Sequence record: PZ445430.1
Source of the DNA: a phage
Length of the DNA stretch: 64,000 nucleotides
Strand: one strand, 5' to 3'
The notes under the pieces were generated by a model, which made no database searches, had not been told where the DNA came from, and worked only from the letters and a program-made list of their open reading frames with translations. Within the stretch, counting starts at the first letter, position 1. Each line of letters starts with the position of its first letter. Positions 1-64,000 of the stretch are shown here, one piece after another. A program made the translations under genes and the position numbers.

Positions 1-2226
1 TTCACGTACAATGGCAACCACGGAGTCGTGAACCAACATGACGATCTTCATCTCTTTTCCTAGACCCAGGGACAGGATTTCTTCATCAGCATCAATAGCA
101 CCTAACAGGAGACTGTCAGAAGATGCAGACTGAATGATTGCGTTAAATCCAGAACGGATTTCTTCACCCTGAACACCACGATCTTCAGAATGGATATTGT
201 GCAGACGACGCTTACGACCAAAGTGACTGTAGATGAATCCAAAGTTCTTGATCTGATCGTGGCACTTATCAATCCAACGCTTAAGCTGAGGGAATTGACC
301 GAAGTAAGTTTCGATATAGTCCTTCGCATCTGCAACGGTACATTCAACAAACGGTTCGCCTGTCTTAGCGGCCTGTTCCAGAAGAGCTTCATTAACAGAA
401 TGAGCAACTTTAGCTGGGCCAGAACCATACAAAATACCGAAGGTAATTGCCTTAGCAGCCTGACGCAGAGCTGGGAACAGCTTCTTAACATCACGTGGCT
501 CACAGGTCAGTTTAAATACCATGTGTGCAATGTTAGAGTGGAAGTCAGGGTATTTATCCGGCTCATTCTTCATGTTGATAAATACTTGTTGCATGTTTCT
601 GTCACCAGACAGTACAGCAGCGTAATAAACTTCCGCAGTTGTTAAGTCCCATGCGATTACACGGTATCTAGGAGGAGCTACTACACAACCCTTGATAATA
701 GATTCATCACGTGGTAACTGTTGCAGGTTCAGCTTACCAGAAGAACTCAGACGACCAGAAGTAGTCATGTGTTCATGGAAACCAGTACGAATGCAACCAT
801 CTGCATCAATGCTCAGAAGAATCTTCTCAACATAAGTAGAGATCAGCTTAGTTAGCTTACGAATCTCTAGCAGAGTCTTAGCAATTGGATGCTGAGTAGC
901 CAGTTCGTTCAGAGCTTCTGCGTTTGTAGAATCTGCACCTGTATCTGTCAGCTTACCAGTTGGAGTCAGACCAACATAATCAAACAGAAGAACACGAAGT
1001 TGCTTAACAGAGTTCGGGTTAAATGCTTCGTTCTGATCTTTCTCTAGCTGAACGACTTCTGGATAAGTATACAGCTTTTCACGAGCCTTGTTCAGGTTGT
1101 GAGTTAACTGATACTGAGCTTCTTTCAAGCGATCAACAGAAATTGGTACACCACGATCTTCAACACGTTGCAGGAATACGCAACCAGGCATCAGAACATC
1201 ATAGTATAGACTGCGAAGTTTTTCATTCTTCTCAATTTTCGGTAAGAAGAAGTTATGCAGACGCAGAGTAGCATCGGTATCTTTTGCAGCATAAGGCCAC
1301 ATAATATCAAATGGAATCAGATCATAGCTGAAATCTTCTTTCTTGATTTTATGTGCTTTGCAATAATCATCCTTGAACTTATCCAGTTCAAAGTCGTAAT
1401 CGCCCATGTCAGTATACTTCATAGCCAGAGATTTCAAGCCGTGAGTACCACGACGTTCATCGAGAACATAGTGTTGTAACATGGTATCATGAAGTCTACG
1501 CTCTTTATGTGCTTTCTCGAAGGAAAGTCCTAGATGATAGGAGTAAAAGTGCATATCAAACTTCAAGTTATGAAAAACGATCTGATGATTCTTGCTATCC
1601 AGAATTTTCTGGAGATAATGTACAGCTACTTCGGTGATACTGTCAGAGTCAATATAGACACCCTGATACTCTTGGTGAGACATAGAAACACCAAGCAGAT
1701 AACCATCACGAGCATACAGAGCCGAGGTTTCGGAGTCGAATGCGATAGGCCCGATAACCATGTTATACACCATCTTGATGTATTCTTCAGCTTCATCTGG
1801 ATCAGTAATAGGACGATAGTCACCGGCTTTTGCAATCTTCTCGCGACCATTAATAATGTCGTGAATACTTTCTACAGTTGCTTCAAAGACCGGTTTCATT
1901 TCAGGCTTAAAGTGTAGCTGAGCTGGACTGATACTTGCAATCCAGTTGGCGTAGCCACCATGCTCTACACGTTTACCAGTATAATCACCGATACCTTTCT
2001 TACCTGCGAAATACAGGAAAGGTTCAGCACCAACTAGTACCACAAAATCGTAATCGTTCGGATCGAACGGGTTATCTGGAGTTCCGATTGTAATATGCTT
2101 TTTCAGCAGACGACCAGATAACTTCTCGTTACACATATGGAATACATCAACTTCCTCACCATAGAGCTGGAAGTGTTTATCATAACGAGTGTTATTTAGA
2201 GCTTTATCAACTACTGCAATTTTCAA
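1..2226 (-). CDS. DNA polymerase, family A (3'-5' exonuclease plus polymerase domains); C-terminus lies beyond the window edge
   Basis: Minus-strand frame open from 2226 to position 1; translation contains exo motif DSETSALY and pol motifs KAITFGILYG and LVHDSVV; TTG start 6 nt after AAAGGAGA. Confidence 0.85.
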   Translation of the reverse strand, partial: MKIAVVDKALNNTRYDKHFQLYGEEVDVFHMCNEKLSGRLLKKHITIGTPDNPFDPNDYDFVVLVGAEPFLYFAGKKGIGDYTGKRVEHGGYANWIASISPAQLHFKPEMKPVFEATVESIHDIINGREKIAKAGDYRPITDPDEAEEYIKMVYNMVIGPIAFDSETSALYARDGYLLGVSMSHQEYQGVYIDSDSITEVAVHYLQKILDSKNHQIVFHNLKFDMHFYSYHLGLSFEKAHKERRLHDTMLQHYVLDERRGTHGLKSLAMKYTDMGDYDFELDKFKDDYCKAHKIKKEDFSYDLIPFDIMWPYAAKDTDATLRLHNFFLPKIEKNEKLRSLYYDVLMPGCVFLQRVEDRGVPISVDRLKEAQYQLTHNLNKAREKLYTYPEVVQLEKDQNEAFNPNSVKQLRVLLFDYVGLTPTGKLTDTGADSTNAEALNELATQHPIAKTLLEIRKLTKLISTYVEKILLSIDADGCIRTGFHEHMTTSGRLSSSGKLNLQQLPRDESIIKGCVVAPPRYRVIAWDLTTAEVYYAAVLSGDRNMQQVFINMKNEPDKYPDFHSNIAHMVFKLTCEPRDVKKLFPALRQAAKAITFGILYGSGPAKVAHSVNEALLEQAAKTGEPFVECTVADAKDYIETYFGQFPQLKRWIDKCHDQIKNFGFIYSHFGRKRRLHNIHSEDRGVQGEEIRSGFNAIIQSASSDSLLLGAIDADEEILSLGLGKEMKIVMLVHDSVVAIVRE

Positions 2227-2288
2227 ATTTAGTCTCCTTTTGGTAAGTAAGTATAACTTCAGTGTTTCTTCTCTAACTTACCAATATA

Positions 2289-3179
2289 TTATACCAAATC
2301 TTTGAGCGATTCGGCAACTAAAATTTCAATACGTTGAGCCAACATATCGATCTCTTCTTTATTTAAATCACCTGGGTCTTTACCTTCTGGAAGAAGGAAG
2401 TTACCAATTACAGGTGTTAAACGTGTTTTTGTACGAATTAGCTTCGCCAATGCTTGCGCAGCTTTATTACCAGAGGCATCATTATCTAATAGGATAACTA
2501 CTACTCTTACTCCAGCAATAATGTAAGGACTGAACTTATCGGCAATGTTATCAGATGTAAACTGATGTGTACCAAAGCAGCAAGAAGCATAATCCACACC
2601 GTTATCTTCTAGATTTAACATATCAAAGATACCTTCAACTAGAATAAGAACTGGTGTATTATATCGTACAGGGAAAATCGGTGGTGAAACTTGTTTTGGT
2701 TTTACTAAGTATTTAGGAGGGGCAGAACTGTTTATAGAACGTCCCAAGAATAGGATATTGCGTCCAACAGCATCTGTTATTGGGAATACAATTCTGCCTT
2801 CCCAGTCTGCTTGATGTTGGAAAGCAAAATATTTCTTCAAGGTCTTAGAACTGATACCTCGGAAATCACCTTCGAAAAGGTAAGCAGATTCAGGAATTGC
2901 AAGATTCGTAGATCCATTCCTAATCTCTGAAATCTTTTTACGTACTTGTGACAATCTTGGTGACTGTCTGTACTGAGTCTCATTAAAATAATGGTAAATG
3001 CTCGGTATTCCTCTACCAAAGCCACAGCTCAAGCAATGCATAATACCTGATTCAGGGTCAATACGCAAGCTTGGGTGTTTATCATCATGATCTGGATTGA
3101 GACAACAGATGAGGATATCCCCACCTGTGTCTTTGTATTCAATGCCTTTCAGATCAAGTAGTTCTGTTATTCTACTCAT
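2289..3179 (-). CDS. DNA primase (DnaG-like, zinc finger plus Toprim)
   Basis: 296 aa; Cys/His zinc-finger region CCLNPDHDDKHPSL...HCLSCG; Toprim-like LVEGIFDMLNL and LLDNDASGNKAA; sits between helicase and polymerase. Confidence 0.75.
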   Translation of the reverse strand: MSRITELLDLKGIEYKDTGGDILICCLNPDHDDKHPSLRIDPESGIMHCLSCGFGRGIPSIYHYFNETQYRQSPRLSQVRKKISEIRNGSTNLAIPESAYLFEGDFRGISSKTLKKYFAFQHQADWEGRIVFPITDAVGRNILFLGRSINSSAPPKYLVKPKQVSPPIFPVRYNTPVLILVEGIFDMLNLEDNGVDYASCCFGTHQFTSDNIADKFSPYIIAGVRVVVILLDNDASGNKAAQALAKLIRTKTRLTPVIGNFLLPEGKDPGDLNKEEIDMLAQRIEILVAESLKDLV

Positions 3180-4648
3180 ATATCGCTGGCCTGTTCACCT
3201 GTTGAATTTTCAGCTTTGTCTTTCTTAGCACGTTTAGGTTGAGCTGGTTTATCCTTTTCAATAGGAATAACGAACTCAGCTTCCATTTGCGCAATATCTT
3301 CCATTGCTAGGTTGGTAGTGTTATCCATTCGTAGAGTTTCCCAGTTCATCTTAGGCATAAACTTCACACTATCAGAGGAACGAGTCTTAACGAAATCAAA
3401 CATAATAGCACCTTGACCATTATCAGCTTTTGCAGCGTTAAGATTAGCAGCCATATCTGCGGAATCAAGAATCCCTTTAGACATACGCGTTCTACCATCT
3501 TGGTCAATCTGGTAAGGGGCAACACCAGCCACGTTATGTTTCTGGCAGATAGATTTGAAAGATGAACTAACAACCATCTGTTCTTTCCAGTCATACATGT
3601 CAATGGTCTTTGAATCTGGAAGTCTTGTTTGGTTAATATAGTCTAGAAGAGCTACAGTAACCTTATCACCATATTTAGCAACTAGTTTATTTAATTCTAC
3701 GTCAACCGTCGTAATAGACAGTTCAGGATCGTAAACGATGATCATAGGAGTGTGAAGCTCATAGCCTTCAAGGAGTTTACTTTCCATATCATAGAAGTCA
3801 CTCATTTTAGCCATAGTGTATTGCTTAACGAAGTTATCGAAAAGCTCTTCACCGCCATTAAACATCCTAGCCCTAGTTCTGGCTAATCTCAACAGAGCAG
3901 CACCTTCAAGAGTGTTATTACGCATTGCTAATGCAGATACTCCAGCCAACATAGCCAGATTACGTCTAAACACTTCGTGCTCTTTCATCTCAATTGAGAA
4001 ATATGGAGCAATGTCTCCATTCAAATATTGCTGAACCTGTATGTTTGAACAGATAATGGATTTACCAGTACCACGCCAACCACCAAGCAGTAACGTTTCT
4101 GTGCGAGCTAAACCAATTTGAGCGTCGAACTCATTACAAATACCAAGAGCGATCAAGTTCAGTTTGGTATCTTCTTCTCTCTGGAAAATACGCATTGTGT
4201 CTGCGTTGAATACCTTTCCAGTATTCGTTACTTTCTCTTCTAATTTTAAGTGAAGGGAGGCAACTCGGTTGAGAATTTCTCCCTGATCCAGCATTGTTAA
4301 ATCTTGAAGCACGTCTGTTTCTAGAAGTTTCAGGAATAGATCCTGTGTATATTCGGCTTCTAGGACTTCAAGCGCCTGTTCCATGCTCACTTCTGGAATT
4401 TGAGTGTTAGCTAAGACGACAAGAGCTTGAGAAAGGCGGGCGTTCCTATTGGCCTCAAGCATCAGTGCGTCAATGGACGGCATTGCGTTATATTTCTTAT
4501 AATAATTCTGGACGGCTTGGTAAATTGAGGAGAAAGCGTCATTAAAATGATCTTTATGCAGTTTTGAGAATGTTTCCAATGCTATTTGCTTCTGTTCAGA
4601 AGCGAGAAGCATCTTCAACACTACAGCTCGCACGTTAAACAAGGTCAT
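3176..4648 (-). CDS. replicative DNA helicase (DnaB-like)
   Basis: Walker A-like GGWRGTGKS; start moved to ATG at 4648 behind AAAGGAGA RBS (the listed 507 aa ORF has an unlikely N-terminal extension). Confidence 0.65.
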   Translation of the reverse strand: MTLFNVRAVVLKMLLASEQKQIALETFSKLHKDHFNDAFSSIYQAVQNYYKKYNAMPSIDALMLEANRNARLSQALVVLANTQIPEVSMEQALEVLEAEYTQDLFLKLLETDVLQDLTMLDQGEILNRVASLHLKLEEKVTNTGKVFNADTMRIFQREEDTKLNLIALGICNEFDAQIGLARTETLLLGGWRGTGKSIICSNIQVQQYLNGDIAPYFSIEMKEHEVFRRNLAMLAGVSALAMRNNTLEGAALLRLARTRARMFNGGEELFDNFVKQYTMAKMSDFYDMESKLLEGYELHTPMIIVYDPELSITTVDVELNKLVAKYGDKVTVALLDYINQTRLPDSKTIDMYDWKEQMVVSSSFKSICQKHNVAGVAPYQIDQDGRTRMSKGILDSADMAANLNAAKADNGQGAIMFDFVKTRSSDSVKFMPKMNWETLRMDNTTNLAMEDIAQMEAEFVIPIEKDKPAQPKRAKKDKAENSTGEQASDI

Positions 4649-4730
4649 TCTCCTTTGCACGCTTTCGTGCCTTCTAAATGCAAAAAGGGGAAGGAGCATA
4701 GCCCCCTCCCCTTAGGTTTAATTTACCAGA

Positions 4731-5498
4731 TTATTCAGCAGCCGCAGCTTTTGCATCCAGTTTAGCACGCTTAGCAGCACCATCATAGTCCTTAGCAACC
4801 AGACCACGACGAGACAGCATAGATTTAACACCGCGCTCAGACTTACCAGTTTTCTCAGCGATCTCAGCAACAGCCATGTTAGCCAGATCCAGACCTTCTA
4901 ACAGATCTTCACGGGTTTTAGCACTTGAAGTTTCCTGTACCGGCATAGCAGCGATACGACCTTCGCGAAGCAGGCTCAGAGCTTTACCACGGATCTGCTT
5001 AATATTGCGACCGAAGTGAGCAGCGATAGCTTCAATAGTAGCACCAGCAACAACCTGATTAACGAAATCAGTTTCTTCATCAGGAGTGAAGGAACGAACA
5101 GCGGCAGCTTTTTCAGTTGGCTTAACAGAAGCAGTCATTTCTAGACTCAGGATCTTACCCTGTACCTGCTTAGCACCGAACTGACCACCAGCTACAGCAG
5201 CAGCGATTTCAGCGTAAGTATACTGACCAGCATGAGCGTTCAGGAAATCAACCAGTTCAGCTTCCTGCTCAGGAGTCCACGGGGATTTCTGTACTTCGTT
5301 TGCTTTCTGTACTTCGAAACCTTCTTTACGCAGCTTAGAGCCAACAGAGCGAGCGGTAACGTCTTTACCGGTCTCGGTAGCCAGTTCAGCAGCGATAGCA
5401 GCTACTTGTTCTTGAGAGATTACAGTAACACCCAGAGCAGTGGCTTTTGCTTTCAGAGACTCGGTTACACCTTCTACGTTCCAGTTCAGTTTAGACAT
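4731..5498 (-). CDS. hypothetical protein, Ala/Lys-rich, possible DNA-binding replication factor
   Basis: 255 aa ORF with GGAGA RBS; low-complexity Ala-rich composition; location inside replication module. Confidence 0.5.
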   Translation of the reverse strand: MSKLNWNVEGVTESLKAKATALGVTVISQEQVAAIAAELATETGKDVTARSVGSKLRKEGFEVQKANEVQKSPWTPEQEAELVDFLNAHAGQYTYAEIAAAVAGGQFGAKQVQGKILSLEMTASVKPTEKAAAVRSFTPDEETDFVNQVVAGATIEAIAAHFGRNIKQIRGKALSLLREGRIAAMPVQETSSAKTREDLLEGLDLANMAVAEIAEKTGKSERGVKSMLSRRGLVAKDYDGAAKRAKLDAKAAAAE

Positions 5499-6273
5499 TA
5501 TTATTTTTCTCCAATAGTTCTTTAATCGACAGGATTTCTATCCCATTCGTTTCGGCTTTCTTATAAGATGAGGAAGAACGTTTTGATTCATCCTCACAGA
5601 TTAGGTATTTGACGTCTTTGGTAACGGACTTCTTAACCGTATATCCTAGACTCTCTAAATAGTTTGTTGCATCCGTTCGATTTGCAAAATCTTGCAAAGA
5701 TCCGGTAATACAGACCGTGATTCCATTTGGCTGAGCAACTAAATCATCTGTAATGATGATATCAGCTTTAGCACCTCGAATACCAGTTGAGAATTTCCAC
5801 GGTAATTCAATAACATCCTTGCCTTGCGGGGAATTTAGCCAGGTTTTGTAATTTTCTCCAGCCTTGCCGTCAGCCTTCACATCGTGGAAGCTAGTGCAAT
5901 TTTGGGACAGTTTCTTTGCTGCAACCTCTCCAATAAGAGGAATTCCTAAAGAACCGAGAACTGAACCAAAGTCAATGTCTCCGCGAACCTTAGTATTTAA
6001 CTCGCTAATCAACTTAGCGGCAACCTTGCTACCCACAGCTCCGACCAAATCTTCTTCGGTCAGGTAAAACAGTTCTGAGATTTTAGTCAGCTCCAGCTTC
6101 TCAATAGTTTTCGGGCCAAAGCCCTTTAACTTCATTTTTGTGCAGAAGTTCTCGATTAACTTACTTGATTGCGCTGGACAGTTGGACTTATTCCTACAGA
6201 ATAATTGCCCGTTGACAAGATCTAGCTTAGAACCACAAGAGGGACATTGTGTTGGAATTTCGATTTTCATCAA
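5491..6273 (-). CDS. ligB: NAD-dependent DNA ligase, C-terminal subunit (zinc finger, HhH, BRCT-like)
   Basis: 260 aa; Cys4 cluster CPSCGSKL...CRNKSNCP typical of the LigA zinc finger; GFGPKTIEKL helix-hairpin-helix; AAGGAAG RBS. Confidence 0.7.
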   Translation of the reverse strand: MMKIEIPTQCPSCGSKLDLVNGQLFCRNKSNCPAQSSKLIENFCTKMKLKGFGPKTIEKLELTKISELFYLTEEDLVGAVGSKVAAKLISELNTKVRGDIDFGSVLGSLGIPLIGEVAAKKLSQNCTSFHDVKADGKAGENYKTWLNSPQGKDVIELPWKFSTGIRGAKADIIITDDLVAQPNGITVCITGSLQDFANRTDATNYLESLGYTVKKSVTKDVKYLICEDESKRSSSSYKKAETNGIEILSIKELLEKNNNV

Positions 6274-6300
6274 ATTTCTTCCTTATCAATTTATATAAAT

Positions 6301-6329
6301 ATTATAGCAAGTATTTAAGCATTTAGCAA
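6301..6329 (-). promoter_or_regulatory. sigma70-type promoter inside the ligA-ligB spacer, drives ligB
   Basis: Minus strand reads TTGCTA, 17 bp, TATAAT. Confidence 0.55.
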
Positions 6330-6472
6330 CTACAATTTTAACTAACTTTGCTTACCCTCGCCATAACTTTCTATCCCTCAACTGAATGATAATAGTATAT
6401 ACCTAAGCGGCGAAAATGTCAATAACCACTTTATAATTCCGACATGGTAAACGGGTAGCAAAGGGTTACGAA

Positions 6473-7444
6473 TTAGTCGTATACTCGCTCTACTATACAA
6501 GGGATTACACCACCAGCACGAATCACTCGAATCTGGCTACCGATCTCTAAATCGAGAGCGTTAATATAGTCAACGTTATTAAGAGTTGCTTTAACGATTG
6601 TGGCATCATCAATAATCACCGGTTCGAAATAACCAACTGGAGTTACTTTACCAGAAGCCCCAACTTGCCATTCAACTTTAACAAGAGTGGTAATTTCGCC
6701 TTCTTCATCCTCTTTAATAGCAAATGCACCACGAGGAAATTTATTAGTCCAACCTTCACGGAAGAATTTATTGTTGTCATTAATACGAACAACTTTACCG
6801 TCCGTCGGAATCCATTTAAAGAAGGAACGAACATTAACAACTGTCAAGAAGTTCTCATTCTCTAGCCAAAGCATATCTTTTAAATAGGCTTCTGTAATAC
6901 CGACTGTTTCCGCTGAACACTGGATACCATATGCAACGAAGATTAAACCACCTTCACCAATACGTTGGATGAAATCATCGCTGTCTTTCAGGTTAATAGC
7001 ACCCGAAGCGTAGTTACGTTTGTTCTCTACTTCTTTAGTAATTAGAACTTCACCAGTGATTTGAGTTGGTACTTTTTGGGAAATAGTTTTGGGGATGTTC
7101 AGCATTTTAACATTATGCGTTACATCATTCCCTAGAATACCGTTACCACGAGTTAACGCTTGAACAAACTCACCATTAATATATAATAGAGAAATCGCAC
7201 AACCATCTAACTTATCAGTTTCAACCTGACCAAGTGGGTTGAATGGAGCTTTATCACCACGATCGTAATAGACTTTCTGCAAAGAATACATACGATACAA
7301 ATGAGGGATATCACCTTTCGGTCCGATTTCTTCCTCTAGTGGGAATCTTTTAATCAGACGATCATATTCTTCGTCAGAGATTAAAGACATACCTTGATAA
7401 TATGCTTCTTGACAGCGTTTAATAAATTCTTTTACATTAGTCAT
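6473..7444 (-). CDS. ligA: NAD-dependent DNA ligase, N-terminal adenylation/OB subunit
   Basis: 323 aa; KxDG adenylation motif in VETDKLDGCAISLLY; N-terminal YYxxxxxLISDEEYD typical of the NAD-binding Ia domain. Confidence 0.75.
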   Translation of the reverse strand: MTNVKEFIKRCQEAYYQGMSLISDEEYDRLIKRFPLEEEIGPKGDIPHLYRMYSLQKVYYDRGDKAPFNPLGQVETDKLDGCAISLLYINGEFVQALTRGNGILGNDVTHNVKMLNIPKTISQKVPTQITGEVLITKEVENKRNYASGAINLKDSDDFIQRIGEGGLIFVAYGIQCSAETVGITEAYLKDMLWLENENFLTVVNVRSFFKWIPTDGKVVRINDNNKFFREGWTNKFPRGAFAIKEDEEGEITTLVKVEWQVGASGKVTPVGYFEPVIIDDATIVKATLNNVDYINALDLEIGSQIRVIRAGGVIPCIVERVYD

Positions 7445-7531
7445 TTATTTATATCTCTCATCAATTTATATAAATATTGTATAACAAAACTGAGTCGAAA
7501 GCAAGTACATTTATAAAGAAAAAGCCAAGAA

Positions 7532-7840
7532 CTAGGCATTCTTGGCTTTGAGTTCTTCAGCTCGTTTCTGTACTTCATGCAATACCTCGGATTCACTGAG
7601 GATTTGCGTAAAAGCGTAAAATAGCTGTGATGTAGTTTCTAGGGTATAAGGAAAAGAGAAGCCGGATTTCGTTGGAAACCACTCTCCAGTAATATCTTGG
7701 AGCCAGTAACGAATTCCCATGTATAGATTCCCACGAAATTCAGATACGGTTAGTCTTACTTGTTCCCCCTCCTTCTCCCAAAGCATGATGGACTGGTCGT
7801 CAACGTGTCCTTCATAGTTTTGATTTACCTGATCGCTCAT
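7532..7840 (-). CDS. hypothetical protein
   Basis: 102 aa ORF in minus-strand gene array; no recognisable motif. Confidence 0.45.
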   Translation of the reverse strand: MSDQVNQNYEGHVDDQSIMLWEKEGEQVRLTVSEFRGNLYMGIRYWLQDITGEWFPTKSGFSFPYTLETTSQLFYAFTQILSESEVLHEVQKRAEELKAKNA

Positions 7841-7890
7841 TTACATATCCCAAATACACAAAAAGCCCCATATAGGGGCTAATTGGTTTC

Positions 7891-8187
7891 TTATCGGCCT
7901 ACTGGAGAAGCACGATCTAACTCTGACTGGAGGCTCGTCACACGGCGAACTTTCGCAACAGGAATAAAACGGAAGCTATCATTAGTACGAGAGAAAACGA
8001 GGATTTCATCTTCTTTCGGCTTACGGATGCGCTCACGTTTAATACGCTCAGCCAGGTATTTATCCTGAGCTGGATCAAATTCCATCGTACCCTGAAGGTA
8101 CGTGGTTCCTTTCTGACGAAGTTTTTCGTAATGAAGATAAAACTCACCAAATTTTTCGCATTGAGCAATAATTTCAGCTTTGTTCAT
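7891..8187 (-). CDS. hypothetical protein
   Basis: 98 aa ORF; no recognisable motif. Confidence 0.45.
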   Translation of the reverse strand: MNKAEIIAQCEKFGEFYLHYEKLRQKGTTYLQGTMEFDPAQDKYLAERIKRERIRKPKEDEILVFSRTNDSFRFIPVAKVRRVTSLQSELDRASPVGR

Positions 8188-8223
8188 AACTGTATTCCTT
8201 GTATTGGTGGATTTATCTAAGAT

Positions 8224-8634
8224 TTACTTAGTGATAGCTCGGATAGCTTCTGCCAGATGAGCAGCTGCTTTACCGGTCAGCTTGTCGATGATTGCGTCGT
8301 CCAGGAAGTCCGGTGCTAAGCCAGCATCAGAGAATGCAGAGCGAAGATCGGAGTGAGCCTGAGCTTTGGAAGTACGAGAACCACCAGAAGCTTTTTCTCC
8401 AGTAGATGCGCTTGATTTAGAAGTAGAGCCAGCAGCTTTCTTGATATACAGACCTGCTTTGGTCAGCTTCATACGGAAGCCGTTCGGAGTTACACCATTT
8501 TCCTGAGCAATTTCGCTAACAATTTCCATGCTAACGCCCGGACGCTCATCTTCTGGGAATTGCTCCATACGAGCAACGTAGTCGGAAGACATTTTTTCGA
8601 ACAGTTCATCAGTCCACTGAGTTGGAGTAGTCAT
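8224..8634 (-). CDS. hypothetical protein
   Basis: 136 aa ORF downstream of minus-strand promoter 8693-8721; Ser/Ala-rich middle. Confidence 0.5.
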   Translation of the reverse strand: MTTPTQWTDELFEKMSSDYVARMEQFPEDERPGVSMEIVSEIAQENGVTPNGFRMKLTKAGLYIKKAAGSTSKSSASTGEKASGGSRTSKAQAHSDLRSAFSDAGLAPDFLDDAIIDKLTGKAAAHLAEAIRAITK

Positions 8635-8692
8635 ATTTTTCGATTTCCTTAATTAAGGATTAAACAGAATAGTTCTTTCAAACTATGAGAAT

Positions 8693-8721
8693 ATTATATC
8701 AAGAATTACAGGATTAAGCAA
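8693..8721 (-). promoter_or_regulatory. sigma70-type promoter (minus strand)
   Basis: Minus strand reads TTGCTT, 17 bp, TATAAT, upstream of the gene at 8224-8634. Confidence 0.55.
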
Positions 8722-8741
8722 CTGAAATTTTTCAGTAACTG

Positions 8742-8996
8742 CTACACATCTAGTTCAACGATCTCCCAATCGTTGGCCAGAGCTTCGTCTAGAGTTAGCT
8801 CAGTGGTTTTCCACGATGCATCGTCTAGCGTGAGTTTAGTACGCCCATCTTTAGACCACCACCAAGTAAATTCTATGATGTCATTATTATCAACATCTAC
8901 TTTGATAATAGTGGTAGAATAGGCATTATTTTCCCAGCTATCTCGCTGGAGATATTTTACGTCTCCAGCTTTTAACAGATCAGTTAGTTTACTCAC
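8742..8996 (-). CDS. hypothetical protein
   Basis: 84 aa ORF overlapping upstream gene stop by 8 nt (coupled). Confidence 0.45.
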   Translation of the reverse strand: MSKLTDLLKAGDVKYLQRDSWENNAYSTTIIKVDVDNNDIIEFTWWWSKDGRTKLTLDDASWKTTELTLDEALANDWEIVELDV

Positions 8997-9693
8997 GGCG
9001 TTTTCCTTTCTCTTTATCGAGTTTCAAGGCAGCTTTAACAGCTTCATTAACCAATGTGATAACTTCTTCACGGCTCCACTTAAAGCCTAGAGCCTTAACA
9101 TCAACTCCCAGCTTTTCCAGATGTTTAACAGAAGCTAATTCGTAGTGCATATAATGAACGTTCTGTTGCTTACCTTCTGATAACAGCCAAACACGATAGC
9201 AACCAACTGGATTAGTCATTGCTTTCTTGATTTCACCAATACACTGATAGCCAGGAACCCAAACAAGTTCACCAACTTCAAATTCTTCTGCCATTGCATC
9301 ATCAGGAATCAGTGGTGGATTCAATGGATCGACAATATCATTTAAACGAAGCAGAGCACCGTAACGTTCCAGAACAGATTTAATCATCGCTACAGAACGA
9401 TAGTTACGATCTGCGATTTCTTCAAAAGAATCACCAGATAAATACTGTTCAATTACGTTTGCAAGCTCAACACCCTCAATCAGTGTTCCGCGCTTCTTCT
9501 TTTTCATTTCCGCAACCTGAACCTGACGATCTCTCCATTCTTCGATCATTCGTTCCATAGTTGGGTTAGAAGAAACACCGAGCATTTCACATGCTGCTTT
9601 CTTAGTACCACCATTCTCCAGATGTTCGATAACCTTTTTAAAGGTTTCATCAGGGATTTCATGGATAAGTTTCTTTCTACGAGAACCAGCCAT
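8989..9693 (-). CDS. hypothetical protein, possible HTH DNA-binding
   Basis: 234 aa; GAGAGGAG RBS; segment GTKKAACEMLGVSSNPTMERMI resembles a helix-turn-helix. Confidence 0.5.
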   Translation of the reverse strand: MAGSRRKKLIHEIPDETFKKVIEHLENGGTKKAACEMLGVSSNPTMERMIEEWRDRQVQVAEMKKKKRGTLIEGVELANVIEQYLSGDSFEEIADRNYRSVAMIKSVLERYGALLRLNDIVDPLNPPLIPDDAMAEEFEVGELVWVPGYQCIGEIKKAMTNPVGCYRVWLLSEGKQQNVHYMHYELASVKHLEKLGVDVKALGFKWSREEVITLVNEAVKAALKLDKEKGKRRE

Positions 9694-9724
9694 ATTTAAA
9701 CTCCTCTCTCAAATTTATGAATCT

Positions 9725-9753
9725 ATTATACAGAAAATTTTTGCAAGATGCAA
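9725..9753 (-). promoter_or_regulatory. sigma70-type promoter (minus strand)
   Basis: Minus strand reads TTGCAT, 17 bp, TATAAT, then leader CATAAATTTGAGAGAGGAG before the ATG. Confidence 0.5.
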
Positions 9754-9759
9754 ATAAAT

Positions 9760-10332
9760 TTATAAAGAAGCTGCTTTCAGCTTGTTATACCTATAAAGAA
9801 TGGCCGGGGCGCTTTTAAATCCAAGCACTCTAGCAGTTTTTCTCCAAGAATTGGTTTTCTGATACGTAGATTCTATTAACTCTAAGGTTAGAGTATCGCC
9901 GGAGGGAATAACCACATTATATTTAAACATAGCCCTGCACCTATAAGATGCAGCCGCTTTAGTTATGCCCATACTTTCTAATTTCTTAATTTCTGCTAGG
10001 AAATCTGGATGTTCTCTCCAATTTTTATTATGAAATTTTATTGCATTAGCTTTGTAGGTTAATACCTGCAAGTTAACTAATCTAGGATCTAACTTATCAT
10101 CATTTATATGGTCTACTACCAATTCTGATTCTAATCCAGGAAGTAGCCCAAAACAATAAGCTACTAACCTATGCACCCTCACATTTATAGGAGAGCCATC
10201 CTTCATTAAATTAACTTGTAAGTACCCCGCAGTATTTTGACCCGGAGCAAGAAATTTGTTGGAGAGAAAAGAATACACCTCTCCATTTTCATTCACTGCA
10301 TAGTCAGGAAATTCGGGAATTCTTATAAACAT
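9760..10332 (-). CDS. HNH homing endonuclease
   Basis: 190 aa; HNH core HRLVAYCFG...VVDHINDDKLDPRLVNLQVLTYKANA; free-standing between replication genes. Confidence 0.7.
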   Translation of the reverse strand: MFIRIPEFPDYAVNENGEVYSFLSNKFLAPGQNTAGYLQVNLMKDGSPINVRVHRLVAYCFGLLPGLESELVVDHINDDKLDPRLVNLQVLTYKANAIKFHNKNWREHPDFLAEIKKLESMGITKAAASYRCRAMFKYNVVIPSGDTLTLELIESTYQKTNSWRKTARVLGFKSAPAILYRYNKLKAASL

Positions 10333-10564
10333 TATTGTTCCTTGAGCAAAGAAGCAAGTTCAGCATAGACTTTATCTAGCTCAAAGCCAATGCGAAGGGA
10401 CACACGAGTCTTCCGTTGTTTAAGTAACCATATGGAGACATTAGGGATGCCAGCGAGACGTGGTGGTACCACTCTACATAGTTTCTCCGCAGTATCGTAA
10501 ACAGAAGTTTTACGTTCTTTTACGGGAAACTTCCTTGTTTCCCACTTTTTATTCTTCACTGTCA
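10332..10564 (-). CDS. small hypothetical protein
   Basis: About 77 aa from an internal ATG; abuts the HNH gene; overlaps the stop of the large ATPase gene. Confidence 0.3.
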
Positions 10565-13338
10565 TTTCTAGCCCCCAATTCAGCAAGAGCTTCCTCATGC
10601 ATCTGACGTTCTTCATCTGTCATAAACTTAACTGGAATCGGCATACATTCGATCTTACAGTAAGTTCTGTACCAGTCCACAATCTTTTCCGTATCCAGAT
10701 CTTTACCAATACCCATCATGCCAAGATACATACGAGCATATTTTGGGTTAGCACTCTGACCTGTCTTAAGGAAGAAATCCTTCTTCTTATTCTTAAGAGC
10801 TTCAATAAAAGGTTTGATTGTTACGTTTGAACACTTCTTAATATCCTCCCAGAACATATCGTGCATCTTATGGAAGAATGCAGCTCTATCGTTTGGTTTA
10901 TCCTTGATATATTGTTCAACGTGTTCCACTGTTACATCTTTAATAGAATCCAGATGATAATAGCGAACCAGAAGTAACTTGGCTTCATATGCATCTGCAT
11001 GACGTGGTGCGCAGTATTCAGGAGTTGAGTGCAAAATAGCTTTGATTCGCTCTTCTGTATACTCTTTGCCTGCACCTTCGATAGTTCCCCAGCTTTCACT
11101 GAAAATATCAATAGTTGCACCTTGATCGAGAAGATAATACCGCAAAGTACTGGTATAGTTTCTAGATTCCAGCTCACGACGACGTGCGTACAGTTGTTGG
11201 GCTAACTCAATCCAACCTTCGTCAATATTATATTGCTCGGAACCCGCAGAAAATCCACTCGTAGATTTATCAATAAAATAATAAATGTTCTGAGCACCAC
11301 GGTCGCGCCTGATTGCTTGAAAACGCATGTTTGGCGCTTGGTTTGAGGTTCTAGTAATTACGAATACATTATCAAAATAGTTAAAGTCAACACCACTCGT
11401 TACAGATGGACTACATAATAAACAATCAATCTGTTGATCAATTAGCTCATTAGTTGTATAATCCAGAATACGTCGGATATCTACATCAGACGTAGAGTTT
11501 GAGTGAATTTCTTTAACTAACGCACCAGTATTACGACGTAACGCCATTCCCTTTTCATTCAGTTCATCTGGTCCACAGTCAGATACTAGGATTGACTTCT
11601 CACCCATCTCTAGAGATGTTTGAAGTGCAACCCAAATACTGGATTCATCAGGGAATTCATAAGCATGAGCTTTCGCCAGCATTTTACGGTGGTGATTATA
11701 AAATGCGACTGGTTTATCAAAATCAATCAAAGAACCATAGGCTTCAATCGTTTCTGCACTGATATCCCCATCAGATAAGATCACCGTTTTTGCAGTAATA
11801 AGAATATCACGAAGAACCTGAATACATTCACGACGGTTTTTAACAACCGGAGCGAATAACAGATCATTCATTACTGCGTCACATTCATCAATAAAGATCG
11901 TATCAATCTGACCCACAAAGCTCTTGAACTTATGTATAGAGTGAATAGTTGAAGACATACGATCAATAGCACCACGTTTGAAGTTCAGCATATCAACTGA
12001 CTTATCATACTGGCCAGCACCGAATTTCTTCGCATTAGAAGATACAAGTGCCCTAGTATTTGTGATTGCAATAAAGTTTCCTGGAAGAACACCTGCATCT
12101 AGCCACTTAGTTACTGCGGTAGTTTTACCCGTACCAAGACTTGCCTTAACAAATGTTAAATGTCCTTTTGGTGGTACAATGTTAATTTTCAGGTATGGAA
12201 CTTCTGGTGGAGAATCTGTGTCTAGACGTTTTAATGGTACACCTTTTAAGTTTGGTGGAATCTCACGTTTGGAGTTATTTACAAAGGCTTTGAGAGCCTG
12301 CTTACGACCGTTATTAAAGTAATCTTGAATATTACGACTATTATCTTTAGTCGCAATATACTCAGATAAAGCTGGTTTAATCTCACGTTCTAACCACGTA
12401 AAGTCAACACCATCTTCTAACGCTCTGTGATAAAGTTTTGGGATAATACGCAGGTACACTCCATCCTCAGCTTCTTCTAGTTCGCTGATGGTTTCTTCCA
12501 CTTTATCAGATGCAGCCTTCTTGCCTTTAATTTGGTCAAGTAAGGAGTAGAATTCTTCTTTAAACTCACCTCTAGTTGTTTCAAAGTCAACTAGGTTATT
12601 GGGTAGATTCACTTTCGAACCCTTAACATACACAAGACGTGGTTTATTCTCCGCTTTAAACGGATCGACTATACCATCATCAAATAAGGGGTCTGCAAAA
12701 TAGTGAAGCTGAACAGAAGAATAATAAGCTAAGTCAGCAATATCAAAACCATACTTTTGCTTACTACTGTCATTGATAGATGTAAATAAGAACTTTAACT
12801 GACCTTGCGTTACCTTGACATTAGATTCTAGCATTAAGTGCATTCGGATACCTGGTTTTAGGCCAGCCGAAGACGATGCATGAGCAATAAACCCTGCATC
12901 AAGAGGAAACATATCCTCACTAATACTATTCAACATCTTAATAATATGACGTGCCATGCCAACAAGATTAAACTTGTCATAGCCACCAGTATCTACAATA
13001 CCATCCACGTCCATAGCGATAATATGACTAGGATTGGATACGTTAAAGTTTCCTCTGGTACGACGCACATTATCTTTTGGAGCTAAACATTTACCACGAA
13101 TAGCTACAATATGCGGGTCTTTGGTAAGACGACGCATGATAGGTAACATTTCAGCAAGGTTTTGCGGGTCAAGTTCTTCAAGTACATCAAATTTGAAGGG
13201 CATGGAAGCTGGTTTACCTTCTGGATGCTCTTTAGAGAATCGCTTTGCAAAGGTGTAGTCTTCCACTTTGATCTCTTTCCAGATGCCAGTGGCTTTATCT
13301 CTGGAAAATCCTGCGTGACCTTGTAGGATTGAGAACAC
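10549..13338 (-). CDS. large replication-associated P-loop ATPase (primase/helicase or origin-binding type)
   Basis: Walker A SLGTGKTT and Walker B-like IFIDECDAV; probable GTG start at 13338, 7 nt after AGGAG; the listed 970 aa N-terminus looks non-coding. Confidence 0.55.
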   Translation of the reverse strand: MFSILQGHAGFSRDKATGIWKEIKVEDYTFAKRFSKEHPEGKPASMPFKFDVLEELDPQNLAEMLPIMRRLTKDPHIVAIRGKCLAPKDNVRRTRGNFNVSNPSHIIAMDVDGIVDTGGYDKFNLVGMARHIIKMLNSISEDMFPLDAGFIAHASSSAGLKPGIRMHLMLESNVKVTQGQLKFLFTSINDSSKQKYGFDIADLAYYSSVQLHYFADPLFDDGIVDPFKAENKPRLVYVKGSKVNLPNNLVDFETTRGEFKEEFYSLLDQIKGKKAASDKVEETISELEEAEDGVYLRIIPKLYHRALEDGVDFTWLEREIKPALSEYIATKDNSRNIQDYFNNGRKQALKAFVNNSKREIPPNLKGVPLKRLDTDSPPEVPYLKINIVPPKGHLTFVKASLGTGKTTAVTKWLDAGVLPGNFIAITNTRALVSSNAKKFGAGQYDKSVDMLNFKRGAIDRMSSTIHSIHKFKSFVGQIDTIFIDECDAVMNDLLFAPVVKNRRECIQVLRDILITAKTVILSDGDISAETIEAYGSLIDFDKPVAFYNHHRKMLAKAHAYEFPDESSIWVALQTSLEMGEKSILVSDCGPDELNEKGMALRRNTGALVKEIHSNSTSDVDIRRILDYTTNELIDQQIDCLLCSPSVTSGVDFNYFDNVFVITRTSNQAPNMRFQAIRRDRGAQNIYYFIDKSTSGFSAGSEQYNIDEGWIELAQQLYARRRELESRNYTSTLRYYLLDQGATIDIFSESWGTIEGAGKEYTEERIKAILHSTPEYCAPRHADAYEAKLLLVRYYHLDSIKDVTVEHVEQYIKDKPNDRAAFFHKMHDMFWEDIKKCSNVTIKPFIEALKNKKKDFFLKTGQSANPKYARMYLGMMGIGKDLDTEKIVDWYRTYCKIECMPIPVKFMTDEERQMHEEALAELGARNDSEE

Positions 13339-13834
13339 AACAATACTCCTATGTTGGTTATTCGGATATCTTTCTTTAGGACTATTCAAAAGAATAGAAC
13401 AACTATTACTACCATTTACACAAACATTAATCATCATCAAGCAGTATGAATAAGTTATCATACCTCAGTGCTGCGCTCTCTTAACTCTTATCCAGATCAG
13501 AATCTAGGTCATTGGCCGCTAAGCCGATTCTGATTGCCCTCACTATCCTATTGGTAGGTGGCTACTGGACGTGTCACCATTCGCTGCTCTTTTCGTTCGC
13601 ACCCCCATATAAAGCTCTGCCTATATAACGAGCTAAATATGCACGGTTTGGATTTACCTTTCCGAATTCAGGGTACGCAGATCACTTAATTGATAATTAA
13701 CTAACGCAGTATAAACACTAGTAATAGTTAAAACAACCCTTAATGGGGCAGCCTAACTGTTCCGTATTGCGGATTGTAAACAAGAAAAATTAGCAAAATC
13801 AATTTTTACTAATGTCTCTCAATTCAATATAAAT

Positions 13835-13863
13835 ATTATATCAAGATTTTGAGCATCCTGCAA
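13835..13863 (-). promoter_or_regulatory. sigma70-type promoter (minus strand) heading a 490 bp ORF-free region
   Basis: Minus strand reads TTGCAG, 17 bp, TATAAT. Confidence 0.5.
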
Positions 13864-13954
13864 GTAAAATTTTTCCGAAGGTGCTATCAGTGTCCTTGAG
13901 CACAGAGAAAACCGAGTCATTTTGACTCGGTAATCAGGATTGAGCTAATGAAAA

Positions 13955-14350
13955 TCAATCATCATTTAGGCCTGGGACATAGATTCCAATGCGATTTAAT
14001 TGACCTTTAGCTTCTTCGAGAATATCTTCGGTGTACTCCCAAATATCATCTTCTACTTGCAAAAGATAAGGGGATTCACCAGTTTCGGGGTCACGTGTAA
14101 TGGCTAAGCCACGTGGATGGAATATAGAGAAGTTGAGGGCAACAATCAAGCCCATGCTGGACAATTCATTCCAGTCAGCTTCCCAACCATCATCTTCATC
14201 TTCGTCCACAAAGACACCTACACTAGGGTCTGTTACAGAAGTAAACGGAAATGTTACACTAACCTTGTCAACCCCCAACCAACGTGCAAGGAGCCCTTCA
14301 GCACGCTCTACCAAATTAGGATCTATCTGACGCCAAAATACTTGTTCCAT
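13955..14350 (-). CDS. hypothetical protein, paralog A of a tandem pair
   Basis: 131 aa; shares W-x-EL-x-x-MGL-x-x-ALN and a GY-x-x-PGL C-terminus with the adjacent ORF. Confidence 0.5.
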   Translation of the reverse strand: MEQVFWRQIDPNLVERAEGLLARWLGVDKVSVTFPFTSVTDPSVGVFVDEDEDDGWEADWNELSSMGLIVALNFSIFHPRGLAITRDPETGESPYLLQVEDDIWEYTEDILEEAKGQLNRIGIYVPGLNDD

Positions 14351-14359
14351 TCTGCCTCC

Positions 14360-14788
14360 TTAAGCAGTTAAACCTGGGATCATATACCCGAAACGACGAA
14401 GTTTCTGAATCCCCTCATTTACTTCTTCGGGCGAATATGACCAGCCCTCACGTTCATTTACCTGGAAAGCAGGAGCTTCACCAGTGCGATAGTTTACAAT
14501 AAGACGGTGATTTGCAGGCATAAACAGCTTATGGTTCAAGGCAAAAACCAGACCCATTTCATCTAGTTCTTTCCAGTCTACAATTTCTTCTACTCTCTCA
14601 CCTAAATCCACGCTAACTCCAATACATGGAGCTTCCTCTAGTGGGCCTTTAAAGGATAGGAAGATATCGTTATTATCACACCAAATCTTAAGCAGATTGA
14701 TGGTTTCATTATACATACCATTAGGGAGAGAACGCCAGAAGTTGAGGAGCATAGGGTTTACCTCTTTCATGAAAAGATTATCGAACAT
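14360..14788 (-). CDS. hypothetical protein, paralog B of a tandem pair
   Basis: 142 aa; same conserved blocks as 13955-14350. Confidence 0.5.
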   Translation of the reverse strand: MFDNLFMKEVNPMLLNFWRSLPNGMYNETINLLKIWCDNNDIFLSFKGPLEEAPCIGVSVDLGERVEEIVDWKELDEMGLVFALNHKLFMPANHRLIVNYRTGEAPAFQVNEREGWSYSPEEVNEGIQKLRRFGYMIPGLTA

Positions 14789-14790
14789 AT

Positions 14791-15330
14791 TTACACCTTA
14801 AGTTTCTGAAGAGCCTTACACATTTCAAGATCTGGACTAAACTCCAGCATATAGCTGATAGCATTTAAATCTTGAAGGTTTATTCCAGTCCTGCCATTTA
14901 CAATAACAGTAGGGAATTGGTACATCATAGCACCAGCATCATCTAGGACACACCAATGCTTGAGCTTATATTTTTCGACGAAACGTAAAACAGAATTACC
15001 CCGAGATAAACCACCTCCAGTAAAATCTGTTGTACCAAGGAAACGATCGATCAAACCGAGCCCGGTCATAATCTGAACGTTCTCCATCTCATTTCGTACA
15101 GAAAACCATGAAGATACCCCAACAATCATTATTGGGGATGGCTTAAGAAAGTTCTGAAAAGCCTGGAGTAATGGCTTGTAAACCCAATCACCACCAAAGA
15201 ATAGCTTCTCACTATCTGGAGCATGATGGTGAGAGATGCTCGAATTGAGCACCCCATCAATATCCAGGAAAATCACAGGAGTATTACTTATTTCCACCAG
15301 TAGCATCCCACGTCCAGACTTTAACTTCAT
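14791..15330 (-). CDS. HAD-superfamily hydrolase/phosphatase-like protein
   Basis: 179 aa; HAD motif I-like VIFLDIDGVLN near the N-terminus. Confidence 0.5.
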   Translation of the reverse strand: MKLKSGRGMLLVEISNTPVIFLDIDGVLNSSISHHHAPDSEKLFFGGDWVYKPLLQAFQNFLKPSPIMIVGVSSWFSVRNEMENVQIMTGLGLIDRFLGTTDFTGGGLSRGNSVLRFVEKYKLKHWCVLDDAGAMMYQFPTVIVNGRTGINLQDLNAISYMLEFSPDLEMCKALQKLKV

Positions 15331-15468
15331 CAGTAAAAGGAACTGGAACCTTCAATTCACCTTTACCCCACATAACAGATAGGAACAGAGAATAAATGGT
15401 AATCATACCGATTAGGTTGACAAACCATACTAGACCTTTCCAGATACCCTTAAAAATCTTCTTCACCA
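15284..15468 (-). CDS. small membrane protein
   Basis: 61 aa from the ATG behind a strong AAGGAGGG RBS; hydrophobic segment GLVWFVNLIGMITIYSLFLSV. Confidence 0.4.
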
Positions 15469-15632
15469 TATTCTCCCTCCTTAATAAGGAACTCTTTCCA
15501 TTCTGCTGTATCCTCATAGATAACGCAGAAATCATCACTCTTCCATGAGAAGTCATCAGTAGCAAATTCGAAACGGTAGCACCAACTACCATCTGGCCAT
15601 ACTAAAAGATCACACATGCTTTTCTGGGACAT
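15450..15632 (-). CDS. small acidic hypothetical protein
   Basis: 60 aa from the ATG behind a GGAGGG RBS; acidic C-terminus EGEYGEEDF. Confidence 0.4.
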   Translation of the reverse strand: MSQKSMCDLLVWPDGSWCYRFEFATDDFSWKSDDFCVIYEDTAEWKEFLIKEGEYGEEDF

Positions 15633-16461
15633 AAATATTTCCCTCCATAAAAGCTTCAACTTGATCAATAAAGTGTTTATTACCAAAAACTTCGGCAGCT
15701 CCAGCACGCCATACAGTAACACCACGTTTCTCATACTCAAGCTGTTCGTCATAACGAACTTGTGGGTTAACAACCATCATCTTAGTTCCACGACATACAG
15801 CAGGAAATAATTCCCAGTTGAAGTTGATAACTTGGTTACTACAACCCACCACAATAACCATGTCATTGCTAGTAAGAGTATCAAACAGGTTGATTTGACC
15901 CATGTACCACGGAGCTGTCTCACCAAAGAACACCACGTTTGGTTTTACCCATTCGTAATCTTCAGGGGCAATCGCAGTATACCCAACATCTTCGATGATT
16001 TGATTGCGACCCTGATGATAGATCACCTCTTTCAAGTACCCGTGAGCGTGAATGATTTCATCACGAGGGATACCAGCACGTTCCAGAAGGTCATCAACGT
16101 TAGTAGTGAAGTTCTTCACGCTACCCGCATCATAACGCTGGAACCATTCTGCAATTCGCAGATGGGCAATGTTAGGCTCAACAGTCTGTAGTTCCTGACG
16201 ACGCATGTTGTAGAACTCATGAGTCTTGAGATACAGATCGTTACCATCTTCATCAATGCCAGGGAAACGAGCGCTGAAGTAGTTAGGATCATCTTCACCA
16301 CAGAAGCGACGGAAGCCAGCTTCAAAGTTAGGCAAGCTACATACTTCCTCTAGATCGTACTCATCCCACAAAGATTTTCCACTAGCAGTATCAGTACGGA
16401 AAGCACGAACACCACTATCTACACTCAAACCTGCACCACTAACAACAATTAGTCTACGCAT
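15610..16461 (-). CDS. SIR2-family (sirtuin-like) NAD-dependent protein
   Basis: 283 aa; sirtuin NAD-binding motif VVSGAGLSVDSGVRAFR; catalytic-type HG in IIHAHGY; VVFFGE block; no canonical CxxC-CxxC zinc module. Confidence 0.7.
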   Translation of the reverse strand: MRRLIVVSGAGLSVDSGVRAFRTDTASGKSLWDEYDLEEVCSLPNFEAGFRRFCGEDDPNYFSARFPGIDEDGNDLYLKTHEFYNMRRQELQTVEPNIAHLRIAEWFQRYDAGSVKNFTTNVDDLLERAGIPRDEIIHAHGYLKEVIYHQGRNQIIEDVGYTAIAPEDYEWVKPNVVFFGETAPWYMGQINLFDTLTSNDMVIVVGCSNQVINFNWELFPAVCRGTKMMVVNPQVRYDEQLEYEKRGVTVWRAGAAEVFGNKHFIDQVEAFMEGNIYVPEKHV

Positions 16462-16655
16462 TATACGATTCCTTGCTTGAATCCTTCGATGATATTTTGG
16501 AGCAGAATTGCTTCTTCTGGGCGAACCTTCTCTTGCTTAATAAGCATATCCAAACCAGCAATACAGGTAGCTACTCCAGCATTATACCCAGCATTCCACT
16601 GCTCCATAAGCATATTTTCTAAATTACTTTTTAGATTCTGATTCAAGAAGTCCAT
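16461..16655 (-). CDS. small hypothetical protein
   Basis: About 65 aa from an internal Met of the listed 92 aa ORF. Confidence 0.3.
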   Translation of the reverse strand: MDFLNQNLKSNLENMLMEQWNAGYNAGVATCIAGLDMLIKQEKVRPEEAILLQNIIEGFKQGIV

Positions 16656-16827
16656 AAAGTTTTTCCTCCAATTCCATAATACGATTTTCGTAAGAAGCAC
16701 GCAGCTTCTCGATGGACAAAGCACGAACTGTAACTTCATCTGAATTGATCGCTAGCTGAGCTAGATCTTCTGTTTCCATACGTCCGTTGTAAATTAAGCG
16801 ATATTTAAGATGTTTTACGTTTTTCAT
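16624..16827 (-). CDS. small hypothetical protein
   Basis: 67 aa; coiled-coil-like C-terminus. Confidence 0.35.
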   Translation of the reverse strand: MKNVKHLKYRLIYNGRMETEDLAQLAINSDEVTVRALSIEKLRASYENRIMELEEKLYGLLESESKK

Positions 16828-16836
16828 TCTTGTTCC

Positions 16837-17118
16837 TTAGTTCTGTACTGTAAATTCATTCTTATCACAGTGAGCATAATAATACCCATACATACGATAA
16901 ATTTTCACAGCCTTAGTAGACCCCTTCGATTCTTCATAATCAATCCAGAGCCACTTGTCTTTACCTACATAATGTACCCGAAACTTCTTAACTTTCTTAT
17001 CATTCCATGTTGCAACAACACGACGATAATCAAATCCACCCAACCAATCTAGAGCCTTACGTTCTTCACTAGGCTCTCCAAGATAGGAAACATCTACTTT
17101 CGGAAGCAATTCGCTCAT
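16837..17118 (-). CDS. hypothetical protein
   Basis: 93 aa; GAGAGGAGAAAG RBS; minus-strand promoter 17147-17175 upstream. Confidence 0.5.
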   Translation of the reverse strand: MSELLPKVDVSYLGEPSEERKALDWLGGFDYRRVVATWNDKKVKKFRVHYVGKDKWLWIDYEESKGSTKAVKIYRMYGYYYAHCDKNEFTVQN

Positions 17119-17146
17119 AGCTTTCTCCTCTCAAATTTATAAATCA

Positions 17147-17175
17147 ATTATACATAAGTTTTAGCTCGAAAGCAA
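17147..17175 (-). promoter_or_regulatory. sigma70-type promoter (minus strand)
   Basis: Minus strand reads TTGCTT, 17 bp, TATAAT, then TTGATTTATAAATTTGAGAGGAG leader. Confidence 0.55.
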
Positions 17176-17216
17176 ATAAAATAAAAGCCAGGTCGACTAG
17201 CAACCTGGCTGATTCA

Positions 17217-19091
17217 TTATTTAGCGCGAATGTCCTGATGTTTCACTCGACCCATAACCTCATGTTGTTTACCTGGGTTAAATGGACGAGCACCTGGATT
17301 TCCGAGATATCCACAAACTCGACGAGTTACCTCAAGAGTCTCAGGATCATGGTTGCCACAAATTGGGCATTTGAAACCATCCTCAGAAGCTATAGTTTCA
17401 CCCAAGAACCCACATTCCCCACAAGAGTCTACTGGAGTATTAATACCAAAGTAATGAACTTTACTTGCGGCATAGTTAATAACCCATTCCAGTGCATCTG
17501 GGAATCGTTTCATATCCGGCAATTCCACATAGGAAATGCATCCACCAGAAGCAATTGGAGTAAAGTTAGACTCATAATCGAACTTCACGTTTGGAGCAAC
17601 CTTACGTTCTACATCAAGGTGATGGGAATTAGTGTAATATCCTTTAGCCAGAATATCTTCATGCTCTGGAAAATACTCACGGTCTAGGCGACAGAAGCGA
17701 TCACATAGAGATTCAGATGGTGTAGCATATAGACTATACCCTAATTGAGTCTCTTCCTTCTTCTGATCAGCACGATCACGCATGTATTGTAGCACACGTT
17801 GAACGAACTTGACACAAGACTCAGACATTGTATCTACATCTTTACCAAACATGAACTGCAACATTTCGTGGCAGCCTATATATCCTAGAGATACAGAAGC
17901 ACGCTTGTAGAAATGATCAAACACATACTCATCTGGCCCCAGACGTAATCCAAAGGCTCCTGACATATAGAGGATGGGCGCAGCTTTAGCTTGGATGTAT
18001 TTTAAGCGATCAACCCTCCACTCCAATGCTTTTAACGCGGTATCCACACGCAGCTCAAGTAGATCGAAGAATAGATCAATATTTCCTTCCGCTTCGATAG
18101 CGATTCGAGGAAGGTTTACGGAAACAACGCCTAAGTTGTTACGACCAGAAGTTTCACCATCTTCCGCAGCAGCCAGGAATGAACGACAGCCCATAGAGAC
18201 TTTGTAGTCTCCCGTAACTTCTACAACCTTATCATAACTGATGTAGTCAGGATACATACGTTCAGCAGTACATTTCATAGCTAACTTCTTGATATCATAG
18301 TTAACATCACCAGGTTTCATGTTTACGCCATCACGCAAAACAAATACCAGTTTAGGGAAGATAGCTGTACGTTTATTGATACCCAAACCATCCATACGCA
18401 CTTCTAGGATTGCTTTCTGTACAAGACGTGCTTCCCAAGAAGTTCCTAGACCAAACCCAAAGGTAATAAACGGACTTTGACCATTAGAGTTGAACATCGT
18501 ATTGATTTCATACTCCAGGCCCTGACAGGCATCGTAAACTTCTTTCTCAGTCATTTCCGTAGCCATTACAGATGCTTTAGCTTCATCCTTAGTCCAACGC
18601 TTTGCAAACGCATGATTCTTATCATAAGACTTACGAACATAAGGAGCCAATACTTCATCTAATCGGTCTACAGAAGTACCCCCATATTGATGTGAACTAA
18701 CCTGAGTGATAATCTGAGCTGTGATAGCAGCCGCAGTAGTAATAGAGTTTGGTGTACTGATTTCAGCATTACCAACCTTCATACCATTCTTCAACATATC
18801 TTCCAAAGCAACCAGGCAACAGTTAGTCATACCTAACGCAGCGTAATCAGCATCATGGAAGTGAATATCACCAATCATGTGAGCATTTCGAATCTGGATT
18901 GGCATTTCTTCCAGAATCAGATATTTACTCAATTCCCCTGCAAGCATATCCCTTTGTGTAGGGAAACGTTCTGAGGGCTTATTGGCATTATTAAACAGCA
19001 GCTCTTCATCTGCTGAACCTTCGATAATTTCTTTGCAGTTTCGAATCAAGGACTGCATTCCTTTATACTTTAGTTCTTCATTGTGATTCAT
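17217..19091 (-). CDS. nrdD: anaerobic ribonucleoside-triphosphate reductase (class III)
   Basis: 624 aa; C-terminal zinc ribbon CGECG...CPICG followed by glycyl-radical motif RVCGYLG. Confidence 0.85.
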   Translation of the reverse strand: MNHNEELKYKGMQSLIRNCKEIIEGSADEELLFNNANKPSERFPTQRDMLAGELSKYLILEEMPIQIRNAHMIGDIHFHDADYAALGMTNCCLVALEDMLKNGMKVGNAEISTPNSITTAAAITAQIITQVSSHQYGGTSVDRLDEVLAPYVRKSYDKNHAFAKRWTKDEAKASVMATEMTEKEVYDACQGLEYEINTMFNSNGQSPFITFGFGLGTSWEARLVQKAILEVRMDGLGINKRTAIFPKLVFVLRDGVNMKPGDVNYDIKKLAMKCTAERMYPDYISYDKVVEVTGDYKVSMGCRSFLAAAEDGETSGRNNLGVVSVNLPRIAIEAEGNIDLFFDLLELRVDTALKALEWRVDRLKYIQAKAAPILYMSGAFGLRLGPDEYVFDHFYKRASVSLGYIGCHEMLQFMFGKDVDTMSESCVKFVQRVLQYMRDRADQKKEETQLGYSLYATPSESLCDRFCRLDREYFPEHEDILAKGYYTNSHHLDVERKVAPNVKFDYESNFTPIASGGCISYVELPDMKRFPDALEWVINYAASKVHYFGINTPVDSCGECGFLGETIASEDGFKCPICGNHDPETLEVTRRVCGYLGNPGARPFNPGKQHEVMGRVKHQDIRAK

Positions 19092-19130
19092 TATACCCTC
19101 CTTCTCTAACTAAGACTACTATTATAACTC

Positions 19131-19160
19131 ATTCGAAGGCGGATGTCAACAATATTTTAC
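19131..19160 (-). promoter_or_regulatory. sigma70-type promoter for nrdD (minus strand)
   Basis: Minus strand reads TTGACA, 18 bp, TATAAT, about 40 nt upstream of the nrdD start. Confidence 0.55.
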
Positions 19161-19341
19161 TATAAAGTTCTGTAACATGATCTGAGTCAAAAAATTTTAT
19201 TTGCCAACCTCTACTAAAAATAGTATAATCACGCACCCGTGCACGCGATATAAAATGATTATCTAGTACCATACATCTCCCAATAAAAGCAAGCAAATTT
19301 TTTATTTAAATGCAATATCATAGGCTTATTTAAAATTGTAG

Positions 19342-19370
19342 TTGCTTTCTCCCGTATATATTGGTATAAT
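19342..19370 (+). promoter_or_regulatory. sigma70-type promoter for phoH
   Basis: TTGCTT, 17 bp, TATAAT. Confidence 0.6.
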
Positions 19371-19443
19371 ATATTTGTAAGTTGATAAACAAGATCTTTT
19401 TGTTGATCCTCTGTTAGCGAAGTACACTATAGGAGTGTTATTT

Positions 19444-20196
19444 ATGGGAAAAGCACGTCAAAAAAGAGAGAACCGCAATGGTTCAAGAAAGCGTGGCAAC
19501 AAGTACGAGAGTAACGTAATTCAAGCAGATTTCTCTGGTGATTACGCCAATCCAGTTGCTAAACCCCTAGTTGGTAAAAACCGTGAGCAAAAATCATATA
19601 TCAATATGATCAAGAACAACACAGTGACTGTGGGTATTGGTGAACCAGGTACTGGTAAAACCTTTATTCCATCCGTTCTTGCAGCTCAGGAACTCGTAGA
19701 CATTCACTCAGATATTGAGCAAGTGATCCTCGTGCGTCCGAACGAACCTCTAGGTAAATCTCTTGGTATGCTCCCAGGTGATCTGGCAGAAAAGCTAGAG
19801 CCTTGGTTGGAACCAATAGCCGATGGCATGAAATGGGCAATCGGTGATCACGCCTACAAAGGATATGTCGAACGTCAGAAAATTAAATTCCTGGCTATCG
19901 AACATGCCCGTGGCCGAACTTTCAACAACTCCTATGTAATTGTCGATGAAGCTCAGAATATCTCCGTTGAAGCAATGATCTGTCTCCTGACTCGTGTAGG
20001 ACAAGATTGTCGTTTAATTATCTGTGGGGATATAGCGCAGAAAGACATCAAGGGTGATTCAGGTCTAGCACTTCTTATGGAAGTCTATGAGAAGTATGAA
20101 AACTCTCCTTTCTCTATGATCGAACTGATCGACAACGTTCGCTCACCAGAGTCTAAAGCATTCTACGATATCTTTAAGGATATGGGGAAGGTGTAA
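19444..20196 (+). CDS. phoH: PhoH-like ATPase
   Basis: Walker A GIGEPGTGKTF; Walker B-like VIVDEAQN; ATG at 19444 is 8 nt after AGGAG. Confidence 0.8.
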   Translation: MGKARQKRENRNGSRKRGNKYESNVIQADFSGDYANPVAKPLVGKNREQKSYINMIKNNTVTVGIGEPGTGKTFIPSVLAAQELVDIHSDIEQVILVRPNEPLGKSLGMLPGDLAEKLEPWLEPIADGMKWAIGDHAYKGYVERQKIKFLAIEHARGRTFNNSYVIVDEAQNISVEAMICLLTRVGQDCRLIICGDIAQKDIKGDSGLALLMEVYEKYENSPFSMIELIDNVRSPESKAFYDIFKDMGKV

Positions 20197-20197
20197 T

Positions 20198-20440
20198 ATG
20201 GGAAACGTCGTACATCTGCACCGCAAAACTAAGATCCACCGTACTTCATTGAGTGCTGCTAATATGATTACACGTAAGGAAGGGGAAGAAAGTCCTAAGA
20301 CTACCCTAGCGTGGAAAATTGTAGCCTCTAATCCAAATCGGCCATTCAACTATAATGAACTGAGTACTTCTATAGACATTCTTATGGCTAAGGAAATACG
20401 ACAGAAACTAACTGATATGACCGATAAACTTAAATGGTAA
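20198..20440 (+). CDS. small hypothetical protein
   Basis: 80 aa, coupled to the phoH stop. Confidence 0.4.
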   Translation: MGNVVHLHRKTKIHRTSLSAANMITRKEGEESPKTTLAWKIVASNPNRPFNYNELSTSIDILMAKEIRQKLTDMTDKLKW

Positions 20441-20447
20441 GACAGAC

Positions 20448-20481
20448 GAGCCTGGGTATGAAAATATCCGGGCTCTTTTTA
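20448..20481 (+). terminator. putative intrinsic terminator
   Basis: Hairpin GAGCCTGG...CCGGGCTC followed by TTTTTA. Confidence 0.45.
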
Positions 20482-20496
20482 TCTGTAAAATTGTAC

Positions 20497-20525
20497 TTGC
20501 AAAATGACCCAAAACAAAGTAGAAT
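20497..20525 (+). promoter_or_regulatory. sigma70-type promoter for nrdA
   Basis: TTGCAA, 17 bp, TAGAAT. Confidence 0.5.
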
Positions 20526-20562
20526 ATCTTCTAAATCCTGATAACTACAAAAAGGAAAGCCA

Positions 20563-22894
20563 AATGAGCCATCGTATCGAAAAAGTAATTAAACGTGACG
20601 GTACTGTTCAGGACTTTGCTCCTGAAAAACTCAATGATTGGGCTGCATGGGCATGTAAAGATACTGACGTAAGTTGGTCTGCCGTAGTTATGGCTGCCCT
20701 GAAAAATCTACCCAAAGGTGTTGTAGACTCCGATACACTCCAAGATGTGTTAATTAAAGCCGCTGAAGGTCTTATCAAAGACAACCCAGCATATGATACT
20801 GTAGCAAAGGAATTACGTCTTGCGCAGATGCGTAAACGCCTATATGATTCCTTTGAACCTCCTTCTCTGCGTTTCTTCCACGATCATATGGTTCGTATTG
20901 GCGCCTGGGAAGACATGAGTGCATGGATTAGCGATGATCATTTTGATGCTCTGAATCAAGTTATTGATCATGATCGCGATCGTTTATTCACCAGTGGTGG
21001 ACTGAAACAGTTCTTCGACAAGTATTCCCGTCGTAATATTGCAACTGGTGAAATTTATGAAACCCCGCAGTTTGCCTACATGGGTATGGCAATGGCGATG
21101 TTATCTCAACCTAACTGGACAATCCTAGATGCAATCGACCTCTACAATGCAATGTCGCTCCACAAAATCAACGTTCCTACGCCGCCACTGGTTGGCCTGC
21201 GCTCTAGTGACCGTGGATTTGCTAGTTGCTGTCTCGTGGATTCCACTGACACGCTGGATTCAATCGACACAGCCGAGCACATCGTCTTCAAAATGGTCGC
21301 AGCCAGAGCGGGAATCGGGTATCATCTTGAAAGCCGATCAATTGCTGATCCGGTGCGAAATGGGGCATTCCCGCATTCCGGAAAACTGCCATATTATCGA
21401 CACATTGACCGATCAGTAAAAGCTAACACTCAGCAAACCCGTGGTGGTTCTGCTACTGTGTCTTACCCATACTTCGATCCTGAAATCATTCAATTGATGC
21501 AAGTTAAGCAGCAACGTGCTACAGACGAGAATAAAATCGATAAGATGGATTACTCTCTGAGCTTTAACAACCTCCTGCTAAAACGTTACCTGAAAAACGA
21601 AGATATTACGCTAATGTCCTACTTCTACGCACCAGAAGTTCATGAAGCGTTTTATGGCGAAGATGAGGCTAAGTTTGAAGAAATCTACGTGGCAGCGGAG
21701 AAACGTGTGGCATCTCTTACAAAGATCGACCACGAAGGAAAAACAATTCCAGCAGCTCCTAGAATCTCTGCAAAAGAAATCCTAGATACTTGGTTACGTA
21801 TCCGTATGGAAACAGGGCGTATGTATGCTCATCACATTGGTGAATCTAACCGTCATGGTAACTTCCTTGACCCGATTCGTATGACCAACCTTTGTGTTGA
21901 AATTACTCAGCCAACCCGTCCATTCCATCACATTACGGAGCTGTATAAGACCCAAGATCAGTTAGACGATATGCGTCCAGAAGATATTGGTGAAGTATCT
22001 CTGTGTAACTTAGGTGGTGTTGTACTAGGTCGTATGGAATCTCTGGCTGAATGGGAGAAAACTTGCTACATTCTTCTGAAATTCGTTGATACAATCATCG
22101 AGATTCAGGATTACCCATTCCCAACTATGGAGTACACGGCTAAGAAACGTCGTAACGTTGGTATTGGTCTGATGAACGCAGCAGGTGCAATGGCAGCAGA
22201 AGGTTTGGCTTACGAAGGTGTTGAAGCCCGTAACTGGATTCACCGTGAAGCTGAAAAGCTGTCCTACTTCCTACATAAAGCCTCTGTACGTCTGGCTAAA
22301 GAACAAGGTGCATGTGACTGGTTTAATCGTACTAAACCATCCAAAGGAACTCTGGTAATCGACACGTACAAGAAAACTGTTGATGAACTGGTAACTGTAG
22401 GTCTAGAAATGGATTGGGAATCTCTGCGTGCAGATATTCTGAAATATGGTATGCGCAACTCTGTTCTGACTGCTCAGATGCCGGGTGAAAGTTCCTCTGT
22501 ACTGCTAGGTGTTACTAACTCTATCGAGCCGCCTCGTAAGATTGTATCTATCAAGGGTAGTGCAGTTAATAAAGTAATTGCAATTGCTCCAGGTGCAACC
22601 GATTGGGATACATTAATGAGTTATAAACTAGCTTATGATGTAGATCGTATCGAGTGGATAAAATGGGTAGCAACCATGCAGAAATTCTTCAGTCAGTCTA
22701 TCAGTACGAATATGTACTATGACTACACCAAGTTTGAGAATGAAATCATTCCTGGTCCAGTAGTAGTTCGTGATTTCATGACTGCTGTTAAGTACGGCTG
22801 GAAAACTTGGTACTACGCTAACTTCAACACTGAAAATGGTGGTGGAGCTGGTGAAGAAGCAGCAGGTTGTGCATCAGGTGGTTGTAACCTGTAA
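20563..22894 (+). CDS. nrdA: ribonucleoside-diphosphate reductase alpha subunit (class Ia)
   Basis: N-terminal ATP-cone HRIEKVIKRDGTVQDF; long catalytic domain; start at 20563 downstream of promoter 20497-20525 (the listed 20504 ATG lies inside the promoter). Confidence 0.85.
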
Positions 22895-22902
22895 TAAAAA
22901 CA

Positions 22903-22929
22903 AGGAGATCTTCGGGTCTCCTTTTTCTT
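22903..22929 (+). terminator. intrinsic terminator after nrdA
   Basis: AGGAGA-TCTTCGGG-TCTCCT hairpin then TTTTTCTTT. Confidence 0.6.
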
Positions 22930-22940
22930 TGAAATTTTAC

Positions 22941-22969
22941 TTGCTAATCGCTACCAGATTTGCTATAAT
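22941..22969 (+). promoter_or_regulatory. sigma70-type promoter for nrdB
   Basis: TTGCTA, 17 bp, TATAAT; follows the nrdA terminator. Confidence 0.6.
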
Positions 22970-23010
22970 ATTCCTGAAATAGTGAGAAATAGTGAGAAAG
23001 AGGAAAATCA

Positions 23011-24156
23011 ATGACTACTTTACTAAACCTGAATTGGGATCATACTAACGCTGACCTTTTCCTGGGCGATTCTCTTGGTATCGCAGATTACGTTCGTGTA
23101 GCACATCCTGAACTTGAGCGTCTAGCACTTTTGCAACGTTCTCAATTTTGGACTGAAACTGAAATCAGTCTGGAAGCCGATAAGAAACAATGGCCAAACC
23201 TCCCGCGTGATATTCAGGAAATTACTCTCCTGAACTTAGCATGGCAGACCCAAACAGATTCTTTCATTAGCCGTGCTCCTGAAGCAGCTATTATGCCGCT
23301 TGTAAGCCGTCCTGAATTGGAGGGTATGCTCAAGCAGTGGAGCTACTTCGAAGATCTGCACAGCCGTGCATATAGTAACATTATTCGTAACGTTCTGACT
23401 GATCCAGCAGAATTTATTGATTCTGTAACTAAAAACCAAGAAGCATTTGCACGTATCGCAGATTCTGTTGAACTGTTTGATGAATTGTATCTGTTAGGCC
23501 AGTATTTCCTTGCAGTACGTGATCATCGTGGTGATAATACTTATCCAGAAACTGAGTTCCCTGAAGTTAAACGTGAAACTCAGGCTAAACTGTTAGACGC
23601 TTACTTTGCAATCTATGGTCTGGAAGCAATGCAGTTCTACGCATCCTTTGCATGTACCTTTGCTCTAGCAGAGAACGATATTCTGCAAGGTATTGCTAAG
23701 AACCTGCAATTAATCGCTAAAGATGAAGCTCTACATACTCAAATGTCTAAAGCTATCATCCAGATTATGTTCCAGCAGTTTGATAAAGATCTGGTAGATG
23801 AAGCATTAGCTAAAGCACCAGCACAACTCCTAAAAACTCTGAAAACTGAGATTGAATGGGGCCACTTTATCTTTAAAGGCCGCAGTCTGATTGGTTTGAA
23901 CGCAGAATTGCTTGAAGAATACCTTTACTTTGTAGGACGTAACGCATTTATGCACATTGGTGTAGAATGGCCAAGCCACTTACCTGTAATTACTAAGAAC
24001 CCTATTCCGTGGATTATGAACTGGTTGGATACTACATCTTTACAACCTGCTCCACAAGAGATTCAGATTGGTGCAGCGTACCGTGTAGGTCAAGTAACTG
24101 AAACCTCTGCTGATACTCTGAAAGATCTTGGCAACGAATTTGAGGATATGTTCTAA
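23011..24156 (+). CDS. nrdB: ribonucleoside-diphosphate reductase beta subunit
   Basis: 381 aa immediately after nrdA with its own promoter; size and helical, ferritin-like character fit the small subunit. Confidence 0.8.
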   Translation: MTTLLNLNWDHTNADLFLGDSLGIADYVRVAHPELERLALLQRSQFWTETEISLEADKKQWPNLPRDIQEITLLNLAWQTQTDSFISRAPEAAIMPLVSRPELEGMLKQWSYFEDLHSRAYSNIIRNVLTDPAEFIDSVTKNQEAFARIADSVELFDELYLLGQYFLAVRDHRGDNTYPETEFPEVKRETQAKLLDAYFAIYGLEAMQFYASFACTFALAENDILQGIAKNLQLIAKDEALHTQMSKAIIQIMFQQFDKDLVDEALAKAPAQLLKTLKTEIEWGHFIFKGRSLIGLNAELLEEYLYFVGRNAFMHIGVEWPSHLPVITKNPIPWIMNWLDTTSLQPAPQEIQIGAAYRVGQVTETSADTLKDLGNEFEDMF

Positions 24157-24686
24157 TGATAGCAGCAATCTATGCAACTGGGCCGAATGGGGAGTTCGGC
24201 CTCAATGGTAAGCTCCCCTGGGGTTCTTTCAAAGAAGAACTAGATATCTTCTATGCTACATTGGATTCTCTGGCACCTGACAATATTATTGTAGGAGCAG
24301 GAACTTGGTTAGCATTCCCTGAGACTCTGCAAAAAAGAATACTAGGAGATTCTGACCTATTTATTTATGCAAATAGACCACTACCGAACTCTATAAGATC
24401 AGCTACACGCATAAGCAACATTGGATACCGTCTGCCTGATTTTCTCAAGGAAGAGGTAACTGTAGTATTAGGGGGAGCAACTCTGCTTCTTGAAATGTAT
24501 GTCAAAAATCATCTAGATATGGCGTATATCTCTACTATTACTTCAGCCACACCATTATCTGCTGATGTACATCTGCATCATCATATTACTTTAACTAATT
24601 CAATGGCAACTAGAATGGACTATGTGGCAGGACAGAATGCAGATAAAACGCTTTCATTCTTACAAGAATTGGTGATATTTAAATGA
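24156..24686 (+). CDS. dihydrofolate reductase-like protein
   Basis: 176 aa; N-terminus [21 protein letters not shown] matches the DHFR pattern; ATGA overlap with the nrdB stop. Confidence 0.65.
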
Positions 24687-25537
24687 AGCAATATATTGAA
24701 ACTGGAAAACGTATTCTTGAAGAGGGTGTATGGGTAACGAATCCTAGAACAGGGGTTCGTTGCCTAACCATTATTGATGCAGACTTTACCTTTAACGTAG
24801 GAGCAGGAGAACTGCCGCTAGTAACTACTCGTAAAGCATTTGCTAAACAAGCAATAATGGAAATGATCGGATATCTCCGTGGGTACGACTCAGCAGCACA
24901 ATTCCGCGCTATTGGTGTTAATACATGGAATGCTAATGCAAATGAAAATATTGCCTGGCTAGGTAATCCATTCCGTAAAGGCGAGGATGATATGGGACGA
25001 GTCTATGGTGTTCAAGGACGTCATTGGACTAATTCTGATGGTATGGTATTTGATCAGTTAGCCAAAGTCTATCATAATTTGAAAAGAGGGATTGACGATC
25101 GTGGAGAAATTTTAACTTTTTGGAACCCTGGGGAATTTCGTAGAGGATGCCTACGTCCGTGTATGCATACCCATCAATTCTCTATTTTAGGTGATACACT
25201 ATACCTAAACTCTTTCCAGAGGTCTAATGATTTCTTGCTGGGCCAAGTATTTAATATGGTGCAATGCTATGCACTTCTAGCTATTATGGCACAGATTACA
25301 GGTCTTAAGCCAGGTATTGCTCGTCAAAAGATTATTAATCTTCATATCTATGAAGATCAGTATAATGTTCTGATGGAGCACAAGCAATTCGATCGTGAAC
25401 CTTTTGCACCTCCTACTTTAGAAATCAATCCAAATATTAGAACTTTGGATGATGTATTAACGTGGGTAAGTAAGGATGATTTTACTGTTCGTGGCTATGA
25501 ACACCATCCTGCTATTGCATATCCATTTACGGTGTAA
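24683..25537 (+). CDS. thyA: thymidylate synthase
   Basis: 284 aa; catalytic-Cys region [10 protein letters not shown] resembles ThyA; overlaps the DHFR stop. Confidence 0.8.
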
Positions 25538-25540
25538 CAT

Positions 25541-25894
25541 ATGTTAATTATACTATTATTTGTCATATTCTTTCTAAAACATTTTATGGCCGATTATACA
25601 CTCCAAACTCCATATATGCTAAGAAAGACGAATAAAATAGGGTGGAAACTTCCATTATTAACCCATTCGCTAGTACATGCTGGATTAACATTTGCAATTC
25701 TAATCCTATTCACATCACCAGGAATGTCTATAGCTTTAGCTATTATGGAATTAATTCTACACTTTATTATAGATTATTGGAAAGCACAACGCTGTAAATA
25801 CGCTATAAGCGATGCTAAGTTTTGGATAGCTTTAGGATTTGATCAGTTACTGCATTATCTGACATACGCCCTAATAATCTTGATTATAATCTAA
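25541..25894 (+). CDS. hypothetical integral membrane protein
   Basis: 117 aa with three to four hydrophobic helices. Confidence 0.5.
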   Translation: MLIILLFVIFFLKHFMADYTLQTPYMLRKTNKIGWKLPLLTHSLVHAGLTFAILILFTSPGMSIALAIMELILHFIIDYWKAQRCKYAISDAKFWIALGFDQLLHYLTYALIILIII

Positions 25895-25898
25895 TTCA

Positions 25899-25925
25899 AA
25901 TAGCCCTTCGGGGCTATTATATTTA
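25899..25925 (+). terminator. intrinsic terminator
   Basis: ATAGCCC-TTCG-GGGCTAT hairpin then T-rich tail. Confidence 0.55.
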
Positions 25926-25933
25926 AATTTCAT

Positions 25934-25962
25934 TTGCTTACTGAGTGAAATTCAAATATAAT
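25934..25962 (+). promoter_or_regulatory. sigma70-type promoter
   Basis: TTGCTT, 17 bp, TATAAT. Confidence 0.6.
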
Positions 25963-25992
25963 ATACTTCTAGTTTGACAGAAGGATTTAATA

Positions 25993-26571
25993 ATGACAGC
26001 CATAGTAGCATTTAAATATAAAGATAAAGTATACTTAGCTGGTGATCGTATGGGTTCTAATGGCTATACGAAACTGCTGGTTAAAAATCCGAAAGTATTC
26101 AAAATCTCTGATGATTTGTACTTCGGATACACTAGTTCCTTCTACATGGGACAATTACTAGAGCATAGCTTTACTGTACCACCACGTTTAGCAGATATTT
26201 CCGATGATAAATATTTATATACGGAAATAGTACCTAAATTACGTGATATGTTTAACCAGAAAGATTTTGGCGAAAAGAAAAATGAAAAATATGCTGAACC
26301 TAATCTGGGACAATTTATTATGCTCTACAAAGGAAGAATCTTTATTTTCCAATCTAATGCTTCTATTCTAGAAGTTGAATATGCCGGTGTAGGCTGTGGA
26401 GGAGAAGATGTACTTTCCAGTATTCGTACAGGTTTAGCTATTGCGGATTGTCGAGCCACAGATTTAGATGTAGATGATATATTTGAAATCATTGATCTGG
26501 CTTTTACGCATTGTGCAGATTATATGTGTGGTGTATCTTCTCAACATGATGTATTAGTAATTGGAGAATAA
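25993..26571 (+). CDS. Ntn-hydrolase, HslV/proteasome beta-like protein
   Basis: 192 aa; N-terminal MTAIVAF...VYLAGDRMGSNG parallels HslV TTIV...AGDGQ with Thr2 as candidate nucleophile. Confidence 0.45.
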   Translation: MTAIVAFKYKDKVYLAGDRMGSNGYTKLLVKNPKVFKISDDLYFGYTSSFYMGQLLEHSFTVPPRLADISDDKYLYTEIVPKLRDMFNQKDFGEKKNEKYAEPNLGQFIMLYKGRIFIFQSNASILEVEYAGVGCGGEDVLSSIRTGLAIADCRATDLDVDDIFEIIDLAFTHCADYMCGVSSQHDVLVIGE

Positions 26572-26573
26572 AT

Positions 26574-26843
26574 ATGTCTATTCTTTTATCTGCTTTAGAA
26601 GCAAAACAAAATACTATTGCTAGCATTAAAAAGGAAGTAATTGACCTAGAATCACTTATTGCCATAGAGATTGACAAAGCTATCAAAGATAAAGAATTTA
26701 ACTGTCACATCCAGGGATTAACTGAATACTCAGAAAACGCTAGAAATAGCGTCATGCAAAAACTTAGCAAACTAGGTTATGTTGTAGAAGCTAAGTATGA
26801 ACAGCGTGAAGGTTTTTGGCTTGAAATTGATTGGAGCAAATAA
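26574..26843 (+). CDS. hypothetical protein
   Basis: 89 aa. Confidence 0.45.
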   Translation: MSILLSALEAKQNTIASIKKEVIDLESLIAIEIDKAIKDKEFNCHIQGLTEYSENARNSVMQKLSKLGYVVEAKYEQREGFWLEIDWSK

Positions 26844-27319
26844 TGTCGGTTTTCCACATATATACAGATGGTGCATGTAAAGGCAATCCTGGTTTAGGTG
26901 CGTGGGGATTCGTTGTCTATAATGATAATGATGATCGTATTGGCTCTAAATCTGGCTTCAGCCCTAAAACTACTAATAACGAAATGGAACTTACTGCAAT
27001 TGTAGAAGTTCTTCGTTGGTCTACTAAGAAAGATAATCGTCCAGTAATTATCTACACTGATTCTGCTTACTGCAAAAATGGTATGGAAAGCTGGATGTGG
27101 TCTTGGCAGAAGAAAGGCTGGAAGAAGGGAGATGGTGAAACTCCTCTTAATCTAGAACTCTGGCAAGAAGCATTTAAACTAACTCAACAGTATATTAACT
27201 TCCATGATACCAATCCAACCTTTGTTAAGGTTAAAGGTCACTCAGGTATTCGTGGTAATGAAGAAGTTGATGCTCTATGCAATACTGTAATTACTGAGCA
27301 AGAACTTGCTGAGATGTAA
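26843..27319 (+). CDS. rnhA: ribonuclease H
   Basis: RNase HI motifs HIYTDGACKGNPG, ELTAIVE, IIYTDSAY, VKGHSGIRGNEEVD. Confidence 0.8.
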   Translation: MSVFHIYTDGACKGNPGLGAWGFVVYNDNDDRIGSKSGFSPKTTNNEMELTAIVEVLRWSTKKDNRPVIIYTDSAYCKNGMESWMWSWQKKGWKKGDGETPLNLELWQEAFKLTQQYINFHDTNPTFVKVKGHSGIRGNEEVDALCNTVITEQELAEM

Positions 27320-27339
27320 TAAATAATTTAAAAATTCAC

Positions 27340-27368
27340 TTGCTTAAAGCCCTCGAATTTAGTATAAT
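27340..27368 (+). promoter_or_regulatory. sigma70-type promoter
   Basis: TTGCTT, 17 bp, TATAAT; flanked by inverted repeat AAAGCCCTC / GAGGGCTTT. Confidence 0.6.
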
Positions 27369-27395
27369 ATTCGTATTGAAAGTGAGGAGGGCTTT

Positions 27396-27674
27396 ATGCG
27401 AATTTACAACTCAAATTCATTAGGATTTAAACCTTTGAGAAAACGCGCACAATCTCCGCGTCAGATCAGAAAGGCAAATATTGGTGAGCCAGAAACTAGG
27501 CTTCCACCACCTCCGGAGCAGCGTCTAGTTTATCTAGATGAAGAATTAGCCGAAAGGGAACGCAAAGCTCAAGAAGAAATTGAGCGTAAGAAACTGTGTA
27601 CTGCTCCTGCATATAACAAGGGTGGTTATCAGTACGTTTCCAGTGAGGAACAAGCTAAGATGATCGGCAGATAA
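27396..27674 (+). CDS. hypothetical protein
   Basis: 92 aa after promoter 27340-27368 and GAGGAGGG RBS. Confidence 0.5.
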   Translation: MRIYNSNSLGFKPLRKRAQSPRQIRKANIGEPETRLPPPPEQRLVYLDEELAERERKAQEEIERKKLCTAPAYNKGGYQYVSSEEQAKMIGR

Positions 27675-27690
27675 TTTTTAAAAAATTCAT

Positions 27691-27719
27691 TTGCTAAACG
27701 CTTCAAAATTTCGTATAAT
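27691..27719 (+). promoter_or_regulatory. sigma70-type promoter
   Basis: TTGCTA, 17 bp, TATAAT with upstream A-tract. Confidence 0.6.
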
Positions 27720-27757
27720 ATATCTCATAAATTGATCAACAAAAAGGAAAACAAATA

Positions 27758-28273
27758 ATGGCTAAGCAGAAAAACGCAAAAACTCAGGCAGCTCCGGCAG
27801 TTAAAACTTTCGCTCAGACCGAAGCCAATCGTAAGGCTCGTCTGGAACGTCATCTGCGTAAGCATCCTACTGATGCTCAGGCTCAGACTGCCCTGAAGTC
27901 TGCGGCTCCGGTTCGCCAGAAGCCGAAGGCCAAGAACTCTACTCGCGCAACTGCTAAGCAGGTTGTGTTCATCAAGGGTGAAGGTCATAAGTCTGTACCG
28001 GTAACTCTGAGCTTTAACGGCGGTGCTGAGATGTTCGCCCGCAACGGTATGGCTCTGAAAGACTACGAAAAAGCAGTCAATCAGAAGCGTAAGCCAATGG
28101 CTGACGTAATGCGTGAATCCCGTGGACAGTTTGGCTCCGTTAAACCGAATATTTTCGGTGTAGAGTATAGCCGTGACAACGTTCGCGCTCTGTGCTACGG
28201 TATCGGTATTAAGTTTACTGGTGCTTCTGATCGTAAATCCGCTAAACCTACTCGTAAGCGTAAAGCGAAGTAA
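27758..28273 (+). CDS. hypothetical basic protein
   Basis: 171 aa, Lys/Arg/Ala-rich, GC-rich codon usage; after promoter 27691-27719. Confidence 0.55.
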   Translation: MAKQKNAKTQAAPAVKTFAQTEANRKARLERHLRKHPTDAQAQTALKSAAPVRQKPKAKNSTRATAKQVVFIKGEGHKSVPVTLSFNGGAEMFARNGMALKDYEKAVNQKRKPMADVMRESRGQFGSVKPNIFGVEYSRDNVRALCYGIGIKFTGASDRKSAKPTRKRKAK

Positions 28274-28279
28274 TGATTG

Positions 28280-28305
28280 ATGGGGCGAAAGCCCCATATA
28301 CTAAC
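28280..28305 (+). terminator. hairpin, possible terminator
   Basis: ATGGGGC-GAAA-GCCCCAT (GNRA loop); weak U-tract. Confidence 0.4.
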
Positions 28306-28334
28306 TCTTTCTCTGACTAATTAAGGATATTTTT

Positions 28335-28550
28335 ATGTTCTCTAAGAAACCACGTTCCGTTACTGAAATCGTTGCTTCCTTTACCACTATTACTGATGAA
28401 CTTCAAGCTCGTATTGAAGCTGACCAGAAAACTGCTGCTGATATTCAGAAACAGCAGGAAGAACTCGCTCTGAAACTGGCTGAAACCAATAAGAGTGAAA
28501 AATCTGCTCAAACTATTAAGGAAAATATCCTTAAACTGCTGGGCAAGTAA
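28335..28550 (+). CDS. small hypothetical protein
   Basis: 71 aa, coiled-coil-like. Confidence 0.45.
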   Translation: MFSKKPRSVTEIVASFTTITDELQARIEADQKTAADIQKQQEELALKLAETNKSEKSAQTIKENILKLLGK

Positions 28551-28558
28551 TTTAAATC

Positions 28559-28584
28559 AGGGGGCGAAAGCCCCTCTTATTTGG
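28559..28584 (+). terminator. hairpin, possible terminator
   Basis: GGGGGC-GAAA-GCCCCT then CTTATTTGG. Confidence 0.45.
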
Positions 28585-28591
28585 AGAAACT

Positions 28592-28804
28592 ATGCGTAAC
28601 TTCGTTGCAAAGAATGATTTTAACCGTGCTAGCACTCACAAGTCTGCTAGAGACTACACTCGTCTTTCTAAACATGAGCTTCTAGAAGAAATCATGGAAG
28701 AAAACTGGGATGTTAGTGAAAATGGAACAGACCTGTTTGAAGAAGAGGAAGTTCCTCTGAAAGACCCCAAACAGTGGGAGTCTATTAAAGAGACAGCTCT
28801 TTAA
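28592..28804 (+). CDS. small hypothetical acidic protein
   Basis: 70 aa. Confidence 0.45.
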   Translation: MRNFVAKNDFNRASTHKSARDYTRLSKHELLEEIMEENWDVSENGTDLFEEEEVPLKDPKQWESIKETAL

Positions 28805-28834
28805 TAGTTTTCTACAACAATAAAGGACATAATT

Positions 28835-29536
28835 ATGAAATTCAAGCCCTTTGGTATGCTGGACATTGAATCTCTAGGTACTCCAGGAAATTGCGGTACT
28901 ACTCATATTGCAATGCCTTCTTTCGCTTTTGTAGCGATGCACGGAATTGATAAAGATCCTGATCTGGTATTCGTTACTCTAGACGTTCAAGATCAGCTTA
29001 ATGCGGGTGCTAAGGTAACTGCCTCTACTATTGCATTCTGGATGGATCAAGCTAAAAACAGTCCATCTGCGCTCCATATTATGGAGGCTCTAAATGGTCG
29101 TAATCCTAAGCTGATTGCCTTCCGTGATGGTAAGCATCACTGCACTAATGACGTAGGCTCTAATTATGCTGCCTTCTCTATGGCTCAGAACATTATGGAA
29201 TTGTCTCTAGGAGATAATGCTCTGTATTACGGCAATGGCCCAGAGTTTGATATGACAATCTACTCTGCAAATACGTTCCATGCCGGAACCCATGAAGAAA
29301 TAGTTCCGTGGAAATTCTGGAACTTAGGTAACGTTCGATCTTTCCGTAATCAGTGGATGCAAGCTGGTTATAGCTATAAAGATCTAGAAGCCGAAGGTGC
29401 TAGCTGGGCAAAAGCTAAAATGGAAAAGATGGACACCATTCGTTATGGAATCTATCCTGTGAAGCATGATCCAGCATTCGATGCTTTAGTTGAAAGTTAT
29501 TGTGTAGCCGTCATGATCGAAAAAATCAAAATTTGA
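28835..29536 (+). CDS. putative DEDDh-type 3'-5' exonuclease
   Basis: 233 aa; Exo I-like MLDIESLGT and C-terminal H-x4-D (VKHDPAFD). Confidence 0.45.
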   Translation: MKFKPFGMLDIESLGTPGNCGTTHIAMPSFAFVAMHGIDKDPDLVFVTLDVQDQLNAGAKVTASTIAFWMDQAKNSPSALHIMEALNGRNPKLIAFRDGKHHCTNDVGSNYAAFSMAQNIMELSLGDNALYYGNGPEFDMTIYSANTFHAGTHEEIVPWKFWNLGNVRSFRNQWMQAGYSYKDLEAEGASWAKAKMEKMDTIRYGIYPVKHDPAFDALVESYCVAVMIEKIKI

Positions 29537-29537
29537 T

Positions 29538-29566
29538 TTGCTTTCAGCTCCAAAATTCTGTATAAT
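29538..29566 (+). promoter_or_regulatory. sigma70-type promoter
   Basis: TTGCTT, 17 bp, TATAAT. Confidence 0.6.
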
Positions 29567-29606
29567 ATATTCATAAATTTGAGAGAACAACAAAAGGAAA
29601 ATAATT

Positions 29607-29789
29607 ATGCCAGTATCTAAAAACGTCCGTAAAAATGGTAAAGTAGCAAAACGTAACCTGGGTCTGCGTCGTATGGCTGAGTGTCAGTCCGGCATCCAGA
29701 AAATCTTTAATGTACTGAATCGCGCCAACCCGAATATTGATAACAGTTCTGATACTGTTCTGCGCACTCTGCTGGCAATCGGTCTGTAA
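29607..29789 (+). CDS. small basic hypothetical protein
   Basis: 60 aa after promoter 29538-29566. Confidence 0.45.
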   Translation: MPVSKNVRKNGKVAKRNLGLRRMAECQSGIQKIFNVLNRANPNIDNSSDTVLRTLLAIGL

Positions 29790-29843
29790 TAGGCCGTTTT
29801 TAAAACAAATTCAAATCTCAAACTTCATATAAGGAAGCAAATA

Positions 29844-30482
29844 ATGACTACTCGTATCTCTAAAACTCGTGCTCTGGCAACTATCAAGTCTCTGGAAGCT
29901 AAAATCCGTAAAGCTACTGAACAACAGCTTTTGATCGCTGTTGGTGAAGGTAAGGACAAGAACCAAGTTGTCGTTGGCGCTGCAATCGAAGTAGATGCTC
30001 TGTCTACTCGTATTAAGACTGATTTCCAGTCTCTGCTGGATATGATGTCCCAGCGTGATCAGCTGAAAGCTGCGCTGATCAAGAGCAATGCTGAAACTGT
30101 TGTAGAGATCGGTTCTCGCTCTATGACTGTTGCGGAAGCAATCGAAGCTAAGCGTTCTATGGAACTCAAAGCTCAGTTGCTGGCTAACATGCGTAAGCAG
30201 TTCCATGCTGCTACTGTTAAGTTTAACACTCAGAAGGCTCAGTTTGACGCCAAGTATGAGCGTCTGCAGGATACCATGGCTACCCGCGACAAGAAGACTT
30301 CCGAGGATGAAGTTAAGATGCAGCTTAACCTGCTGGAACTCAAGAACACTCCGTTCCTGATCGATCCGCTGGAGCTAGAAAAGCTGATCAAGCAACACGA
30401 CGAAGAATACCAGGACTTTGCAACTAACGTTGACTTTGTTCTGTCTGAGTCCAACGCCTCTACTTTCATCGAAGTAGAGTAA
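29844..30482 (+). CDS. hypothetical coiled-coil protein
   Basis: 212 aa, GC-rich codon usage. Confidence 0.5.
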   Translation: MTTRISKTRALATIKSLEAKIRKATEQQLLIAVGEGKDKNQVVVGAAIEVDALSTRIKTDFQSLLDMMSQRDQLKAALIKSNAETVVEIGSRSMTVAEAIEAKRSMELKAQLLANMRKQFHAATVKFNTQKAQFDAKYERLQDTMATRDKKTSEDEVKMQLNLLELKNTPFLIDPLELEKLIKQHDEEYQDFATNVDFVLSESNASTFIEVE

Positions 30483-30862
30483 TAATTTAAAAGACTAGTA
30501 AATCGGTAGACGAAAGCCCAAGCATCTTACCTCGCAGCAGCGGTTGAAATACGAGGTTAAATAAGACCGCTGACCATACTATAAAGTATAATCTATTGGA
30601 GATTATGTTTATTACACCAGCCTCTTAAGCTGAACTGTAAAAACGGTCGTTGGTAGTACCAACACAACTTCAAAGATCAACGCTCAAGTATGAAAGCTGA
30701 AAAGTTAAAAGAACTCAAACTTCTAACCTTCTAAAGCTAAAAGATGCAAAGTATTCGTTGATGATTCAAACCCTAGATCAAAGGTACATGGCTCATAAGA
30801 TATGGCCTGTGGCGCCTCTAGGCTGTTTATCGGTTCACTAGTCTCTCAATTTAAAAATGTAT

Positions 30863-30891
30863 TTGCTAATTAGTTTAGTTTTCTATATAAT
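30863..30891 (+). promoter_or_regulatory. sigma70-type promoter
   Basis: TTGCTA, 17 bp, TATAAT. Confidence 0.55.
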
Positions 30892-30921
30892 ATATTTTTA
30901 AATTGATGAGACGAGGCTATT

Positions 30922-31239
30922 ATGATTTTTCATATTCTGATTGATGATGTTCGTGACCTGCATGGGATGGATATTATCATTCGAACCCCCGAAGCCGCTA
31001 TTGAGTTTCTGAATACAACCGATACCACCGGACATTTCGTTTATATGGATAATGATCTGGCTGTAGATGGTATGGAAGGTTATCAAATTCTTCGTTTACT
31101 CCTAGAATTTGGACAGAGACCCAAGAAAGTGGTACTAGTAACCTCGAACCCTGTAGCTAAGCAGAACATGCGTAATGATTTGCTTGACGAAGGGTATCAA
31201 GAAAGCCCTAATCGTATTGAGTACGATTGGCCGGAGTAA
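30922..31239 (+). CDS. hypothetical protein
   Basis: 105 aa after promoter 30863-30891. Confidence 0.5.
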   Translation: MIFHILIDDVRDLHGMDIIIRTPEAAIEFLNTTDTTGHFVYMDNDLAVDGMEGYQILRLLLEFGQRPKKVVLVTSNPVAKQNMRNDLLDEGYQESPNRIEYDWPE

Positions 31240-31244
31240 ATAAA

Positions 31245-31694
31245 ATGAAGGCAGCTTTGCTTCTAATAGCTGCCCTAACCTATAGCTTCAATAGTCATGC
31301 TACCTACGACTCAAAGCAGATTGATTGCATTGCAAAAAATATCTACTTCGAAGCACGAGGTGAGGGCACAAAGGGAATGATTGCAGTTGCACAGGTTACT
31401 AAAAACCGTGTAAACTCCGGTAAATTCCCTGATTCTTACTGTAAAGTAGTATATCAGTCTAACCAATTCAGCTGGACAGCTAAAAAACCTAGGGTTGATA
31501 AAACAGATGAGACTTGGCAAGTTGCTAAGAACTTAGCTAGAGTGATATACTACGTTGATTTACCACAAGATCCAACACAGGGGGCGTTATACTTCCATAG
31601 TGGTAAAGATAAACCGTACTGGACAAAGAAGTTTAAGAAAACAACGAAGATTCAAGGCCATACGTTCTACAAGCCTGTGGTTAAGAAAACTTAA
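31245..31694 (+). CDS. secreted cell-wall hydrolase, SleB-like domain
   Basis: Signal peptide MKAALLLIAALTYSFNSHA; blocks NIYFEARGE, VAQVTKNR, CKVVYQSNQFSW; ATG at 31245 is 8 nt after GGAG. Confidence 0.55.
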   Translation: MKAALLLIAALTYSFNSHATYDSKQIDCIAKNIYFEARGEGTKGMIAVAQVTKNRVNSGKFPDSYCKVVYQSNQFSWTAKKPRVDKTDETWQVAKNLARVIYYVDLPQDPTQGALYFHSGKDKPYWTKKFKKTTKIQGHTFYKPVVKKT

Positions 31695-31702
31695 AAATTC
31701 GA

Positions 31703-31731
31703 TTGCTTAAAGACTTAAATTTCTGTATAAT
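31703..31731 (+). promoter_or_regulatory. sigma70-type promoter
   Basis: TTGCTT, 17 bp, TATAAT. Confidence 0.6.
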
Positions 31732-31762
31732 ACTTTCATAAATTAATGAGAGGAAGCGAAAT

Positions 31763-31933
31763 ATGAAATCAGTTGTAATTATTGGTGTTAATACCCGTGG
31801 TATCCGTACTACGAAAACAGTTAAAACTACTAACGTTGCTGAAATTACTACAAACCCTAAGAAGTTTGATTTCGCCAAAGTCTCGGCAGTTATGACAGAA
31901 CAATCTTTTAACCAAGTACTGGGAATTAAATAA
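31763..31933 (+). CDS. small hypothetical protein (56 aa)
   Basis: ATG after promoter 31703-31731 and GAGAGGAAG RBS; below the ORF-track cutoff. Confidence 0.35.
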   Translation: MKSVVIIGVNTRGIRTTKTVKTTNVAEITTNPKKFDFAKVSAVMTEQSFNQVLGIK

Positions 31934-32376
31934 TGGAAGAAAATATTCTAAATGTTTTGCGTAGGGCTTTGCAGGAATCTAAGATTGATGGCTCTGATAA
32001 AGAGGTAGCTAAAAGCTACCAGACCATAATCGAAGATCTTCAGCGTGTTGATAAAGACTTCATTACTTCTGAACAGTTTGTGTCTTATCTCAAAGCTCAG
32101 CTGAAAAGCATTAATCAGACGAAAGCTAAACTTCATGGTCAAGACCTTGATAATTATAGCTTGCAGTCTGCTCAGTATGAATATATACTGAACAAATGGC
32201 TACAACAGTATCTGCCGCCTCAGCTTTCTGATTCTGAGATTCGCAAATACTTTGCAGAATTAGTTACGTTGAACCCTGGGATTACGAAGAGTATGCTGAT
32301 GAAAGCGATTAAGGAAGAATTCCCTGGTCGTTATGACGGTGGCATCGCTGCTCAGGTTGCTGGCGAATTTAACTAA
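31933..32376 (+). CDS. GatB/YqeY-domain protein
   Basis: 147 aa; QYLPPQLSDSEI and C-terminal GRYDGGIAAQV match the YqeY family pattern. Confidence 0.5.
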   Translation: MEENILNVLRRALQESKIDGSDKEVAKSYQTIIEDLQRVDKDFITSEQFVSYLKAQLKSINQTKAKLHGQDLDNYSLQSAQYEYILNKWLQQYLPPQLSDSEIRKYFAELVTLNPGITKSMLMKAIKEEFPGRYDGGIAAQVAGEFN

Positions 32377-32384
32377 AAATTGAT

Positions 32385-32413
32385 TTGCTAAACGCTTCAA
32401 AATTCTGTATAAT
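32385..32413 (+). promoter_or_regulatory. sigma70-type promoter heading the ORF-free 850 nt region
   Basis: TTGCTA, 17 bp, TATAAT, then the usual CATAAATTAGAGAACAG leader but no start codon. Confidence 0.6.
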
Positions 32414-32419
32414 AGATTC

Positions 32420-33272
32420 ATAAATTAGAGAACAGCGAGCCGATTACGCTGAGTGAGTTTAGTGATTCCTACTAGGATAGCTACTCCACTGAATAGAGTC
32501 GGTGAGTTGGAGACTAGTAAGTACTCTGAGAGAGGCTACGAGCTAACGCTTATTGCTATTGATAGGGAACTGAAAATCTGCGGAAAACTCGGGAGCTGTC
32601 CCGAAATCTCGTAAACTCTTCTCTAGTTTATGTTAGTGGGGTGTCGAACTGACTTATGTGATAACACTGCCGTCCTAGTATAAACGGTAATATCAAACCG
32701 TAACTGGTGGAAGATGCAGGTTCGAATCCTGCGGTCGGAAAGAATCAGATAACTCGGGCTTATACCGGATAAGCATTCGCTGCTGTAGTACATACTATGA
32801 CGGTTCAGGAGGTACGCCTCCTGATCAGTATTAGGTTAGAATCGAAACAGCTAAACCACGAGGAAACCTGACGGCCTCAACCAAACTCGGAACTCGGGAT
32901 CACTGCCTAGTGTGTACCCCGTTTAACCTGAGACTAGGCATCCAGCTTCGCATCGAAAATCGGAGGTGCGATTCTAACAGACCGCGTGAATATGAGAGTG
33001 GGAAACGCTGACATGAGAGATGTCACTAATGGTGCCCAATAGTACAGGTAATTCGCGATAATTCCTGTTGAGCGGCAGCAGTAGGCTGGGAGTCATGACC
33101 TAAGCCTAACCGAGTTCTTCACATACGGAGAACATAACCACAAAGTCACCCTGACTTAAACTGGAAGATATTGTCTGACGGAAGGGCTGCAGAGCTTAAT
33201 CTGAGGGGGCTGACCCTACCTACCGTCGGGTATCTTTAAGAGCTTTTATAAGAGTTCTTAAAAATACCTAAA
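32420..33272 (+). ncRNA. candidate large structured non-coding RNA (about 850 nt, promoter-driven, ORF-free)
   Basis: Promoter 32385-32413; no ORF of 60 aa or more on either strand; GC-richer than flanks; many local hairpins (e.g. GGAGGTACGCCTCC, CGGGAGCTGTCCCG); ends at tRNA-Arg. Confidence 0.35.
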
Positions 33273-33347
33273 CGGGGTGTAGTCTAAGGGATAGGCAGGA
33301 GTCTTCTAAATTCCTTTATGCAGGTTCGAATCCTGTCACCTCGGCCA
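33273..33347 (+). tRNA. tRNA-Arg (anticodon TCT)
   Basis: Cloverleaf by hand: acceptor CGGGGTG/CACCTCG, anticodon loop CTTCTAA, T-arm GCAGG-TTCGAAT-CCTGT, encoded CCA. Confidence 0.75.
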
Positions 33348-33373
33348 ATTTTATTAACTGCTAGGAAAATAAA

Positions 33374-33574
33374 GTGAAAACACGATATATAGTAAAAGTA
33401 GTAGGTGAACATTCACAAGTAAATACCACCGATGTTACAGCGCTAGCATTTGAAGTAGTCTCCGGTATAGTCATATTTCATAACGGAGATATCAAAGCTC
33501 CTGAATTTGCTGTGGATGCTAGCCTGTTTATTTCTGCAACTAAAGTAACTGTAGTAGCTAACTCTTCTAAATAA
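33374..33574 (+). CDS. small hypothetical protein
   Basis: 66 aa, GTG start after AGGA. Confidence 0.35.
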   Translation: MKTRYIVKVVGEHSQVNTTDVTALAFEVVSGIVIFHNGDIKAPEFAVDASLFISATKVTVVANSSK

Positions 33575-33585
33575 TAAGGAAATAT

Positions 33586-34530
33586 ATGTTTACTAAAAAC
33601 ACTAAAGAACTGACTTCCGATCAAAAAGTAATTCGTACTATTAAACGTTGGGGCGTTGGTGCTGTAGTTGGTCTTGGCGCTCTTATTCTGGCTCTCAATT
33701 CCTATACAGTTGTTCAGGACGGTACGGTTAAAACTCAGACTTTCCTGGGTAAAGTTAGTCCTAATCCTGTATTGCCGGGGTTCCATATTGTCAACCCATT
33801 CGCCTCTTTTGATACTTTTAGTACGAAAGATATTTCTATGAAACTGGATAAACTTCAGGTTCCTAGCCAGGATAAGTTTAAGTCCACTGTTGACATTACC
33901 GTTATGTTGCAGTTTGATGGTGCTAAAGCTCCTATGAACCGTGTTAACGCAGGTACTCAGGATCAAGCTCTGAACAAGTACGTTGAAGAGAAGATGCTAT
34001 CTACTATTCGTGAGTTTGGTAAGTCTGTACCAAAAGCACAAGATCTGTTCGACGCTAAGATTCAGGCTCAACTGCAAACTGCTATTCAGCAAGAAGTAGA
34101 AGAGTACGCGCGTCCTTATGGTTACACGGTTAAGCAAGTATTCCTTCAGGATATTACTCTGCCACCTGTAATCATGGAACAGGTACAAAACACAAAAGTT
34201 CGTGAAGAACAAGTTAACGCCGCTAAAGCTGAATTGGCTCGTGTTGAACAAGAAGCACAGCAGAAAGTTAAGCAAGCTGAAGCTGATCGTTCTGCTCGTG
34301 AAAACATGGCAGTAGCTAACGAACGTGACGCAGATGCTAAACTGTACGCAGCTAAGAAAGAAGCTGAAGCTAACGCCGCGCTGCAACGTACCATTACTCC
34401 TGAAATGATTCGTTGGAAGCAGCTGGAAGTTGAAATGCTTCGTGCTGAAAAATACCAAGGTGGTGTACCGCAGACTATTGTTGGTACTGGCTACGATGGT
34501 CAAATGATCATGGATATGCGTAACAAGTAA
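33586..34530 (+). CDS. SPFH/band-7 (HflC/prohibitin-like) membrane protein
   Basis: 314 aa; N-terminal TM helix WGVGAVVGLGALILALN; long Ala/Glu/Gln-rich coiled coil typical of SPFH proteins. Confidence 0.6.
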   Translation: MFTKNTKELTSDQKVIRTIKRWGVGAVVGLGALILALNSYTVVQDGTVKTQTFLGKVSPNPVLPGFHIVNPFASFDTFSTKDISMKLDKLQVPSQDKFKSTVDITVMLQFDGAKAPMNRVNAGTQDQALNKYVEEKMLSTIREFGKSVPKAQDLFDAKIQAQLQTAIQQEVEEYARPYGYTVKQVFLQDITLPPVIMEQVQNTKVREEQVNAAKAELARVEQEAQQKVKQAEADRSARENMAVANERDADAKLYAAKKEAEANAALQRTITPEMIRWKQLEVEMLRAEKYQGGVPQTIVGTGYDGQMIMDMRNK

Positions 34531-34553
34531 TAGTTACACGTAATCTTCGAACC

Positions 34554-34592
34554 AAGCCCGCGTTTCCTCCGAGAGCGCGGGCTTTTCTGTAT
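34554..34592 (+). terminator. intrinsic terminator after the SPFH gene
   Basis: AAGCCCGCG...CGCGGGCTT hairpin then TTCTGTATTT. Confidence 0.65.
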
Positions 34593-34742
34593 TTAAGGCA
34601 AAAGAAAAGCCCATAAGTTATTCAACTAAGGTCTTTAGTATTTAATTCTTTAATTCTTTAGAATCATATACTATTATTGTAGCAACAACGTGCTACCACT
34701 AAATGCCTTGAGATTTTTCCACTAAAAAGTTTAAAAATTCGA

Positions 34743-34771
34743 TTGCTTGAACGCTAAATTCTCTGTATAAT
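34743..34771 (+). promoter_or_regulatory. sigma70-type promoter for nadR-pnuC
   Basis: TTGCTT, 17 bp, TATAAT. Confidence 0.6.
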
Positions 34772-34801
34772 ATATTTATAAATTTGAGAGAGGAATCAAA
34801 T

Positions 34802-35857
34802 ATGATTAAGACTGGTCTAGTAATTGGTAAGTTCGCGCCATTAACGCGTGGTCATATTAACCTAATAAACACAGCAGCAACTATGTGTGAACGAGTTATT
34901 GTTGTAGTTAGTCATGATAATCGTTGGCTGGATAAGCAGAACACACGTGATCAGGAAGTATTACAGTTAAAGAATCGACTTCGTTGGTTAGAACAAACTT
35001 ACGCGGATATTGAGCACATTTCGGTAGAGTACATTATTGAAGATGATATTCCTGAATATCCGAATGGTTGGCCGGAATATGCTAGAATCCTTAATGAAAA
35101 TTACGGACATTTGCCTGAGATCACCGTTTTCTCTAGCGAACTAGACTATGATGCAGAATATAAGAAATATCTGCCGAAGTTTGGTCATTATATTGTAGAT
35201 TCTGATCGGACTCGTGTTCCAATCTCAGCTACAATGATTCGTAATGATCTTATGAAGTATTGGGAGTTTCTTCCTAGCGTAGTTCGTAAAGATTACGTGC
35301 GTAAGGTTGTAATCATTGGGACTGAAAGCTCGGGAAAGACTACTTTAACAAAATACCTTGCGAAGCTATACAACACTTCGTGGGTAGAAGAATATGGCCG
35401 AACGTATTGTGAAGTTGATCTAGTTGGTAACGAAAATCTACTTACCAGTGAAGATTACAGTAAAATTGCGTTCAGACACAAAGAGCTAGAGTTTGAGGCA
35501 GAACGTACTGCAAATAAGATCATGTTTGTAGACACAAATGCTTTTATTACTGAGTTCTACCACAGACTTTATGAACATCGTAAGAATCCTGTGGTTACAG
35601 CAATTGCAAAAGAAGAACATTACGATTTAGTAATTGTTCTAGCGCCTACTGTTAAGTGGGTAGATGATGGTTTACGTATTAACTCCGATCGTTCAATTAC
35701 TTCTGAACTGTTCGAGCAGATGAAGAAAGAATTTCCAAATCAGTTCCCTGAAGGGCGTACTGTTTACATCGACTCCCCGGACTACAAAGTTCGTATGGAC
35801 GAAGCAGTAAACGCAGTAGACTGGCTGATTCATCACTTTAACGTTGGAGAGTTTTAA
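34802..35857 (+). CDS. nadR: NadR-like bifunctional NMN adenylyltransferase / ribosylnicotinamide kinase
   Basis: Nucleotidyltransferase motif GKFAPLTRGH at the N-terminus; second-domain P-loop GTESSGKTTL; start at 34802 after promoter 34743-34771. Confidence 0.65.
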   Translation: MIKTGLVIGKFAPLTRGHINLINTAATMCERVIVVVSHDNRWLDKQNTRDQEVLQLKNRLRWLEQTYADIEHISVEYIIEDDIPEYPNGWPEYARILNENYGHLPEITVFSSELDYDAEYKKYLPKFGHYIVDSDRTRVPISATMIRNDLMKYWEFLPSVVRKDYVRKVVIIGTESSGKTTLTKYLAKLYNTSWVEEYGRTYCEVDLVGNENLLTSEDYSKIAFRHKELEFEAERTANKIMFVDTNAFITEFYHRLYEHRKNPVVTAIAKEEHYDLVIVLAPTVKWVDDGLRINSDRSITSELFEQMKKEFPNQFPEGRTVYIDSPDYKVRMDEAVNAVDWLIHHFNVGEF

Positions 35858-35858
35858 T

Positions 35859-36536
35859 ATGACTAACTATCTTGTAAATGACTTTAAAAACTGGAAACCT
35901 TTGGAATATCTGTGGCTGTTTATAGCAGTCGCCTTTATTAGTTTAGCAAACTATAATGGTACAGCTCTAGATTGGGCTACTGCAATAACCAATGTGGTTT
36001 GTGTTATTCTGGTTGCAAAAGGACGTGTTTCCAACTATATTTGGGGCTTAGTGGGTGTTCTTACATATGGTATTACAGCTTTAAACGCAGATCTTTATGG
36101 TAACGCTGCACTAAACCTGCTATACTACGTTCCTATGCAGTTTTATGGAATGTACTTATGGCATAAAAATAAGCCAAGTAATCTGCCAGATGTTCCAACT
36201 AAGTTTCTGACTAAAGCCCAAGCTCTGCTGACTCTAGGGATTCTAGCAGTAGCCACGTTAGGGTATGGTAGTTTCTTAGCTACTACAGCTGATCCATTCC
36301 CAATGCTCGATGCATTTACTGCGGTTGGTAGTGTGATCGCTATGTGGCTTATGGTTAAGCAGTATGCCGAGCAGTGGCTGATCTGGATTGCTATTAACAT
36401 TGGTACTGTGTACATTTGGCTTGTAACTGCTCAATCTACAGGTGCATCTTATGCAATCCTAGCAATGTGGCTAGTATTCTTAGGTAACTCTATTATGGGA
36501 GCCTATAAAGGATACTTTGTACGCGTTAACAAATAA
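35859..36536 (+). CDS. pnuC: PnuC-like nicotinamide riboside transporter
   Basis: About 225 aa polytopic membrane protein, Trp/Tyr-rich helices, directly coupled to the nadR stop. Confidence 0.6.
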   Translation: MTNYLVNDFKNWKPLEYLWLFIAVAFISLANYNGTALDWATAITNVVCVILVAKGRVSNYIWGLVGVLTYGITALNADLYGNAALNLLYYVPMQFYGMYLWHKNKPSNLPDVPTKFLTKAQALLTLGILAVATLGYGSFLATTADPFPMLDAFTAVGSVIAMWLMVKQYAEQWLIWIAINIGTVYIWLVTAQSTGASYAILAMWLVFLGNSIMGAYKGYFVRVNK

Positions 36537-36543
36537 AGTAGTT

Positions 36544-36570
36544 ATAGCCCTCGCTTAGAGGGCTATTATA
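36544..36570 (+). terminator. hairpin after pnuC
   Basis: ATAGCCCTC-GCTTA-GAGGGCTAT. Confidence 0.45.
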
Positions 36571-36583
36571 CAGAAATTTTCAC

Positions 36584-36612
36584 TTGCTTAATATAGAAAA
36601 TTTCTGTATAAT
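36584..36612 (+). promoter_or_regulatory. sigma70-type promoter
   Basis: TTGCTT, 17 bp, TATAAT. Confidence 0.6.
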
Positions 36613-36642
36613 ATATTTATAAATTCGAGAGAGGAATCAAAC

Positions 36643-36939
36643 ATGAAACGCATTGTACTTGCATTGACTCTAGTATCTACTTCTGTATTTGCTGCTCCGC
36701 AACAGGAACTTTGTCAAGTTCAGGTTTGTAATAAGCTAGAACGATTTACTCTAAACATTTGGTCCCATATTAAAGATAATATGGGTGAACAGTGTTTTGA
36801 TATTGTTCTGCCAAAAGAACAGGCTATTCCTGGTGCTGTTCTTAGCTCAGAATCACGTTGGTGGCAGGGTTCTTCTATCAATCCAACTAAGAAGTCAGTG
36901 ACACGTATCAAACAAGTATATCAGTGCAAGGTTCAGTAA
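36643..36939 (+). CDS. small secreted hypothetical protein
   Basis: Signal peptide MKRIVLALTLVSTSVFAAP; four Cys. Confidence 0.5.
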   Translation: MKRIVLALTLVSTSVFAAPQQELCQVQVCNKLERFTLNIWSHIKDNMGEQCFDIVLPKEQAIPGAVLSSESRWWQGSSINPTKKSVTRIKQVYQCKVQ

Positions 36940-36947
36940 AATTTCAC

Positions 36948-36976
36948 TTGCTTAATGTCGAAATTTTCTGTATAAT
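36948..36976 (+). promoter_or_regulatory. sigma70-type promoter driving a tRNA transcript
   Basis: TTGCTT, 17 bp, TATAAT; tRNA-Ser begins about 15 nt after the -10. Confidence 0.6.
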
Positions 36977-36990
36977 ATATTCATAAATTC

Positions 36991-37084
36991 GGAAGATTAA
37001 CCCTAATGGTAAGGGAGCTGTTTGCTAAACAGCCAGTAGCTGTGGAGACACGGTGTGCCAGTTCGAATCTGGCATCTTCCTCCA
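36991..37084 (+). tRNA. tRNA-Ser (anticodon GCT), class II
   Basis: Acceptor GGAAGAT/ATCTTCC, anticodon stem GCTGT/ACAGC with loop TTGCTAA, long variable arm, T-loop TTCGAAT, CCA; starts about 8 nt after promoter 36948-36976. Confidence 0.7.
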
Positions 37085-37089
37085 GATTT

Positions 37090-37167
37090 GGTTCTCAAGC
37101 TCATTTGGTATGAGCCGTCGCCTCATAAGCGAAAGGTAGGTAGGTTCGAATCCTCCGGGAGCCACCA
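37090..37167 (+). tRNA. tRNA with CAT anticodon (Met/fMet or Ile2)
   Basis: Acceptor GGTTCTC/GGGAGCC, anticodon loop CTCATAA, T-loop TTCGAAT, CCA. Confidence 0.6.
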
Positions 37168-37184
37168 ATTAATTAGGAGACTAT

Positions 37185-37370
37185 ATGTCACGCTTTCGAG
37201 AAATTGCTCAAGAGCTAGAAGAATGTATGTGTACTGAATGTTGGGGTTCTGGCACTCAAAATGATGCTGAACCTGGGGACATTTTCTATAACGAATGGGA
37301 ATGTCCTACCTGTAAAGGTTCTGGCATTAACCCTAATTATGCAATTTCTTTTGATATTGAGCGAGGCTAA
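37185..37370 (+). CDS. small zinc-ribbon-like protein
   Basis: 61 aa; CxxC pairs CTECWGSG and CPTCKGSG. Confidence 0.5.
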   Translation: MSRFREIAQELEECMCTECWGSGTQNDAEPGDIFYNEWECPTCKGSGINPNYAISFDIERG

Positions 37371-37371
37371 A

Positions 37372-37710
37372 ATGGATATTTTTACAACTCCGGCAGTCAA
37401 CCTTTTAGGTGTAGGTCTGTTCCAAGCTACCATCTATCGTATTGATGATACCACAGATGTAGTAACGTTCATTGTACCAGAGTTCTTCCTAGAAAAGTTC
37501 TTTGAAGAGTTTGAGCAGTTTCGTGAAGAACACAATGCTCATTCCGATATGGAAGATCTAGCAGCTATGTTCCCTGCGGTTTACGGCTATATCTTTGAAG
37601 GTAATGGCCTAGATCTTAATAAATCTGAACTCGTTGAACTTAACTGGGGCATCAATTTTGAAGTTGGCTCTCCATTCCCTCGATATTTCCAGGGTTTAGA
37701 GATTCGCTAA
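37372..37710 (+). CDS. hypothetical protein
   Basis: 112 aa from the ATG overlapping the upstream stop. Confidence 0.45.
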   Translation: MDIFTTPAVNLLGVGLFQATIYRIDDTTDVVTFIVPEFFLEKFFEEFEQFREEHNAHSDMEDLAAMFPAVYGYIFEGNGLDLNKSELVELNWGINFEVGSPFPRYFQGLEIR

Positions 37711-37718
37711 GATTACAT

Positions 37719-37795
37719 GGGGGTGTAATCGAATTGGCATAGGTACTGGACTTAAAATTCAGGTTTTGTGGGTTCGAATCCCACCACCCCTACCA
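37719..37795 (+). tRNA. tRNA, anticodon loop CTTAAAA (TAA, Leu-type codon UUA) with class I architecture
   Basis: Acceptor GGGGGTG/CACCCCT, T-arm GTGGG-TTCGAAT-CCCAC, discriminator A, CCA; short variable loop is unusual for Leu. Confidence 0.5.
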
Positions 37796-37810
37796 AATTA
37801 AGGAAATAAA

Positions 37811-37954
37811 ATGAAAGCTATTAAGAAAGCACTGCGTAAATTTATGTACTGTCGTTTTCATAGCATCAAGGCTTCAACTAATGGTACGACTTACGATCGC
37901 TATGATCCTAAGTTTGGCTTACACTCTAAACAACTGGAGAAAACAAATGGCTAA
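37811..37954 (+). CDS. small hypothetical protein (47 aa)
   Basis: ATG after TAAGGA RBS; overlaps the next ORF. Confidence 0.25.
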   Translation: MKAIKKALRKFMYCRFHSIKASTNGTTYDRYDPKFGLHSKQLEKTNG

Positions 37955-38153
37955 TCCTGAAATTACGGCACAACGCTTTATGCTGAAAGGAATTATTGCT
38001 GAAGCAGGCATGACAGAAGAAGTTGCAGATTTTCAAAAGCAATTCCTCAATATTCTCACTCAAGCCAAAGAGCTAGGAGAGAAAGAACATGGCGCGGCTA
38101 TTATGGCAATCACATTGGTTGGGCTTGATCTGGCTGAAGAATCAGGAGTTTAA
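37948..38153 (+). CDS. small hypothetical protein
   Basis: 68 aa from the ATG after GGAGAAAA. Confidence 0.4.
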
Positions 38154-38183
38154 CTCCTCCAAGCAGAAATTTTAAAAATGTAC

Positions 38184-38213
38184 TTGCTTTTTACTTAAGA
38201 TTTCTGCTATAAT
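38184..38213 (+). promoter_or_regulatory. sigma70-type promoter
   Basis: TTGCTT, 18 bp, TATAAT. Confidence 0.5.
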
Positions 38214-38242
38214 AGTTATATAAGTTGATGAGAGGAATCAGA

Positions 38243-38515
38243 ATGTTAAAACGTTTTGCAGCAACTGGTATTGAAAGCTCAGTATGTAAATCCTGGGGTG
38301 GTTGGGAAGGTGAGATCGAGTGGCTTTATTTCTACAATGTAGAACTTCTTCCAGAGATCAAAGCTCAATGTATTGAGGCTGGTATGGCTCCTGATGCTAC
38401 GGCTGATGTTGAAATCAGCATGAATAAGCTAGAGGGTCGAGTAGTCACTGTTACTGATGAAGGTGAAGAGGTATTCGAACTTCCATTCACTTTGAAAGTC
38501 ACTCCTGGCTTCTAG
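38243..38515 (+). CDS. hypothetical protein
   Basis: 90 aa after promoter 38184-38213 and GAGAGGAATCAG RBS. Confidence 0.5.
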   Translation: MLKRFAATGIESSVCKSWGGWEGEIEWLYFYNVELLPEIKAQCIEAGMAPDATADVEISMNKLEGRVVTVTDEGEEVFELPFTLKVTPGF

Positions 38516-38553
38516 TAACTGATACAGCACTGAGCAAGTTCTTTAAAATCTTA

Positions 38554-38583
38554 CTTGCTCAGTCCTTCAAAACTTGATATAAT
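38554..38583 (+). promoter_or_regulatory. sigma70-type promoter ahead of the Tyr-Glu-Trp-Phe tRNA block
   Basis: TTGCTC, 18 bp, TATAAT; the -35 sits in inverted repeat CTGAGCAAG / CTTGCTCAG. Confidence 0.45.
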
Positions 38584-38708
38584 AGTTATCTAATTTGGAA
38601 AACATATCTGAATGAGAAGTAACTAAGCGAGTTGCTTTTAGGGGTAAAGTCAGGATAGCCTGAAATATTCCACCTTGAGTTTAACCGACTTACTTTTCAT
38701 TCAAATAT

Positions 38709-38789
38709 GGGGGATTGGCTCAGTGGCGACGGCGCCTGGCTGTAGACCGGGTATATCACGCGGAGGTTCGAGTCCTCCATCTCCCACCA
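38709..38789 (+). tRNA. tRNA-Tyr (anticodon GTA)
   Basis: Acceptor GGGGGAT/ATCTCCC, anticodon stem CCTGG/CCGGG loop CTGTAGA, 10-nt variable region, T-loop TTCGAGT, CCA. Confidence 0.65.
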
Positions 38790-38797
38790 AAATTAAT

Positions 38798-38872
38798 GCA
38801 CCTATCGTCTAATGGTTAGGACATCAGGATTTCAATCTGAGAATCGGAGTTCAATTCTCCGTGGGTGTGCCA
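38798..38872 (+). tRNA. tRNA-Glu (anticodon TTC)
   Basis: Acceptor GCACCTA/TGGGTGT, D-arm GTCT-AATGGTTA-GGAC, anticodon loop ATTTCAA, T-loop TTCAATT, CCA. Confidence 0.7.
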
Positions 38873-38881
38873 ATTAATAAT

Positions 38882-38952
38882 TGGGGTACGCATAGGTTGC
38901 TAGTGGGCCTCCAAAACCCATGAAAAGGTTTCGAATACCTTTACCCCTGCCA
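38882..38952 (+). tRNA. tRNA-Trp (anticodon CCA)
   Basis: Anticodon loop CTCCAAA; T-arm AAGGT-TTCGAAT-ACCTT; 1:72 is an unpaired T:T; CCA. Confidence 0.6.
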
Positions 38953-38958
38953 ATATTT

Positions 38959-39033
38959 GCACCTTTAGCTGAGATGGATTAGCGCTTGCCTGAAGAGCTT
39001 GAGAGGTTCGTTCAATTCGAACAGGGTGCACCA
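38959..39033 (+). tRNA. tRNA-Phe (anticodon GAA), anticodon stem imperfect
   Basis: Acceptor GCACCTT/AGGGTGC, D-arm GCTG...TAGC, loop CTGAAGA at positions 32-38, T-arm GTTCG-TTCAATT-CGAAC, CCA; two T:T mismatches in the anticodon stem. Confidence 0.5.
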
Positions 39034-39050
39034 ATTTGAAGGAGATGCTG

Positions 39051-39323
39051 ATGCATCCTGAAAACTTCTTTATATACTGTACTAGTCTTTTGCTTAAACG
39101 CCGGATTAATAAAGTATATCACTACAGAGCTAGTCAACAGCCTTATGTTTATGATTCTAGTGGAGATCATATTCCACTTGAGCAACTAGGGACTGATTAT
39201 ATGGTTTTGAAGCACTTTAATGAGGCGAAGATCTCTAGCGTTCATAACCGACAAAACTCTAAAACGTGGTGGCATAAGAAGCGTAAGAAAGGCATCAAAT
39301 TTCTTAAAAATGTAGTTGCTTAA
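39051..39323 (+). CDS. hypothetical protein
   Basis: About 90 aa from the ATG after GGAG. Confidence 0.4.
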   Translation: MHPENFFIYCTSLLLKRRINKVYHYRASQQPYVYDSSGDHIPLEQLGTDYMVLKHFNEAKISSVHNRQNSKTWWHKKRKKGIKFLKNVVA

Positions 39324-39344
39324 ATCCTTAAAGTTCTGTATAAT
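39316..39344 (+). promoter_or_regulatory. sigma70-type promoter
   Basis: TTGCTT, 17 bp, TATAAT. Confidence 0.6.
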
Positions 39345-39372
39345 TATTACATAAATTGAACTGGAGAACTAG

Positions 39373-39561
39373 ATGAAAGCACCTAAACCGAAATTAGTTA
39401 AGTTCGACTGCTGTGATACTGAAATCTTATTTACTAAGTTTGGTGAATTTAAGATGTGTGAATGTGGAACATGTGGTTACGATCATGGTGATGGATATTA
39501 TTGCAGAACCCTAGGGCCTTCTGAACTAATCCACTTCTCATGGCCGGAAAGTAAAGAATAA
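39373..39561 (+). CDS. small zinc-ribbon-like protein
   Basis: 62 aa; Cys pairs CCDT...CECGTCG...YCR; promoter 39316-39344. Confidence 0.5.
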   Translation: MKAPKPKLVKFDCCDTEILFTKFGEFKMCECGTCGYDHGDGYYCRTLGPSELIHFSWPESKE

Positions 39562-39563
39562 TA

Positions 39564-39639
39564 CGACCGTTGGCTGAATGGCTTAGGCGGAGGCCTGCAA
39601 AACCTCCTTATGTGAGTTCGAATCTCATGCGGTCGTCCA
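39564..39639 (+). tRNA. tRNA-Cys (anticodon GCA)
   Basis: Acceptor CGACCGT/GCGGTCG, anticodon loop CTGCAAA, T-arm GTGAG-TTCGAAT-CTCAT, discriminator T, CCA. Confidence 0.65.
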
Positions 39640-39781
39640 ATTTGCTGAAAGAATTGTTAAATCAATTCAGGCACGCGTAGGAACACTGCCTCAGTAATTG
39701 AAAGATGAGGCACGGTTTGGAGAGGTATGCCGCTACACGCTACGGTGCTAACTCCGTCTAGGTGAAAATCCTAGTCAGCAA

Positions 39782-39867
39782 TATAAATTTAGGGTCGTTG
39801 GCTGAACGGTTTAAGCGCCGGACTGTTAATCCGTATCCGCAAGGATAAAGTAGGTTCAACTCCTACA
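39782..39867 (+). tRNA. tRNA-Asn-like (anticodon GTT) with an extended variable arm
   Basis: Anticodon arm CGGA-CTGTTAA-TCCG; 15-nt variable region forming hairpin ATCC-GCAA-GGAT; T-arm GTAGG-TTCAACT-CCTAC; CCA. Confidence 0.5.
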
Positions 39868-39904
39868 CGGCCCGCCAATTTCACTAACAACTGAGGAAAT
39901 AGAT

Positions 39905-40090
39905 ATGACAACTCGTGCAATTGCTCTACTAGAAGCTGATCGTGATAATCTGATTAATAATATTAAGGTTCGTGGTAATATTATTAAGGCTCTGAAAGCT
40001 GAACTTCTTGAAGAACTTCAAGGTCAAGTAGAGCGTCGTGAAGCTCTAAAAGAGGTTGAGGAAGCTATCGAAAAACTCAAAACTGAGTAA
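39905..40090 (+). CDS. small hypothetical coiled-coil protein
   Basis: 61 aa. Confidence 0.4.
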   Translation: MTTRAIALLEADRDNLINNIKVRGNIIKALKAELLEELQGQVERREALKEVEEAIEKLKTE

Positions 40091-40099
40091 ACAAATTAT

Positions 40100-40176
40100 G
40101 CGATCGGGGCTGGCTTGGTAATGGTACTCCCCTGTCACGGGAGAGAATGTGGGTTCGAATCCCATCGGTCGCGCCA
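40100..40176 (+). tRNA. tRNA-Asp (anticodon GTC)
   Basis: Acceptor GCGATCG/CGGTCGC, anticodon stem CTCCC/GGGAG loop CTGTCAC, T-arm GTGGG-TTCGAAT-CCCAT, discriminator G, CCA. Confidence 0.7.
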
Positions 40177-40252
40177 ATTTTTGCAGGACGCTGGTATAGA
40201 TAACCACCGCGTGGGAAGTGTCTATATTTAGAGCACTGCAAAACATAATAAT

Positions 40253-40328
40253 ACATCCATAGCTCAATGGTTAGAGCTACCGCCTCTTAAGCGGAGGGTT
40301 CTAGGTTCAAGTCCTAGTGGGTGTACCA
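40253..40328 (+). tRNA. tRNA-Lys (anticodon CTT)
   Basis: Acceptor ACATCCA/TGGGTGT, D-arm GCTC-AATGGTTA-GAGC, anticodon loop CTCTTAA, T-arm CTAGG-TTCAAGT-CCTAG, CCA. Confidence 0.65.
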
Positions 40329-40541
40329 AACATCAGAGCAGCGTGATGTACTGCAAAGACCCAAAGTCCGGGGTGGACTTCTTGATTCAAAGGAGCAGGC
40401 ATTAATTATCATTCTAGCGTGGTGGAGAGGGGACACCAGCTTGCCGAGGGTAGAAGCTCGTTCGATTCGAGTGAAAGAATGGTTCTCGTAAATCCGCACA
40501 AGTGATAGCAGGTTCAAGTCCTGCCTAGATTGACTTATTAT

Positions 40542-40615
40542 GCGTTCGTAGTTAAAAGGTATAATTTTTGGTTGCCAACCAGAAGTTGAGGGTTCGATTC
40601 CCTCCGACCGCACCA
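40542..40615 (+). tRNA. tRNA-Gly (anticodon GCC)
   Basis: Acceptor GCGTTCG/CGACCGC (one mismatch), anticodon stem TTTGG/CCAGA loop TTGCCAA, T-arm GAGGG-TTCGATT-CCCTC, CCA. Confidence 0.6.
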
Positions 40616-40863
40616 AATTTAGGTTTCTGCTTCCTAGAGAACTGACTCCTAGATAAACAAGGCGATGAGTTTCCGGCCGGTTCTAGTCGCTGAAAATCCT
40701 CCCGACCAGGTAGGTGTAAGTAAACGAAAGTTTACTTATTAAGTAAGTCCGACACATCGGCGGGTGTGTTCTAGTACTTAAAGAAGGTCTCGCAAACTTT
40801 CTCGCTAGCATGAGTTCATAGCTCGGTGACTTACCTAATAAGTAAATTTATTAAAAAATGTAG

Positions 40864-40892
40864 TTGCTATTTAGCTTAATTCTCTGTATAAT
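40864..40892 (+). promoter_or_regulatory. sigma70-type promoter driving tRNA-Pro and the adjacent CAT tRNA
   Basis: TTGCTA, 17 bp, TATAAT. Confidence 0.6.
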
Positions 40893-40924
40893 ATATTTTA
40901 TAAAGTGAGTTAACAAAGAATATT

Positions 40925-41002
40925 CTCCGTGTAGCTCAGTTTGGCCAGAGCGTTTCGTTTGGGGCGATAGGGTCGGGGGTTCAAATCCTCCCACGGAGAC
41001 CA
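40925..41002 (+). tRNA. tRNA-Pro (anticodon TGG)
   Basis: Acceptor CTCCGTG/CACGGAG, D-arm GCTC...GAGC, anticodon loop TTTGGGG, T-loop TTCAAAT, CCA; about 30 nt after promoter 40864-40892. Confidence 0.7.
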
Positions 41003-41008
41003 AACAAT

Positions 41009-41086
41009 TGCGGGTTAGATCTCTGGTAGAGATCGCTAGTCTCATAAGCTAGAAAGAGGTAGGTTCGATTCCTACACCCGCTTCCA
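41009..41086 (+). tRNA. tRNA with CAT anticodon (Met/fMet or Ile2)
   Basis: D-arm GATC-TCTGGTAGA-GATC, anticodon stem CTAGT/GCTAG loop CTCATAA, T-arm GTAGG-TTCGATT-CCTAC, CCA; unpaired T1:T72. Confidence 0.65.
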
Positions 41087-41106
41087 ATTTAATAGAAGGA
41101 TTTCGA

Positions 41107-41271
41107 AATGAAATTATTTCGTTTAAAAGTAAGTGATCTACGTTCTAGCAAAGATCGTAAGAAGTATCCACTAGCTCACTATGGTAAAGATGAAAACGAA
41201 GTGATGGCGGAATTTGGTATTAATCATCCTTACTTGAAAGTCTACTCTATTAAAGAAGTATACATGTATTA
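41107..41271 (+). CDS. small hypothetical protein (54 aa)
   Basis: ATG after AAGGA RBS; between two tRNAs; below the ORF-track cutoff. Confidence 0.3.
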
Positions 41272-41274
41272 AAT

Positions 41275-41352
41275 TGACCGTTAACTCAACTGGATAAGAG
41301 TACCGAGCTTTTACCTCGTAGGTTCTGGGTTCGAATCCCAGACGGTCAACCA
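41275..41352 (+). tRNA. tRNA-Lys (anticodon TTT)
   Basis: Acceptor TGACCGT/ACGGTCA, anticodon loop CTTTTAC, T-arm CTGGG-TTCGAAT-CCCAG, CCA. Confidence 0.7.
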
Positions 41353-41369
41353 ATTTAAAGGAATTTGTT

Positions 41370-41687
41370 ATGAATATTAACAAAGTTCTAGAAACAATAT
41401 CAGAAATGTCTGGTAGAGCTGGAAAACGCTTTACTGAACTATGCATTAAAAATCAAAAAGTACCAGAACATCAATGTCATTATTGTCGAGACTGTGAACA
41501 ATACCATGAAATGTGTATGGTTGAAGATTGGGTCTGGGATCAGATAAGAAAAGAGCAACCCAAAGATATTGTTCTATGTTTTACTTGTATGGAACGACGT
41601 TTAGGACGTAAAATTACGCTCAAAGATCTTAAACATGTTCCCTGTAACGCTCCTTACTTCATTGGCTTTAGAATGGAGAGATTTTAA
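41370..41687 (+). CDS. Cys-rich hypothetical protein
   Basis: 105 aa; motifs CHYCRDCEQYHEMC and CFTC. Confidence 0.5.
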   Translation: MNINKVLETISEMSGRAGKRFTELCIKNQKVPEHQCHYCRDCEQYHEMCMVEDWVWDQIRKEQPKDIVLCFTCMERRLGRKITLKDLKHVPCNAPYFIGFRMERF

Positions 41688-41820
41688 TGACTATCTGGTT
41701 TTATTTAATGAAGCAGAAAATAAGAGATTCCTATGTATTCTCTGCTGACTTTACAATAGGTATGTTTATAGCAGGTTTCTGTGAATTTGTAGTTGAAGCC
41801 TACATCATAGGAAGTCTTTT

Positions 41821-41894
41821 GCTCGGTTAGTTTAATGGGAGAACCCCGTCTTTACACGGCGGTTGCGATAGTTCGATTCTATCACCGAGTACCA
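41821..41894 (+). tRNA. tRNA-Val (anticodon TAC)
   Basis: Acceptor GCTCGGT/ACCGAGT, D-arm GTTT-AATGGGA-GAAC, anticodon stem CCGTC/GGCGG loop TTTACAC, T-arm GATAG-TTCGATT-CTATC, CCA. Confidence 0.7.
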
Positions 41895-41919
41895 ATTAAC
41901 TCAAAATAAGGAATTGCAA

Positions 41920-42273
41920 ATGCAATTATCAAGCAAGGTTCAAGGCTATTTCGGGCATGTAACAATGGAGTTCGCTATCTCTAAAGGTTGGGACTTCGAA
42001 CAAGATCTAGCTGAATTCTACAAAGATATTGATCTGAATGTACCGTACATAGGACTCTCTACTGGTCAAGAGATCACAGAAGGCGATGTGTTCAAGGCAA
42101 GTCAAGGTGAGGTAACACCTAGTTTTGCCGAGTTCTGGTTAGGAATTACTCTGAAAGATGATGCACCGGATGGTGGTGTGGTTATGCAGAGTATGCACTC
42201 TGGAAGCTCTGATTACCTTTTCGTTAGTGACGTTAAGGAAATACAAGAAATCTGCAAAAATGTACTTGCTTGA
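41920..42273 (+). CDS. hypothetical protein
   Basis: About 117 aa from the ATG after AAGGA. Confidence 0.45.
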   Translation: MQLSSKVQGYFGHVTMEFAISKGWDFEQDLAEFYKDIDLNVPYIGLSTGQEITEGDVFKASQGEVTPSFAEFWLGITLKDDAPDGGVVMQSMHSGSSDYLFVSDVKEIQEICKNVLA

Positions 42274-42294
42274 TGCTTAATTTCTTGTTATAAT
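42266..42294 (+). promoter_or_regulatory. sigma70-type promoter heading a 260 nt leader and the tRNA-Ala pair
   Basis: TTGCTT, 17 bp, TATAAT; leader begins with hairpin GATGAGGAGAAATCCTCATC. Confidence 0.55.
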
Positions 42295-42557
42295 ATTTAT
42301 ATAAATCGATGAGGAGAAATCCTCATCAAAGTTCACTAAGGTATTAGCTCGACCTAGGACTGGCTGCCAACAAGCACAGTTGCAATTAGACCCCTAATGG
42401 CGGGGGGATACTTTGCAATAAGTTCTAGATTAGTCCACTAGATTCAGCGGCAACTGAATAGTGTATCGGGTTTGTGAAGAGCGGTTATCCTCTACTGGCT
42501 AATGTCTGAGGGTAATACGCACACCGAGCTAATAGCCTTAGTAAACTTAAAGATTTT

Positions 42558-42631
42558 GGGGATATAGTTTAATGGTAGAACATCTGCCTTGCACGCAGAA
42601 GACGAGGGTTCAACTCCCTCTTTCTCCACCA
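42558..42631 (+). tRNA. tRNA-Ala (anticodon TGC)
   Basis: G3:U70 wobble in acceptor GGGGATA/TTTCTCC; anticodon stem TCTGC/GCAGA loop CTTGCAC; T-arm GAGGG-TTCAACT-CCCTC; CCA. Confidence 0.65.
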
Positions 42632-42636
42632 AATTC

Positions 42637-42712
42637 GGGGTCATAGGTTATTTGGTTAAACTTACTGCCTTGCAAGCAGTGGAACTCAGTTCAATTCTGA
42701 GTGACTCCACCA
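42637..42712 (+). tRNA. second tRNA-Ala-like gene (anticodon TGC)
   Basis: G3:U70 in acceptor GGGGTCA/TGACTCC; anticodon stem ACTGC/GCAGT loop CTTGCAA; T-arm CTCAG-TTCAATT-CTGAG; CCA. Confidence 0.55.
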
Positions 42713-42731
42713 AACAAATTAAGGAAATAAT

Positions 42732-42950
42732 ATGGTATTCTTAGTAGCCTCTGTAGTTCTTGCAGCTTTAGCACTAGCTATCTATTTTAGAACTGTTAAA
42801 GATTTAGCTAAAGAAAAGAAAACTTTCTTTACTGATTATTCTTGGGGCGCTCCATATACTGTCCGCTTTATCAGCTTAGAAGCTATGCTGATAATGGTAT
42901 TCAGTGGCGTAGGTTCCATTGTTGCGGGATTATTATTTATTTCTAACTAA
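42732..42950 (+). CDS. small membrane protein
   Basis: 72 aa with two hydrophobic segments. Confidence 0.45.
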   Translation: MVFLVASVVLAALALAIYFRTVKDLAKEKKTFFTDYSWGAPYTVRFISLEAMLIMVFSGVGSIVAGLLFISN

Positions 42951-42957
42951 ATAAAAT

Positions 42958-43038
42958 GGGGATGTGGCGAAATTGGCAGACGCGCTAGATTTAGGTTCTA
43001 GTCTCCGGGTGTGGGTTCGAGTCCCTCCATCCCTACCA
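42958..43038 (+). tRNA. tRNA-Leu (anticodon TAG)
   Basis: Acceptor GGGGATG/CATCCCT, anticodon stem CTAGA/TCTAG loop TTTAGGT, extended variable region, T-loop TTCGAGT, discriminator A, CCA. Confidence 0.6.
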
Positions 43039-43054
43039 AACATTGGATTAACTC

Positions 43055-43267
43055 ATGATGAAAACTCCTATAACTGATATCTGGTTAGCTGTTAATACGT
43101 TAACTAAAGAGTATGTGTTTATAGAGTATGGTCAGAGGTATGACCAAAAGATGTATAATCTCATACTTCCAGTATCCGCTAATGAAGTTTATGATTTAAT
43201 CCTGAGATCTACGGAAGAGCAAATCGACTTGGTGACGAAAACCACTTGGAAAGTGGCTGACTTGTGA
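43055..43267 (+). CDS. doubtful small ORF overlapping tRNA-Ser
   Basis: 70 aa ORF whose last 55 nt overlap the tRNA at 43213-43305. Confidence 0.2.
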   Translation: MMKTPITDIWLAVNTLTKEYVFIEYGQRYDQKMYNLILPVSANEVYDLILRSTEEQIDLVTKTTWKVADL

Positions 43268-43305
43268 AAGCAGGCTTGAGAGTTCGAATCTCTCTTCTTC
43301 CGCCA
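43213..43305 (+). tRNA. tRNA-Ser (anticodon GGA), class II
   Basis: Acceptor GGAAGAG/TTCTTCC, anticodon loop TTGGAAA, long variable arm, T-arm GAGAG-TTCGAAT-CTCTC, discriminator G, CCA. Confidence 0.6.
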
Positions 43306-43319
43306 AACAAAATTTATAG

Positions 43320-43414
43320 GGTAGGTCAATCCAACGGCTGGCGCTGGACTCCGACTTGAAATCGGTTGATCGTAGTGATACGGTGTAAGGGTTCGATCCC
43401 CTTACCTACCCCCA
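43320..43414 (+). tRNA. tRNA-Ser (anticodon TGA), class II
   Basis: Acceptor GGTAGGT/ACCTACC, anticodon stem CCGA/TCGG loop CTTGAAA, long variable arm, T-arm AAGGG-TTCGATC-CCCTT, CCA. Confidence 0.6.
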
Positions 43415-43729
43415 AATCTTGAAGTATGCCGGAATCGGTAGACGGGGCTTCCTAAAGGGCGTAAGAGGAACATCCACTCCTCATAAGATACCCGAAAACG
43501 AGGCTGAGATAAATGGTCTATCTCGTGAAGGTTCAAGTCCTTCTGCTTCTTGATATTCAATGGCTCAAAGAGTAACGGTGCACCTTTCTAGAGAATTTTC
43601 TGGGCGAGAATCCAGAAGTAATCAACTAGTTGTTAGTGTGATGAGTTTCGGAGAGCCGCCACAATTGAAGTCTTTAGAATGGGTATCGCCCTTTAGCCCC
43701 TCCGAAAGGGATAACTAGAGATTTCAATT

Positions 43730-43806
43730 GTGGCTATATCATAATTGGTTAATGATCCTGATTGTGAATCAGGCCTATGTGGATTCGAATTCCACTAGCC
43801 ACCCCA
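43730..43806 (+). tRNA. tRNA-His (anticodon GTG)
   Basis: Acceptor GTGGCTA/TAGCCAC, D-arm TCAT-AATTGGTTA-ATGA, anticodon stem CCTGA/TCAGG loop TTGTGAA, T-arm GTGGA-TTCGAAT-TCCAC, discriminator C, CCA. Confidence 0.7.
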
Positions 43807-43812
43807 AATATT

Positions 43813-43887
43813 GCGTCCTTATTTCAATGGAAAGAATGTAAAGCTACGAACTTTACGATCGGGGTTCGATTCCCTGAGGATGCACCA
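43813..43887 (+). tRNA. tRNA-Arg (anticodon ACG)
   Basis: Acceptor GCGTCCT/AGGATGC, anticodon stem TAAAG/CTTTA loop CTACGAA, T-arm CGGGG-TTCGATT-CCCTG, CCA. Confidence 0.7.
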
Positions 43888-43911
43888 ATTAACTTATATA
43901 GGAAATAAAAT

Positions 43912-44112
43912 ATGGCTGATTTCTGCAAAGAATGCTCTATCGATATGTGGGGCAAAGATACTGGTGATCTTTCTGGTCTGATTACAGAAGCCGAAGTTAA
44001 AGAAGGCTATGGTGCTGTTGTAATCTGTGAAGGTTGTGGTATTATTCGTGTTGATCATAATGGTAAACGTCTAGAAGAACCAGATCCAATTGCCACGGTT
44101 CCTGTAGAATAA
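43912..44112 (+). CDS. small zinc-ribbon-like protein
   Basis: 66 aa; Cys pairs CKEC and CEGCG. Confidence 0.45.
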   Translation: MADFCKECSIDMWGKDTGDLSGLITEAEVKEGYGAVVICEGCGIIRVDHNGKRLEEPDPIATVPVE

Positions 44113-44119
44113 AAATTAT

Positions 44120-44195
44120 TGGGATGTAGATCAATTGGCAGATCGTCGGCCTCTGACTCCGAAGGTTCCACGTTCGATCCGTGGCATCCCAGCCA
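44120..44195 (+). tRNA. tRNA-Gln (anticodon CTG)
   Basis: Acceptor TGGGATG/CATCCCA (U1:A72), D-arm GATC...GATC, anticodon loop CTCTGAC, T-arm CCACG-TTCGATC-CGTGG, discriminator G, CCA. Confidence 0.7.
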
Positions 44196-44201
44196 AATAC
44201 T

Positions 44202-44277
44202 TGGAGAGTAGTGTAACGGTTAGCACAACGGCCTTTGACTCCGTTAATGGTAGGTTCGATTCCTCCTTCTCCAGCCA
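44202..44277 (+). tRNA. tRNA-Gln (anticodon TTG)
   Basis: Acceptor TGGAGAG/TTCTCCA, anticodon stem ACGGC/TCCGT loop CTTTGAC, T-loop TTCGATT, discriminator G, CCA. Confidence 0.7.
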
Positions 44278-44283
44278 ATTTAT

Positions 44284-44358
44284 GCGTGATTAGTTCAGTG
44301 GCTAGAATAACTGGCTTCCAACCAGTAGACACGAGTTCGACTCTCGTATCCCGCACCA
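44284..44358 (+). tRNA. tRNA-Gly (anticodon TCC)
   Basis: Anticodon stem ACTGG/CCAGT loop CTTCCAA; T-arm ACGAG-TTCGACT-CTCGT; acceptor GCGTGAT/ATCCCGC; CCA. Confidence 0.65.
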
Positions 44359-44373
44359 ATTTAAGGAAACGTT

Positions 44374-44580
44374 ATGGACGTTTTTGAGTTTCGTAATAAA
44401 AACCCTAATAGGCGAGTTTTAATTATTGGTGAAACATACCGAGCTTATGAGCAGGAAGACGGTTCGGTTTTATTAAATGATGAAAAGCAAGGCTATAGCT
44501 TTCATCCGGAAGAAACATATGAAGAATTTCGTACTAAGTTTCTTTTACCAGACTGGCTAGCAATAGCTGAGCAAAGATAA
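44374..44580 (+). CDS. small hypothetical protein
   Basis: 68 aa. Confidence 0.45.
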   Translation: MDVFEFRNKNPNRRVLIIGETYRAYEQEDGSVLLNDEKQGYSFHPEETYEEFRTKFLLPDWLAIAEQR

Positions 44581-44755
44581 CCCGAAGATGGCTGATAATC
44601 TAAAGGTAGATAAACGAATGAAGCACGTTGAGGTTGAGTTGGGTGAAGAACGTTTAAAACTCTCCTTCGAATTCTTACAACAGTTGGCTATGACAGTAAT
44701 GTCTGATAAGTCTCCTGTATTTGAAAAAGAAATTCCGTTGAAATAACGGGTTTAT

Positions 44756-44830
44756 TGCTCCTAAAGCATTGCTGGCGATGCAGTTGCCTTGTAAGCATCT
44801 GAACCGGGTTCGATTCCTGGTGGGAGCACC
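44756..44830 (+). tRNA. tRNA-Thr (anticodon TGT)
   Basis: Acceptor GCTCCTA/TGGGAGC, D-arm GCAT...ATGC, anticodon loop CTTGTAA, T-arm CCGGG-TTCGATT-CCTGG, CCA. Confidence 0.7.
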
Positions 44831-44844
44831 AAATTTAAAAATTC

Positions 44845-44874
44845 ATTTGCCTTCTCTCTTATTTCTTGTTATAA
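44845..44874 (+). promoter_or_regulatory. sigma70-type promoter
   Basis: TTGCCT, 18 bp, TATAAT. Confidence 0.5.
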
Positions 44875-44905
44875 TATTTATATAAATTAATGAGAGGGAA
44901 ACCAA

Positions 44906-45199
44906 ATGAAACGTTATCTTTCTGTCGTGTTCCAAACGGGTGGTCAACGCTACACTTACGAATTTCCTGAGTCTTGGAAAATAAAAGAAGGTGATCAAGT
45001 TGTTGTGCTAACACCTCGTGAAGGCTTCAAAGTAGTAACGGTTAAACAAGTATTTCCAAAAGATCACGAACCATCTAAGTCTATTCAGTACAAGATGATT
45101 CACGGTCTGGTACGAAAAGTACCTAGAACAGAAGTCGAAGTAGATAAAACTGGTGAAGCTAAATACCAGTATACCTCTTACTTAGACGAGTTGTTATAA
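44906..45199 (+). CDS. hypothetical protein
   Basis: 97 aa after promoter 44845-44874 and GAGAGGGAAACC RBS. Confidence 0.5.
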   Translation: MKRYLSVVFQTGGQRYTYEFPESWKIKEGDQVVVLTPREGFKVVTVKQVFPKDHEPSKSIQYKMIHGLVRKVPRTEVEVDKTGEAKYQYTSYLDELL

Positions 45200-45405
45200 T
45201 GAGAATTACTTTCACAGAAAAGATTATGGGCAATGGTGTTATGATCATTACCGCATGGGATGGTAATCAGTGGTGTAGTGTTTCAGGTATTAAGCCTGAA
45301 GAACAAACACTAGAAAATATCTCAAAGATTAAGCGAAGAATGGCAGAACGTGCACGACTTCCAGGTGCGCCTAGAAATGGTAAACGTTCTGCAATTAAAT
45401 GTTAA
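45199..45405 (+). CDS. small hypothetical protein
   Basis: 68 aa, ATGA-coupled to the upstream gene. Confidence 0.45.
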   Translation: MRITFTEKIMGNGVMIITAWDGNQWCSVSGIKPEEQTLENISKIKRRMAERARLPGAPRNGKRSAIKC

Positions 45406-45406
45406 T

Positions 45407-45483
45407 GCTTCGGTAGCTTAGCGATCTAAAGCACTCGGCTGATAACCGAGAGATCGGGGGTTTAAATCCCTCCCGGAGTACCA
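45407..45483 (+). tRNA. tRNA-Ile (anticodon GAT)
   Basis: Acceptor GCTTCGG/CCGGAGT, D-arm GCTT...AAGC, anticodon stem CTCGG/CCGAG loop CTGATAA, T-arm GGGGG-TTTAAAT-CCCTC, CCA. Confidence 0.7.
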
Positions 45484-45578
45484 AATTTAGGAAGTAAGAC
45501 TATGCGTCCAGGAAAGTTTAAAAAAGCTAATTGGTCTAAAGAGTATAAAGAATACTTACTTAGTCTAGTAAAACATAA

Positions 45579-45654
45579 TAGTTAGTTGGCAGAGAGGTTA
45601 TGCACCTCCTTCATACGGAGCGACTACAGTGGTTCAAATCCACTACTAACTACC
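45579..45654 (+). tRNA. tRNA with CAT anticodon (third Met/Ile2-type gene)
   Basis: Acceptor AGTTAGT/ACTAACT, anticodon loop TTCATAC, T-arm AGTGG-TTCAAAT-CCACT, CCA. Confidence 0.6.
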
Positions 45655-45838
45655 AAAGATAAGATCAGGCCTTTGTGCCAGATCTCTGTGTTTATTAAAC
45701 TGAATGGGACTATCAATCCACAAGCCGGACTACGAGCGATTATCGGGTATTCACTTAATAAACAGCCTGCCTCCCAGTTTTTATCTTGCTTCTGGGTTAA
45801 CAAAAAGCTGAGCCAAATTCTAACATCATGGAGATCTA

Positions 45839-46207
45839 ATGAAAGCGTACCAAAACCTTAAATCCGGCGTAATTAACCTTGTTCATGACAATCAGATCAT
45901 TCAATTATACTCTAAAGATGGTGAACTTAAACAAAAAGTTCTAGTTGAAGATCTAGAAGGTATCACACCTCACTTTGATACTGAAGCCTTTCGCATCGTA
46001 GATGTTGAAGTAGTTCCTCAGGTCGAGGGCGGTCAGCACCTAAATGTCAATGTGTTAAGTCGTGATCAGCTTTTGGATGCACAGAAACATCCTGAAAAAT
46101 ACCCTCAGTTGACCATTCGTGTCTCTGGCTATGCTGTTCGATTTAATGCACTGACGCGTGAACAACAGAACGACGTTATTAGTCGTACATTTACTCAGGC
46201 GATATAA
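45839..46207 (+). CDS. grcA: autonomous glycyl-radical cofactor (GrcA/YfiD-like)
   Basis: 122 aa; C-terminal [11 protein letters not shown]...[20 protein letters not shown] carries the glycyl-radical motif RVSGY and closely matches enterobacterial GrcA as recalled. Confidence 0.75.
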
Positions 46208-46288
46208 TGGGGTTTGGATACGATTTCTCCCAGCTACGCAAGGTAGTCGAGCAAACTCCATTTATCTCCCAAGTTTTAGGAGAAATGT

Positions 46289-46582
46289 GTGGATCGAGCA
46301 TTAAGACGCCATCACCGGCAACGTGTGAAAAACAATCGCAAAAAGTATTGGACAGTCTTCCCACATGAAGAAAGTCCTAAGCGGTTAGGCATTATCACTA
46401 CCACTCCTTGCATCTGTTCTTGTTGGATGTGTGGGAATCCTCGCAAATACTATAAGAATAGTAAAGCAGGTATGAAAATCTCGGAGATTAAAAAGATGGA
46501 ATCGACTGAACTGATTATCGGATATGGCGAAGGTATTTCAAATGATGAATTTGATGGCTTCGTAGGTTTCGGTGAAGGTTAA
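46289..46582 (+). CDS. hypothetical basic, Cys-containing protein
   Basis: 97 aa; GTG start 8 nt after AGGAG; terminator follows. Confidence 0.45.
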   Translation: MDRALRRHHRQRVKNNRKKYWTVFPHEESPKRLGIITTTPCICSCWMCGNPRKYYKNSKAGMKISEIKKMESTELIIGYGEGISNDEFDGFVGFGEG

Positions 46583-46591
46583 TTAATAATA

Positions 46592-46630
46592 AACCCCAGC
46601 TATTGAATAAGTAGTCTGGGGTTTTCTTGT
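46592..46630 (+). terminator. intrinsic terminator
   Basis: AAACCCCAG...CTGGGGTTT hairpin then TCTTG. Confidence 0.6.
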
Positions 46631-46646
46631 ATATAGGATTTTCGAA

Positions 46647-46832
46647 ATGAAAATTTTTAAAGTAAACTATAGCGGCCTGTGGTTAGGTGGTACAGCTATT
46701 GTTGTTGCGGAAACTGCGGAAGAAGCAATCGAACTGGCTAGAAACCATAGAAGTTCTATAGAATTCGAGAATGTGACAGTAGAAGAACTCCCTAGCAGTG
46801 GGGTAGTATACAACGACAACGGAGATTACTGA
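46647..46832 (+). CDS. small hypothetical protein
   Basis: 61 aa. Confidence 0.45.
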   Translation: MKIFKVNYSGLWLGGTAIVVAETAEEAIELARNHRSSIEFENVTVEELPSSGVVYNDNGDY

Positions 46833-46890
46833 TGTTATATTTTGAAGTTCGCCCACATTAAGTTAATTTAAAAGACTTAATGGAGGTAAT

Positions 46891-47286
46891 ATGAGCCGTA
46901 CATATCGTAAACAATCTGGAAATCGTCACTGGCGTGATTCACATCGTTCTACTTATAACTTTCATAGCAATAATATCCGTATTCCGTATATCTACACGGA
47001 TAGGGATGGTAAACAGTGGAAGTATTATCAAGTTCGATCCAATGAAGCATGGGCTAAAACTTGGGATGAAATTGAGAAGGAGATTCAGGAAAATATCATC
47101 CGTAACGAGAAGAAAGATGGGCACTGGTGGGATTCTGTTAGTAGGAACGTTAAGTGGCATTCTAACAAAATGGTTCGTCAGGGAAACCGTCGTGAACTTC
47201 ATCATGTGATGAAAGATCCAGAAAATTACGACTATAATCGCGATCATGATCTGCGTAAGCGTGGATTATGGTGGTGCTACGACTAA
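46891..47286 (+). CDS. hypothetical Trp/His/Arg-rich protein
   Basis: 131 aa. Confidence 0.5.
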   Translation: MSRTYRKQSGNRHWRDSHRSTYNFHSNNIRIPYIYTDRDGKQWKYYQVRSNEAWAKTWDEIEKEIQENIIRNEKKDGHWWDSVSRNVKWHSNKMVRQGNRRELHHVMKDPENYDYNRDHDLRKRGLWWCYD

Positions 47287-47303
47287 TTTCGTAAATAATT
47301 CAT

Positions 47304-47332
47304 TTGCTAAAACCCTCTTTTCTTGATATAAT
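47304..47332 (+). promoter_or_regulatory. sigma70-type promoter
   Basis: TTGCTA, 17 bp, TATAAT; flanked by inverted repeat AACCCTCT / AGAGGGCTT. Confidence 0.6.
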
Positions 47333-47362
47333 ATTTATATAAATTGATGAGAGGGCTTTGAA

Positions 47363-47644
47363 ATGAAAACTCGCTTAGACTGCGCTGTCCATGTTCTTGA
47401 GCATGATGTTGTTGGGACTTGTATGTCCTATCATGAAGCAGGCAGAATGATTGTTAAACGTATTGCTGATGTTTGTAGTTTGAAAATCACAGAAGATGAA
47501 GCAGACGAACTGCTTGGACAGGCAATAGAGAAAACAGAAATTTTCTTGTGCGATTCTTGTTCTTGGTGGTGTGAAGCTCACGAACATTCTTTCAATGATT
47601 ATGATGTATGCCGTGACTGTAAGGAGGATGATGAAGATGAGTAA
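47363..47644 (+). CDS. hypothetical Cys-rich acidic protein
   Basis: 93 aa; CDSCSWWCEAHEH...CRDC; promoter 47304-47332. Confidence 0.5.
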   Translation: MKTRLDCAVHVLEHDVVGTCMSYHEAGRMIVKRIADVCSLKITEDEADELLGQAIEKTEIFLCDSCSWWCEAHEHSFNDYDVCRDCKEDDEDE

Positions 47645-47852
47645 TTTCTGTTCTCCTTTCGTTACCTTTAGAACTTCTAATTATAAGGACTGTTCTATAA
47701 ATATAACTACAGTGGCATTAATAATTAGTGAAGGCCCTAATAGGTGTAAAGTGTATGTGACTGGAGACTCTATCGGTGTAACTATAGATACTAGTCGAGA
47801 AGGCGTACTACAGGCTATCACGAATAAACTAAGAGAGTTGCATTATGCGTAA
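47638..47852 (+). CDS. small hypothetical protein
   Basis: About 71 aa from the ATG overlapping the upstream stop. Confidence 0.4.
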
Positions 47853-48144
47853 ACTTATTATTGCTCTAGTAATTTCAGCAGTTAGTTTCGGTTCTCTGGC
47901 ATCCACCAAAGTTTCTATGAAAAATGGTAATATTAAAGTTCAGCAGAACGGTATTACCACCGAATATGGTAAAGTGCGTGATATTAAAGAACGTAATGGC
48001 AAAGTAGAGATCTATACTAATAAAAACTTCTCTACTCCGGCTGTTACTGTTAGCAAACGTGGTGAAATCACTACTCAACGTTCTAACAATTCCGATTCGT
48101 TTACTTGTCGTTATGATTGCGACTTTGAAGGTGAAGATGACTAA
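47845..48144 (+). CDS. small secreted protein
   Basis: 99 aa; signal peptide MRKLIIALVISAVSFGSLAS. Confidence 0.5.
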   Translation: MRKLIIALVISAVSFGSLASTKVSMKNGNIKVQQNGITTEYGKVRDIKERNGKVEIYTNKNFSTPAVTVSKRGEITTQRSNNSDSFTCRYDCDFEGEDD

Positions 48145-48556
48145 TTTAGATCCTAGAATTAAACTTGCGATTGAAGAAATCCAAGATCAAATCGATGAGG
48201 ACTTCACTGTTTGGTCAAGATTTGGTAATGGTGAGGGTTGTCAGCTTTATAGTATGAAAATGGGTATCTCGATTGAACTTAGTATCAATCCCGAGGGCAA
48301 CGTAGAAGCCCAACCCACGTTCAGTGTTCCAGGTTTCTCTGGATTTGTTATGGGCATGAAATTATGTTTGCCAAACAAACATCTTTACCGTGTTATCTGT
48401 CAGCTAGAAACGATTAAACATTTCTTACCTGAAGGTAACATTAACGATTACTATCATGAGGTTGTAGCAGCCCACATGATGAAGGAACGCAAACGTCGGA
48501 GAGAAGAACGTGAAAGAGCTAAATCTCAACAGTCTAGTTCAGATTCCAGCAACTGA
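48137..48556 (+). CDS. hypothetical protein
   Basis: About 139 aa from the ATG overlapping the upstream stop. Confidence 0.45.
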   Translation: MTNLDPRIKLAIEEIQDQIDEDFTVWSRFGNGEGCQLYSMKMGISIELSINPEGNVEAQPTFSVPGFSGFVMGMKLCLPNKHLYRVICQLETIKHFLPEGNINDYYHEVVAAHMMKERKRRREERERAKSQQSSSDSSN

Positions 48557-48803
48557 TGCTGTACTAGAGTATCTTAGAAATGATCACACTAAATTCTGGA
48601 CTGATTATAGCTACGAGCATAAATCAGATTTAGCTACTGATTTTGCAAATAAACGAATAGCTGAGTATACAGATCCTAGAGTTAAGAATGATATGATTAC
48701 TTTACCACTTTGGGATGTGATGGAAAAGTTTGGCAAAGACTTATGCACAGGTTGTGTACCATTGTTTGTTACTATTTTAGTTGACGAAAAGGATCTTAAA
48801 TGA
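48510..48803 (+). CDS. hypothetical protein
   Basis: 97 aa; start uncertain (overlaps the upstream gene by 46 nt). Confidence 0.4.
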   Translation: MKELNLNSLVQIPATDAVLEYLRNDHTKFWTDYSYEHKSDLATDFANKRIAEYTDPRVKNDMITLPLWDVMEKFGKDLCTGCVPLFVTILVDEKDLK

Positions 48804-49084
48804 TTATCTCTCCATTTGCTTTGTGGTTTGTTATTGGTGCAGTTGTCGCGATTTACAGTCTGATTGATGATCTGTATATCTCTAAAAATAAAGATGTTAT
48901 TCTTTATGTTATAAACAAGTATCGTCCACCAGAATTAGCAGAATTTGACGATGAAAAGATGTTCAAATTCATTATGTCAGGTATGCTTATTATGGACACC
49001 TTGTTCGGACCAGTAGCCACTTATTTCTTCTTCCGTAAGACTCGTAAGATGAAAAAGTTCCGTGCTGAAATGCAGAACAAGTAA
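48800..49084 (+). CDS. small membrane protein
   Basis: 94 aa, two hydrophobic helices. Confidence 0.45.
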   Translation: MIISPFALWFVIGAVVAIYSLIDDLYISKNKDVILYVINKYRPPELAEFDDEKMFKFIMSGMLIMDTLFGPVATYFFFRKTRKMKKFRAEMQNK

Positions 49085-49200
49085 AGAACTAGCGTAGGAC
49101 CGAGTTGCGTCACCTGCAACTGTTACGGATAAGGGAGTCGTGCCCCTTAGTGCGGTAAGTGGTGAGTTGGTCGCTGACCTCAACTTTAACTGGAGATATC

Positions 49201-49542
49201 ATGAGCTTTATTTTATTCATTGTAGCAGCATGGTTTATTATTGGTTTAGGCTATGCTATTGCAGTTATTCGTCATCTGGATGAATATTCTGCTGAATGGT
49301 TTATTAAGTACCTACGTTTAGACGATCAAGAATACGAGTTCGACAGTGCTGAGGAAAGACAGGCTGTCCAGTCAATGACCCCCAGAGAATGCTTGCTTTA
49401 CATGCGTGTAATTGGTTTCTTTGGACTGTTGGTAGCAGGACCGCTAGGTCTTACTATTGCGCCCTATAAAGAAGTTATTGACGACATTAAACTATGGAGA
49501 ACCGCTGGATCGCTACGTCGTGCTAGAGAATTAAGTAAATAA
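49201..49542 (+). CDS. membrane protein
   Basis: About 113 aa from the ATG after GGAG; terminator follows. Confidence 0.45.
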   Translation: MSFILFIVAAWFIIGLGYAIAVIRHLDEYSAEWFIKYLRLDDQEYEFDSAEERQAVQSMTPRECLLYMRVIGFFGLLVAGPLGLTIAPYKEVIDDIKLWRTAGSLRRARELSK

Positions 49543-49583
49543 GAGTGATGATAATCACCTCCTAGCAAGAATAATAATGACAA

Positions 49584-49620
49584 AGCCCAGCCTGCAATTT
49601 TGCGACTGGGCTATTTTTGT
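49584..49620 (+). terminator. intrinsic terminator
   Basis: AGCCCAG...CTGGGCT hairpin then ATTTTTGT. Confidence 0.6.
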
Positions 49621-49633
49621 AATAAAATTTCAG

Positions 49634-49662
49634 TTGCTCAGATGCCACAAGTATTGTATAAT
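49634..49662 (+). promoter_or_regulatory. sigma70-type promoter
   Basis: TTGCTC, 17 bp, TATAAT. Confidence 0.55.
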
Positions 49663-49693
49663 ATGTTTATAGATTGAGGCAAAAGGATAATTT

Positions 49694-50392
49694 ATGAGAA
49701 TCATTTCAAAGTTCAATGATGTATACGATTTGCAGAATAGTTTATTTGATCCAGATCGTGTCTGGGAGCGTAAAACTGAAGAGCTGCTGGTAAAAGTAAC
49801 TGACGATGTAGAAAAGAATATCGTTCATAATCGTCAAGTGTTTCGTGAAGGTTCCTTATCCTTCCGTGGTGACTTCGAATACTCAGTAAATCCACTGTTT
49901 ATTGCAGGTGAAGTTTATTGGTTACATGAGCTGTCCTGCTGGCATCCAGCATTCAGTTTCAAAACGTTCAATATCGATGCTGTGTTCGATAAAATGGAAG
50001 AAATGGGATTACATGCCCGTTCTTATTTACTAGACAAGAATCGTGGTGATGTTCGTGAAACTATGCGAGATATGTTGGTTGAAGCAAAACCTAAAGCAGA
50101 ACGTATCTTATCTGAACTGCGTGTACCAATTGCGTATGTGAAAGGTATTAAGAAGAACGATAACGATGATGTTCGTAACTTCGTAATTCAGACCAACATT
50201 CGTTTCCACCAGTCGGGTATTCCGTGGCAGGAAATTGAAAGTAACTTATACCGTTTACACCAAGTTCTCGAACAGTATATTTTCGGTGTACTAGGAACTG
50301 GTGAGCCTGATATGATTACCGTATCAGATAAAGACAGGTTAGCAGCACATGGATTTGATACAAAAACTTCTTTCAGGAATATGGCAAGGTAA
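49694..50392 (+). CDS. hypothetical protein
   Basis: 232 aa after promoter 49634-49662. Confidence 0.5.
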   Translation: MRIISKFNDVYDLQNSLFDPDRVWERKTEELLVKVTDDVEKNIVHNRQVFREGSLSFRGDFEYSVNPLFIAGEVYWLHELSCWHPAFSFKTFNIDAVFDKMEEMGLHARSYLLDKNRGDVRETMRDMLVEAKPKAERILSELRVPIAYVKGIKKNDNDDVRNFVIQTNIRFHQSGIPWQEIESNLYRLHQVLEQYIFGVLGTGEPDMITVSDKDRLAAHGFDTKTSFRNMAR

Positions 50393-50798
50393 GTGGTATA
50401 TACTGGGAGCTGGTCTTGCGATAGGTATCGGATTCGGTGCTTATCACTTAGTAAATAAGGTTGAAACTCTAGCTGGGGATCTTGCAGTTGCGACTAAAAA
50501 GATATCCACTCTAGAGACTTCCCTTAATAAGGTGAAAACTGAAAGTGAACTTCGGGAGACTCGAATGAATCAGTATTTCACAATGAATAATATTTCGCAA
50601 GCAGATCTAGACAAAAAGATTAAGCAGTTAGATAAAGCTCTTAGTCGTCAAGATGTTATCGCTGCAAAGCCTGGATTGGTAACATTAATTGCTAAAAAGC
50701 AGAATAAAGAGTTCGAGGAAAGATTAGCGTGTTTAACTGGAAACTTGGAGTACTGCTCGCAGCCGCAATCACAATCACAGGCTGTGCAGAAGAAATAA
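50349..50798 (+). CDS. membrane-anchored coiled-coil protein (i-spanin-like architecture)
   Basis: 149 aa; N-terminal TM WYILGAGLAIGIGFGAY then coiled coil. Confidence 0.35.
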   Translation: MDLIQKLLSGIWQGKWYILGAGLAIGIGFGAYHLVNKVETLAGDLAVATKKISTLETSLNKVKTESELRETRMNQYFTMNNISQADLDKKIKQLDKALSRQDVIAAKPGLVTLIAKKQNKEFEERLACLTGNLEYCSQPQSQSQAVQKK

Positions 50799-51082
50799 AA
50801 CCAGAGCCATCCCATGAGTTAAAGCAAGCTCATGTCGATTGGCCTAAAGGACTTCAGCCTTGTAGTTTTGATTTCAAATTCGAAAAGAAATTAGCTACAA
50901 ATGGTGAAGATGGCGTAGTAGTTGTTGTACCTTACAAAGATTGGAATGCAAAAGCAAAATGCGAGGAAGCAGTTTACTCTTACATTTCACGACTGACCGG
51001 TATGGTTTGCTTCTATCGTCAGGATTTACAAGAAAAACGTTGCTTAGTTTATTATCCACCCATTACAAATAGGAAAGATTAA
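50729..51082 (+). CDS. putative lipoprotein (o-spanin-like arrangement)
   Basis: 117 aa; lipobox LAAAITITGC; GTG start overlapping the 3' end of the upstream gene in another frame. Confidence 0.35.
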   Translation: MFNWKLGVLLAAAITITGCAEEIKPEPSHELKQAHVDWPKGLQPCSFDFKFEKKLATNGEDGVVVVVPYKDWNAKAKCEEAVYSYISRLTGMVCFYRQDLQEKRCLVYYPPITNRKD

Positions 51083-51834
51083 TGTCAGTATTAGTCGGTT
51101 TACATGGTGAGGCTGGTGCGGGAAAAGATACTGTTGCAAAATTAATGATTGACTGGTGTAACGACACGTTCCCAACGTGTTTATCCCGTCGGTACAGTTT
51201 TGCTAAACCCGTTTACGAACTTGCATCCGTAATCCTCGGGGTAACTCCAGAGTTTCTGGGAGAGCGCAGGGGAAAAGAGATTGACCAATGGTTTACGGTC
51301 ACACAATCTCAATTGGAGCGAGCTAGAGACGTATGGTTTAAGTATGGTATCGATAAGTTTGAGGACTTCTCGTACGTTTGGCCGATTTTTGAAGGAAAAT
51401 ACCTTGATCCTCAGCAATTGATTGGGCAAGCTGATGATGCGCTATATAGCGTGTTTATCTCCCCAAGAAAAATGCTTCAGCTTGTAGGTACTGAGTTAGG
51501 AAGGCAGCTGGTGCATGAACGCATTTGGCTCATAATTCTGGAGCAATCCATCGATAAAGACGATCCAGACGTCGCAATCGTTACCGATGTGCGTTTCCCC
51601 AATGAGGGAGAGCTAATCATGGAAACCAATACTCTAGATATGGATTCCATGCTTATTAAGGTTGAATCTGGTATTACTAATAAGTATCGCATCGAGACAG
51701 ATCACCCGTCTGAAAGCGGTATTCCTGAAAAATACATTTCTCATAAATTTGAGAATACCTTCAACGGACTTGATGCACTTCGTACCGATGTGTACCACTT
51801 CTGTGACTTAGAGCTAGAACCACTAGTTGGATAA
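51082..51834 (+). CDS. deoxynucleoside monophosphate kinase
   Basis: 250 aa; P-loop GLHGEAGAGKDT resembles phage dNMP kinase. Confidence 0.6.
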   Translation: MSVLVGLHGEAGAGKDTVAKLMIDWCNDTFPTCLSRRYSFAKPVYELASVILGVTPEFLGERRGKEIDQWFTVTQSQLERARDVWFKYGIDKFEDFSYVWPIFEGKYLDPQQLIGQADDALYSVFISPRKMLQLVGTELGRQLVHERIWLIILEQSIDKDDPDVAIVTDVRFPNEGELIMETNTLDMDSMLIKVESGITNKYRIETDHPSESGIPEKYISHKFENTFNGLDALRTDVYHFCDLELEPLVG

Positions 51835-51846
51835 TTAAGGATCACT

Positions 51847-52446
51847 ATGACTAATAAGAAAGAAGAAAAGACTAACCTGTTTCACACTGTTCACCAATCT
51901 AACGAATATACCTTTTTCTTTGATGAAGAATTAGGTTCACCAGATGAGTATCGTGACCTATCTATGATACTGATGCAGGCTGGTGAAGAAGATGAAATTA
52001 ATCTGATGATTAATGGGCCAGGTGGTTACGTTGATACTGCTGCCCAGCTATCTAACTTAATCGCTAACTGTCGTGGAACGGTTATTGGACACCTGCTCGG
52101 TCCTAGTGCTTCTGCTTATTGCACAATCTTCCTGTCTTGCCACGGTTGGGTTGTACATCCACATGCTACGCTTATGGGACATACGTTCTCTGGCGGATTC
52201 TGTGAGAAAGGTCAAGAAATCAAGAAAGCCTATGAATCCTACAACCAGTTTGTAGAAGATATGATGCTAGATATTTACTTTCCGTTCTTCTCTGTCGACG
52301 AAATCGAGGACATGGTAAAAGAGAATAAGAATATCTATCTTAACAGCAAAGAAATCAATAAGCGTATTAAAATTTTGGCGAATTATCGCAAAGAGCAATA
52401 TAGTAAAGCTCAAGCCCCACATCCAGAAGAACATGGAGAAGTGTAA
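51847..52446 (+). CDS. ClpP-like (S14) serine peptidase-like protein
   Basis: 199 aa; INGPGGYVDTA resembles the ClpP INSPGG motif; Ser/His candidates present. Confidence 0.5.
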   Translation: MTNKKEEKTNLFHTVHQSNEYTFFFDEELGSPDEYRDLSMILMQAGEEDEINLMINGPGGYVDTAAQLSNLIANCRGTVIGHLLGPSASAYCTIFLSCHGWVVHPHATLMGHTFSGGFCEKGQEIKKAYESYNQFVEDMMLDIYFPFFSVDEIEDMVKENKNIYLNSKEINKRIKILANYRKEQYSKAQAPHPEEHGEV

Positions 52447-52454
52447 GTAGTTTT

Positions 52455-52487
52455 AAGCCAGAGTTTAACGACTCTGGCTTTTCTTTT
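52455..52487 (+). terminator. intrinsic terminator
   Basis: AAGCCAGAGT-TTAACG-ACTCTGGCTT then TTCTTTTG. Confidence 0.65.
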
Positions 52488-52549
52488 GCCTAAAATTCTT
52501 CTTGACAACGACAAAAAATTGTGCTCCAGAAGTGATCTTAAAAAACACA

Positions 52550-52578
52550 TTGTAATTTTACTCTAGAATTAGTATAAT
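52550..52578 (+). promoter_or_regulatory. sigma70-type promoter for the holin-endolysin pair
   Basis: TTGTAA, 17 bp, TATAAT. Confidence 0.45.
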
Positions 52579-52602
52579 GGTAGTGGTTAGAGGAGGTTAC
52601 AA

Positions 52603-53259
52603 GTGGAAAAGTTTATACAACTATTAACGATACTGCTACAAGAAGCGAAAGATCCAGCTTCACTACTAAAACGTCTGCTAACTATCTTAGTTGCTGTCAT
52701 TATTTTCTTGTTTGTAAGTAACACTAGCGAGGTGATGTCATTTTTAAAGACTTTCTCCACGTCTTCGGTTTTACAGGATGTTCAAACCCAAAGGATAGAT
52801 AACTTTCCTAATGTAGCACGAGAAAAAAGTATGGTTCTTTTCTCCCAGACTGGTGCGGATGCCGTTTTTGTAGTAAAGTATAAACCAGATGCTATAAATG
52901 ATTATTCAAACATTATTGCATGGGAAAGCAATGCGCAATTGGATAGGGCTGACTTGGCCGATAAAGCAGTAAATAAGACGTCTGAACTTTATAGACGTCA
53001 CCTGGAAGGCTTTAACTACGCTGCGGATTTAAGTGTAAAAGTAAATAAATATACAGGGTCAAATATACCAGCATTTAAGAACATTACTTTTAATTACGTC
53101 TACACTTGTCCATATTTCAACCTAAATAATATCTATGCTGGATACATAGGTATTGCATGGAAGGATAAACCCGTAGATACAGCTGATTCGGAACAATTTA
53201 ATGAGTACTTAGCAAAGCTCTGTTCCCCACAACGGAGATCATTAGGTAGATCTATATGA
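52603..53259 (+). CDS. putative holin / membrane lysis protein
   Basis: 218 aa; GTG start after GAGGAGG; N-terminal TM LLTILVAVIIFLFV; immediately upstream of and overlapping the endolysin gene. Confidence 0.45.
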   Translation: MEKFIQLLTILLQEAKDPASLLKRLLTILVAVIIFLFVSNTSEVMSFLKTFSTSSVLQDVQTQRIDNFPNVAREKSMVLFSQTGADAVFVVKYKPDAINDYSNIIAWESNAQLDRADLADKAVNKTSELYRRHLEGFNYAADLSVKVNKYTGSNIPAFKNITFNYVYTCPYFNLNNIYAGYIGIAWKDKPVDTADSEQFNEYLAKLCSPQRRSLGRSI

Positions 53260-53669
53260 GTTTTAAATTTGGTAAAAATAGCGAAAAACAATTAGCAACT
53301 GTTAAGCCCGAGCTACAAAAGGTAGCTCGTAGGGCTTTAGAACTATCCCCATACGATTTCACAATCGTACAAGGTATTCGTACAGTAGCACAAAGTGCCC
53401 AAAATATTGCTAATGGTACTTCATTCTTGAAAGACCCTAGCAAAAGTAAGCATGTAACTGGAGACGCTATAGATTTTGCACCATATATTAATGGTAAGAT
53501 TGACTGGAAAGATCTGGAAGCATTTTGGGCTGTTAAGAAGGCTTTTGAACAAGCCGGTAAGGAACTTGGTATCAAACTTCGTTTTGGTGCCGACTGGAAT
53601 AGTTCTGGTGATTATCATGATGAGATCGATCGTGGTACTTACGACGGTGGTCACGTAGAATTAGTCTGA
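53256..53669 (+). CDS. lys: endolysin, L-alanyl-D-glutamate peptidase (zinc peptidase M15-like)
   Basis: 137 aa; zinc-ligand motifs HVTGDAIDF and DGGHVE. Confidence 0.75.
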   Translation: MSFKFGKNSEKQLATVKPELQKVARRALELSPYDFTIVQGIRTVAQSAQNIANGTSFLKDPSKSKHVTGDAIDFAPYINGKIDWKDLEAFWAVKKAFEQAGKELGIKLRFGADWNSSGDYHDEIDRGTYDGGHVELV

Positions 53670-53678
53670 TAATAAATC

Positions 53679-53704
53679 AAGGCGGGGTAACTCCCGCCTT
53701 TTAA
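53679..53704 (+). terminator. intrinsic terminator after the endolysin gene
   Basis: GGCGGG-GTAACT-CCCGCC then TTTTAAAG. Confidence 0.6.
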
Positions 53705-53744
53705 AGCAAAGGGGGCTTTAAAAACTTAATGATAGGAGAAAGCC

Positions 53745-54161
53745 ATGTTTGCAGAACTATTCACCATGATGTTACTAGGAATATGGAAGATAAGCCTAGT
53801 AGTTTTCATTTTAATGATAATTCTTACGGTTGTCGCACTAGTTACACAAAATGACACATTAAAGAAAGTCGTTCATGGGCTAGAGTATATAATTATGGGC
53901 ACATTCGGCGTTTGCAAATGCAACTGCCAGAGAAATACGAAATATTGTTGGCTTTGGATGGAGTTAGAAAACTGCATAACAGTAGCCCTAGCTGTCTCAT
54001 TCGGTATGATTCTTATGGCCCTTACTCTAGCATTGATACCACTGATGTTAGCTGGGGGAGTCACGGCTTATTTCACCCTTTTCTCCCCTATACTTATGTA
54101 TTCAATATATCCAATAACAATGTACCTAGTTAGGAAGAGATTCCCACATCAAGCACATTAA
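53745..54161 (+). CDS. integral membrane protein
   Basis: 138 aa, about four TM helices, Cys cluster CKCNCQ. Confidence 0.45.
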   Translation: MFAELFTMMLLGIWKISLVVFILMIILTVVALVTQNDTLKKVVHGLEYIIMGTFGVCKCNCQRNTKYCWLWMELENCITVALAVSFGMILMALTLALIPLMLAGGVTAYFTLFSPILMYSIYPITMYLVRKRFPHQAH

Positions 54162-54174
54162 TATAAAAAAGTAG

Positions 54175-54203
54175 TTGACTTTCCGCTGAAATTTTTATAT
54201 AAT
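54175..54203 (+). promoter_or_regulatory. sigma70-type promoter
   Basis: TTGACT, 17 bp, TATAAT. Confidence 0.6.
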
Positions 54204-54236
54204 ATTTGTATAAATTGAATCAGAGGAGTTTCACAA

Positions 54237-54647
54237 ATGTCAGATCGTTACTACACTCAGATGGCTAACCATTACAATATGGCTCCGTATGAATTGAACA
54301 TCGCATTACGTGACCTCGATTCACCAGAGCGTGCAAAACTTGAGAAAAAGGCGGGAATTCGTATGTCTAGCAAGGGCAAGAAACTTACTCGTATTGACTT
54401 AAATACCATGCTAATGGAAGAGCTTGGCGTGAATATTGAAGGTCAGAAGTTGCCTCTCAATGTTCTTGAAACGATGCTGGATAAAGTCAAAAAGAAAACC
54501 TATAAGAAAGTACAAGTACCGGAAGGCAGGCTAAAAGCCCCTTATCAGGCTGCTGTATCTGAGTGCTTAGGTGCTACCTTAGATCTTAGCACTGCAACTG
54601 TTAAAGTTATGAAGGCATTTTTGGAGGCCATTAATAAACATGAGTAA
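54237..54647 (+). CDS. hypothetical protein
   Basis: 136 aa after promoter 54175-54203. Confidence 0.5.
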   Translation: MSDRYYTQMANHYNMAPYELNIALRDLDSPERAKLEKKAGIRMSSKGKKLTRIDLNTMLMEELGVNIEGQKLPLNVLETMLDKVKKKTYKKVQVPEGRLKAPYQAAVSECLGATLDLSTATVKVMKAFLEAINKHE

Positions 54648-54930
54648 ATTAGTATATCTGTTAAAGGGATCTACCTGCAATCCGTGCAAAATGTTCGAGC
54701 CTGTATTTGATAAAGTAGTACAGGACTACAGTCTAGAAGTTCATAAAGAGACTGATAACACAGAACTTATGCAGAAATTTGGCGTTCGTCAGGTTCCTGT
54801 AGTAGTTCTAGCAGATCGTCTCCCAAATGGTCGTGTGGAAGCCAACCACATTCTGATTGGTCGTCAGCTTCGTAAAGAAACTATGCACGATGCAATCAAA
54901 AACTTCCTGGAAGATAACCCAGAAGATTAA
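54640..54930 (+). CDS. thioredoxin/glutaredoxin-like protein
   Basis: 96 aa; redox motif CNPC near the N-terminus. Confidence 0.55.
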   Translation: MSKLVYLLKGSTCNPCKMFEPVFDKVVQDYSLEVHKETDNTELMQKFGVRQVPVVVLADRLPNGRVEANHILIGRQLRKETMHDAIKNFLEDNPED

Positions 54931-54937
54931 TAAATCC

Positions 54938-54970
54938 AACCCAGATCTTAGCTGATCTGGGTTTTTTATT
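54938..54970 (+). terminator. intrinsic terminator
   Basis: AACCCAGATC...GATCTGGGTT then TTTTATT. Confidence 0.65.
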
Positions 54971-54972
54971 AC

Positions 54973-55001
54973 TTGCTTTCTGCTAAAAATTTTGATATAA
55001 T
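54973..55001 (+). promoter_or_regulatory. sigma70-type promoter for the Ser/Thr phosphatase gene
   Basis: TTGCTT, 17 bp, TATAAT. Confidence 0.6.
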
Positions 55002-55031
55002 ATTTATATAAATTTGAGAGAGGAATAACAA

Positions 55032-55892
55032 ATGGCTAAATTTAACCTGCACGAAATGTTAGTAGTACCAGACGATGTTAACCTGTTCTTCGTAGGAGAT
55101 ATTCACGGCTGTAATGATATGCTGGAAGATGCTCTTAAACTAGCAGGATATAAAGAAAAGCGGGATTATGTTGTCTGTGTTGGCGACCTAATTGACCGTG
55201 GCCCGCAGAACCTACAGGTTCTAGCTAAGTTCCTGTATAATCCACGCTACCGTAGCGTTCGTGGCAACCACGACCAATTTATGATTGGTGGTGATTACGC
55301 CAACTGGATGTACAACGGTGGCATGTGGGCTATGAATGAGCTAGATACTGATACCATTAAGGCTATTGGTGCAGATATGGCTAAAAAGATGCCAGTATTT
55401 ATGACTGTCCTGCATCGTGGTAAGAAATATGGTGTTGTTCATGGCGGAGTACCATTCCAGTATAAAGAAAATGGTAATGAAGTAAAAACACCAAACTGGG
55501 ATGATATTATTGATCGCATCGCTGCTAGCGAAAATGATCCTCATGATCATCCAGCTTACTATATCGAGCCATATCTATGGGATCGTGATGTAATCCAGGA
55601 AATTAGTTTCCACTTGTCTAAGCAAGGTGCTGAGCATCCATATTTCCAGCGTTATGCAGGGTTTAAGGATGAATTAGTTGTAGAAGTGCCGCCAGTTGGG
55701 AGTGTGGATTTCGTATTCCACGGTCATACTGGTGTTCCTTACCCAATTCTATATAAGAACCGTGTTTATCTTGATACTGGCGGTGTTTTCAACGGGCAGT
55801 TGACGGTTGCGCAAGTTAATGATGAAGCTGGTAAAATCATGACATTTACCACAGATAAAAATGATAGCTGTGGTGTACAGAGGATTCTATAA
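55032..55892 (+). CDS. Ser/Thr protein phosphatase (PPP-family metallophosphoesterase)
   Basis: Signature motifs GDIHGC, GDLIDRGPQ, GNHD in canonical order. Confidence 0.8.
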   Translation: MAKFNLHEMLVVPDDVNLFFVGDIHGCNDMLEDALKLAGYKEKRDYVVCVGDLIDRGPQNLQVLAKFLYNPRYRSVRGNHDQFMIGGDYANWMYNGGMWAMNELDTDTIKAIGADMAKKMPVFMTVLHRGKKYGVVHGGVPFQYKENGNEVKTPNWDDIIDRIAASENDPHDHPAYYIEPYLWDRDVIQEISFHLSKQGAEHPYFQRYAGFKDELVVEVPPVGSVDFVFHGHTGVPYPILYKNRVYLDTGGVFNGQLTVAQVNDEAGKIMTFTTDKNDSCGVQRIL

Positions 55893-56260
55893 TGGAACGT
55901 GAAGAACGCTATGTTGTAATTAAGCTGAGCGACATTGAAGAAGGTTTAAAACTAGGGCATATCAGCCCTAGTACTGTTACCGCATTAGAGCATATCGTAA
56001 CTACAGTATGGTTTAGTCGAGCACAACGTGGTAAAGAAGATCTCAAAACTGTCGTGGTAGAACAAGATTGGCCGGAATACGAAGAAGTCTGGCGAATGAT
56101 AGAGAATCGTGTAGCCTTTGAACAGGCTCGTCAGGAGCAATTAGATAAAGGCTACGCCGATGCAAAGGAACATCATGAAATTCATGACGAGATATTCAAA
56201 CTTCGTGGTATTAGTAGTTACTGTCAAGGCTGGAATAAATATGCGGAGGAAGTTCTGTAA
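55892..56260 (+). CDS. hypothetical protein
   Basis: 122 aa, coupled to the upstream stop. Confidence 0.5.
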   Translation: MEREERYVVIKLSDIEEGLKLGHISPSTVTALEHIVTTVWFSRAQRGKEDLKTVVVEQDWPEYEEVWRMIENRVAFEQARQEQLDKGYADAKEHHEIHDEIFKLRGISSYCQGWNKYAEEVL

Positions 56261-56466
56261 TGAAGAGATTACTTCTATTATCAGTGCTAATACTAGCTGG
56301 ATGTGATTCCTATGAGAATAATATGAGATTTACTGCAGAAGATACAAAACACTTATGTGATGTAGCGGGAGGTGAGCTAGATTATTCCAGCATTCAAATT
56401 GGACTCACAAAAGGTATATTCTACGATAGCTATACTATTACCTCTACTTGTGTAAGGAATAAATAA
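56260..56466 (+). CDS. small lipoprotein
   Basis: 68 aa; lipobox LILAGC. Confidence 0.45.
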   Translation: MKRLLLLSVLILAGCDSYENNMRFTAEDTKHLCDVAGGELDYSSIQIGLTKGIFYDSYTITSTCVRNK

Positions 56467-56573
56467 TGAAAAAGACACGCCAAGAAATTGATGCCGAAGT
56501 TCTTTTTGGCATTGCAGTTTGTGTGGAGCTAGCTTTACTGCTAGCCTTACCATTTATTCTATAAGGATTAAAC

Positions 56574-57164
56574 ATGAAAGTTAAATTCTGGTCGGAGTTG
56601 CACTTAGACCACCCCGGAATTCTTCGCTTCCGTCCGTGGTTTAAGAATATGAAAGAGCATGACGAATATATTCTGGATACTTTGTCCAAGCACATTGGCA
56701 AGCGTACTAAGCTTGTCCTGCTAGGAGATACTGCTGTTGGCCGAGAGGGTCTGGCAAAATTAAAATCGGTTATCCATAATGTGCCTAACCAGTTAATCAT
56801 GGGCAACCACGATGCTGAACGTCAGGGTATTCGCATTCGTGATCTAGTAGACGTTTATGATGATATTCAGGCTCTAGGTAAGCAAACAGGTGGTGGCAAG
56901 AAGTTCTGGCTGTCCCACTGTCCTTTACACCCAGAGGAACTTCGTGGTAAACTGAACATCCACGGACATGTGCACACCAATTCGGTGCGTGACCCACGTT
57001 ATATCAACGTCTCTTTTGAGATGAGCAAGGCTCCTATTCCTCTAGAGGATATTGTGTCTGGCAAGTTCACAAGCTACGATAAAGTAGTTAACTGCACTAC
57101 AGGTGAAGTACTCCAAATTGGTGAAGATGTGGCAGCAGTATTAAGGGGAGATATCAATGTTTGA
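56574..57164 (+). CDS. calcineurin-like metallophosphoesterase
   Basis: 196 aa; LGDTAVG, GNHD and HGHVH motifs. Confidence 0.6.
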   Translation: MKVKFWSELHLDHPGILRFRPWFKNMKEHDEYILDTLSKHIGKRTKLVLLGDTAVGREGLAKLKSVIHNVPNQLIMGNHDAERQGIRIRDLVDVYDDIQALGKQTGGGKKFWLSHCPLHPEELRGKLNIHGHVHTNSVRDPRYINVSFEMSKAPIPLEDIVSGKFTSYDKVVNCTTGEVLQIGEDVAAVLRGDINV

Positions 57165-57266
57165 TTTTGATGGAATGACTCGTGATATAATTGTAGCAGC
57201 AGCAATAATTATCACTATTTCTTTCCTACTTGGCGTAGGAGTAGGTATTTTATTATAAAAATTCAG

Positions 57267-57295
57267 TTGCTAAAATGCTTAGTTTTCTGTATAAT
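57267..57295 (+). promoter_or_regulatory. sigma70-type promoter
   Basis: TTGCTA, 17 bp, TATAAT. Confidence 0.6.
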
Positions 57296-57325
57296 TACTT
57301 TATAAATTGATGAGAAGGAATCAAA

Positions 57326-57757
57326 ATGCAAAAGATTGATAAAGCACTTTTAATCGCAACAGCAGATAAGTTTGAGCAAGTTAAAGCTACTTTTAAGGCA
57401 GTCTTTCAGTCTTATGTTCAAGACAAATCGAACCCGATTTCTGAGCGTTTGATGATGTGGGAATGTTTTGCTTGCAATGCTCTGCTAATTTCCGATTATA
57501 AAGGAGAAGTATCTGAGGAATTGCATGAGATCTTTATTAATGAGGATACTCCACGCTATCAGTTAGTGAACTTCCAAGATCTAGCTGAGCAAGTTATTCC
57601 TGATGATCTTTGGGACAAGTATTACGGCGATCCTGAAGAAGATGGTATGGAACCTGAGAAGTGCATCGAACTGATCTGTAAAGATCACCCTGAAATTGCT
57701 GAGAAATTTGAGCTAGTATTTGCTTCTGAGTTCTCAGGTTTCGTTAACGATTGGTAA
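57326..57757 (+). CDS. hypothetical protein
   Basis: 143 aa after promoter 57267-57295. Confidence 0.5.
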   Translation: MQKIDKALLIATADKFEQVKATFKAVFQSYVQDKSNPISERLMMWECFACNALLISDYKGEVSEELHEIFINEDTPRYQLVNFQDLAEQVIPDDLWDKYYGDPEEDGMEPEKCIELICKDHPEIAEKFELVFASEFSGFVNDW

Positions 57758-57774
57758 GTAATTAAAAAATTCAG

Positions 57775-57802
57775 TTGCTTTTAGCTTTAAAATTCTGTAT
57801 AA
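57775..57802 (+). promoter_or_regulatory. sigma70-type promoter
   Basis: TTGCTT, 16 bp, TATAAT. Confidence 0.55.
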
Positions 57803-57835
57803 TAAGTTCATAAATTAATGAGAGAGGAAATTCTA

Positions 57836-58087
57836 ATGGAAAACATGACTAAAACTGAAATGGCTAACGTTCTGGCAATTCTCCTCGATATGCAGGGTTT
57901 TGAAGGTCAGCTCATGAAGATGTCTATTCCGGCAATGAAAAAGATGTATGATTCTCTGAACAAAAATGCTATGGCATTCAACCTCGCTAAACAGGAAGCA
58001 CGTTTTGCGAAAGAGCATCAGGCAACTGCGGAACGTCGTGCAGCATCTTTTGAGCGTGAAGTTAAGCAACTGAAAGGTAAGAAATAA
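57836..58087 (+). CDS. small hypothetical protein
   Basis: About 83 aa from the ATG after GAGAGAGGAA; promoter 57775-57802. Confidence 0.45.
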   Translation: MENMTKTEMANVLAILLDMQGFEGQLMKMSIPAMKKMYDSLNKNAMAFNLAKQEARFAKEHQATAERRAASFEREVKQLKGKK

Positions 58088-58494
58088 TGACTAATGGAAA
58101 ATTCTTACTTGTACTATGGCTGAATGCCCTAGTCTCTCTAGCTATCACACTCGGTGTTACCGATTTCATGCTTAACCAGCGTGATAAAGTAGAAGTTAAG
58201 GAAGCCCCAACCCCGCATAAGGATAAATGGGAAGAGGCAAAGAAAGCAGCCATGGAAATGGAGCAGAGACACCGTCAACAAGGTGAATATGCTGATGAAC
58301 AATTCTCCAGATTTACAGGGGTTACAGTAATAGATGTTTTAAGATCTGGTGACACAAATCAAGCAAAAATTATGGTAGAAGAAGGGAAGATTTTTTGCCA
58401 AAATAAAGGTAGTGTCTTATTTAAGATCAAATTTTATGGAAATGTAGAAGAAGTACCGCCATCCATGTGGTGTGCTAATGGAGTATTTAAATGA
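58087..58494 (+). CDS. membrane-anchored hypothetical protein
   Basis: 135 aa; N-terminal TM. Confidence 0.45.
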   Translation: MTNGKFLLVLWLNALVSLAITLGVTDFMLNQRDKVEVKEAPTPHKDKWEEAKKAAMEMEQRHRQQGEYADEQFSRFTGVTVIDVLRSGDTNQAKIMVEEGKIFCQNKGSVLFKIKFYGNVEEVPPSMWCANGVFK

Positions 58495-58772
58495 TTACAG
58501 AAATTTTAATTGGATTGCTGGTTCTCACGACTTTGGCAGCAATTGGCGGAATCATTGGCATTCTTAATGCTAATAAAAATATGGAAGCAATGAAGGCCAC
58601 CAACAATGCACTATGGGAAAAGTATATAGCTGCTGAGAAAGATATTGAGGACACGCAAAGACGTTCAGATCTTCTTAAAGAAAAGCTAAAGAATGTTGAA
58701 GCTCTTGTTGGTAACACTAAACTTCCTATCAAAGTCCTGCGCGCTCAGGTAATCACGGAGATTAAGAAATGA
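58491..58772 (+). CDS. small membrane protein
   Basis: 93 aa; N-terminal TM then coiled coil. Confidence 0.45.
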   Translation: MITEILIGLLVLTTLAAIGGIIGILNANKNMEAMKATNNALWEKYIAAEKDIEDTQRRSDLLKEKLKNVEALVGNTKLPIKVLRAQVITEIKK

Positions 58773-59014
58773 TGTTAATTATCTTAGCTTTTTATTTGGT
58801 TATTGTTGGTGTTTTGGTTACTAAGTATCATACCTGGACTCCGAAGAACGTTGGTAAAGTAGCACTATTTGTTCTGCCAGTTCCTGTTATCATCGTTGCT
58901 ATGTTGTTCACAATGTTGGCTGGTAAAGTGACAAAAACTGACGTTAAACGCATTGTAGACGAACTACAACAATCTTCTGACATGATCGAGGATATCCTGA
59001 AAGATGAAGCTTAA
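58769..59014 (+). CDS. small membrane protein
   Basis: 81 aa; two TM helices. Confidence 0.45.
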   Translation: MMLIILAFYLVIVGVLVTKYHTWTPKNVGKVALFVLPVPVIIVAMLFTMLAGKVTKTDVKRIVDELQQSSDMIEDILKDEA

Positions 59015-59336
59015 TTTTAGTGAATTAACCCTGCTAGATGAGTTTCTAGGTTTTGTTACTGAGCGTGGGTTTATTAACGTAGATCCTCAGACACTAGAAG
59101 TCCTGCGATCTATCCAGAATAAAACTAAAACAGATCTGGAAGACTTATGGCGACCGCTTTCTGAGCTAACTCCTCTTAACATGAAAGTGATTGTTAAAAA
59201 TATTGAAACTGGTGAAGAACGTGAAATGGTTCGTAAAGAACTGGCTAATAGTTATTCTCCAGAGTCCTTAGTGATGCATCATGACGATGAACCAGAAACA
59301 CTTTGGACAGCCCATTACGTTTGGCGTCTACCTTGA
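59004..59336 (+). CDS. hypothetical protein
   Basis: 110 aa. Confidence 0.45.
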   Translation: MKLNFSELTLLDEFLGFVTERGFINVDPQTLEVLRSIQNKTKTDLEDLWRPLSELTPLNMKVIVKNIETGEEREMVRKELANSYSPESLVMHHDDEPETLWTAHYVWRLP

Positions 59337-59436
59337 TTGATTTAACAACTGTTACGGCAATCCTAATCTTCGGTTTAGTGGTTGCCGTTTTCATAATCGT
59401 TGAGCAGGCCAAAGTAATACGGAGACTTAAAAATAG

Positions 59437-59637
59437 ATGATTAATTTTTATAACCCTAATTTGCAGAAAGCAACGTGGGATTACTTTATAATTCTACCCG
59501 CTTTTATGTTAAGTTGTGCAATCATTAACATTATGTATCAAGAAGCGGGCTGGACAGTTCAAGATTTCCACGTTTCACAAGTTCTTCCTTTCATGTATGA
59601 AGGCGTTATCGCAGCAATAAATGGAGTTCGTAAATGA
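59437..59637 (+). CDS. small hypothetical protein
   Basis: 66 aa. Confidence 0.4.
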   Translation: MINFYNPNLQKATWDYFIILPAFMLSCAIINIMYQEAGWTVQDFHVSQVLPFMYEGVIAAINGVRK

Positions 59638-60101
59638 CAGCACTGCAAAGATTACAGAATTACTGGTTTGATGGCCAATTTAATGATTTATTCATCCAGT
59701 TGTTTGTCGAAACGAACGGACGCTTTAACTACCGCTTCTTTAATACTTTCCATGAGACGAAGTTCTCACATACAGAAATTAATGCAGCTATCCAAGATCT
59801 CACCGGTTCTAAGGTAATTCCTTATCGTGATGTAGATTTTGCACCTGACTGTTTTGGTTTTGAATTGTTTAAGAAAGCGTATAAATTCGGTAAGTTCGAA
59901 GATGCACGACATTGGGTTCACGACTTCTGGTATAACACCGATATCGTTCCTAGCCGTGTACTGATCCTCAACTGGATTGCAAAACAACATCCACCTAAAG
60001 CACAATCCTCCTTCTTACCAACAGATACAGGAAACCTTTATTATGACATCAAAGAAAAATCCAGTACTCGAACAGATGAAGCTGTTGGAGAAGCAGATTG
60101 A
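59634..60101 (+). CDS. hypothetical protein
   Basis: 155 aa. Confidence 0.45.
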   Translation: MTALQRLQNYWFDGQFNDLFIQLFVETNGRFNYRFFNTFHETKFSHTEINAAIQDLTGSKVIPYRDVDFAPDCFGFELFKKAYKFGKFEDARHWVHDFWYNTDIVPSRVLILNWIAKQHPPKAQSSFLPTDTGNLYYDIKEKSSTRTDEAVGEAD

Positions 60102-60426
60102 GAAAGGAGAGGTGGACAGTCAAGATATCGTCCAACACGTCTTTGATACTACAGTGGAATGCGCTAATCCGCTGGTGGCAGGAGAAACCTCCGATATACT
60201 AGGGCTGTTAATGGCTGTTGGTCAGCTAATTGAGATTACCCAAGAAGAGCTGGATAATGATGAAGAAGTAACTGTTCATGATGTTCTCGGTGCTCTAGAT
60301 CTGATTGTTAATGCTTATGCTTTTAAACGTCGCCACTCAATTGATGAATATCTAGTTTCTCGTGAGATTACTGAATCTCTTCTAGAAACCGCTGATATGG
60401 CCTTAAACGGCAAGAAACTTCACTAA
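60043..60426 (+). CDS. hypothetical acidic protein
   Basis: About 127 aa from an internal ATG of the listed ORF; start uncertain. Confidence 0.35.
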   Translation: MTSKKNPVLEQMKLLEKQIEKGEVDSQDIVQHVFDTTVECANPLVAGETSDILGLLMAVGQLIEITQEELDNDEEVTVHDVLGALDLIVNAYAFKRRHSIDEYLVSREITESLLETADMALNGKKLH

Positions 60427-60436
60427 GGAAATAATT

Positions 60437-60859
60437 ATGCAATTTAACGTTATATCTGCTTTTCCAGGGTGTGGTAAGACTTACTTTACTAAGTGTTTTC
60501 CACGTGTACTAGACTCAGATTCTTCTAAGTTCCCGAAGGATAACTTTCCAGCGAACTATATTGAGCACATTTCACAAGCTATAGAAGAAGGTAAACTGAT
60601 CTTAGTTTCTAGCCATAAAGAAGTACGGGATGCCCTTCATGCTGCTGGAATAGATTTTATTCTGCTTTATCCAGAACGAGAGCTAAAAGAAGAATATTTA
60701 GCTAGGTATAAAGAAAGAGGAAGTCCTGATAGCTTTATCTCTTTACTTGATAGTAAATGGGATGAATGGATAACCTCCTGTGAATGTGACCCTGCGATCT
60801 CTATTCCTATGGAATCAGGTGAATTTATAACGGATTTAGTGAGCATTGATGCTACCTAA
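60437..60859 (+). CDS. P-loop NTPase-like protein
   Basis: 140 aa; Walker A-like AFPGCGKTYF. Confidence 0.5.
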   Translation: MQFNVISAFPGCGKTYFTKCFPRVLDSDSSKFPKDNFPANYIEHISQAIEEGKLILVSSHKEVRDALHAAGIDFILLYPERELKEEYLARYKERGSPDSFISLLDSKWDEWITSCECDPAISIPMESGEFITDLVSIDAT

Positions 60860-60866
60860 TTTCTAG

Positions 60867-60897
60867 AGGCCAGGACTTAATTGTTCTGGCCTTTCGT
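60867..60897 (+). terminator. putative intrinsic terminator
   Basis: GGCCAG...CTGGCC hairpin then TTTCGTG. Confidence 0.45.
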
Positions 60898-60914
60898 GTA
60901 TCAAGGAAATTCAA

Positions 60915-61118
60915 ATGCAAGTATATGTTCTTACTAGAGATATAAATGAGTACAATCAAGAGGGAATGTACTTCGTAAAGGTATTCGCTGAAAAGCCTAA
61001 TAAACAACAATTATTAGCTGCTGGAGTACCAGAAGATCAGGCTAACTATCTATTACAAGATAAAGAATATACGGAGTATGCTTACGAATGCTTCTATCTT
61101 AACTGTGAGACTATTTAG
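60915..61118 (+). CDS. small hypothetical protein
   Basis: 67 aa. Confidence 0.4.
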   Translation: MQVYVLTRDINEYNQEGMYFVKVFAEKPNKQQLLAAGVPEDQANYLLQDKEYTEYAYECFYLNCETI

Positions 61119-61119
61119 C

Positions 61120-61638
61120 ATGAGAGATAAAATAAACGAATTACTCTATGAGGAAGCACTACAATTCCCTATAAATAGATTCACTAAATCAGATGGATCT
61201 ATTAATAGAACTAAACTCAAACAACTTCATCCAGACTTCCAGCAAGATGCACTTAATCTAATCTTTATTAGAAGAGCTGTTGAAGCACATGGTAAGTTCT
61301 TTGGGTATGAAAGAGTTAAGTATAGAACGATGCAACAGCAAGTTGAGATCTATTGTCCAGATCATGATGGTTACTTCTTGCAAACTGCACGCTCTCACTT
61401 AGAAGGTCATGGTTGCCGACTATGTGCTCATAAAGTTGTGACACGCTTAACAGACTATGGAGTGTACACCGTACCGGCACCTTTCCACAAATTTGTAGTT
61501 GACGGCGAGCACATAATTTGGTATAATAAAGATCAAAAGTTAAAACAGGAGTTAAAGAAAGATGGAGTACGTAGTCTGGTCAAACCCATTAGCTCTACTC
61601 TCCCACAAACTGTTCAAGACGACGTGGGGGAGACATGA
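61120..61638 (+). CDS. hypothetical protein with Cys/His cluster
   Basis: About 172 aa; CPDHDGYF...HGCRLCAH suggests a metal-binding or nuclease-like fold. Confidence 0.4.
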   Translation: MRDKINELLYEEALQFPINRFTKSDGSINRTKLKQLHPDFQQDALNLIFIRRAVEAHGKFFGYERVKYRTMQQQVEIYCPDHDGYFLQTARSHLEGHGCRLCAHKVVTRLTDYGVYTVPAPFHKFVVDGEHIIWYNKDQKLKQELKKDGVRSLVKPISSTLPQTVQDDVGET

Positions 61639-61849
61639 GATAACTGTTAATGAGAGTCCACTTAATCATCAACATCCTTTAGTCCCGACTCTCTACAAGA
61701 TTATTATAAATGATACAGAATATTTACTAGATGATTTTGGTAAAGAGTTTGTACAAAAAGCCATAGACAACAATAACATTTCTATGGGCGAATTAATTAA
61801 TAGAGCATCTAACTTTGATAAGAGTTGGATGTTAATTTGGAGTAACTAA
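61562..61849 (+). CDS. hypothetical protein, start uncertain
   Basis: 95 aa ORF overlapping the upstream gene by 77 nt. Confidence 0.3.
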   Translation: MEYVVWSNPLALLSHKLFKTTWGRHEITVNESPLNHQHPLVPTLYKIIINDTEYLLDDFGKEFVQKAIDNNNISMGELINRASNFDKSWMLIWSN

Positions 61850-62082
61850 TGGAATATGTATTAATTATCTTAGCAATTGCATTAGTATTTGCTATTAACA
61901 CTGCTGTGCATAAGACTCGTGAAGCCAATCAGGTTATTGACGATAACGTGAAGTTGCGTAGCAAAGTTACTAATCTCAAACAACAGCGTGAAGCTCTGAA
62001 GTTATTCGTGGCTCAAGGTAGCCTAGAGCATGCACCGGAAGACTTCATTGTTTATCTTAAACGTTACATGGGAATCAAATAA
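61849..62082 (+). CDS. small membrane protein
   Basis: 77 aa; N-terminal TM. Confidence 0.4.
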   Translation: MEYVLIILAIALVFAINTAVHKTREANQVIDDNVKLRSKVTNLKQQREALKLFVAQGSLEHAPEDFIVYLKRYMGIK

Positions 62083-62267
62083 TGGAAACATTACTTCTTA
62101 TATTACTGGGCGGTTCACTCTTAACTATTCTAGGCTTGATACTGATTTGCAGTCGTCTTAATACTAAGAATCTAGAGTTAAACTGTGAGAACGAGATTCT
62201 TAACAGAGAAATTAAACAACACAATATCGCAGCTCGTAAGCTGTTAGATAAACTGGAGAATAAATAA
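62082..62267 (+). CDS. small membrane protein
   Basis: 61 aa; N-terminal TM. Confidence 0.4.
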   Translation: METLLLILLGGSLLTILGLILICSRLNTKNLELNCENEILNREIKQHNIAARKLLDKLENK

Positions 62268-62878
62268 TGTTTACACAACAAACCATTAAAGTAGTAGCAG
62301 ATCATGAACTCGACACATGGGATTACAGCTTTAAAGATCTGACTGCTACAGTACAGTTTAAATCTATGCAACTGTCGTTTTTGCACACTGATCTTCAAGG
62401 TTGCAAGGAATTTCAGGCTAAGCTTATGAATGCTCGTGCTATCTTTGGCACGGCTCGTATCCCGGCTGATAATCTGATTAATGCACTAATCGATGCTGGA
62501 TACAAACTCGTGAAGACTGAGGTGAATCGCCCTAGTACTCCAGTGACTATTCGGGATCCGTGGCAGTCGGGGCCAATCGCAATGCTGAATAATTCTGATA
62601 AAAGATTAATGTCGGATATGCACAATGTTCCTTGTGGTGGCGTGGTAAGCAATACGCAAGCATATAAGTTTGGGGAAGCATCTAGCGTAGACGAGTGGAA
62701 TAAAGCTGGCGTTGCAATGATGGGCTTTGCAAAAGATCGCGGAGCACAAGAAGACTCCGGAGTTTCTAGGAACTCATATACTATTCGTTTGAGCAATCCT
62801 AGCAAAGAAGGTGAGCTTGAAGAAATGTTAACGAAAGTATTCGAAGCTATTGATGCAGATAAGGCTAGAGGTCGTTAA
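62267..62878 (+). CDS. hypothetical protein
   Basis: 203 aa. Confidence 0.5.
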   Translation: MFTQQTIKVVADHELDTWDYSFKDLTATVQFKSMQLSFLHTDLQGCKEFQAKLMNARAIFGTARIPADNLINALIDAGYKLVKTEVNRPSTPVTIRDPWQSGPIAMLNNSDKRLMSDMHNVPCGGVVSNTQAYKFGEASSVDEWNKAGVAMMGFAKDRGAQEDSGVSRNSYTIRLSNPSKEGELEEMLTKVFEAIDADKARGR

Positions 62879-63186
62879 TGGATATAATTACTCAGTTTAC
62901 TGTAGGCCGCTGTAAGGTGGCCACACTCAATAAACATACAGTCGGAGTTAGTACATTATCTGAAAACGAATATGAACAAAAAGAAGATATGCAGTATATT
63001 CTCTTCATTGGTTCAGATGATATGAAGTTACTTAAAGACCTAGTATTTAAGTTACCTCCAAATATAAAAATAACACCTAGAAATATATCTCACTTATCTG
63101 AGCAGCTAGGGTTTACGTGGATTAAGTTAGATCCTTCAGTGAAATCAGTAACAAAAACTAAACCAAAACCGGATGATTATATATGA
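62878..63186 (+). CDS. hypothetical protein
   Basis: 102 aa. Confidence 0.45.
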   Translation: MDIITQFTVGRCKVATLNKHTVGVSTLSENEYEQKEDMQYILFIGSDDMKLLKDLVFKLPPNIKITPRNISHLSEQLGFTWIKLDPSVKSVTKTKPKPDDYI

Positions 63187-63908
63187 GTATAAAAAAGAAT
63201 TTAGCAGAGATTATTAAGTTAGCTAGAGCTTGTAATGGAAAGAATGTTTCCGAACTTAATGAGTTAGAAGCTCATGCAGTAGCATTTTGTGCAGAGTTTT
63301 ATCCAGCATATATTAATGCTAGTGGGCAACCTAAATATAATAAAGATGCAGAAGAAGTTACTCTAGCACCTTCTTATATTAGTTTACGTCGTCTGATTCA
63401 AACTGTTGATCCTACTATTAAAGGATTTTCAGCAGATTCATTCCACGTCTTTGCAGATAAAGAACTCCCGCATTTTAAAGAAGGAAATGCAAAGTCATGT
63501 TTAGAATGTTATCCTAATATTCTGATGATTCCTCAAAAGCAATGTAAATACGATCATCTCCCTAGACTTACAAAGAAAGTAGAACCACCATATTCTTCTC
63601 TATCTGAATTAAAGCTAGGAATCGTATCTACACTTGCGCAGGTTCATCTAAGTATAGTTGACGAATCAACATCATCTAACCATATTCTAGATGCTGCTCA
63701 CTTTGAAATCTTACGTGATCCTGAACAAGCTAGAAAAGTTGCAAGATCTGTTAAGTTTGATATCGAAACAATTCTTGACACTAAACAAGAAACTAGATCT
63801 AGGGGAAGTGTAGATTATTCTGCGCTAAATTCCGAGTCATCTTACCTAGCAACATTCCTTTTCATGGCATCGAAGGGAGTCATACTCAAAGTCAATCACG
63901 ATCTATAA
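63183..63908 (+). CDS. hypothetical protein
   Basis: 241 aa. Confidence 0.5.
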   Translation: MSIKKNLAEIIKLARACNGKNVSELNELEAHAVAFCAEFYPAYINASGQPKYNKDAEEVTLAPSYISLRRLIQTVDPTIKGFSADSFHVFADKELPHFKEGNAKSCLECYPNILMIPQKQCKYDHLPRLTKKVEPPYSSLSELKLGIVSTLAQVHLSIVDESTSSNHILDAAHFEILRDPEQARKVARSVKFDIETILDTKQETRSRGSVDYSALNSESSYLATFLFMASKGVILKVNHDL

Positions 63909-63925
63909 ACGTTAGCAAAATCTTC

Positions 63926-63954
63926 TTGACATTATTTGAGCTGCATGTTATAAT
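63926..63954 (+). promoter_or_regulatory. consensus sigma70 promoter at the window end
   Basis: TTGACA, 17 bp, TATAAT. Confidence 0.6.
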
Positions 63955-64000
63955 AATCTCATAGATTAAAAACATCAACTTGTTTTTACCTCTAGGCCGT

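What the first reader, a model, noticed from the sequence alone, without database searches (positions are those of the whole stretch)
43655..43736. Perfect 12 bp inverted repeat whose right arm is the 5' acceptor strand of tRNA-His
GCCACAATTGAA (43655-43666) is the exact reverse complement of TTCAATTGTGGC (43723-43734), and the right arm overlaps the start of tRNA-His (GTGGCTA...). A nested CCCTTT...AAAGGG repeat lies inside. In a precursor transcript this stem would compete with acceptor-stem formation, suggesting a maturation-control structure or a protein-binding palindrome.
Basis: seen in the sequence. Interest (0 to 1): 0.5.

Follow-up and report, generated by a model that had tools for sequence, protein, structure and literature searches.

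The report
Processing helix upstream of phage tRNA-His
The inverted repeat is a real, evolutionarily maintained 20-base-pair RNA helix that closes the T5-type "RNA III" spacer between a small stable RNA and tRNA-His in a T5-like coliphage, and it most likely serves as a double-strand cutting site that frees the neighbouring RNAs rather than as a protein-binding palindrome.

Summary
The window is Escherichia phage SuperGirl, a T5-like Epseptimavirus. The repeat exists. The right arm is as stated; the left arm is 43658-43669, not 43655-43666. Counting two G.U pairs, it extends to a 20-bp helix, 43658-43677 with 43715-43734.

A perfect 12-mer repeat alone is within chance for this window. Comparison with relatives shows it is real. 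T5 and BF23 GenBank records annotate "RNAIII, stable RNA with unknown functions" at this position, between RNAI (which ends in CCA) and tRNA-His.

Across T5-like phages the sequence enclosed by the arms takes at least seven largely non-alignable forms, 4 to about 110 nt long. One form is only a hairpin with a GCAA loop. A closing helix of about 19-21 bp is always kept: 97.7% of cells paired, and 10 of 20 pairs show compensatory changes. Mismatches are almost all G.U on the tRNA strand, so this is an RNA element.

The CAATTG palindrome is not conserved. No other tRNA in the window has such a helix.

The RNA ends annotated in T5 lie inside the duplex and leave 2-nt 3' overhangs. This points to RNase III cleavage, which is inferred here and not tested. 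The annotated CDS at 43560-43718 is spurious.

The parts
43658..43677 (+). Left arm of the 20-bp helix. Its first 4 nt (G-CCA, 43658-43661) are the discriminator and CCA end of the RNA I homologue.
   Evidence: covariation
43715..43734 (+). Right arm of the 20-bp helix. Its last 5 nt (GTGGC, 43730-43734) are nucleotides 1-5 of tRNA-His, and 43729 is U-1.
43678..43714 (+). Enclosed 37-nt 'type A' cassette with small hairpins, including CCCTTT 43689-43694 and AAAGGG 43705-43710. This is the hypervariable part; relatives carry other, largely non-alignable sequences here.
   Evidence: Only one variant base was seen within type A (L018), so the inner hairpins are untested.
43666..43728 (+). Predicted mature RNA III-like hairpin RNA (63 nt, 12-bp stem, 2-nt 3' overhang). 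The ends are placed by transferring the annotated T5 RNAIII ends.
   Evidence: T5 annotation; BF23 annotation; register transfer. This is an inference, not a measurement in this phage.
43665..43666 (+). Predicted cut on the 5' strand of the helix, between pairs 8 and 9. It would leave RNA I with a 4-nt CAAU trailer.
   Evidence: by analogy with the T5 RNAIII 5' end at L002:727
43728..43729 (+). Predicted cut on the 3' strand, between U-2 and U-1 of pre-tRNA-His. It is staggered 2 bp from the other cut.
   Evidence: by analogy with the T5 RNAIII 3' end at L002:832 and the tRNA-His start at 833
43730..43806 (+). tRNA-His (GUG). The acceptor stem is GUGGCUA/UAGCCAC, with C73 and an encoded CCA. 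There is no encoded G-1; position -1 is T.
43562..43661 (+). Homologue of T5 RNAI: a rod-like hairpin with a terminal stem GGCUC/GAGCC, discriminator G and a CCA 3' end. Its helix abuts the 20-bp helix with no spacer.
   Evidence: The terminal stem covaries: GGCCC/GGGCC in Sugarland and GGGCC/GGCUC in DU_PP_V.
43417..43561 (+). Homologue of T5 'RNA1' (annotated as a tRNA-like stable RNA), directly upstream of RNA I.
   Evidence: T-arm-like GAAGGTTCAAGTCCTTC at 43527-43543
43560..43718 (+). 52-codon ORF annotated as a hypothetical protein (bas29_0121) in the GenBank record. It is not a gene; it lies over RNA I and the hairpin.
   Evidence: In relatives the ORF from the same ATG is 10, 22, 28, 41, 49, 52, 59 or 67 codons long, with unrelated C-termini.

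Best explanation
What it is (shown). The inverted repeat is the closing helix of the SuperGirl counterpart of the phage T5 'RNA III' gene. RNA III is the spacer RNA lying between the CCA end of the stable RNA I and tRNA-His, within the polycistronic tRNA-cluster transcript. In the + strand RNA it forms 20 consecutive base pairs. These pairs take in the discriminator and CCA of RNA I, the 4-nt trailer, the whole 5' leader of tRNA-His, and tRNA-His nucleotides 1-5. Selection acts on the helix itself, not on what it encloses.

How it most likely works (inferred). The helix is a two-turn double-stranded RNA substrate for host RNase III. One staggered double cut would fall 8-9 bp in from the open end, predicted at 43665/43666 and 43728/43729. 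That cut would do three things.
1. It would release RNA I with a 4-nt trailer that 3' exonucleases can trim back to CCA.
2. It would remove the strand that otherwise outcompetes the tRNA-His acceptor stem.
3. It would excise the remaining 12-bp hairpin as the 'stable RNA III', which would then be mainly a by-product.

More speculatively, the cut may leave tRNA-His with a 5'-phosphorylated U-1. That would supply the extra 5' nucleotide that tRNA-His needs but that these phages do not encode as G-1.
For: Identity and position.
- The window is 100% identical to phage SuperGirl MZ501105.
- T5 records AY692264 and AY543070 and BF23 record AJ604530 annotate, in this order: RNA1, RNAI (107 nt, ending GCCGCCA), RNAIII ('stable RNA with unknown functions') and tRNA-His.
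- The junction sequence GAGAGCCGCCACAATTGA and the right arm TTCAATTGTGGC are shared between T5 and the window.

Selection on the helix.
- At least seven interior forms were found (A, B, C, D, E, F, G), with 4 to about 110 nt enclosed.
- Each form keeps a 19-21-bp closing helix.
- On 11 distinct arm pairs extracted purely by position, 97.7% of cells pair, against 84% in shuffles and 31-46% when the partners are slid. Ten of 20 pairs carry changes on both sides, and the covariation score is 0.446 against 0.185 in shuffles (0 of 500 shuffles reach it).
- Sugarlandvirus adds an independent U-A to C-G swap.
- S124 carries only a 19-bp hairpin capped by GCAA. The interior cargo is therefore dispensable.

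RNA on the + strand.
- About 10 independent G.U positions occur on the + strand, against 3 A.C positions (my tally by eye).
- The + strand fold is 8 kcal/mol better than the - strand fold.

Specificity.
- tRNA-His is the only one of 30 tRNA-like 5' ends in the window with such a helix.

RNase III.
- The helix is about two turns long.
- In T5 the annotated RNAIII 5' end (L002:727) pairs with position 830, and the RNA ends at 832. tRNA-His is annotated from 833, and the RNA I side ends at 726. Both products therefore carry 2-nt 3' overhangs.
- The RNAIII 5' end lies inside a perfect duplex. E. coli has no 5'-to-3' exonuclease (established knowledge), so that end must be a direct endonucleolytic cut in double-stranded RNA.
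- RNase III is already implicated in phage T4 tRNA maturation (PMC4810235, its references 47 and 48).

Competition with the tRNA fold.
- The full helix beats the cloverleaf by about 9 kcal/mol in the precursor.

U-1.
- Position -1 is T in all Demerecviridae examined.
- G-1 is encoded in two unrelated enterobacterial phages.
- The T5 and BF23 records annotate a 78-nt tRNA-His that starts at U-1.
- The -1 nucleotide mainly serves to position a 5'-phosphate that is critical for HisRS (PMC9976931).
Against: - No experimental end mapping or rnc-dependence data were available for this phage or for T5. The only evidence for the cut positions is GenBank feature coordinates of unknown experimental basis. 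From memory, early papers gave RNA III as about 80 nt rather than the annotated 106 nt.
- If the annotators added U-1 to tRNA-His by convention, the overhang would be 3 nt and the RNase III signature would be weaker.
- The inner stem left after the predicted cut would vary from 11 to 14 bp among cassette types (my count from the helices). The register relative to RNA I's CCA also shifts by 2 nt in Sugarlandvirus. The geometry is therefore not rigid.
- RNase III sequence determinants and antideterminants were not evaluated.
- The more distant Proteus phage PL1 has only a 10-bp hairpin at the tRNA-His 5' end.
- Larger cassettes keep T-loop-like hairpins with covarying stems. RNA III may therefore have a function of its own in some phages.
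Confidence: 0.55

Rival explanations
1. RNA III is a trans-acting small RNA, or a decoy, with its own function. On this view the 20-bp helix is only a protective closing stem that makes it exonuclease-resistant. Its 3' end comes from RNase P cutting pre-tRNA-His, and its 5' end from some other endonuclease.
For: - T5 and BF23 annotate RNAIII as a stable RNA that accumulates.
- Cassettes B, C, D, F and G fold into 2-3 internal hairpins.
- They contain T-loop-like motifs. The loop is UUCGCUA in types B and C. It is CUGAUCA, with covarying stems GGU/GCC, GGU/ACC and GGA/UCC, in types F, G and D.
- Stable RNAs of unknown role also sit in the T4 tRNA cluster (from memory).
Against: - The interior is swapped among largely non-alignable forms between phages that are otherwise over 95% identical. 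In S124 it is reduced to a bare tetraloop hairpin.
- The only universally conserved feature is the helix, and the helix extends beyond the mature RNA into RNA I's CCA and into tRNA-His. A protective stem would not need that extension.
- The annotated 5' end lies within duplex RNA.
Confidence: 0.22
2. This is the first reader's reading: a maturation-control switch. The helix exists to sequester tRNA-His nucleotides 1-5 and so to delay or regulate tRNA-His maturation by RNase P.
For: - In folding, the helix outcompetes the acceptor stem by about 9 kcal/mol.
- The helix is transcribed before the tRNA's 3' acceptor strand.
- The helix is unique to tRNA-His in the window.
Against: - The overlap with the tRNA is not conserved in extent. 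It is 5 nt in Markadamsvirinae and Hongcheonvirus but 2 nt in Sugarlandvirus and in the Proteus phage.
- No ligand, sensor or alternative pairing partner was seen.
- Nearest-neighbour models ignore tRNA tertiary stabilisation.
- This reading overlaps with the RNase III model, in which removing the competitor strand is a consequence of the cut rather than a regulated step.
Confidence: 0.12
3. A DNA-level element: a protein-binding palindrome, a cruciform, or a recombination or homing-endonuclease site that flanks an exchangeable cassette.
For: - The arms flank a segment that is exchanged among relatives.
- RNA I types and RNA III types assort independently, so the conserved junction behaves as a recombination joint.
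- HNH endonuclease genes lie nearby in T5.
- CAATTG is itself a palindrome.
Against: - The non-Watson-Crick positions are G.U on the + strand. They would be A.C mismatches in the other strand or in a cruciform.
- The CAATTG palindrome is lost through compensatory inter-arm changes.
- The cassette-specific inner 8-9 bp of the helix are complementary in every cassette. Recombination joints do not require that.
Confidence: 0.05
4. Chance complementarity, arising because RNA I ends in GCCA-C and tRNA-His begins with GTGGC.
For: - Perfect 12-mer inverted repeats occur by chance in this window.
- 5 of the 12 pairs are fixed by the neighbouring genes.
Against: - The helix is 20 bp long, and it is maintained with compensatory changes in 10 of 20 pairs across seven cassette types and three subfamily-level lineages.
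Confidence: 0.01

Closest known systems
Phage T5 / BF23 'RNAIII' (misc_RNA rnaIII, 'stable RNA with unknown functions'; AY543070, AY692264, AJ604530)
   Same: - It occupies the same slot: RNA1, then RNAI (with a CCA end), then RNAIII, then tRNA-His.
- The outer 12 nt of both arms are identical.
- The closing helix is 20 bp in both.
- It lies on the same strand.
   Different: - The 37 nt enclosed here cannot be aligned with the 80 nt enclosed in T5.
- The predicted mature RNA is 63 nt here against 106 nt in T5.
- It is unannotated in SuperGirl, where a CDS is called over it.
RNase III processing stems formed by leader-trailer pairing: rRNA operon 16S/23S stems, phage T7 early-mRNA sites, and the RNase III step in phage T4 tRNA maturation (PMC4810235, its references 47 and 48)
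   Same: - It is a roughly 20-bp duplex made from sequences that flank an excised RNA within a polycistronic stable-RNA precursor.
- The annotated product ends in T5 have 2-nt 3' overhangs.
- It sits in a phage tRNA cluster that depends on host RNases.
   Different: - Here the duplex bridges the 3' end of one stable RNA and the 5' end of a tRNA, and it reaches into both mature sequences.
- Cleavage by RNase III has not been demonstrated.
- The excised piece, not the flanks, is the 'spacer'.
Bacterial pre-tRNA-His 5' maturation, in which a genome-encoded G-1 is retained by atypical RNase P cleavage and G-1:C73 is the HisRS identity element (PMC9976931)
   Same: The acceptor stem GUGGCUA/UAGCCAC, C73 and CCA match the host type (this comparison with E. 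coli tRNA-His is from memory).
   Different: Position -1 is U and cannot pair with C73. The usual RNase P route to an 8-bp acceptor stem is therefore not expected. A long leader helix unique to this tRNA ends exactly there.
Phage T4 stable RNAs 'species 1 and 2' (rnaC/rnaD) in the T4 tRNA cluster (from memory; not tested here)
   Same: They are small stable RNAs of unknown function, co-transcribed and co-processed with phage tRNAs.
   Different: No sequence or structure comparison was made. Rfam has no matching family for the region studied here.

Membership tests
T5-type RNAIII stable-RNA gene | Lies between RNAI (3' CCA) and tRNA-His on the tRNA-coding strand of a T5-like phage | tested here: met
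T5-type RNAIII stable-RNA gene | Sequence homology to T5 RNAIII along its length | tested here: not met
   Only the terminal arms align. BLAST matches of T5-type records stop at window 43669 and resume at about 43718. The interiors differ.
T5-type RNAIII stable-RNA gene | Long closing helix that joins the RNA I trailer to the tRNA-His leader | tested here: met
T5-type RNAIII stable-RNA gene | Accumulates as a discrete stable RNA in infected cells | not testable with these tools
   No expression data are available. The only source is the GenBank notes for T5 and BF23.
RNase III processing site | Largely regular double-stranded RNA of about two helical turns (at least about 20 bp) | tested here: met
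   20 contiguous pairs here, and 19-21 in every cassette type
RNase III processing site | Staggered cuts that leave 2-nt 3' overhangs | tested here: inconclusive
   The annotated T5 ends fit exactly, but the experimental basis of those coordinates is unknown.
RNase III processing site | Cleavage depends on rnc, and the proximal and distal boxes are free of antideterminants | not tested
   This needs in vitro or in vivo assays. The box rules were not evaluated.
Intrinsic (Rho-independent) terminator | GC-rich hairpin followed by a U tract | tested here: not met
   No terminator-like site was found at 43658-43740. The stem runs straight into the tRNA body.
Palindromic protein-binding or restriction-type site (CAATTG) | Conservation of the self-complementary core sequence | tested here: not met
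   The core is CAAGTG/CACTTG in DU_PP_V, CAATTA/TAATTG in S124 and AAATTT in Sugarland.
Any curated Rfam family | Covariance-model match | tested here: not met
   Nothing other than tRNA matches at the gathering threshold. Between 43554 and 43729, a search at E up to 10 returns only a noise hit (snoR120, E = 9.8).
Protein-coding gene (bas29_0121) | Open reading frame conserved in relatives | tested here: not met
   The ORF is 10-67 codons long in relatives, with unrelated C-termini.

The most novel reading that the evidence does not exclude
[quoted passage not shown] RNase III would cut a dedicated leader helix between U-2 and U-1. This would yield a tRNA-His carrying a non-canonical 5'-phosphorylated U-1 in place of the encoded G-1. 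The same cut would mature the 3' side of RNA I and release RNA III as a by-product. On this reading a helix, not a base pair with C73, defines the -1 nucleotide.
Probability: 0.25. Interest if true: 0.7.

Novelty: new member of a known kind. Interest (0 to 1): 0.42.

Why it matters
T5 RNA III has been carried in database records for about two decades as a stable RNA with unknown functions. The comparison made here shows that the enclosed sequence is interchangeable and even dispensable. The conserved part is a two-turn helix that ties RNA I's CCA end to the tRNA-His 5' end.

This turns an open question into a concrete, testable processing model: RNase III dependence, and the identity of the -1 nucleotide of a phage tRNA-His that lacks an encoded G-1.

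There is also a practical consequence. Many T5-like genome records call hypothetical proteins across RNA I and RNA III, and those annotations should be replaced by ncRNA features. The conserved arms also mark a recombination joint between exchangeable RNA cassettes.

Tried and rejected
- **Rfam.** Searches at the gathering threshold and at E up to 10 found no family for the hairpin or for RNA I.
- **Chance.** Chance alone could explain a 12-mer repeat, so I relied on comparative data instead.
- **Metagenome scan.** The scan with the 17-mer junction pattern returned 94 loci. About ten were T5-like and the rest were chance matches lacking the right arm. They added only a few cassette variants.
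- **Terminator and promoter readings.** There is no terminator. One weak promoter-like match at 43716-43745 is at background level.
- **Coding reading of 43560-43718.** Rejected.
- **Long-range pairing.** A 10-nt perfect complementarity between RNA1-like 43452-43461 and the cassette at 43687-43696 (pair I9) is at chance level. It is not conserved: S124 and Sw2 keep the left motif without a partner.
- **Literature.** Five searches found no open-access text describing T5 RNA I or RNA III structure or processing. Only the GenBank notes were available, plus a review statement on RNase III in T4 tRNA maturation.
- **Alignments.** The first arm alignment (A1) had a construct one base too long. It was discarded and redone as A2.
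- **Excluded locus.** Klebsiella phage vB_Kpn_3 (L143) has a sequencing gap inside the element and was not used.
- **Sugarlandvirus.** The helices of the three Sugarlandvirus loci (L138, L152, L153) have a shifted register, so they were kept out of the pair statistics and treated as independent instances.

Full report
**Source and observation**

The window is 100% identical to Escherichia phage SuperGirl (MZ501105; Demerecviridae, Epseptimavirus), a T5-like phage. The finding lies inside its large tRNA cluster of 27 ARAGORN tRNAs.

The inverted repeat is real.
- TTCAATTGTGGC is at 43723-43734, as stated.
- GCCACAATTGAA is at 43658-43669, 3 nt to the right of the coordinates given.
- The right arm covers the first five bases of tRNA-His, whose G1 is 43730.
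- The nested CCCTTT (43689-43694) and AAAGGG (43705-43710) are present.

The repeat is longer than reported. It spans 20 nt on each side, 43658-43677 with 43715-43734. Its two non-Watson-Crick positions are both G.U on the + strand. The RNA therefore forms 20 uninterrupted pairs. The hairpin folds at -36.8 kcal/mol with z = -7.4. The complementary strand folds 8 kcal/mol worse.

A perfect 12-mer repeat is not by itself beyond chance here. There are six such loci in the window, and Markov simulations give a mean of 1.5 hits. Two things make this one special. First, none of the other 29 tRNA-like 5' ends in the window has more than a 10-bp helix, and the background 95th percentile is 11 bp. Second, the comparative evidence below.

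**What sits there**

The T5 GenBank records (AY692264, AY543070) and the BF23 tRNA-region record (AJ604530) annotate four features in a row downstream of the two tRNA-Ser genes:
- RNA1, 'tRNA-like stable RNA'
- RNAI, 107 nt, 'stable RNA with unknown functions', ending ...GAGAGCC-G-CCA
- RNAIII, 106 nt, 'stable RNA with unknown functions'
- tRNA-His, 78 nt

The window has the same order.
- The RNA1-like element is at 43417-43561.
- The RNA I homologue is at 43562-43661. It has a terminal stem GGCUC/GAGCC, discriminator G and a CCA end.
- The hairpin follows, and then tRNA-His.

The left arm therefore begins with the discriminator and CCA of RNA I. The right arm ends with tRNA-His nucleotides 1-5. 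The hairpin is the positional homologue of RNAIII.

Rfam has no family for RNA I or RNA III. SuperGirl's record instead calls a 52-codon CDS at 43560-43718. In relatives the same ATG opens frames of 10 to 67 codons with unrelated C-termini. That CDS is spurious.

**Comparative anatomy**

I collected the locus from IMG/VR, from metagenomes and from GenBank phages. The sequence enclosed by the arms is hypervariable. Lengths below run from RNA I's CCA end to the tRNA start.

| Type | Example | Length (nt) |
|---|---|---|
| A | this window, smaug, STG2 | 68 |
| B | T5 and most records | 111 |
| C | bastian, L011 | 138 |
| D | chee130_1, L113 | 126 |
| E | S124 | 33 |
| F | Sugarlandvirus | about 145 |
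| G | Pectobacterium phage DU_PP_V | about 122 |

Type E is a 19-bp hairpin capped by a GCAA tetraloop.

RNA I also comes in two interior versions. These assort independently of the RNA III type, so the conserved junction GAGAGCCGCCACAATTGA behaves as a mosaic joint.

Despite this turnover, every type keeps a 19-21-bp closing helix. I extracted 11 distinct arm pairs strictly by position and counted pairs.
- 97.7% of the 220 cells form standard pairs, against 84% in shuffles and 31-46% when the partners are slid.
- 10 of 20 pairs carry changes on both sides.
- The covariation score is 0.446 against 0.185 in shuffles, with 0 of 500 shuffles reaching it.

The outer pairs, although nearly invariant, also covary.
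- CAATTG/CAATTG becomes CAAGTG/CACTTG in DU_PP_V and CAATTA/TAATTG in S124.
- Within Sugarlandvirus a U-A pair becomes C-G.

The palindromic core is therefore not what is conserved. Pairing between the arms is. Non-canonical positions are overwhelmingly G.U on the tRNA-coding strand: about ten independent positions against three A.C (my tally by eye). This, with the fold asymmetry, places the constraint on the + strand RNA and argues against a DNA palindrome or cruciform.

**Mechanism**

Shown: the helix is a selected RNA structure, and it is the only conserved feature of 'RNA III'. In nearest-neighbour folding of the precursor it forms at the expense of the tRNA-His acceptor stem. Enforcing the cloverleaf costs about 9 kcal/mol.

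Inferred: it is an RNase III site. The argument has four steps.
1. The helix is two turns long in every cassette.
2. In T5 the annotated RNAIII 5' end (L002:727) pairs with 830, and the RNA ends at 832. tRNA-His is annotated from 833 (U-1), and the RNA I side would end at 726. Both products therefore carry exactly 2-nt 3' overhangs.
3. That 5' end lies inside a perfect duplex. E. coli has no 5'-to-3' exonuclease (established knowledge). The end must therefore come from an endonuclease that cuts double-stranded RNA.
4. RNase III is already known to take part in phage T4 tRNA maturation (PMC4810235, citing McClain 1979 and a 1983 Biochemistry paper).

Transferred to the window, the cuts fall at 43665/43666 and 43728/43729. 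The products would be RNA I with a CAAU trailer, a 63-nt RNA III-like hairpin (43666-43728), and tRNA-His with U-1.

A further, more speculative link concerns the -1 nucleotide.
- tRNA-His is the only tRNA that needs an extra 5' nucleotide. Bacteria normally encode it as G-1 paired to C73, and it serves mainly to position a 5'-phosphate for HisRS (PMC9976931).
- All Demerecviridae tRNA-His genes examined have T at -1.
- Two unrelated enterobacterial phages encode G-1.
- The helix is unique to tRNA-His.
- An RNase III cut between -2 and -1 would give a 5'-phosphorylated U-1 without RNase P.

**Caveats**

- The cut positions rest on GenBank coordinates whose experimental basis I could not retrieve. 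Five literature searches found no open text on T5 RNA I or RNA III.
- If U-1 was added to the tRNA feature by convention, the overhang would be 3 nt.
- The inner stem left after the predicted cut would range from 11 to 14 bp among types (my count from the helices).
- The register relative to RNA I's CCA shifts in Sugarlandvirus. There CCA pairs with U-1, G1 and G2, so only 2 nt of the tRNA are included.
- The distant Proteus phage PL1 has only a 10-bp hairpin.
- The larger cassettes keep T-loop-like hairpins with covarying stems. RNA III may have an additional function in some phages.

**Comparison with known systems and verdict**

The feature is a new, unannotated member of the T5 RNAIII class, with a non-homologous interior. 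It works most like the leader-trailer RNase III stems of stable-RNA operons. It is not a terminator, not a conserved protein-binding palindrome, not coding, and not in Rfam.

Interest is moderate. The object has been annotated in T5 since 2004. What is new is the demonstration that only the helix is conserved, together with its exclusive association with a tRNA-His that lacks an encoded G-1. That gives a concrete, testable model for a long-unexplained stable RNA.

Noticed in passing
window 43729 (position -1 of tRNA-His); L002:833; L138; L144; L145; compare L150:143 and L151:157: All T5-like (Demerecviridae) tRNA-His genes examined have T, not G, at position -1. C73 is kept, except in Sugarlandvirus, which has U73. 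Kolesnikvirus SB18 and an Erwinia jumbo phage do encode G-1. The T5 and BF23 GenBank records annotate a 78-nt tRNA-His that starts at U-1.
   Followed up: partly
window 43213-43305 and 43320-43414: Two class-II tRNA-Ser genes (anticodons GGA and UGA) are missed by ARAGORN and by the Rfam tRNA model at gathering score. They show up only as sub-threshold tRNA-Sec matches (38.3 and 26.5 bits). Both are annotated in the SuperGirl record.
   Followed up: partly
window 43417-43561: Homologue of T5 'RNA1' (tRNA-like stable RNA). It has a tRNA-Leu-like D-arm (CCGGAATCGGTAGACGG) and a T-arm (GAAGGTTCAAGTCCTTC), with about 60 extra nt between them. No tool calls it as a tRNA.
   Followed up: partly
window 43562-43661; L002:616-722; L132, L139, L140: RNA I exists in two versions with conserved ends and unrelated interiors (window-type and T5-type). 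These combine freely with the different RNA III cassettes. The junction GAGAGCCGCCACAATTGA therefore behaves as a recombination joint.
   Followed up: partly
window 43560-43718: The GenBank CDS bas29_0121 (52 aa, hypothetical protein) overlies RNA I and the hairpin. In relatives the frame is 10-67 codons long with unrelated C-termini. Similar spurious CDS calls occur in Sw2, Stitch, KookSpook and Sugarland.
   Followed up: yes
L136:~390-500, L137, L141:~440-560, L142 (upstream of RNA I): Some Epseptimaviruses carry an extra element of about 115 nt between RNA1 and RNA I, or in place of RNA1. It reads AAGTGCTTCTAATGACC...TATAAATTATATATGAAGGG... and looks like a promoter followed by a structured RNA. 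It is absent from the window.
   Followed up: no
L147:437-524 (Escherichia phage SelmaRatti): A hybrid 'tRNA-His': a normal 5' half through the anticodon arm is fused to a foreign variable arm, T-arm and 3' end (CTAGCAGCTCCA). That 3' end cannot pair with the GTGGCTA 5' strand. This is probably a deletion or recombination product.
   Followed up: no
window 36564-36581 / 36596-36613; also 28321-28333/28522-28534, 30846-30858/30894-30906 and 25917-25928/26010-26021: Other perfect inverted repeats of 12-18 nt. The longest is TATTATACAGAAATTTTC / GAAAATTTCTGTATAATA, with 14 nt between the arms, upstream of the tRNA-Ser at 36991.
   Followed up: no
window 43452-43461 and 43687-43696: A perfect 10-nt complementarity (CTAAAGGGCG / CGCCCTTTAG) between the RNA1-like element and the type A cassette. 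It is at chance level for a 1-kb region. It is not conserved: S124 and Sw2 keep the left motif without the partner.
   Followed up: partly
RNA III cassettes in L002, L011, L142, L113, L138, L144: The hairpin next to the right arm looks like a T-arm. In types B and C the loop is UUCGCUA. In types F, G and D the loop is CUGAUCA with covarying stems GGU/GCC, GGU/ACC and GGA/UCC. This hints that the larger cassettes descend from a tRNA-like element.
   Followed up: partly
window 32669-32740: A borderline Rfam tRNA match (29.3 bits against a gathering score of 29) that ARAGORN does not call.
   Followed up: no

What the first reader, a model, noticed from the sequence alone, without database searches (positions are those of the whole stretch)
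45839..46207. Phage-encoded GrcA-like autonomous glycyl-radical cofactor alongside class III RNR
The 122 aa product ends with ...[11 protein letters not shown]...[20 protein letters not shown]..., which closely matches enterobacterial GrcA/YfiD including the glycyl-radical motif RVSGY. The window also encodes the glycyl-radical enzyme NrdD but no recognisable NrdG activase. A spare glycyl-radical module could rescue oxygen-damaged host pyruvate formate-lyase or interact with NrdD; the high similarity to host GrcA suggests recent host capture.
Basis: partly seen in the sequence, partly recalled or inferred. Interest (0 to 1): 0.6.

Follow-up and report, generated by a model that had tools for sequence, protein, structure and literature searches.

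The report
T5-like phage spare glycyl-radical protein
This is a real, well-conserved phage copy of the small bacterial 'spare part' protein GrcA, which repairs oxygen-damaged pyruvate formate-lyase; the same kind of phage gene was characterised in T4 in 2001 and is already annotated in T5 and hundreds of relatives, so it is ordinary and was not recently taken from the host.

Summary
Window 45839..46207 (+) encodes a 122-aa protein whose C-terminal ~67 residues are a PFL-type glycyl-radical module with an intact [11 protein letters not shown] site (Gly97). The window also has an intact nrdD. No NrdG or PflA activase is found in the window or in the rest of the genome.

The window is 100% identical to Escherichia phage SuperGirl (Bas29), a T5-like phage. 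The gene is bas29_0135 and is 93% identical to T5.056. About 440 T5-like records hold a copy at 80% identity or more. It is 51% identical over its full length to T4 Y06I, which together with E. coli YfiD/GrcA was shown in 2001 to be activated by PflA and to rescue O2-cleaved PFL.

Two parts of the interpretation fail.
- **Recent host capture:** the gene is only 70-74% nt-identical to host grcA, pflB and tdcE, and synonymous sites are saturated. Its nearest relatives are other phage copies, and it is syntenic across T5-like phages (omega 0.07).
- **Direct rescue of NrdD:** there is no similarity to the NrdD C-terminus.

A metabolic link is plausible but inferred: PFL makes formate, the reductant of this NrdD type. 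The kind is already known, so interest is low.

The parts
45839..46207 (+). GrcA-like autonomous glycyl-radical protein gene (bas29_0135; orthologue of T5.056), 122 aa plus stop
   Evidence: ORF. Pfam Gly_radical 4.3e-18. NCBIfam GrcA is the best hit at 118.6 bits. PHROG 1209 matches the full length at 4.4e-47. 100% identical to SuperGirl bas29_0135 and 93% identical to T5.056.
45839..45982 (+). Codons 1-48: lineage-specific N-terminal half. It is conserved within T5-like phages and only remotely similar to other GrcA N-termini.
   Evidence: hhalign on N-terminal parts only: against bacterial GrcA, only residues 49-62 align; against jumbo-phage copies, residues 32-62 align at 63% probability. 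Omega for the N-half is 0.10. AF2 gives pLDDT 85-91 with four strands.
46004..46204 (+). Codons 56-122: glycyl-radical module equivalent to YfiD 61-127 and PFL 693-759 (strand, Gly loop, C-terminal helix)
   Evidence: Alignments to 6OWR and PflB. 37 invariant columns, all within residues 63-119. Foldseek: 6OWR has TM 0.75 normalised to the target, and glycyl radical enzyme domains fit at RMSD 1-1.5 A. Omega 0.026.
46118..46138 (+). Codons 94-100, RVSGYAV: the glycyl-radical site. Gly97 (46127..46129) is the predicted radical carrier and the site of PflA recognition.
   Evidence: Read directly from the sequence. R[VI]SGY is present in 125 of 125 homologues, and the block is invariant in the alignment.
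45827..45830 (+). GGAG Shine-Dalgarno, 5 nt before the ATG
   Evidence: Sequence context printed.
44832..44900 (+). Counterpart of T5 early promoter P11, the likely start of the transcription unit (two small ORFs, tRNA-Ile, tRNA-Met, the GrcA-like gene, then the T5.055 homologue)
   Evidence: Near-identical to the annotated T5 P11 sequence. Promoter function is inferred from T5's annotation and was not tested.
46594..46626 (+). Counterpart of T5's rho-independent terminator, the likely end of the unit
   Evidence: The CCCCAGCTATTGAATAAGTAGTCTGGGGTTTT sequence is identical to the T5 terminator at 27219..27251.
17217..19091 (-). nrdD (class III RNR, formate type). It is not physically linked to the GrcA-like gene; the connection is metabolic at most.
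   Evidence: Pfam NRDD 1.9e-172. 52% identical to E. coli NrdD, with the C175, M382, C384 and G681 equivalents conserved.

Best explanation
The gene encodes a phage version of the autonomous glycyl-radical cofactor (the GrcA/YfiD and T4 Y06I kind).

Proposed mechanism:
1. It is expressed early, from a T5 P11-type promoter at the end of the tRNA cluster.
2. In anaerobic or microaerobic hosts, oxygen cleaves active pyruvate formate-lyase (PflB, possibly also TdcE) at its radical glycine.
3. The phage protein's C-terminal 67 residues duplicate PFL residues 693-759. They dock into the cleaved enzyme in place of the lost piece.
4. Host PflA, which the phage does not encode, installs a new radical on Gly97, and PFL activity returns.
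5. This keeps acetyl-CoA/ATP and formate production going in an infected cell. Such a cell can no longer express its own grcA or pflB, because T5-type phages shut off and degrade the host genome.
6. Formate is also the reductant of the phage's NrdD type, so the gene may indirectly sustain anaerobic dNTP synthesis.

Shown here: the ORF, its homology, the conserved site, purifying selection, synteny, the absence of a phage activase, and the predicted fold.

Inferred: activation by PflA, docking to cleaved PFL, the benefit during host shut-off, and the formate link to NrdD.
For: - The C-module is 77% identical to PflB, 85% to TdcE and 80% to GrcA, with the [11 protein letters not shown] block identical.
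- It is 51% identical over the full length to T4's homologue and belongs to the same PHROG. Y06I and YfiD are the two experimentally validated spare parts: PFL-AE installs the radical, and the complex with cleaved PFL regains activity (PMC8683613).
- The predicted fold matches the YfiD NMR structure and glycyl radical enzyme radical domains.
- Purifying selection is strong: omega 0.07 overall and 0.03 in the C-module, at dS 0.61 against T5.
- The gene is present in roughly 440 T5-like records at 80% identity or more and sits in the same place in T5.
- The complete genome has no PflA or NrdG homologue, so host activases must be used.
- NrdD keeps the Cys/Met residues of the formate-using type (PMC4390871).
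Against: - No experiment exists for any T5-like copy.
- The score is below NCBIfam's curated GrcA cut-off (118.6 against 170 bits), because the N-terminal ~48 residues do not match.
- In YfiD the N-terminal half matters for binding cleaved PFL and for activation (PMC8683613). A diverged N-half could therefore mean altered partner recognition.
- The C-module is closer to TdcE than to PflB, so the preferred target is uncertain.
- The host shut-off rationale and the formate-NrdD link are inference only.
Confidence: 0.8

Rival explanations
1. It is a spare part for the phage's own (or the host's) class III ribonucleotide reductase. After oxygen cleaves NrdD at its radical glycine, the small protein would replace the lost NrdD C-terminus.
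For: NrdD is oxygen-cleaved at its glycyl radical like PFL (established knowledge). The phage carries nrdD. PMC8683613 speculates that spare parts may exist for other glycyl radical enzymes.
Against: BLASTP of the protein against the phage's NrdD gives E 17, with no alignment at the radical site. The NrdD loop is RVCGYLG, preceded by a Cys4 zinc ribbon that the small protein lacks. The module is 77-85% identical to PflB and TdcE. NrdD is activated by NrdG, not by PflA. The genes are 27 kb apart on opposite strands.
Confidence: 0.03
2. It is a recently captured host gene fragment (grcA, or a pflB/tdcE 3' end) carried as a passenger with little or no function of its own.
For: High amino-acid identity to the host modules. 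T4's copy does carry a host-identical C-module: 98% nt identity, dS 0.068.
Against: Nucleotide identity to the host paralogues is 70-74%, third-position identity is 41-44%, and dS is saturated. Nearest relatives are phage copies. The N-half is phage-specific yet constrained, with omega 0.10. The gene is syntenic in T5 at 93% aa identity with dS 0.61. It has its own Shine-Dalgarno and start.
Confidence: 0.02
3. It is a modulator or decoy rather than a repair part. It would bind host PflA or intact/cleaved PFL/TdcE through its diverged N-terminal half, to redirect activase capacity or fermentative flux (for example to control formate or acetyl-CoA supply), without simply restoring normal PFL function.
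For: The N-terminal ~48 residues are lineage-specific and under selection. In YfiD the N-half governs binding and activation. The C-module mixes GrcA-, PflB- and TdcE-type residues and is closest to TdcE.
Against: All 37 invariant columns of the alignment lie in the radical module, and the radical site itself is kept. That is expected for a working cofactor and unnecessary for a decoy. T4 Y06I, with a similarly diverged N-half, does restore PFL activity (PMC8683613). AF2 predicts the same kind of beta-rich N-half for bacterial GrcA.
Confidence: 0.1

Closest known systems
Bacteriophage T4 Y06I (lies between vs.7 and vs.4; Wagner et al. 2001, BBRC 285:456, as cited in PMC8683613)
   Same: A small stand-alone phage protein (120 aa against 122). 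It shares the MKAYQ start, 51% full-length identity and PHROG 1209. It has the same RVSGYAV radical module and is carried by a virulent coliphage that also encodes NrdD.
   Different: T4's C-module is 98% nt-identical to K-12 grcA, a recent host-derived swap that starts exactly at codon 60. The T5-like module diverged long ago (70% nt identity). T4 encodes its own NrdG; T5-like phages encode no activase. Only Y06I has been tested biochemically.
E. coli GrcA/YfiD (P68066; NMR structure 6OWR)
   Same: Same length class and same C-terminal module (80% identity over 61 residues). The predicted fold matches (TM 0.75 normalised to the target). The start is similar (M-x-x-x-x-Q).
   Different: N-terminal residues 1-48 are not detectably similar by direct profile comparison. 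The score is below the TIGR04365 cut-off (118.6 against 170 bits). The gene is phage-borne and expressed from a phage early promoter rather than a stress- or anaerobiosis-regulated host promoter.
T5.056 and its orthologues in Markadamsvirinae (annotated as acetyltransferase-related protein, pyruvate formate-lyase, 2-ketobutyrate formate-lyase, ribonucleotide reductase subunit, or glycyl radical cofactor)
   Same: An orthologue: 87-100% identical, in the same position after tRNA-Ile and tRNA-Met, with the same flanking promoter and terminator.
   Different: Nothing of substance differs. Only the naming in the records is inconsistent. 'Formate acetyltransferase' and 'ribonucleotide reductase subunit' are wrong for a 122-aa protein that lacks the catalytic barrel.
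C-terminal glycyl-radical domains of PflB and TdcE
   Same: 77% and 85% identity over the last 61 residues, including the strand, the Gly loop and the terminal helix.
   Different: There is no catalytic 10-stranded barrel and no Cys418/Cys419 pair. The protein cannot be a formate acetyltransferase on its own.

Membership tests
Autonomous glycyl radical cofactor (GrcA/YfiD; NCBIfam TIGR04365, InterPro IPR011140) | Stand-alone protein of about 120-130 aa, not a fragment of a larger glycyl radical enzyme gene | tested here: met
   A 122-aa ORF with its own Shine-Dalgarno and ATG, flanked by a tRNA gene and small ORFs. It is conserved as such in T5.
Autonomous glycyl radical cofactor (GrcA/YfiD; NCBIfam TIGR04365, InterPro IPR011140) | C-terminal ~60-67 residues homologous to PFL 693-759, with the RVSGYAV radical glycine site | tested here: met
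   Pfam Gly_radical 4.3e-18. 77-85% identity to PflB, TdcE and GrcA with [11 protein letters not shown] identical.
Autonomous glycyl radical cofactor (GrcA/YfiD; NCBIfam TIGR04365, InterPro IPR011140) | Score at or above the curated equivalog cut-off (170 bits) over the full-length model | tested here: not met
   118.6 bits, with only residues 54-121 matching model positions 58-125. GrcA3 (116 against 158 bits) and GrcA2 (90 against 145 bits) are also below their cut-offs.
Autonomous glycyl radical cofactor (GrcA/YfiD; NCBIfam TIGR04365, InterPro IPR011140) | N-terminal half homologous to the GrcA N-terminal half | tested here: inconclusive
   Direct N-term-only hhalign aligns only residues 49-62 (35% probability). 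A transitive link exists through jumbo-phage copies: T5-like to jumbo 63%, jumbo to bacterial 91%. The M-x-x-x-x-Q start is shared, and AF2 predicts a similar beta-rich N-half for both.
Autonomous glycyl radical cofactor (GrcA/YfiD; NCBIfam TIGR04365, InterPro IPR011140) | Fold of the C-terminal half equals the YfiD/PFL radical domain | tested here: met
   Tested on a predicted model only. Foldseek gives 6OWR at E 6.5e-6 with TM 0.75 normalised to the target. CutC, PFL-like and diol dehydratase radical domains fit at RMSD 0.8-1.5 A over 44-47 residues.
Autonomous glycyl radical cofactor (GrcA/YfiD; NCBIfam TIGR04365, InterPro IPR011140) | Radical installed by PFL activase; restores activity to O2-cleaved PFL | not testable with these tools
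   Shown only for YfiD and T4 Y06I (PMC8683613). This needs biochemistry.
Phage Y06I-type proteins (PHROG 1209) | Full-length match to the phage family profile | tested here: met
   phrog_1209 at 4.4e-47, residues 1-122 onto profile positions 1-121 of 121. tblastn gives 100% coverage and 51% identity to T4.
Pyruvate formate-lyase / formate acetyltransferase (as the GenBank record names it) | A catalytic barrel of about 760 aa with the Cys418/Cys419 active site | tested here: not met
   Only PFL model positions 683-743 are matched: 84 bits against a cut-off of 994. The protein is 122 aa.
Class III RNR component (as some records name it, 'ribonucleotide reductase subunit') | Similarity to the NrdD C-terminus or to NrdG | tested here: not met
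   BLASTP against the phage NrdD gives E 17. There is no NRDD or radical-SAM Pfam hit.

The most novel reading that the evidence does not exclude
The T5-like copies would be a functionally distinct branch of spare-part proteins. Their selected, lineage-specific N-terminal half and TdcE-like C-module would retarget the protein to TdcE or to a phage-modified PFL complex. Alternatively, they would tune formate output specifically to feed the activase-less phage NrdD. Either way it would be a dedicated viral device coupling repair of fermentation enzymes to anaerobic dNTP synthesis, rather than a plain GrcA equivalent.
Probability: 0.1. Interest if true: 0.5.

Novelty: already known. Interest (0 to 1): 0.15.

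Why it matters
It matters little as a discovery. Phage-encoded GrcA-type spare parts have been known since 2001, and this exact gene is deposited and annotated.

The useful outputs are corrective:
- The record's product name ('putative formate acetyltransferase') and the names in sister records ('ribonucleotide reductase subunit', '2-ketobutyrate formate-lyase', 'acetyltransferase-related') should read 'autonomous glycyl radical cofactor-like protein'.
- The host-capture idea is wrong for T5-like phages but right for the C-terminal module of T4's copy.
- T5-like phages depend on host PflA and NrdG for both of their glycyl-radical proteins.

If someone wished to study why virulent enterophages keep this gene, the T5-like clade offers a natural contrast to T4: it has no phage activase, and its module diverged long ago.

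Tried and rejected
- **A hidden activase.** I scanned the nine ORFs downstream of nrdD with Pfam, looked for CX3CX2C in all six frames of the window and the genome, and ran tblastn with E. coli PflA and NrdG against the complete genome. Nothing was found.
  - The only Cys-cluster hit, at 46409, lies in a 97-aa ORF that is far too small for a radical-SAM enzyme and has no Pfam or NCBIfam match.
  - The weak NrdG-like hit in bas29_0056 (pairwise E 2e-4 over 36 residues) got no profile support. I treat it as unresolved and probably chance.
- **The N-half as a diverged copy of PFL residues ~630-692.** hhalign of the N-terminal parts against PflB and TdcE gave probabilities of 0.5% or less. Rejected as untestable at this depth.
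- **A phage-specific ordered N-domain.** AF2 gave a confident beta sheet, but the bacterial control gave the same. This is not a distinguishing feature.
- **A structured RNA or degenerate tRNA in the 173-nt stretch upstream of the gene.** There is no Rfam hit, and the stretch is variable among relatives.
- **Consensus promoter and terminator scan.** It was not above shuffled expectation and missed the T5-type terminator. I used T5's annotated features instead.
- **Literature searches** for T5-like phages plus PFL, nrdG or formate found nothing specific.
- A first tree attempt timed out and was redone with numpy.

Full report
**1. What is in the sequence**

A GGAG Shine-Dalgarno sits 5 nt before the ATG. 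The product matches:
- Pfam Gly_radical at 4.3e-18, residues 62-103;
- the NCBIfam GrcA model as best hit, at 118.6 bits, residues 54-121;
- PHROG 1209 over its whole length, 4.4e-47;
- the E. coli GrcA structure 6OWR at 1.9e-29 and PflB at 1.4e-26.

BLASTP against K-12 GrcA gives 74% identity over 74 residues, E 8e-38. The radical glycine is Gly97 in [11 protein letters not shown].

**2. Where the window comes from**

The window is 100% identical to bases 32481..96480 of Escherichia phage SuperGirl (Bas29, MZ501105.1), an Epseptimavirus of the Demerecviridae, which makes it a T5-like phage. The gene is bas29_0135, 'putative formate acetyltransferase'.

It sits at the end of the tRNA cluster, immediately after tRNA-Ile and tRNA-Met. 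Phage T5 has the orthologue T5.056 in the same place. It is 122 aa and 93% identical, and was annotated from the InterPro glycine-radical domain.

T5's annotated regulatory features have counterparts in the window:
- T5 early promoter P11 has a near-identical counterpart at about 44832-44900.
- T5's rho-independent terminator has an identical counterpart at about 46594-46626.

The likely transcription unit is therefore promoter, two small ORFs, tRNA-Ile, tRNA-Met, the GrcA-like gene, the T5.055 homologue, then terminator. This is inferred from T5's annotation.

**3. How common it is**

tblastn finds the protein in 1584 phage records:
- about 440 records at 80% identity or more, which are T5-like phages of Escherichia, Salmonella and others;
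- about 1000 records below 60% identity, mainly T4-like phages;
- a middle group that includes jumbo phages and Aeromonas/Vibrio phages.

Product names in those records are inconsistent: pyruvate formate-lyase, 2-ketobutyrate formate-lyase, acetyltransferase-related protein, ribonucleotide reductase subunit, hypothetical protein. Several already say 'autonomous glycyl radical cofactor' or 'glycyl radical cofactor'.

**4. What is known about the kind**

PMC8683613 summarises Wagner et al. 2001. E. coli YfiD (GrcA) and T4 Y06I are ~14-kDa spare parts. PFL activase installs a glycyl radical on them, and the complex with oxygen-cleaved PFL regains activity. They are the only two validated cases.

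YfiD residues 61-127 duplicate PFL 693-759. Residues 1-60 are disordered in solution but aid binding to cleaved PFL and aid activation.

T4's homologue lies between vs.7 and vs.4. It is 120 aa and, like the T5-like protein, starts MKAYQ.

**5. Anatomy of the protein**

In an alignment of 34 phage and bacterial homologues, all 37 invariant columns lie between residues 63 and 119, and they include the whole L91-N103 block. All 125 retrieved homologues keep R[VI]SGY.

The N-terminal part behaves differently. With N-terminal parts alone:
- the T5-like profile aligns to bacterial GrcA only over residues 49-62;
- it aligns to jumbo-phage copies over residues 32-62, at 63% probability;
- jumbo-phage and bacterial N-halves align over their full length, at 91% probability.

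So residues 1-48 are a strongly diverged, probably homologous, lineage-specific half. This is why the score stays below NCBIfam's 170-bit GrcA cut-off.

An AlphaFold2 model (pLDDT 77) gives a helix, the Gly-loop hairpin and a helix in the C-half, and a confident four-stranded sheet in residues 1-37. Foldseek returns the YfiD NMR structure first (TM 0.75 normalised to the target), followed by the radical domains of many glycyl radical enzymes at RMSD 1-1.5 A. A control model of a bacterial GrcA from the same alignment also shows an ordered beta-rich N-half. The sheet is therefore not special to the phage.

**6. Is it a recent capture from the host? No.**

Identity over the 61-codon module:

| Compared with | aa % | nt % | third position % |
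|---|---|---|---|
| K-12 grcA | 80 | 70 | 41 |
| pflB | 77 | 72 | 43 |
| tdcE | 85 | 74 | 44 |

- Nei-Gojobori synonymous divergence is saturated against all three host genes.
- blastn against 5426 E. coli genomes finds only 73-76% identity. It is limited to bases 184-363 of the gene, and the best hit is tdcE.
- A neighbour-joining tree of the module puts the T5-like proteins in one clade (114 of 200 bootstraps), next to jumbo-phage copies at 84-87% identity. The hosts score lower: GrcA 79%, TdcE 80%, PflB 74%.
- Between SuperGirl and T5 the gene has dS 0.61 and dN 0.041, so omega is 0.07. Omega is 0.10 for the N-half and 0.026 for the C-half. This is a long-resident gene under purifying selection over its whole length.

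T4's copy gives a striking contrast. From codon 60 to the stop it is 98% nt-identical to K-12 grcA, with 97% identity at third positions and dS 0.068. The local alignment begins exactly at IEGGQH. GC3 jumps from 0.19 in the N-half to 0.41 in the C-half, equal to grcA. Recent host-derived module replacement therefore happened in T4, not here.

**7. The NrdD/NrdG part**

NrdD (17217..19091, -) is intact. It matches Pfam NRDD at 1.9e-172, has RVCGY and a Cys4 ribbon, and is 52% identical to E. coli NrdD.

No activase exists anywhere in the 110,821-bp genome:
- tblastn with E. coli NrdG and PflA gives a best E of 0.34;
- no CX3CX2C motif lies in a plausible ORF;
- nothing of the kind is annotated.

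NrdG homologues are common in T4-like, FelixO1-like and ICP1-like phages. None of the 30 sampled hits was a T5-like genome. The phage must therefore use host NrdG for NrdD and host PflA for the GrcA-like protein; this is inferred.

Direct rescue of NrdD by the small protein is not supported. BLASTP between the two gives E 17, and the module is of the PFL type. The two genes are 27 kb apart on opposite strands.

A metabolic link is reasonable. The phage NrdD keeps the equivalents of E. coli C175, M382 and C384. E. coli and T4 class III RNRs use formate as electron donor through a Cys-Met pair (PMC4390871), and PFL is the source of formate. This link is inference.

**8. Most likely mechanism**

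The protein is expressed early. It binds oxygen-cleaved host PflB (possibly TdcE) and is activated on Gly97 by host PflA. This restores pyruvate cleavage, and so acetyl-CoA/ATP and formate supply, in a cell whose own grcA and pflB can no longer be expressed after T5-type host shut-off. Confidence is about 0.8 for the repair function. Confidence is lower for the physiological rationale.

Rivals:
- a decoy or modulator acting through the diverged N-half, about 0.1;
- an NrdD spare part, about 0.03;
- a functionless recent capture, about 0.02.

**9. Verdict**

It belongs to a kind known since 2001 and is already annotated in T5 and many relatives. The host-capture claim and the NrdD-interaction claim are not supported. 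Novelty: already known. Interest: low (0.15).

Noticed in passing
L006:3001-3363 (T4 strain 147, KJ477685.1 61440..61802, minus strand): T4's Y06I gene is a chimera. Codons 60-120 and the stop are 98% nt-identical to E. coli K-12 grcA (dS 0.068), and the similarity starts exactly at IEGGQH. GC3 is 0.41 there against 0.19 in codons 1-59. This points to a recent, precise replacement of the radical module by the host's. The gene is unannotated in this T4 record.
   Followed up: partly
window 46289..46582 (+), overlapping 46207..46368 (+): A 97-aa GTG-started ORF (RRHHRQRVKNNRKKYW...CICSCWMCGNPRK) matches T5.055 (103 aa, GTG start) and phrog_4499 nearly end to end. The SuperGirl record instead annotates a 53-aa ORF in another frame plus a 51-aa remnant starting inside the Cys cluster. 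The long form is probably the real gene. It holds the only CX3CX2C motif in the window but is far too small for a radical-SAM enzyme. Its function is unknown.
   Followed up: partly
window 16837..17118 (-): bas29_0056 is a 93-aa ORF directly downstream of nrdD, where nrdG sits in other phages. It gives a weak pairwise hit to E. coli NrdG residues 87-122 (25% identity, pairwise E 2e-4) but has no Pfam or NCBIfam support and no Cys cluster. It could be chance or a relic of a lost activase gene.
   Followed up: partly
window 45657..45829 (+): The 173-nt spacer between tRNA-Met and the GrcA-like gene is absent from T5, where the gap is 13 nt. It varies in length among T5-like phages and matches no Rfam family. 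A weak sigma-70-like site (TTAACA-18-TAACAT) lies at 45797-45826.
   Followed up: yes
window 43213..43305 and 43320..43414 (+): Two tRNA-Ser genes annotated in the GenBank record were not called by ARAGORN, which found 27 tRNAs in the window.
   Followed up: no
window 34802..36536 (+) and 15610..16461 (-): The phage carries a putative nicotinamide-nucleotide adenylyltransferase, an NMN transporter and a Sir2-like protein, a set of NAD-metabolism genes. Near nrdD there are also two DUF7415 proteins and a HAD_SAK_2 domain protein (13955..15297, -).
   Followed up: no
window 17217..19091 (-): The phage NrdD lacks the N-terminal ~85 residues of E. coli NrdD, the region that carries the ATP-cone in the host enzyme. 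It keeps the Cys/Met/Cys/Gly catalytic set of formate-dependent class III RNRs.
   Followed up: partly
models m7f40dec4df5a and md5f86f0728f9: AlphaFold2 predicts a confident beta-rich N-terminal half (pLDDT 85-90) for both the phage protein and a bacterial GrcA. NMR finds YfiD residues 1-60 disordered in solution. One possibility is a segment that folds on binding cleaved PFL.
   Followed up: partly
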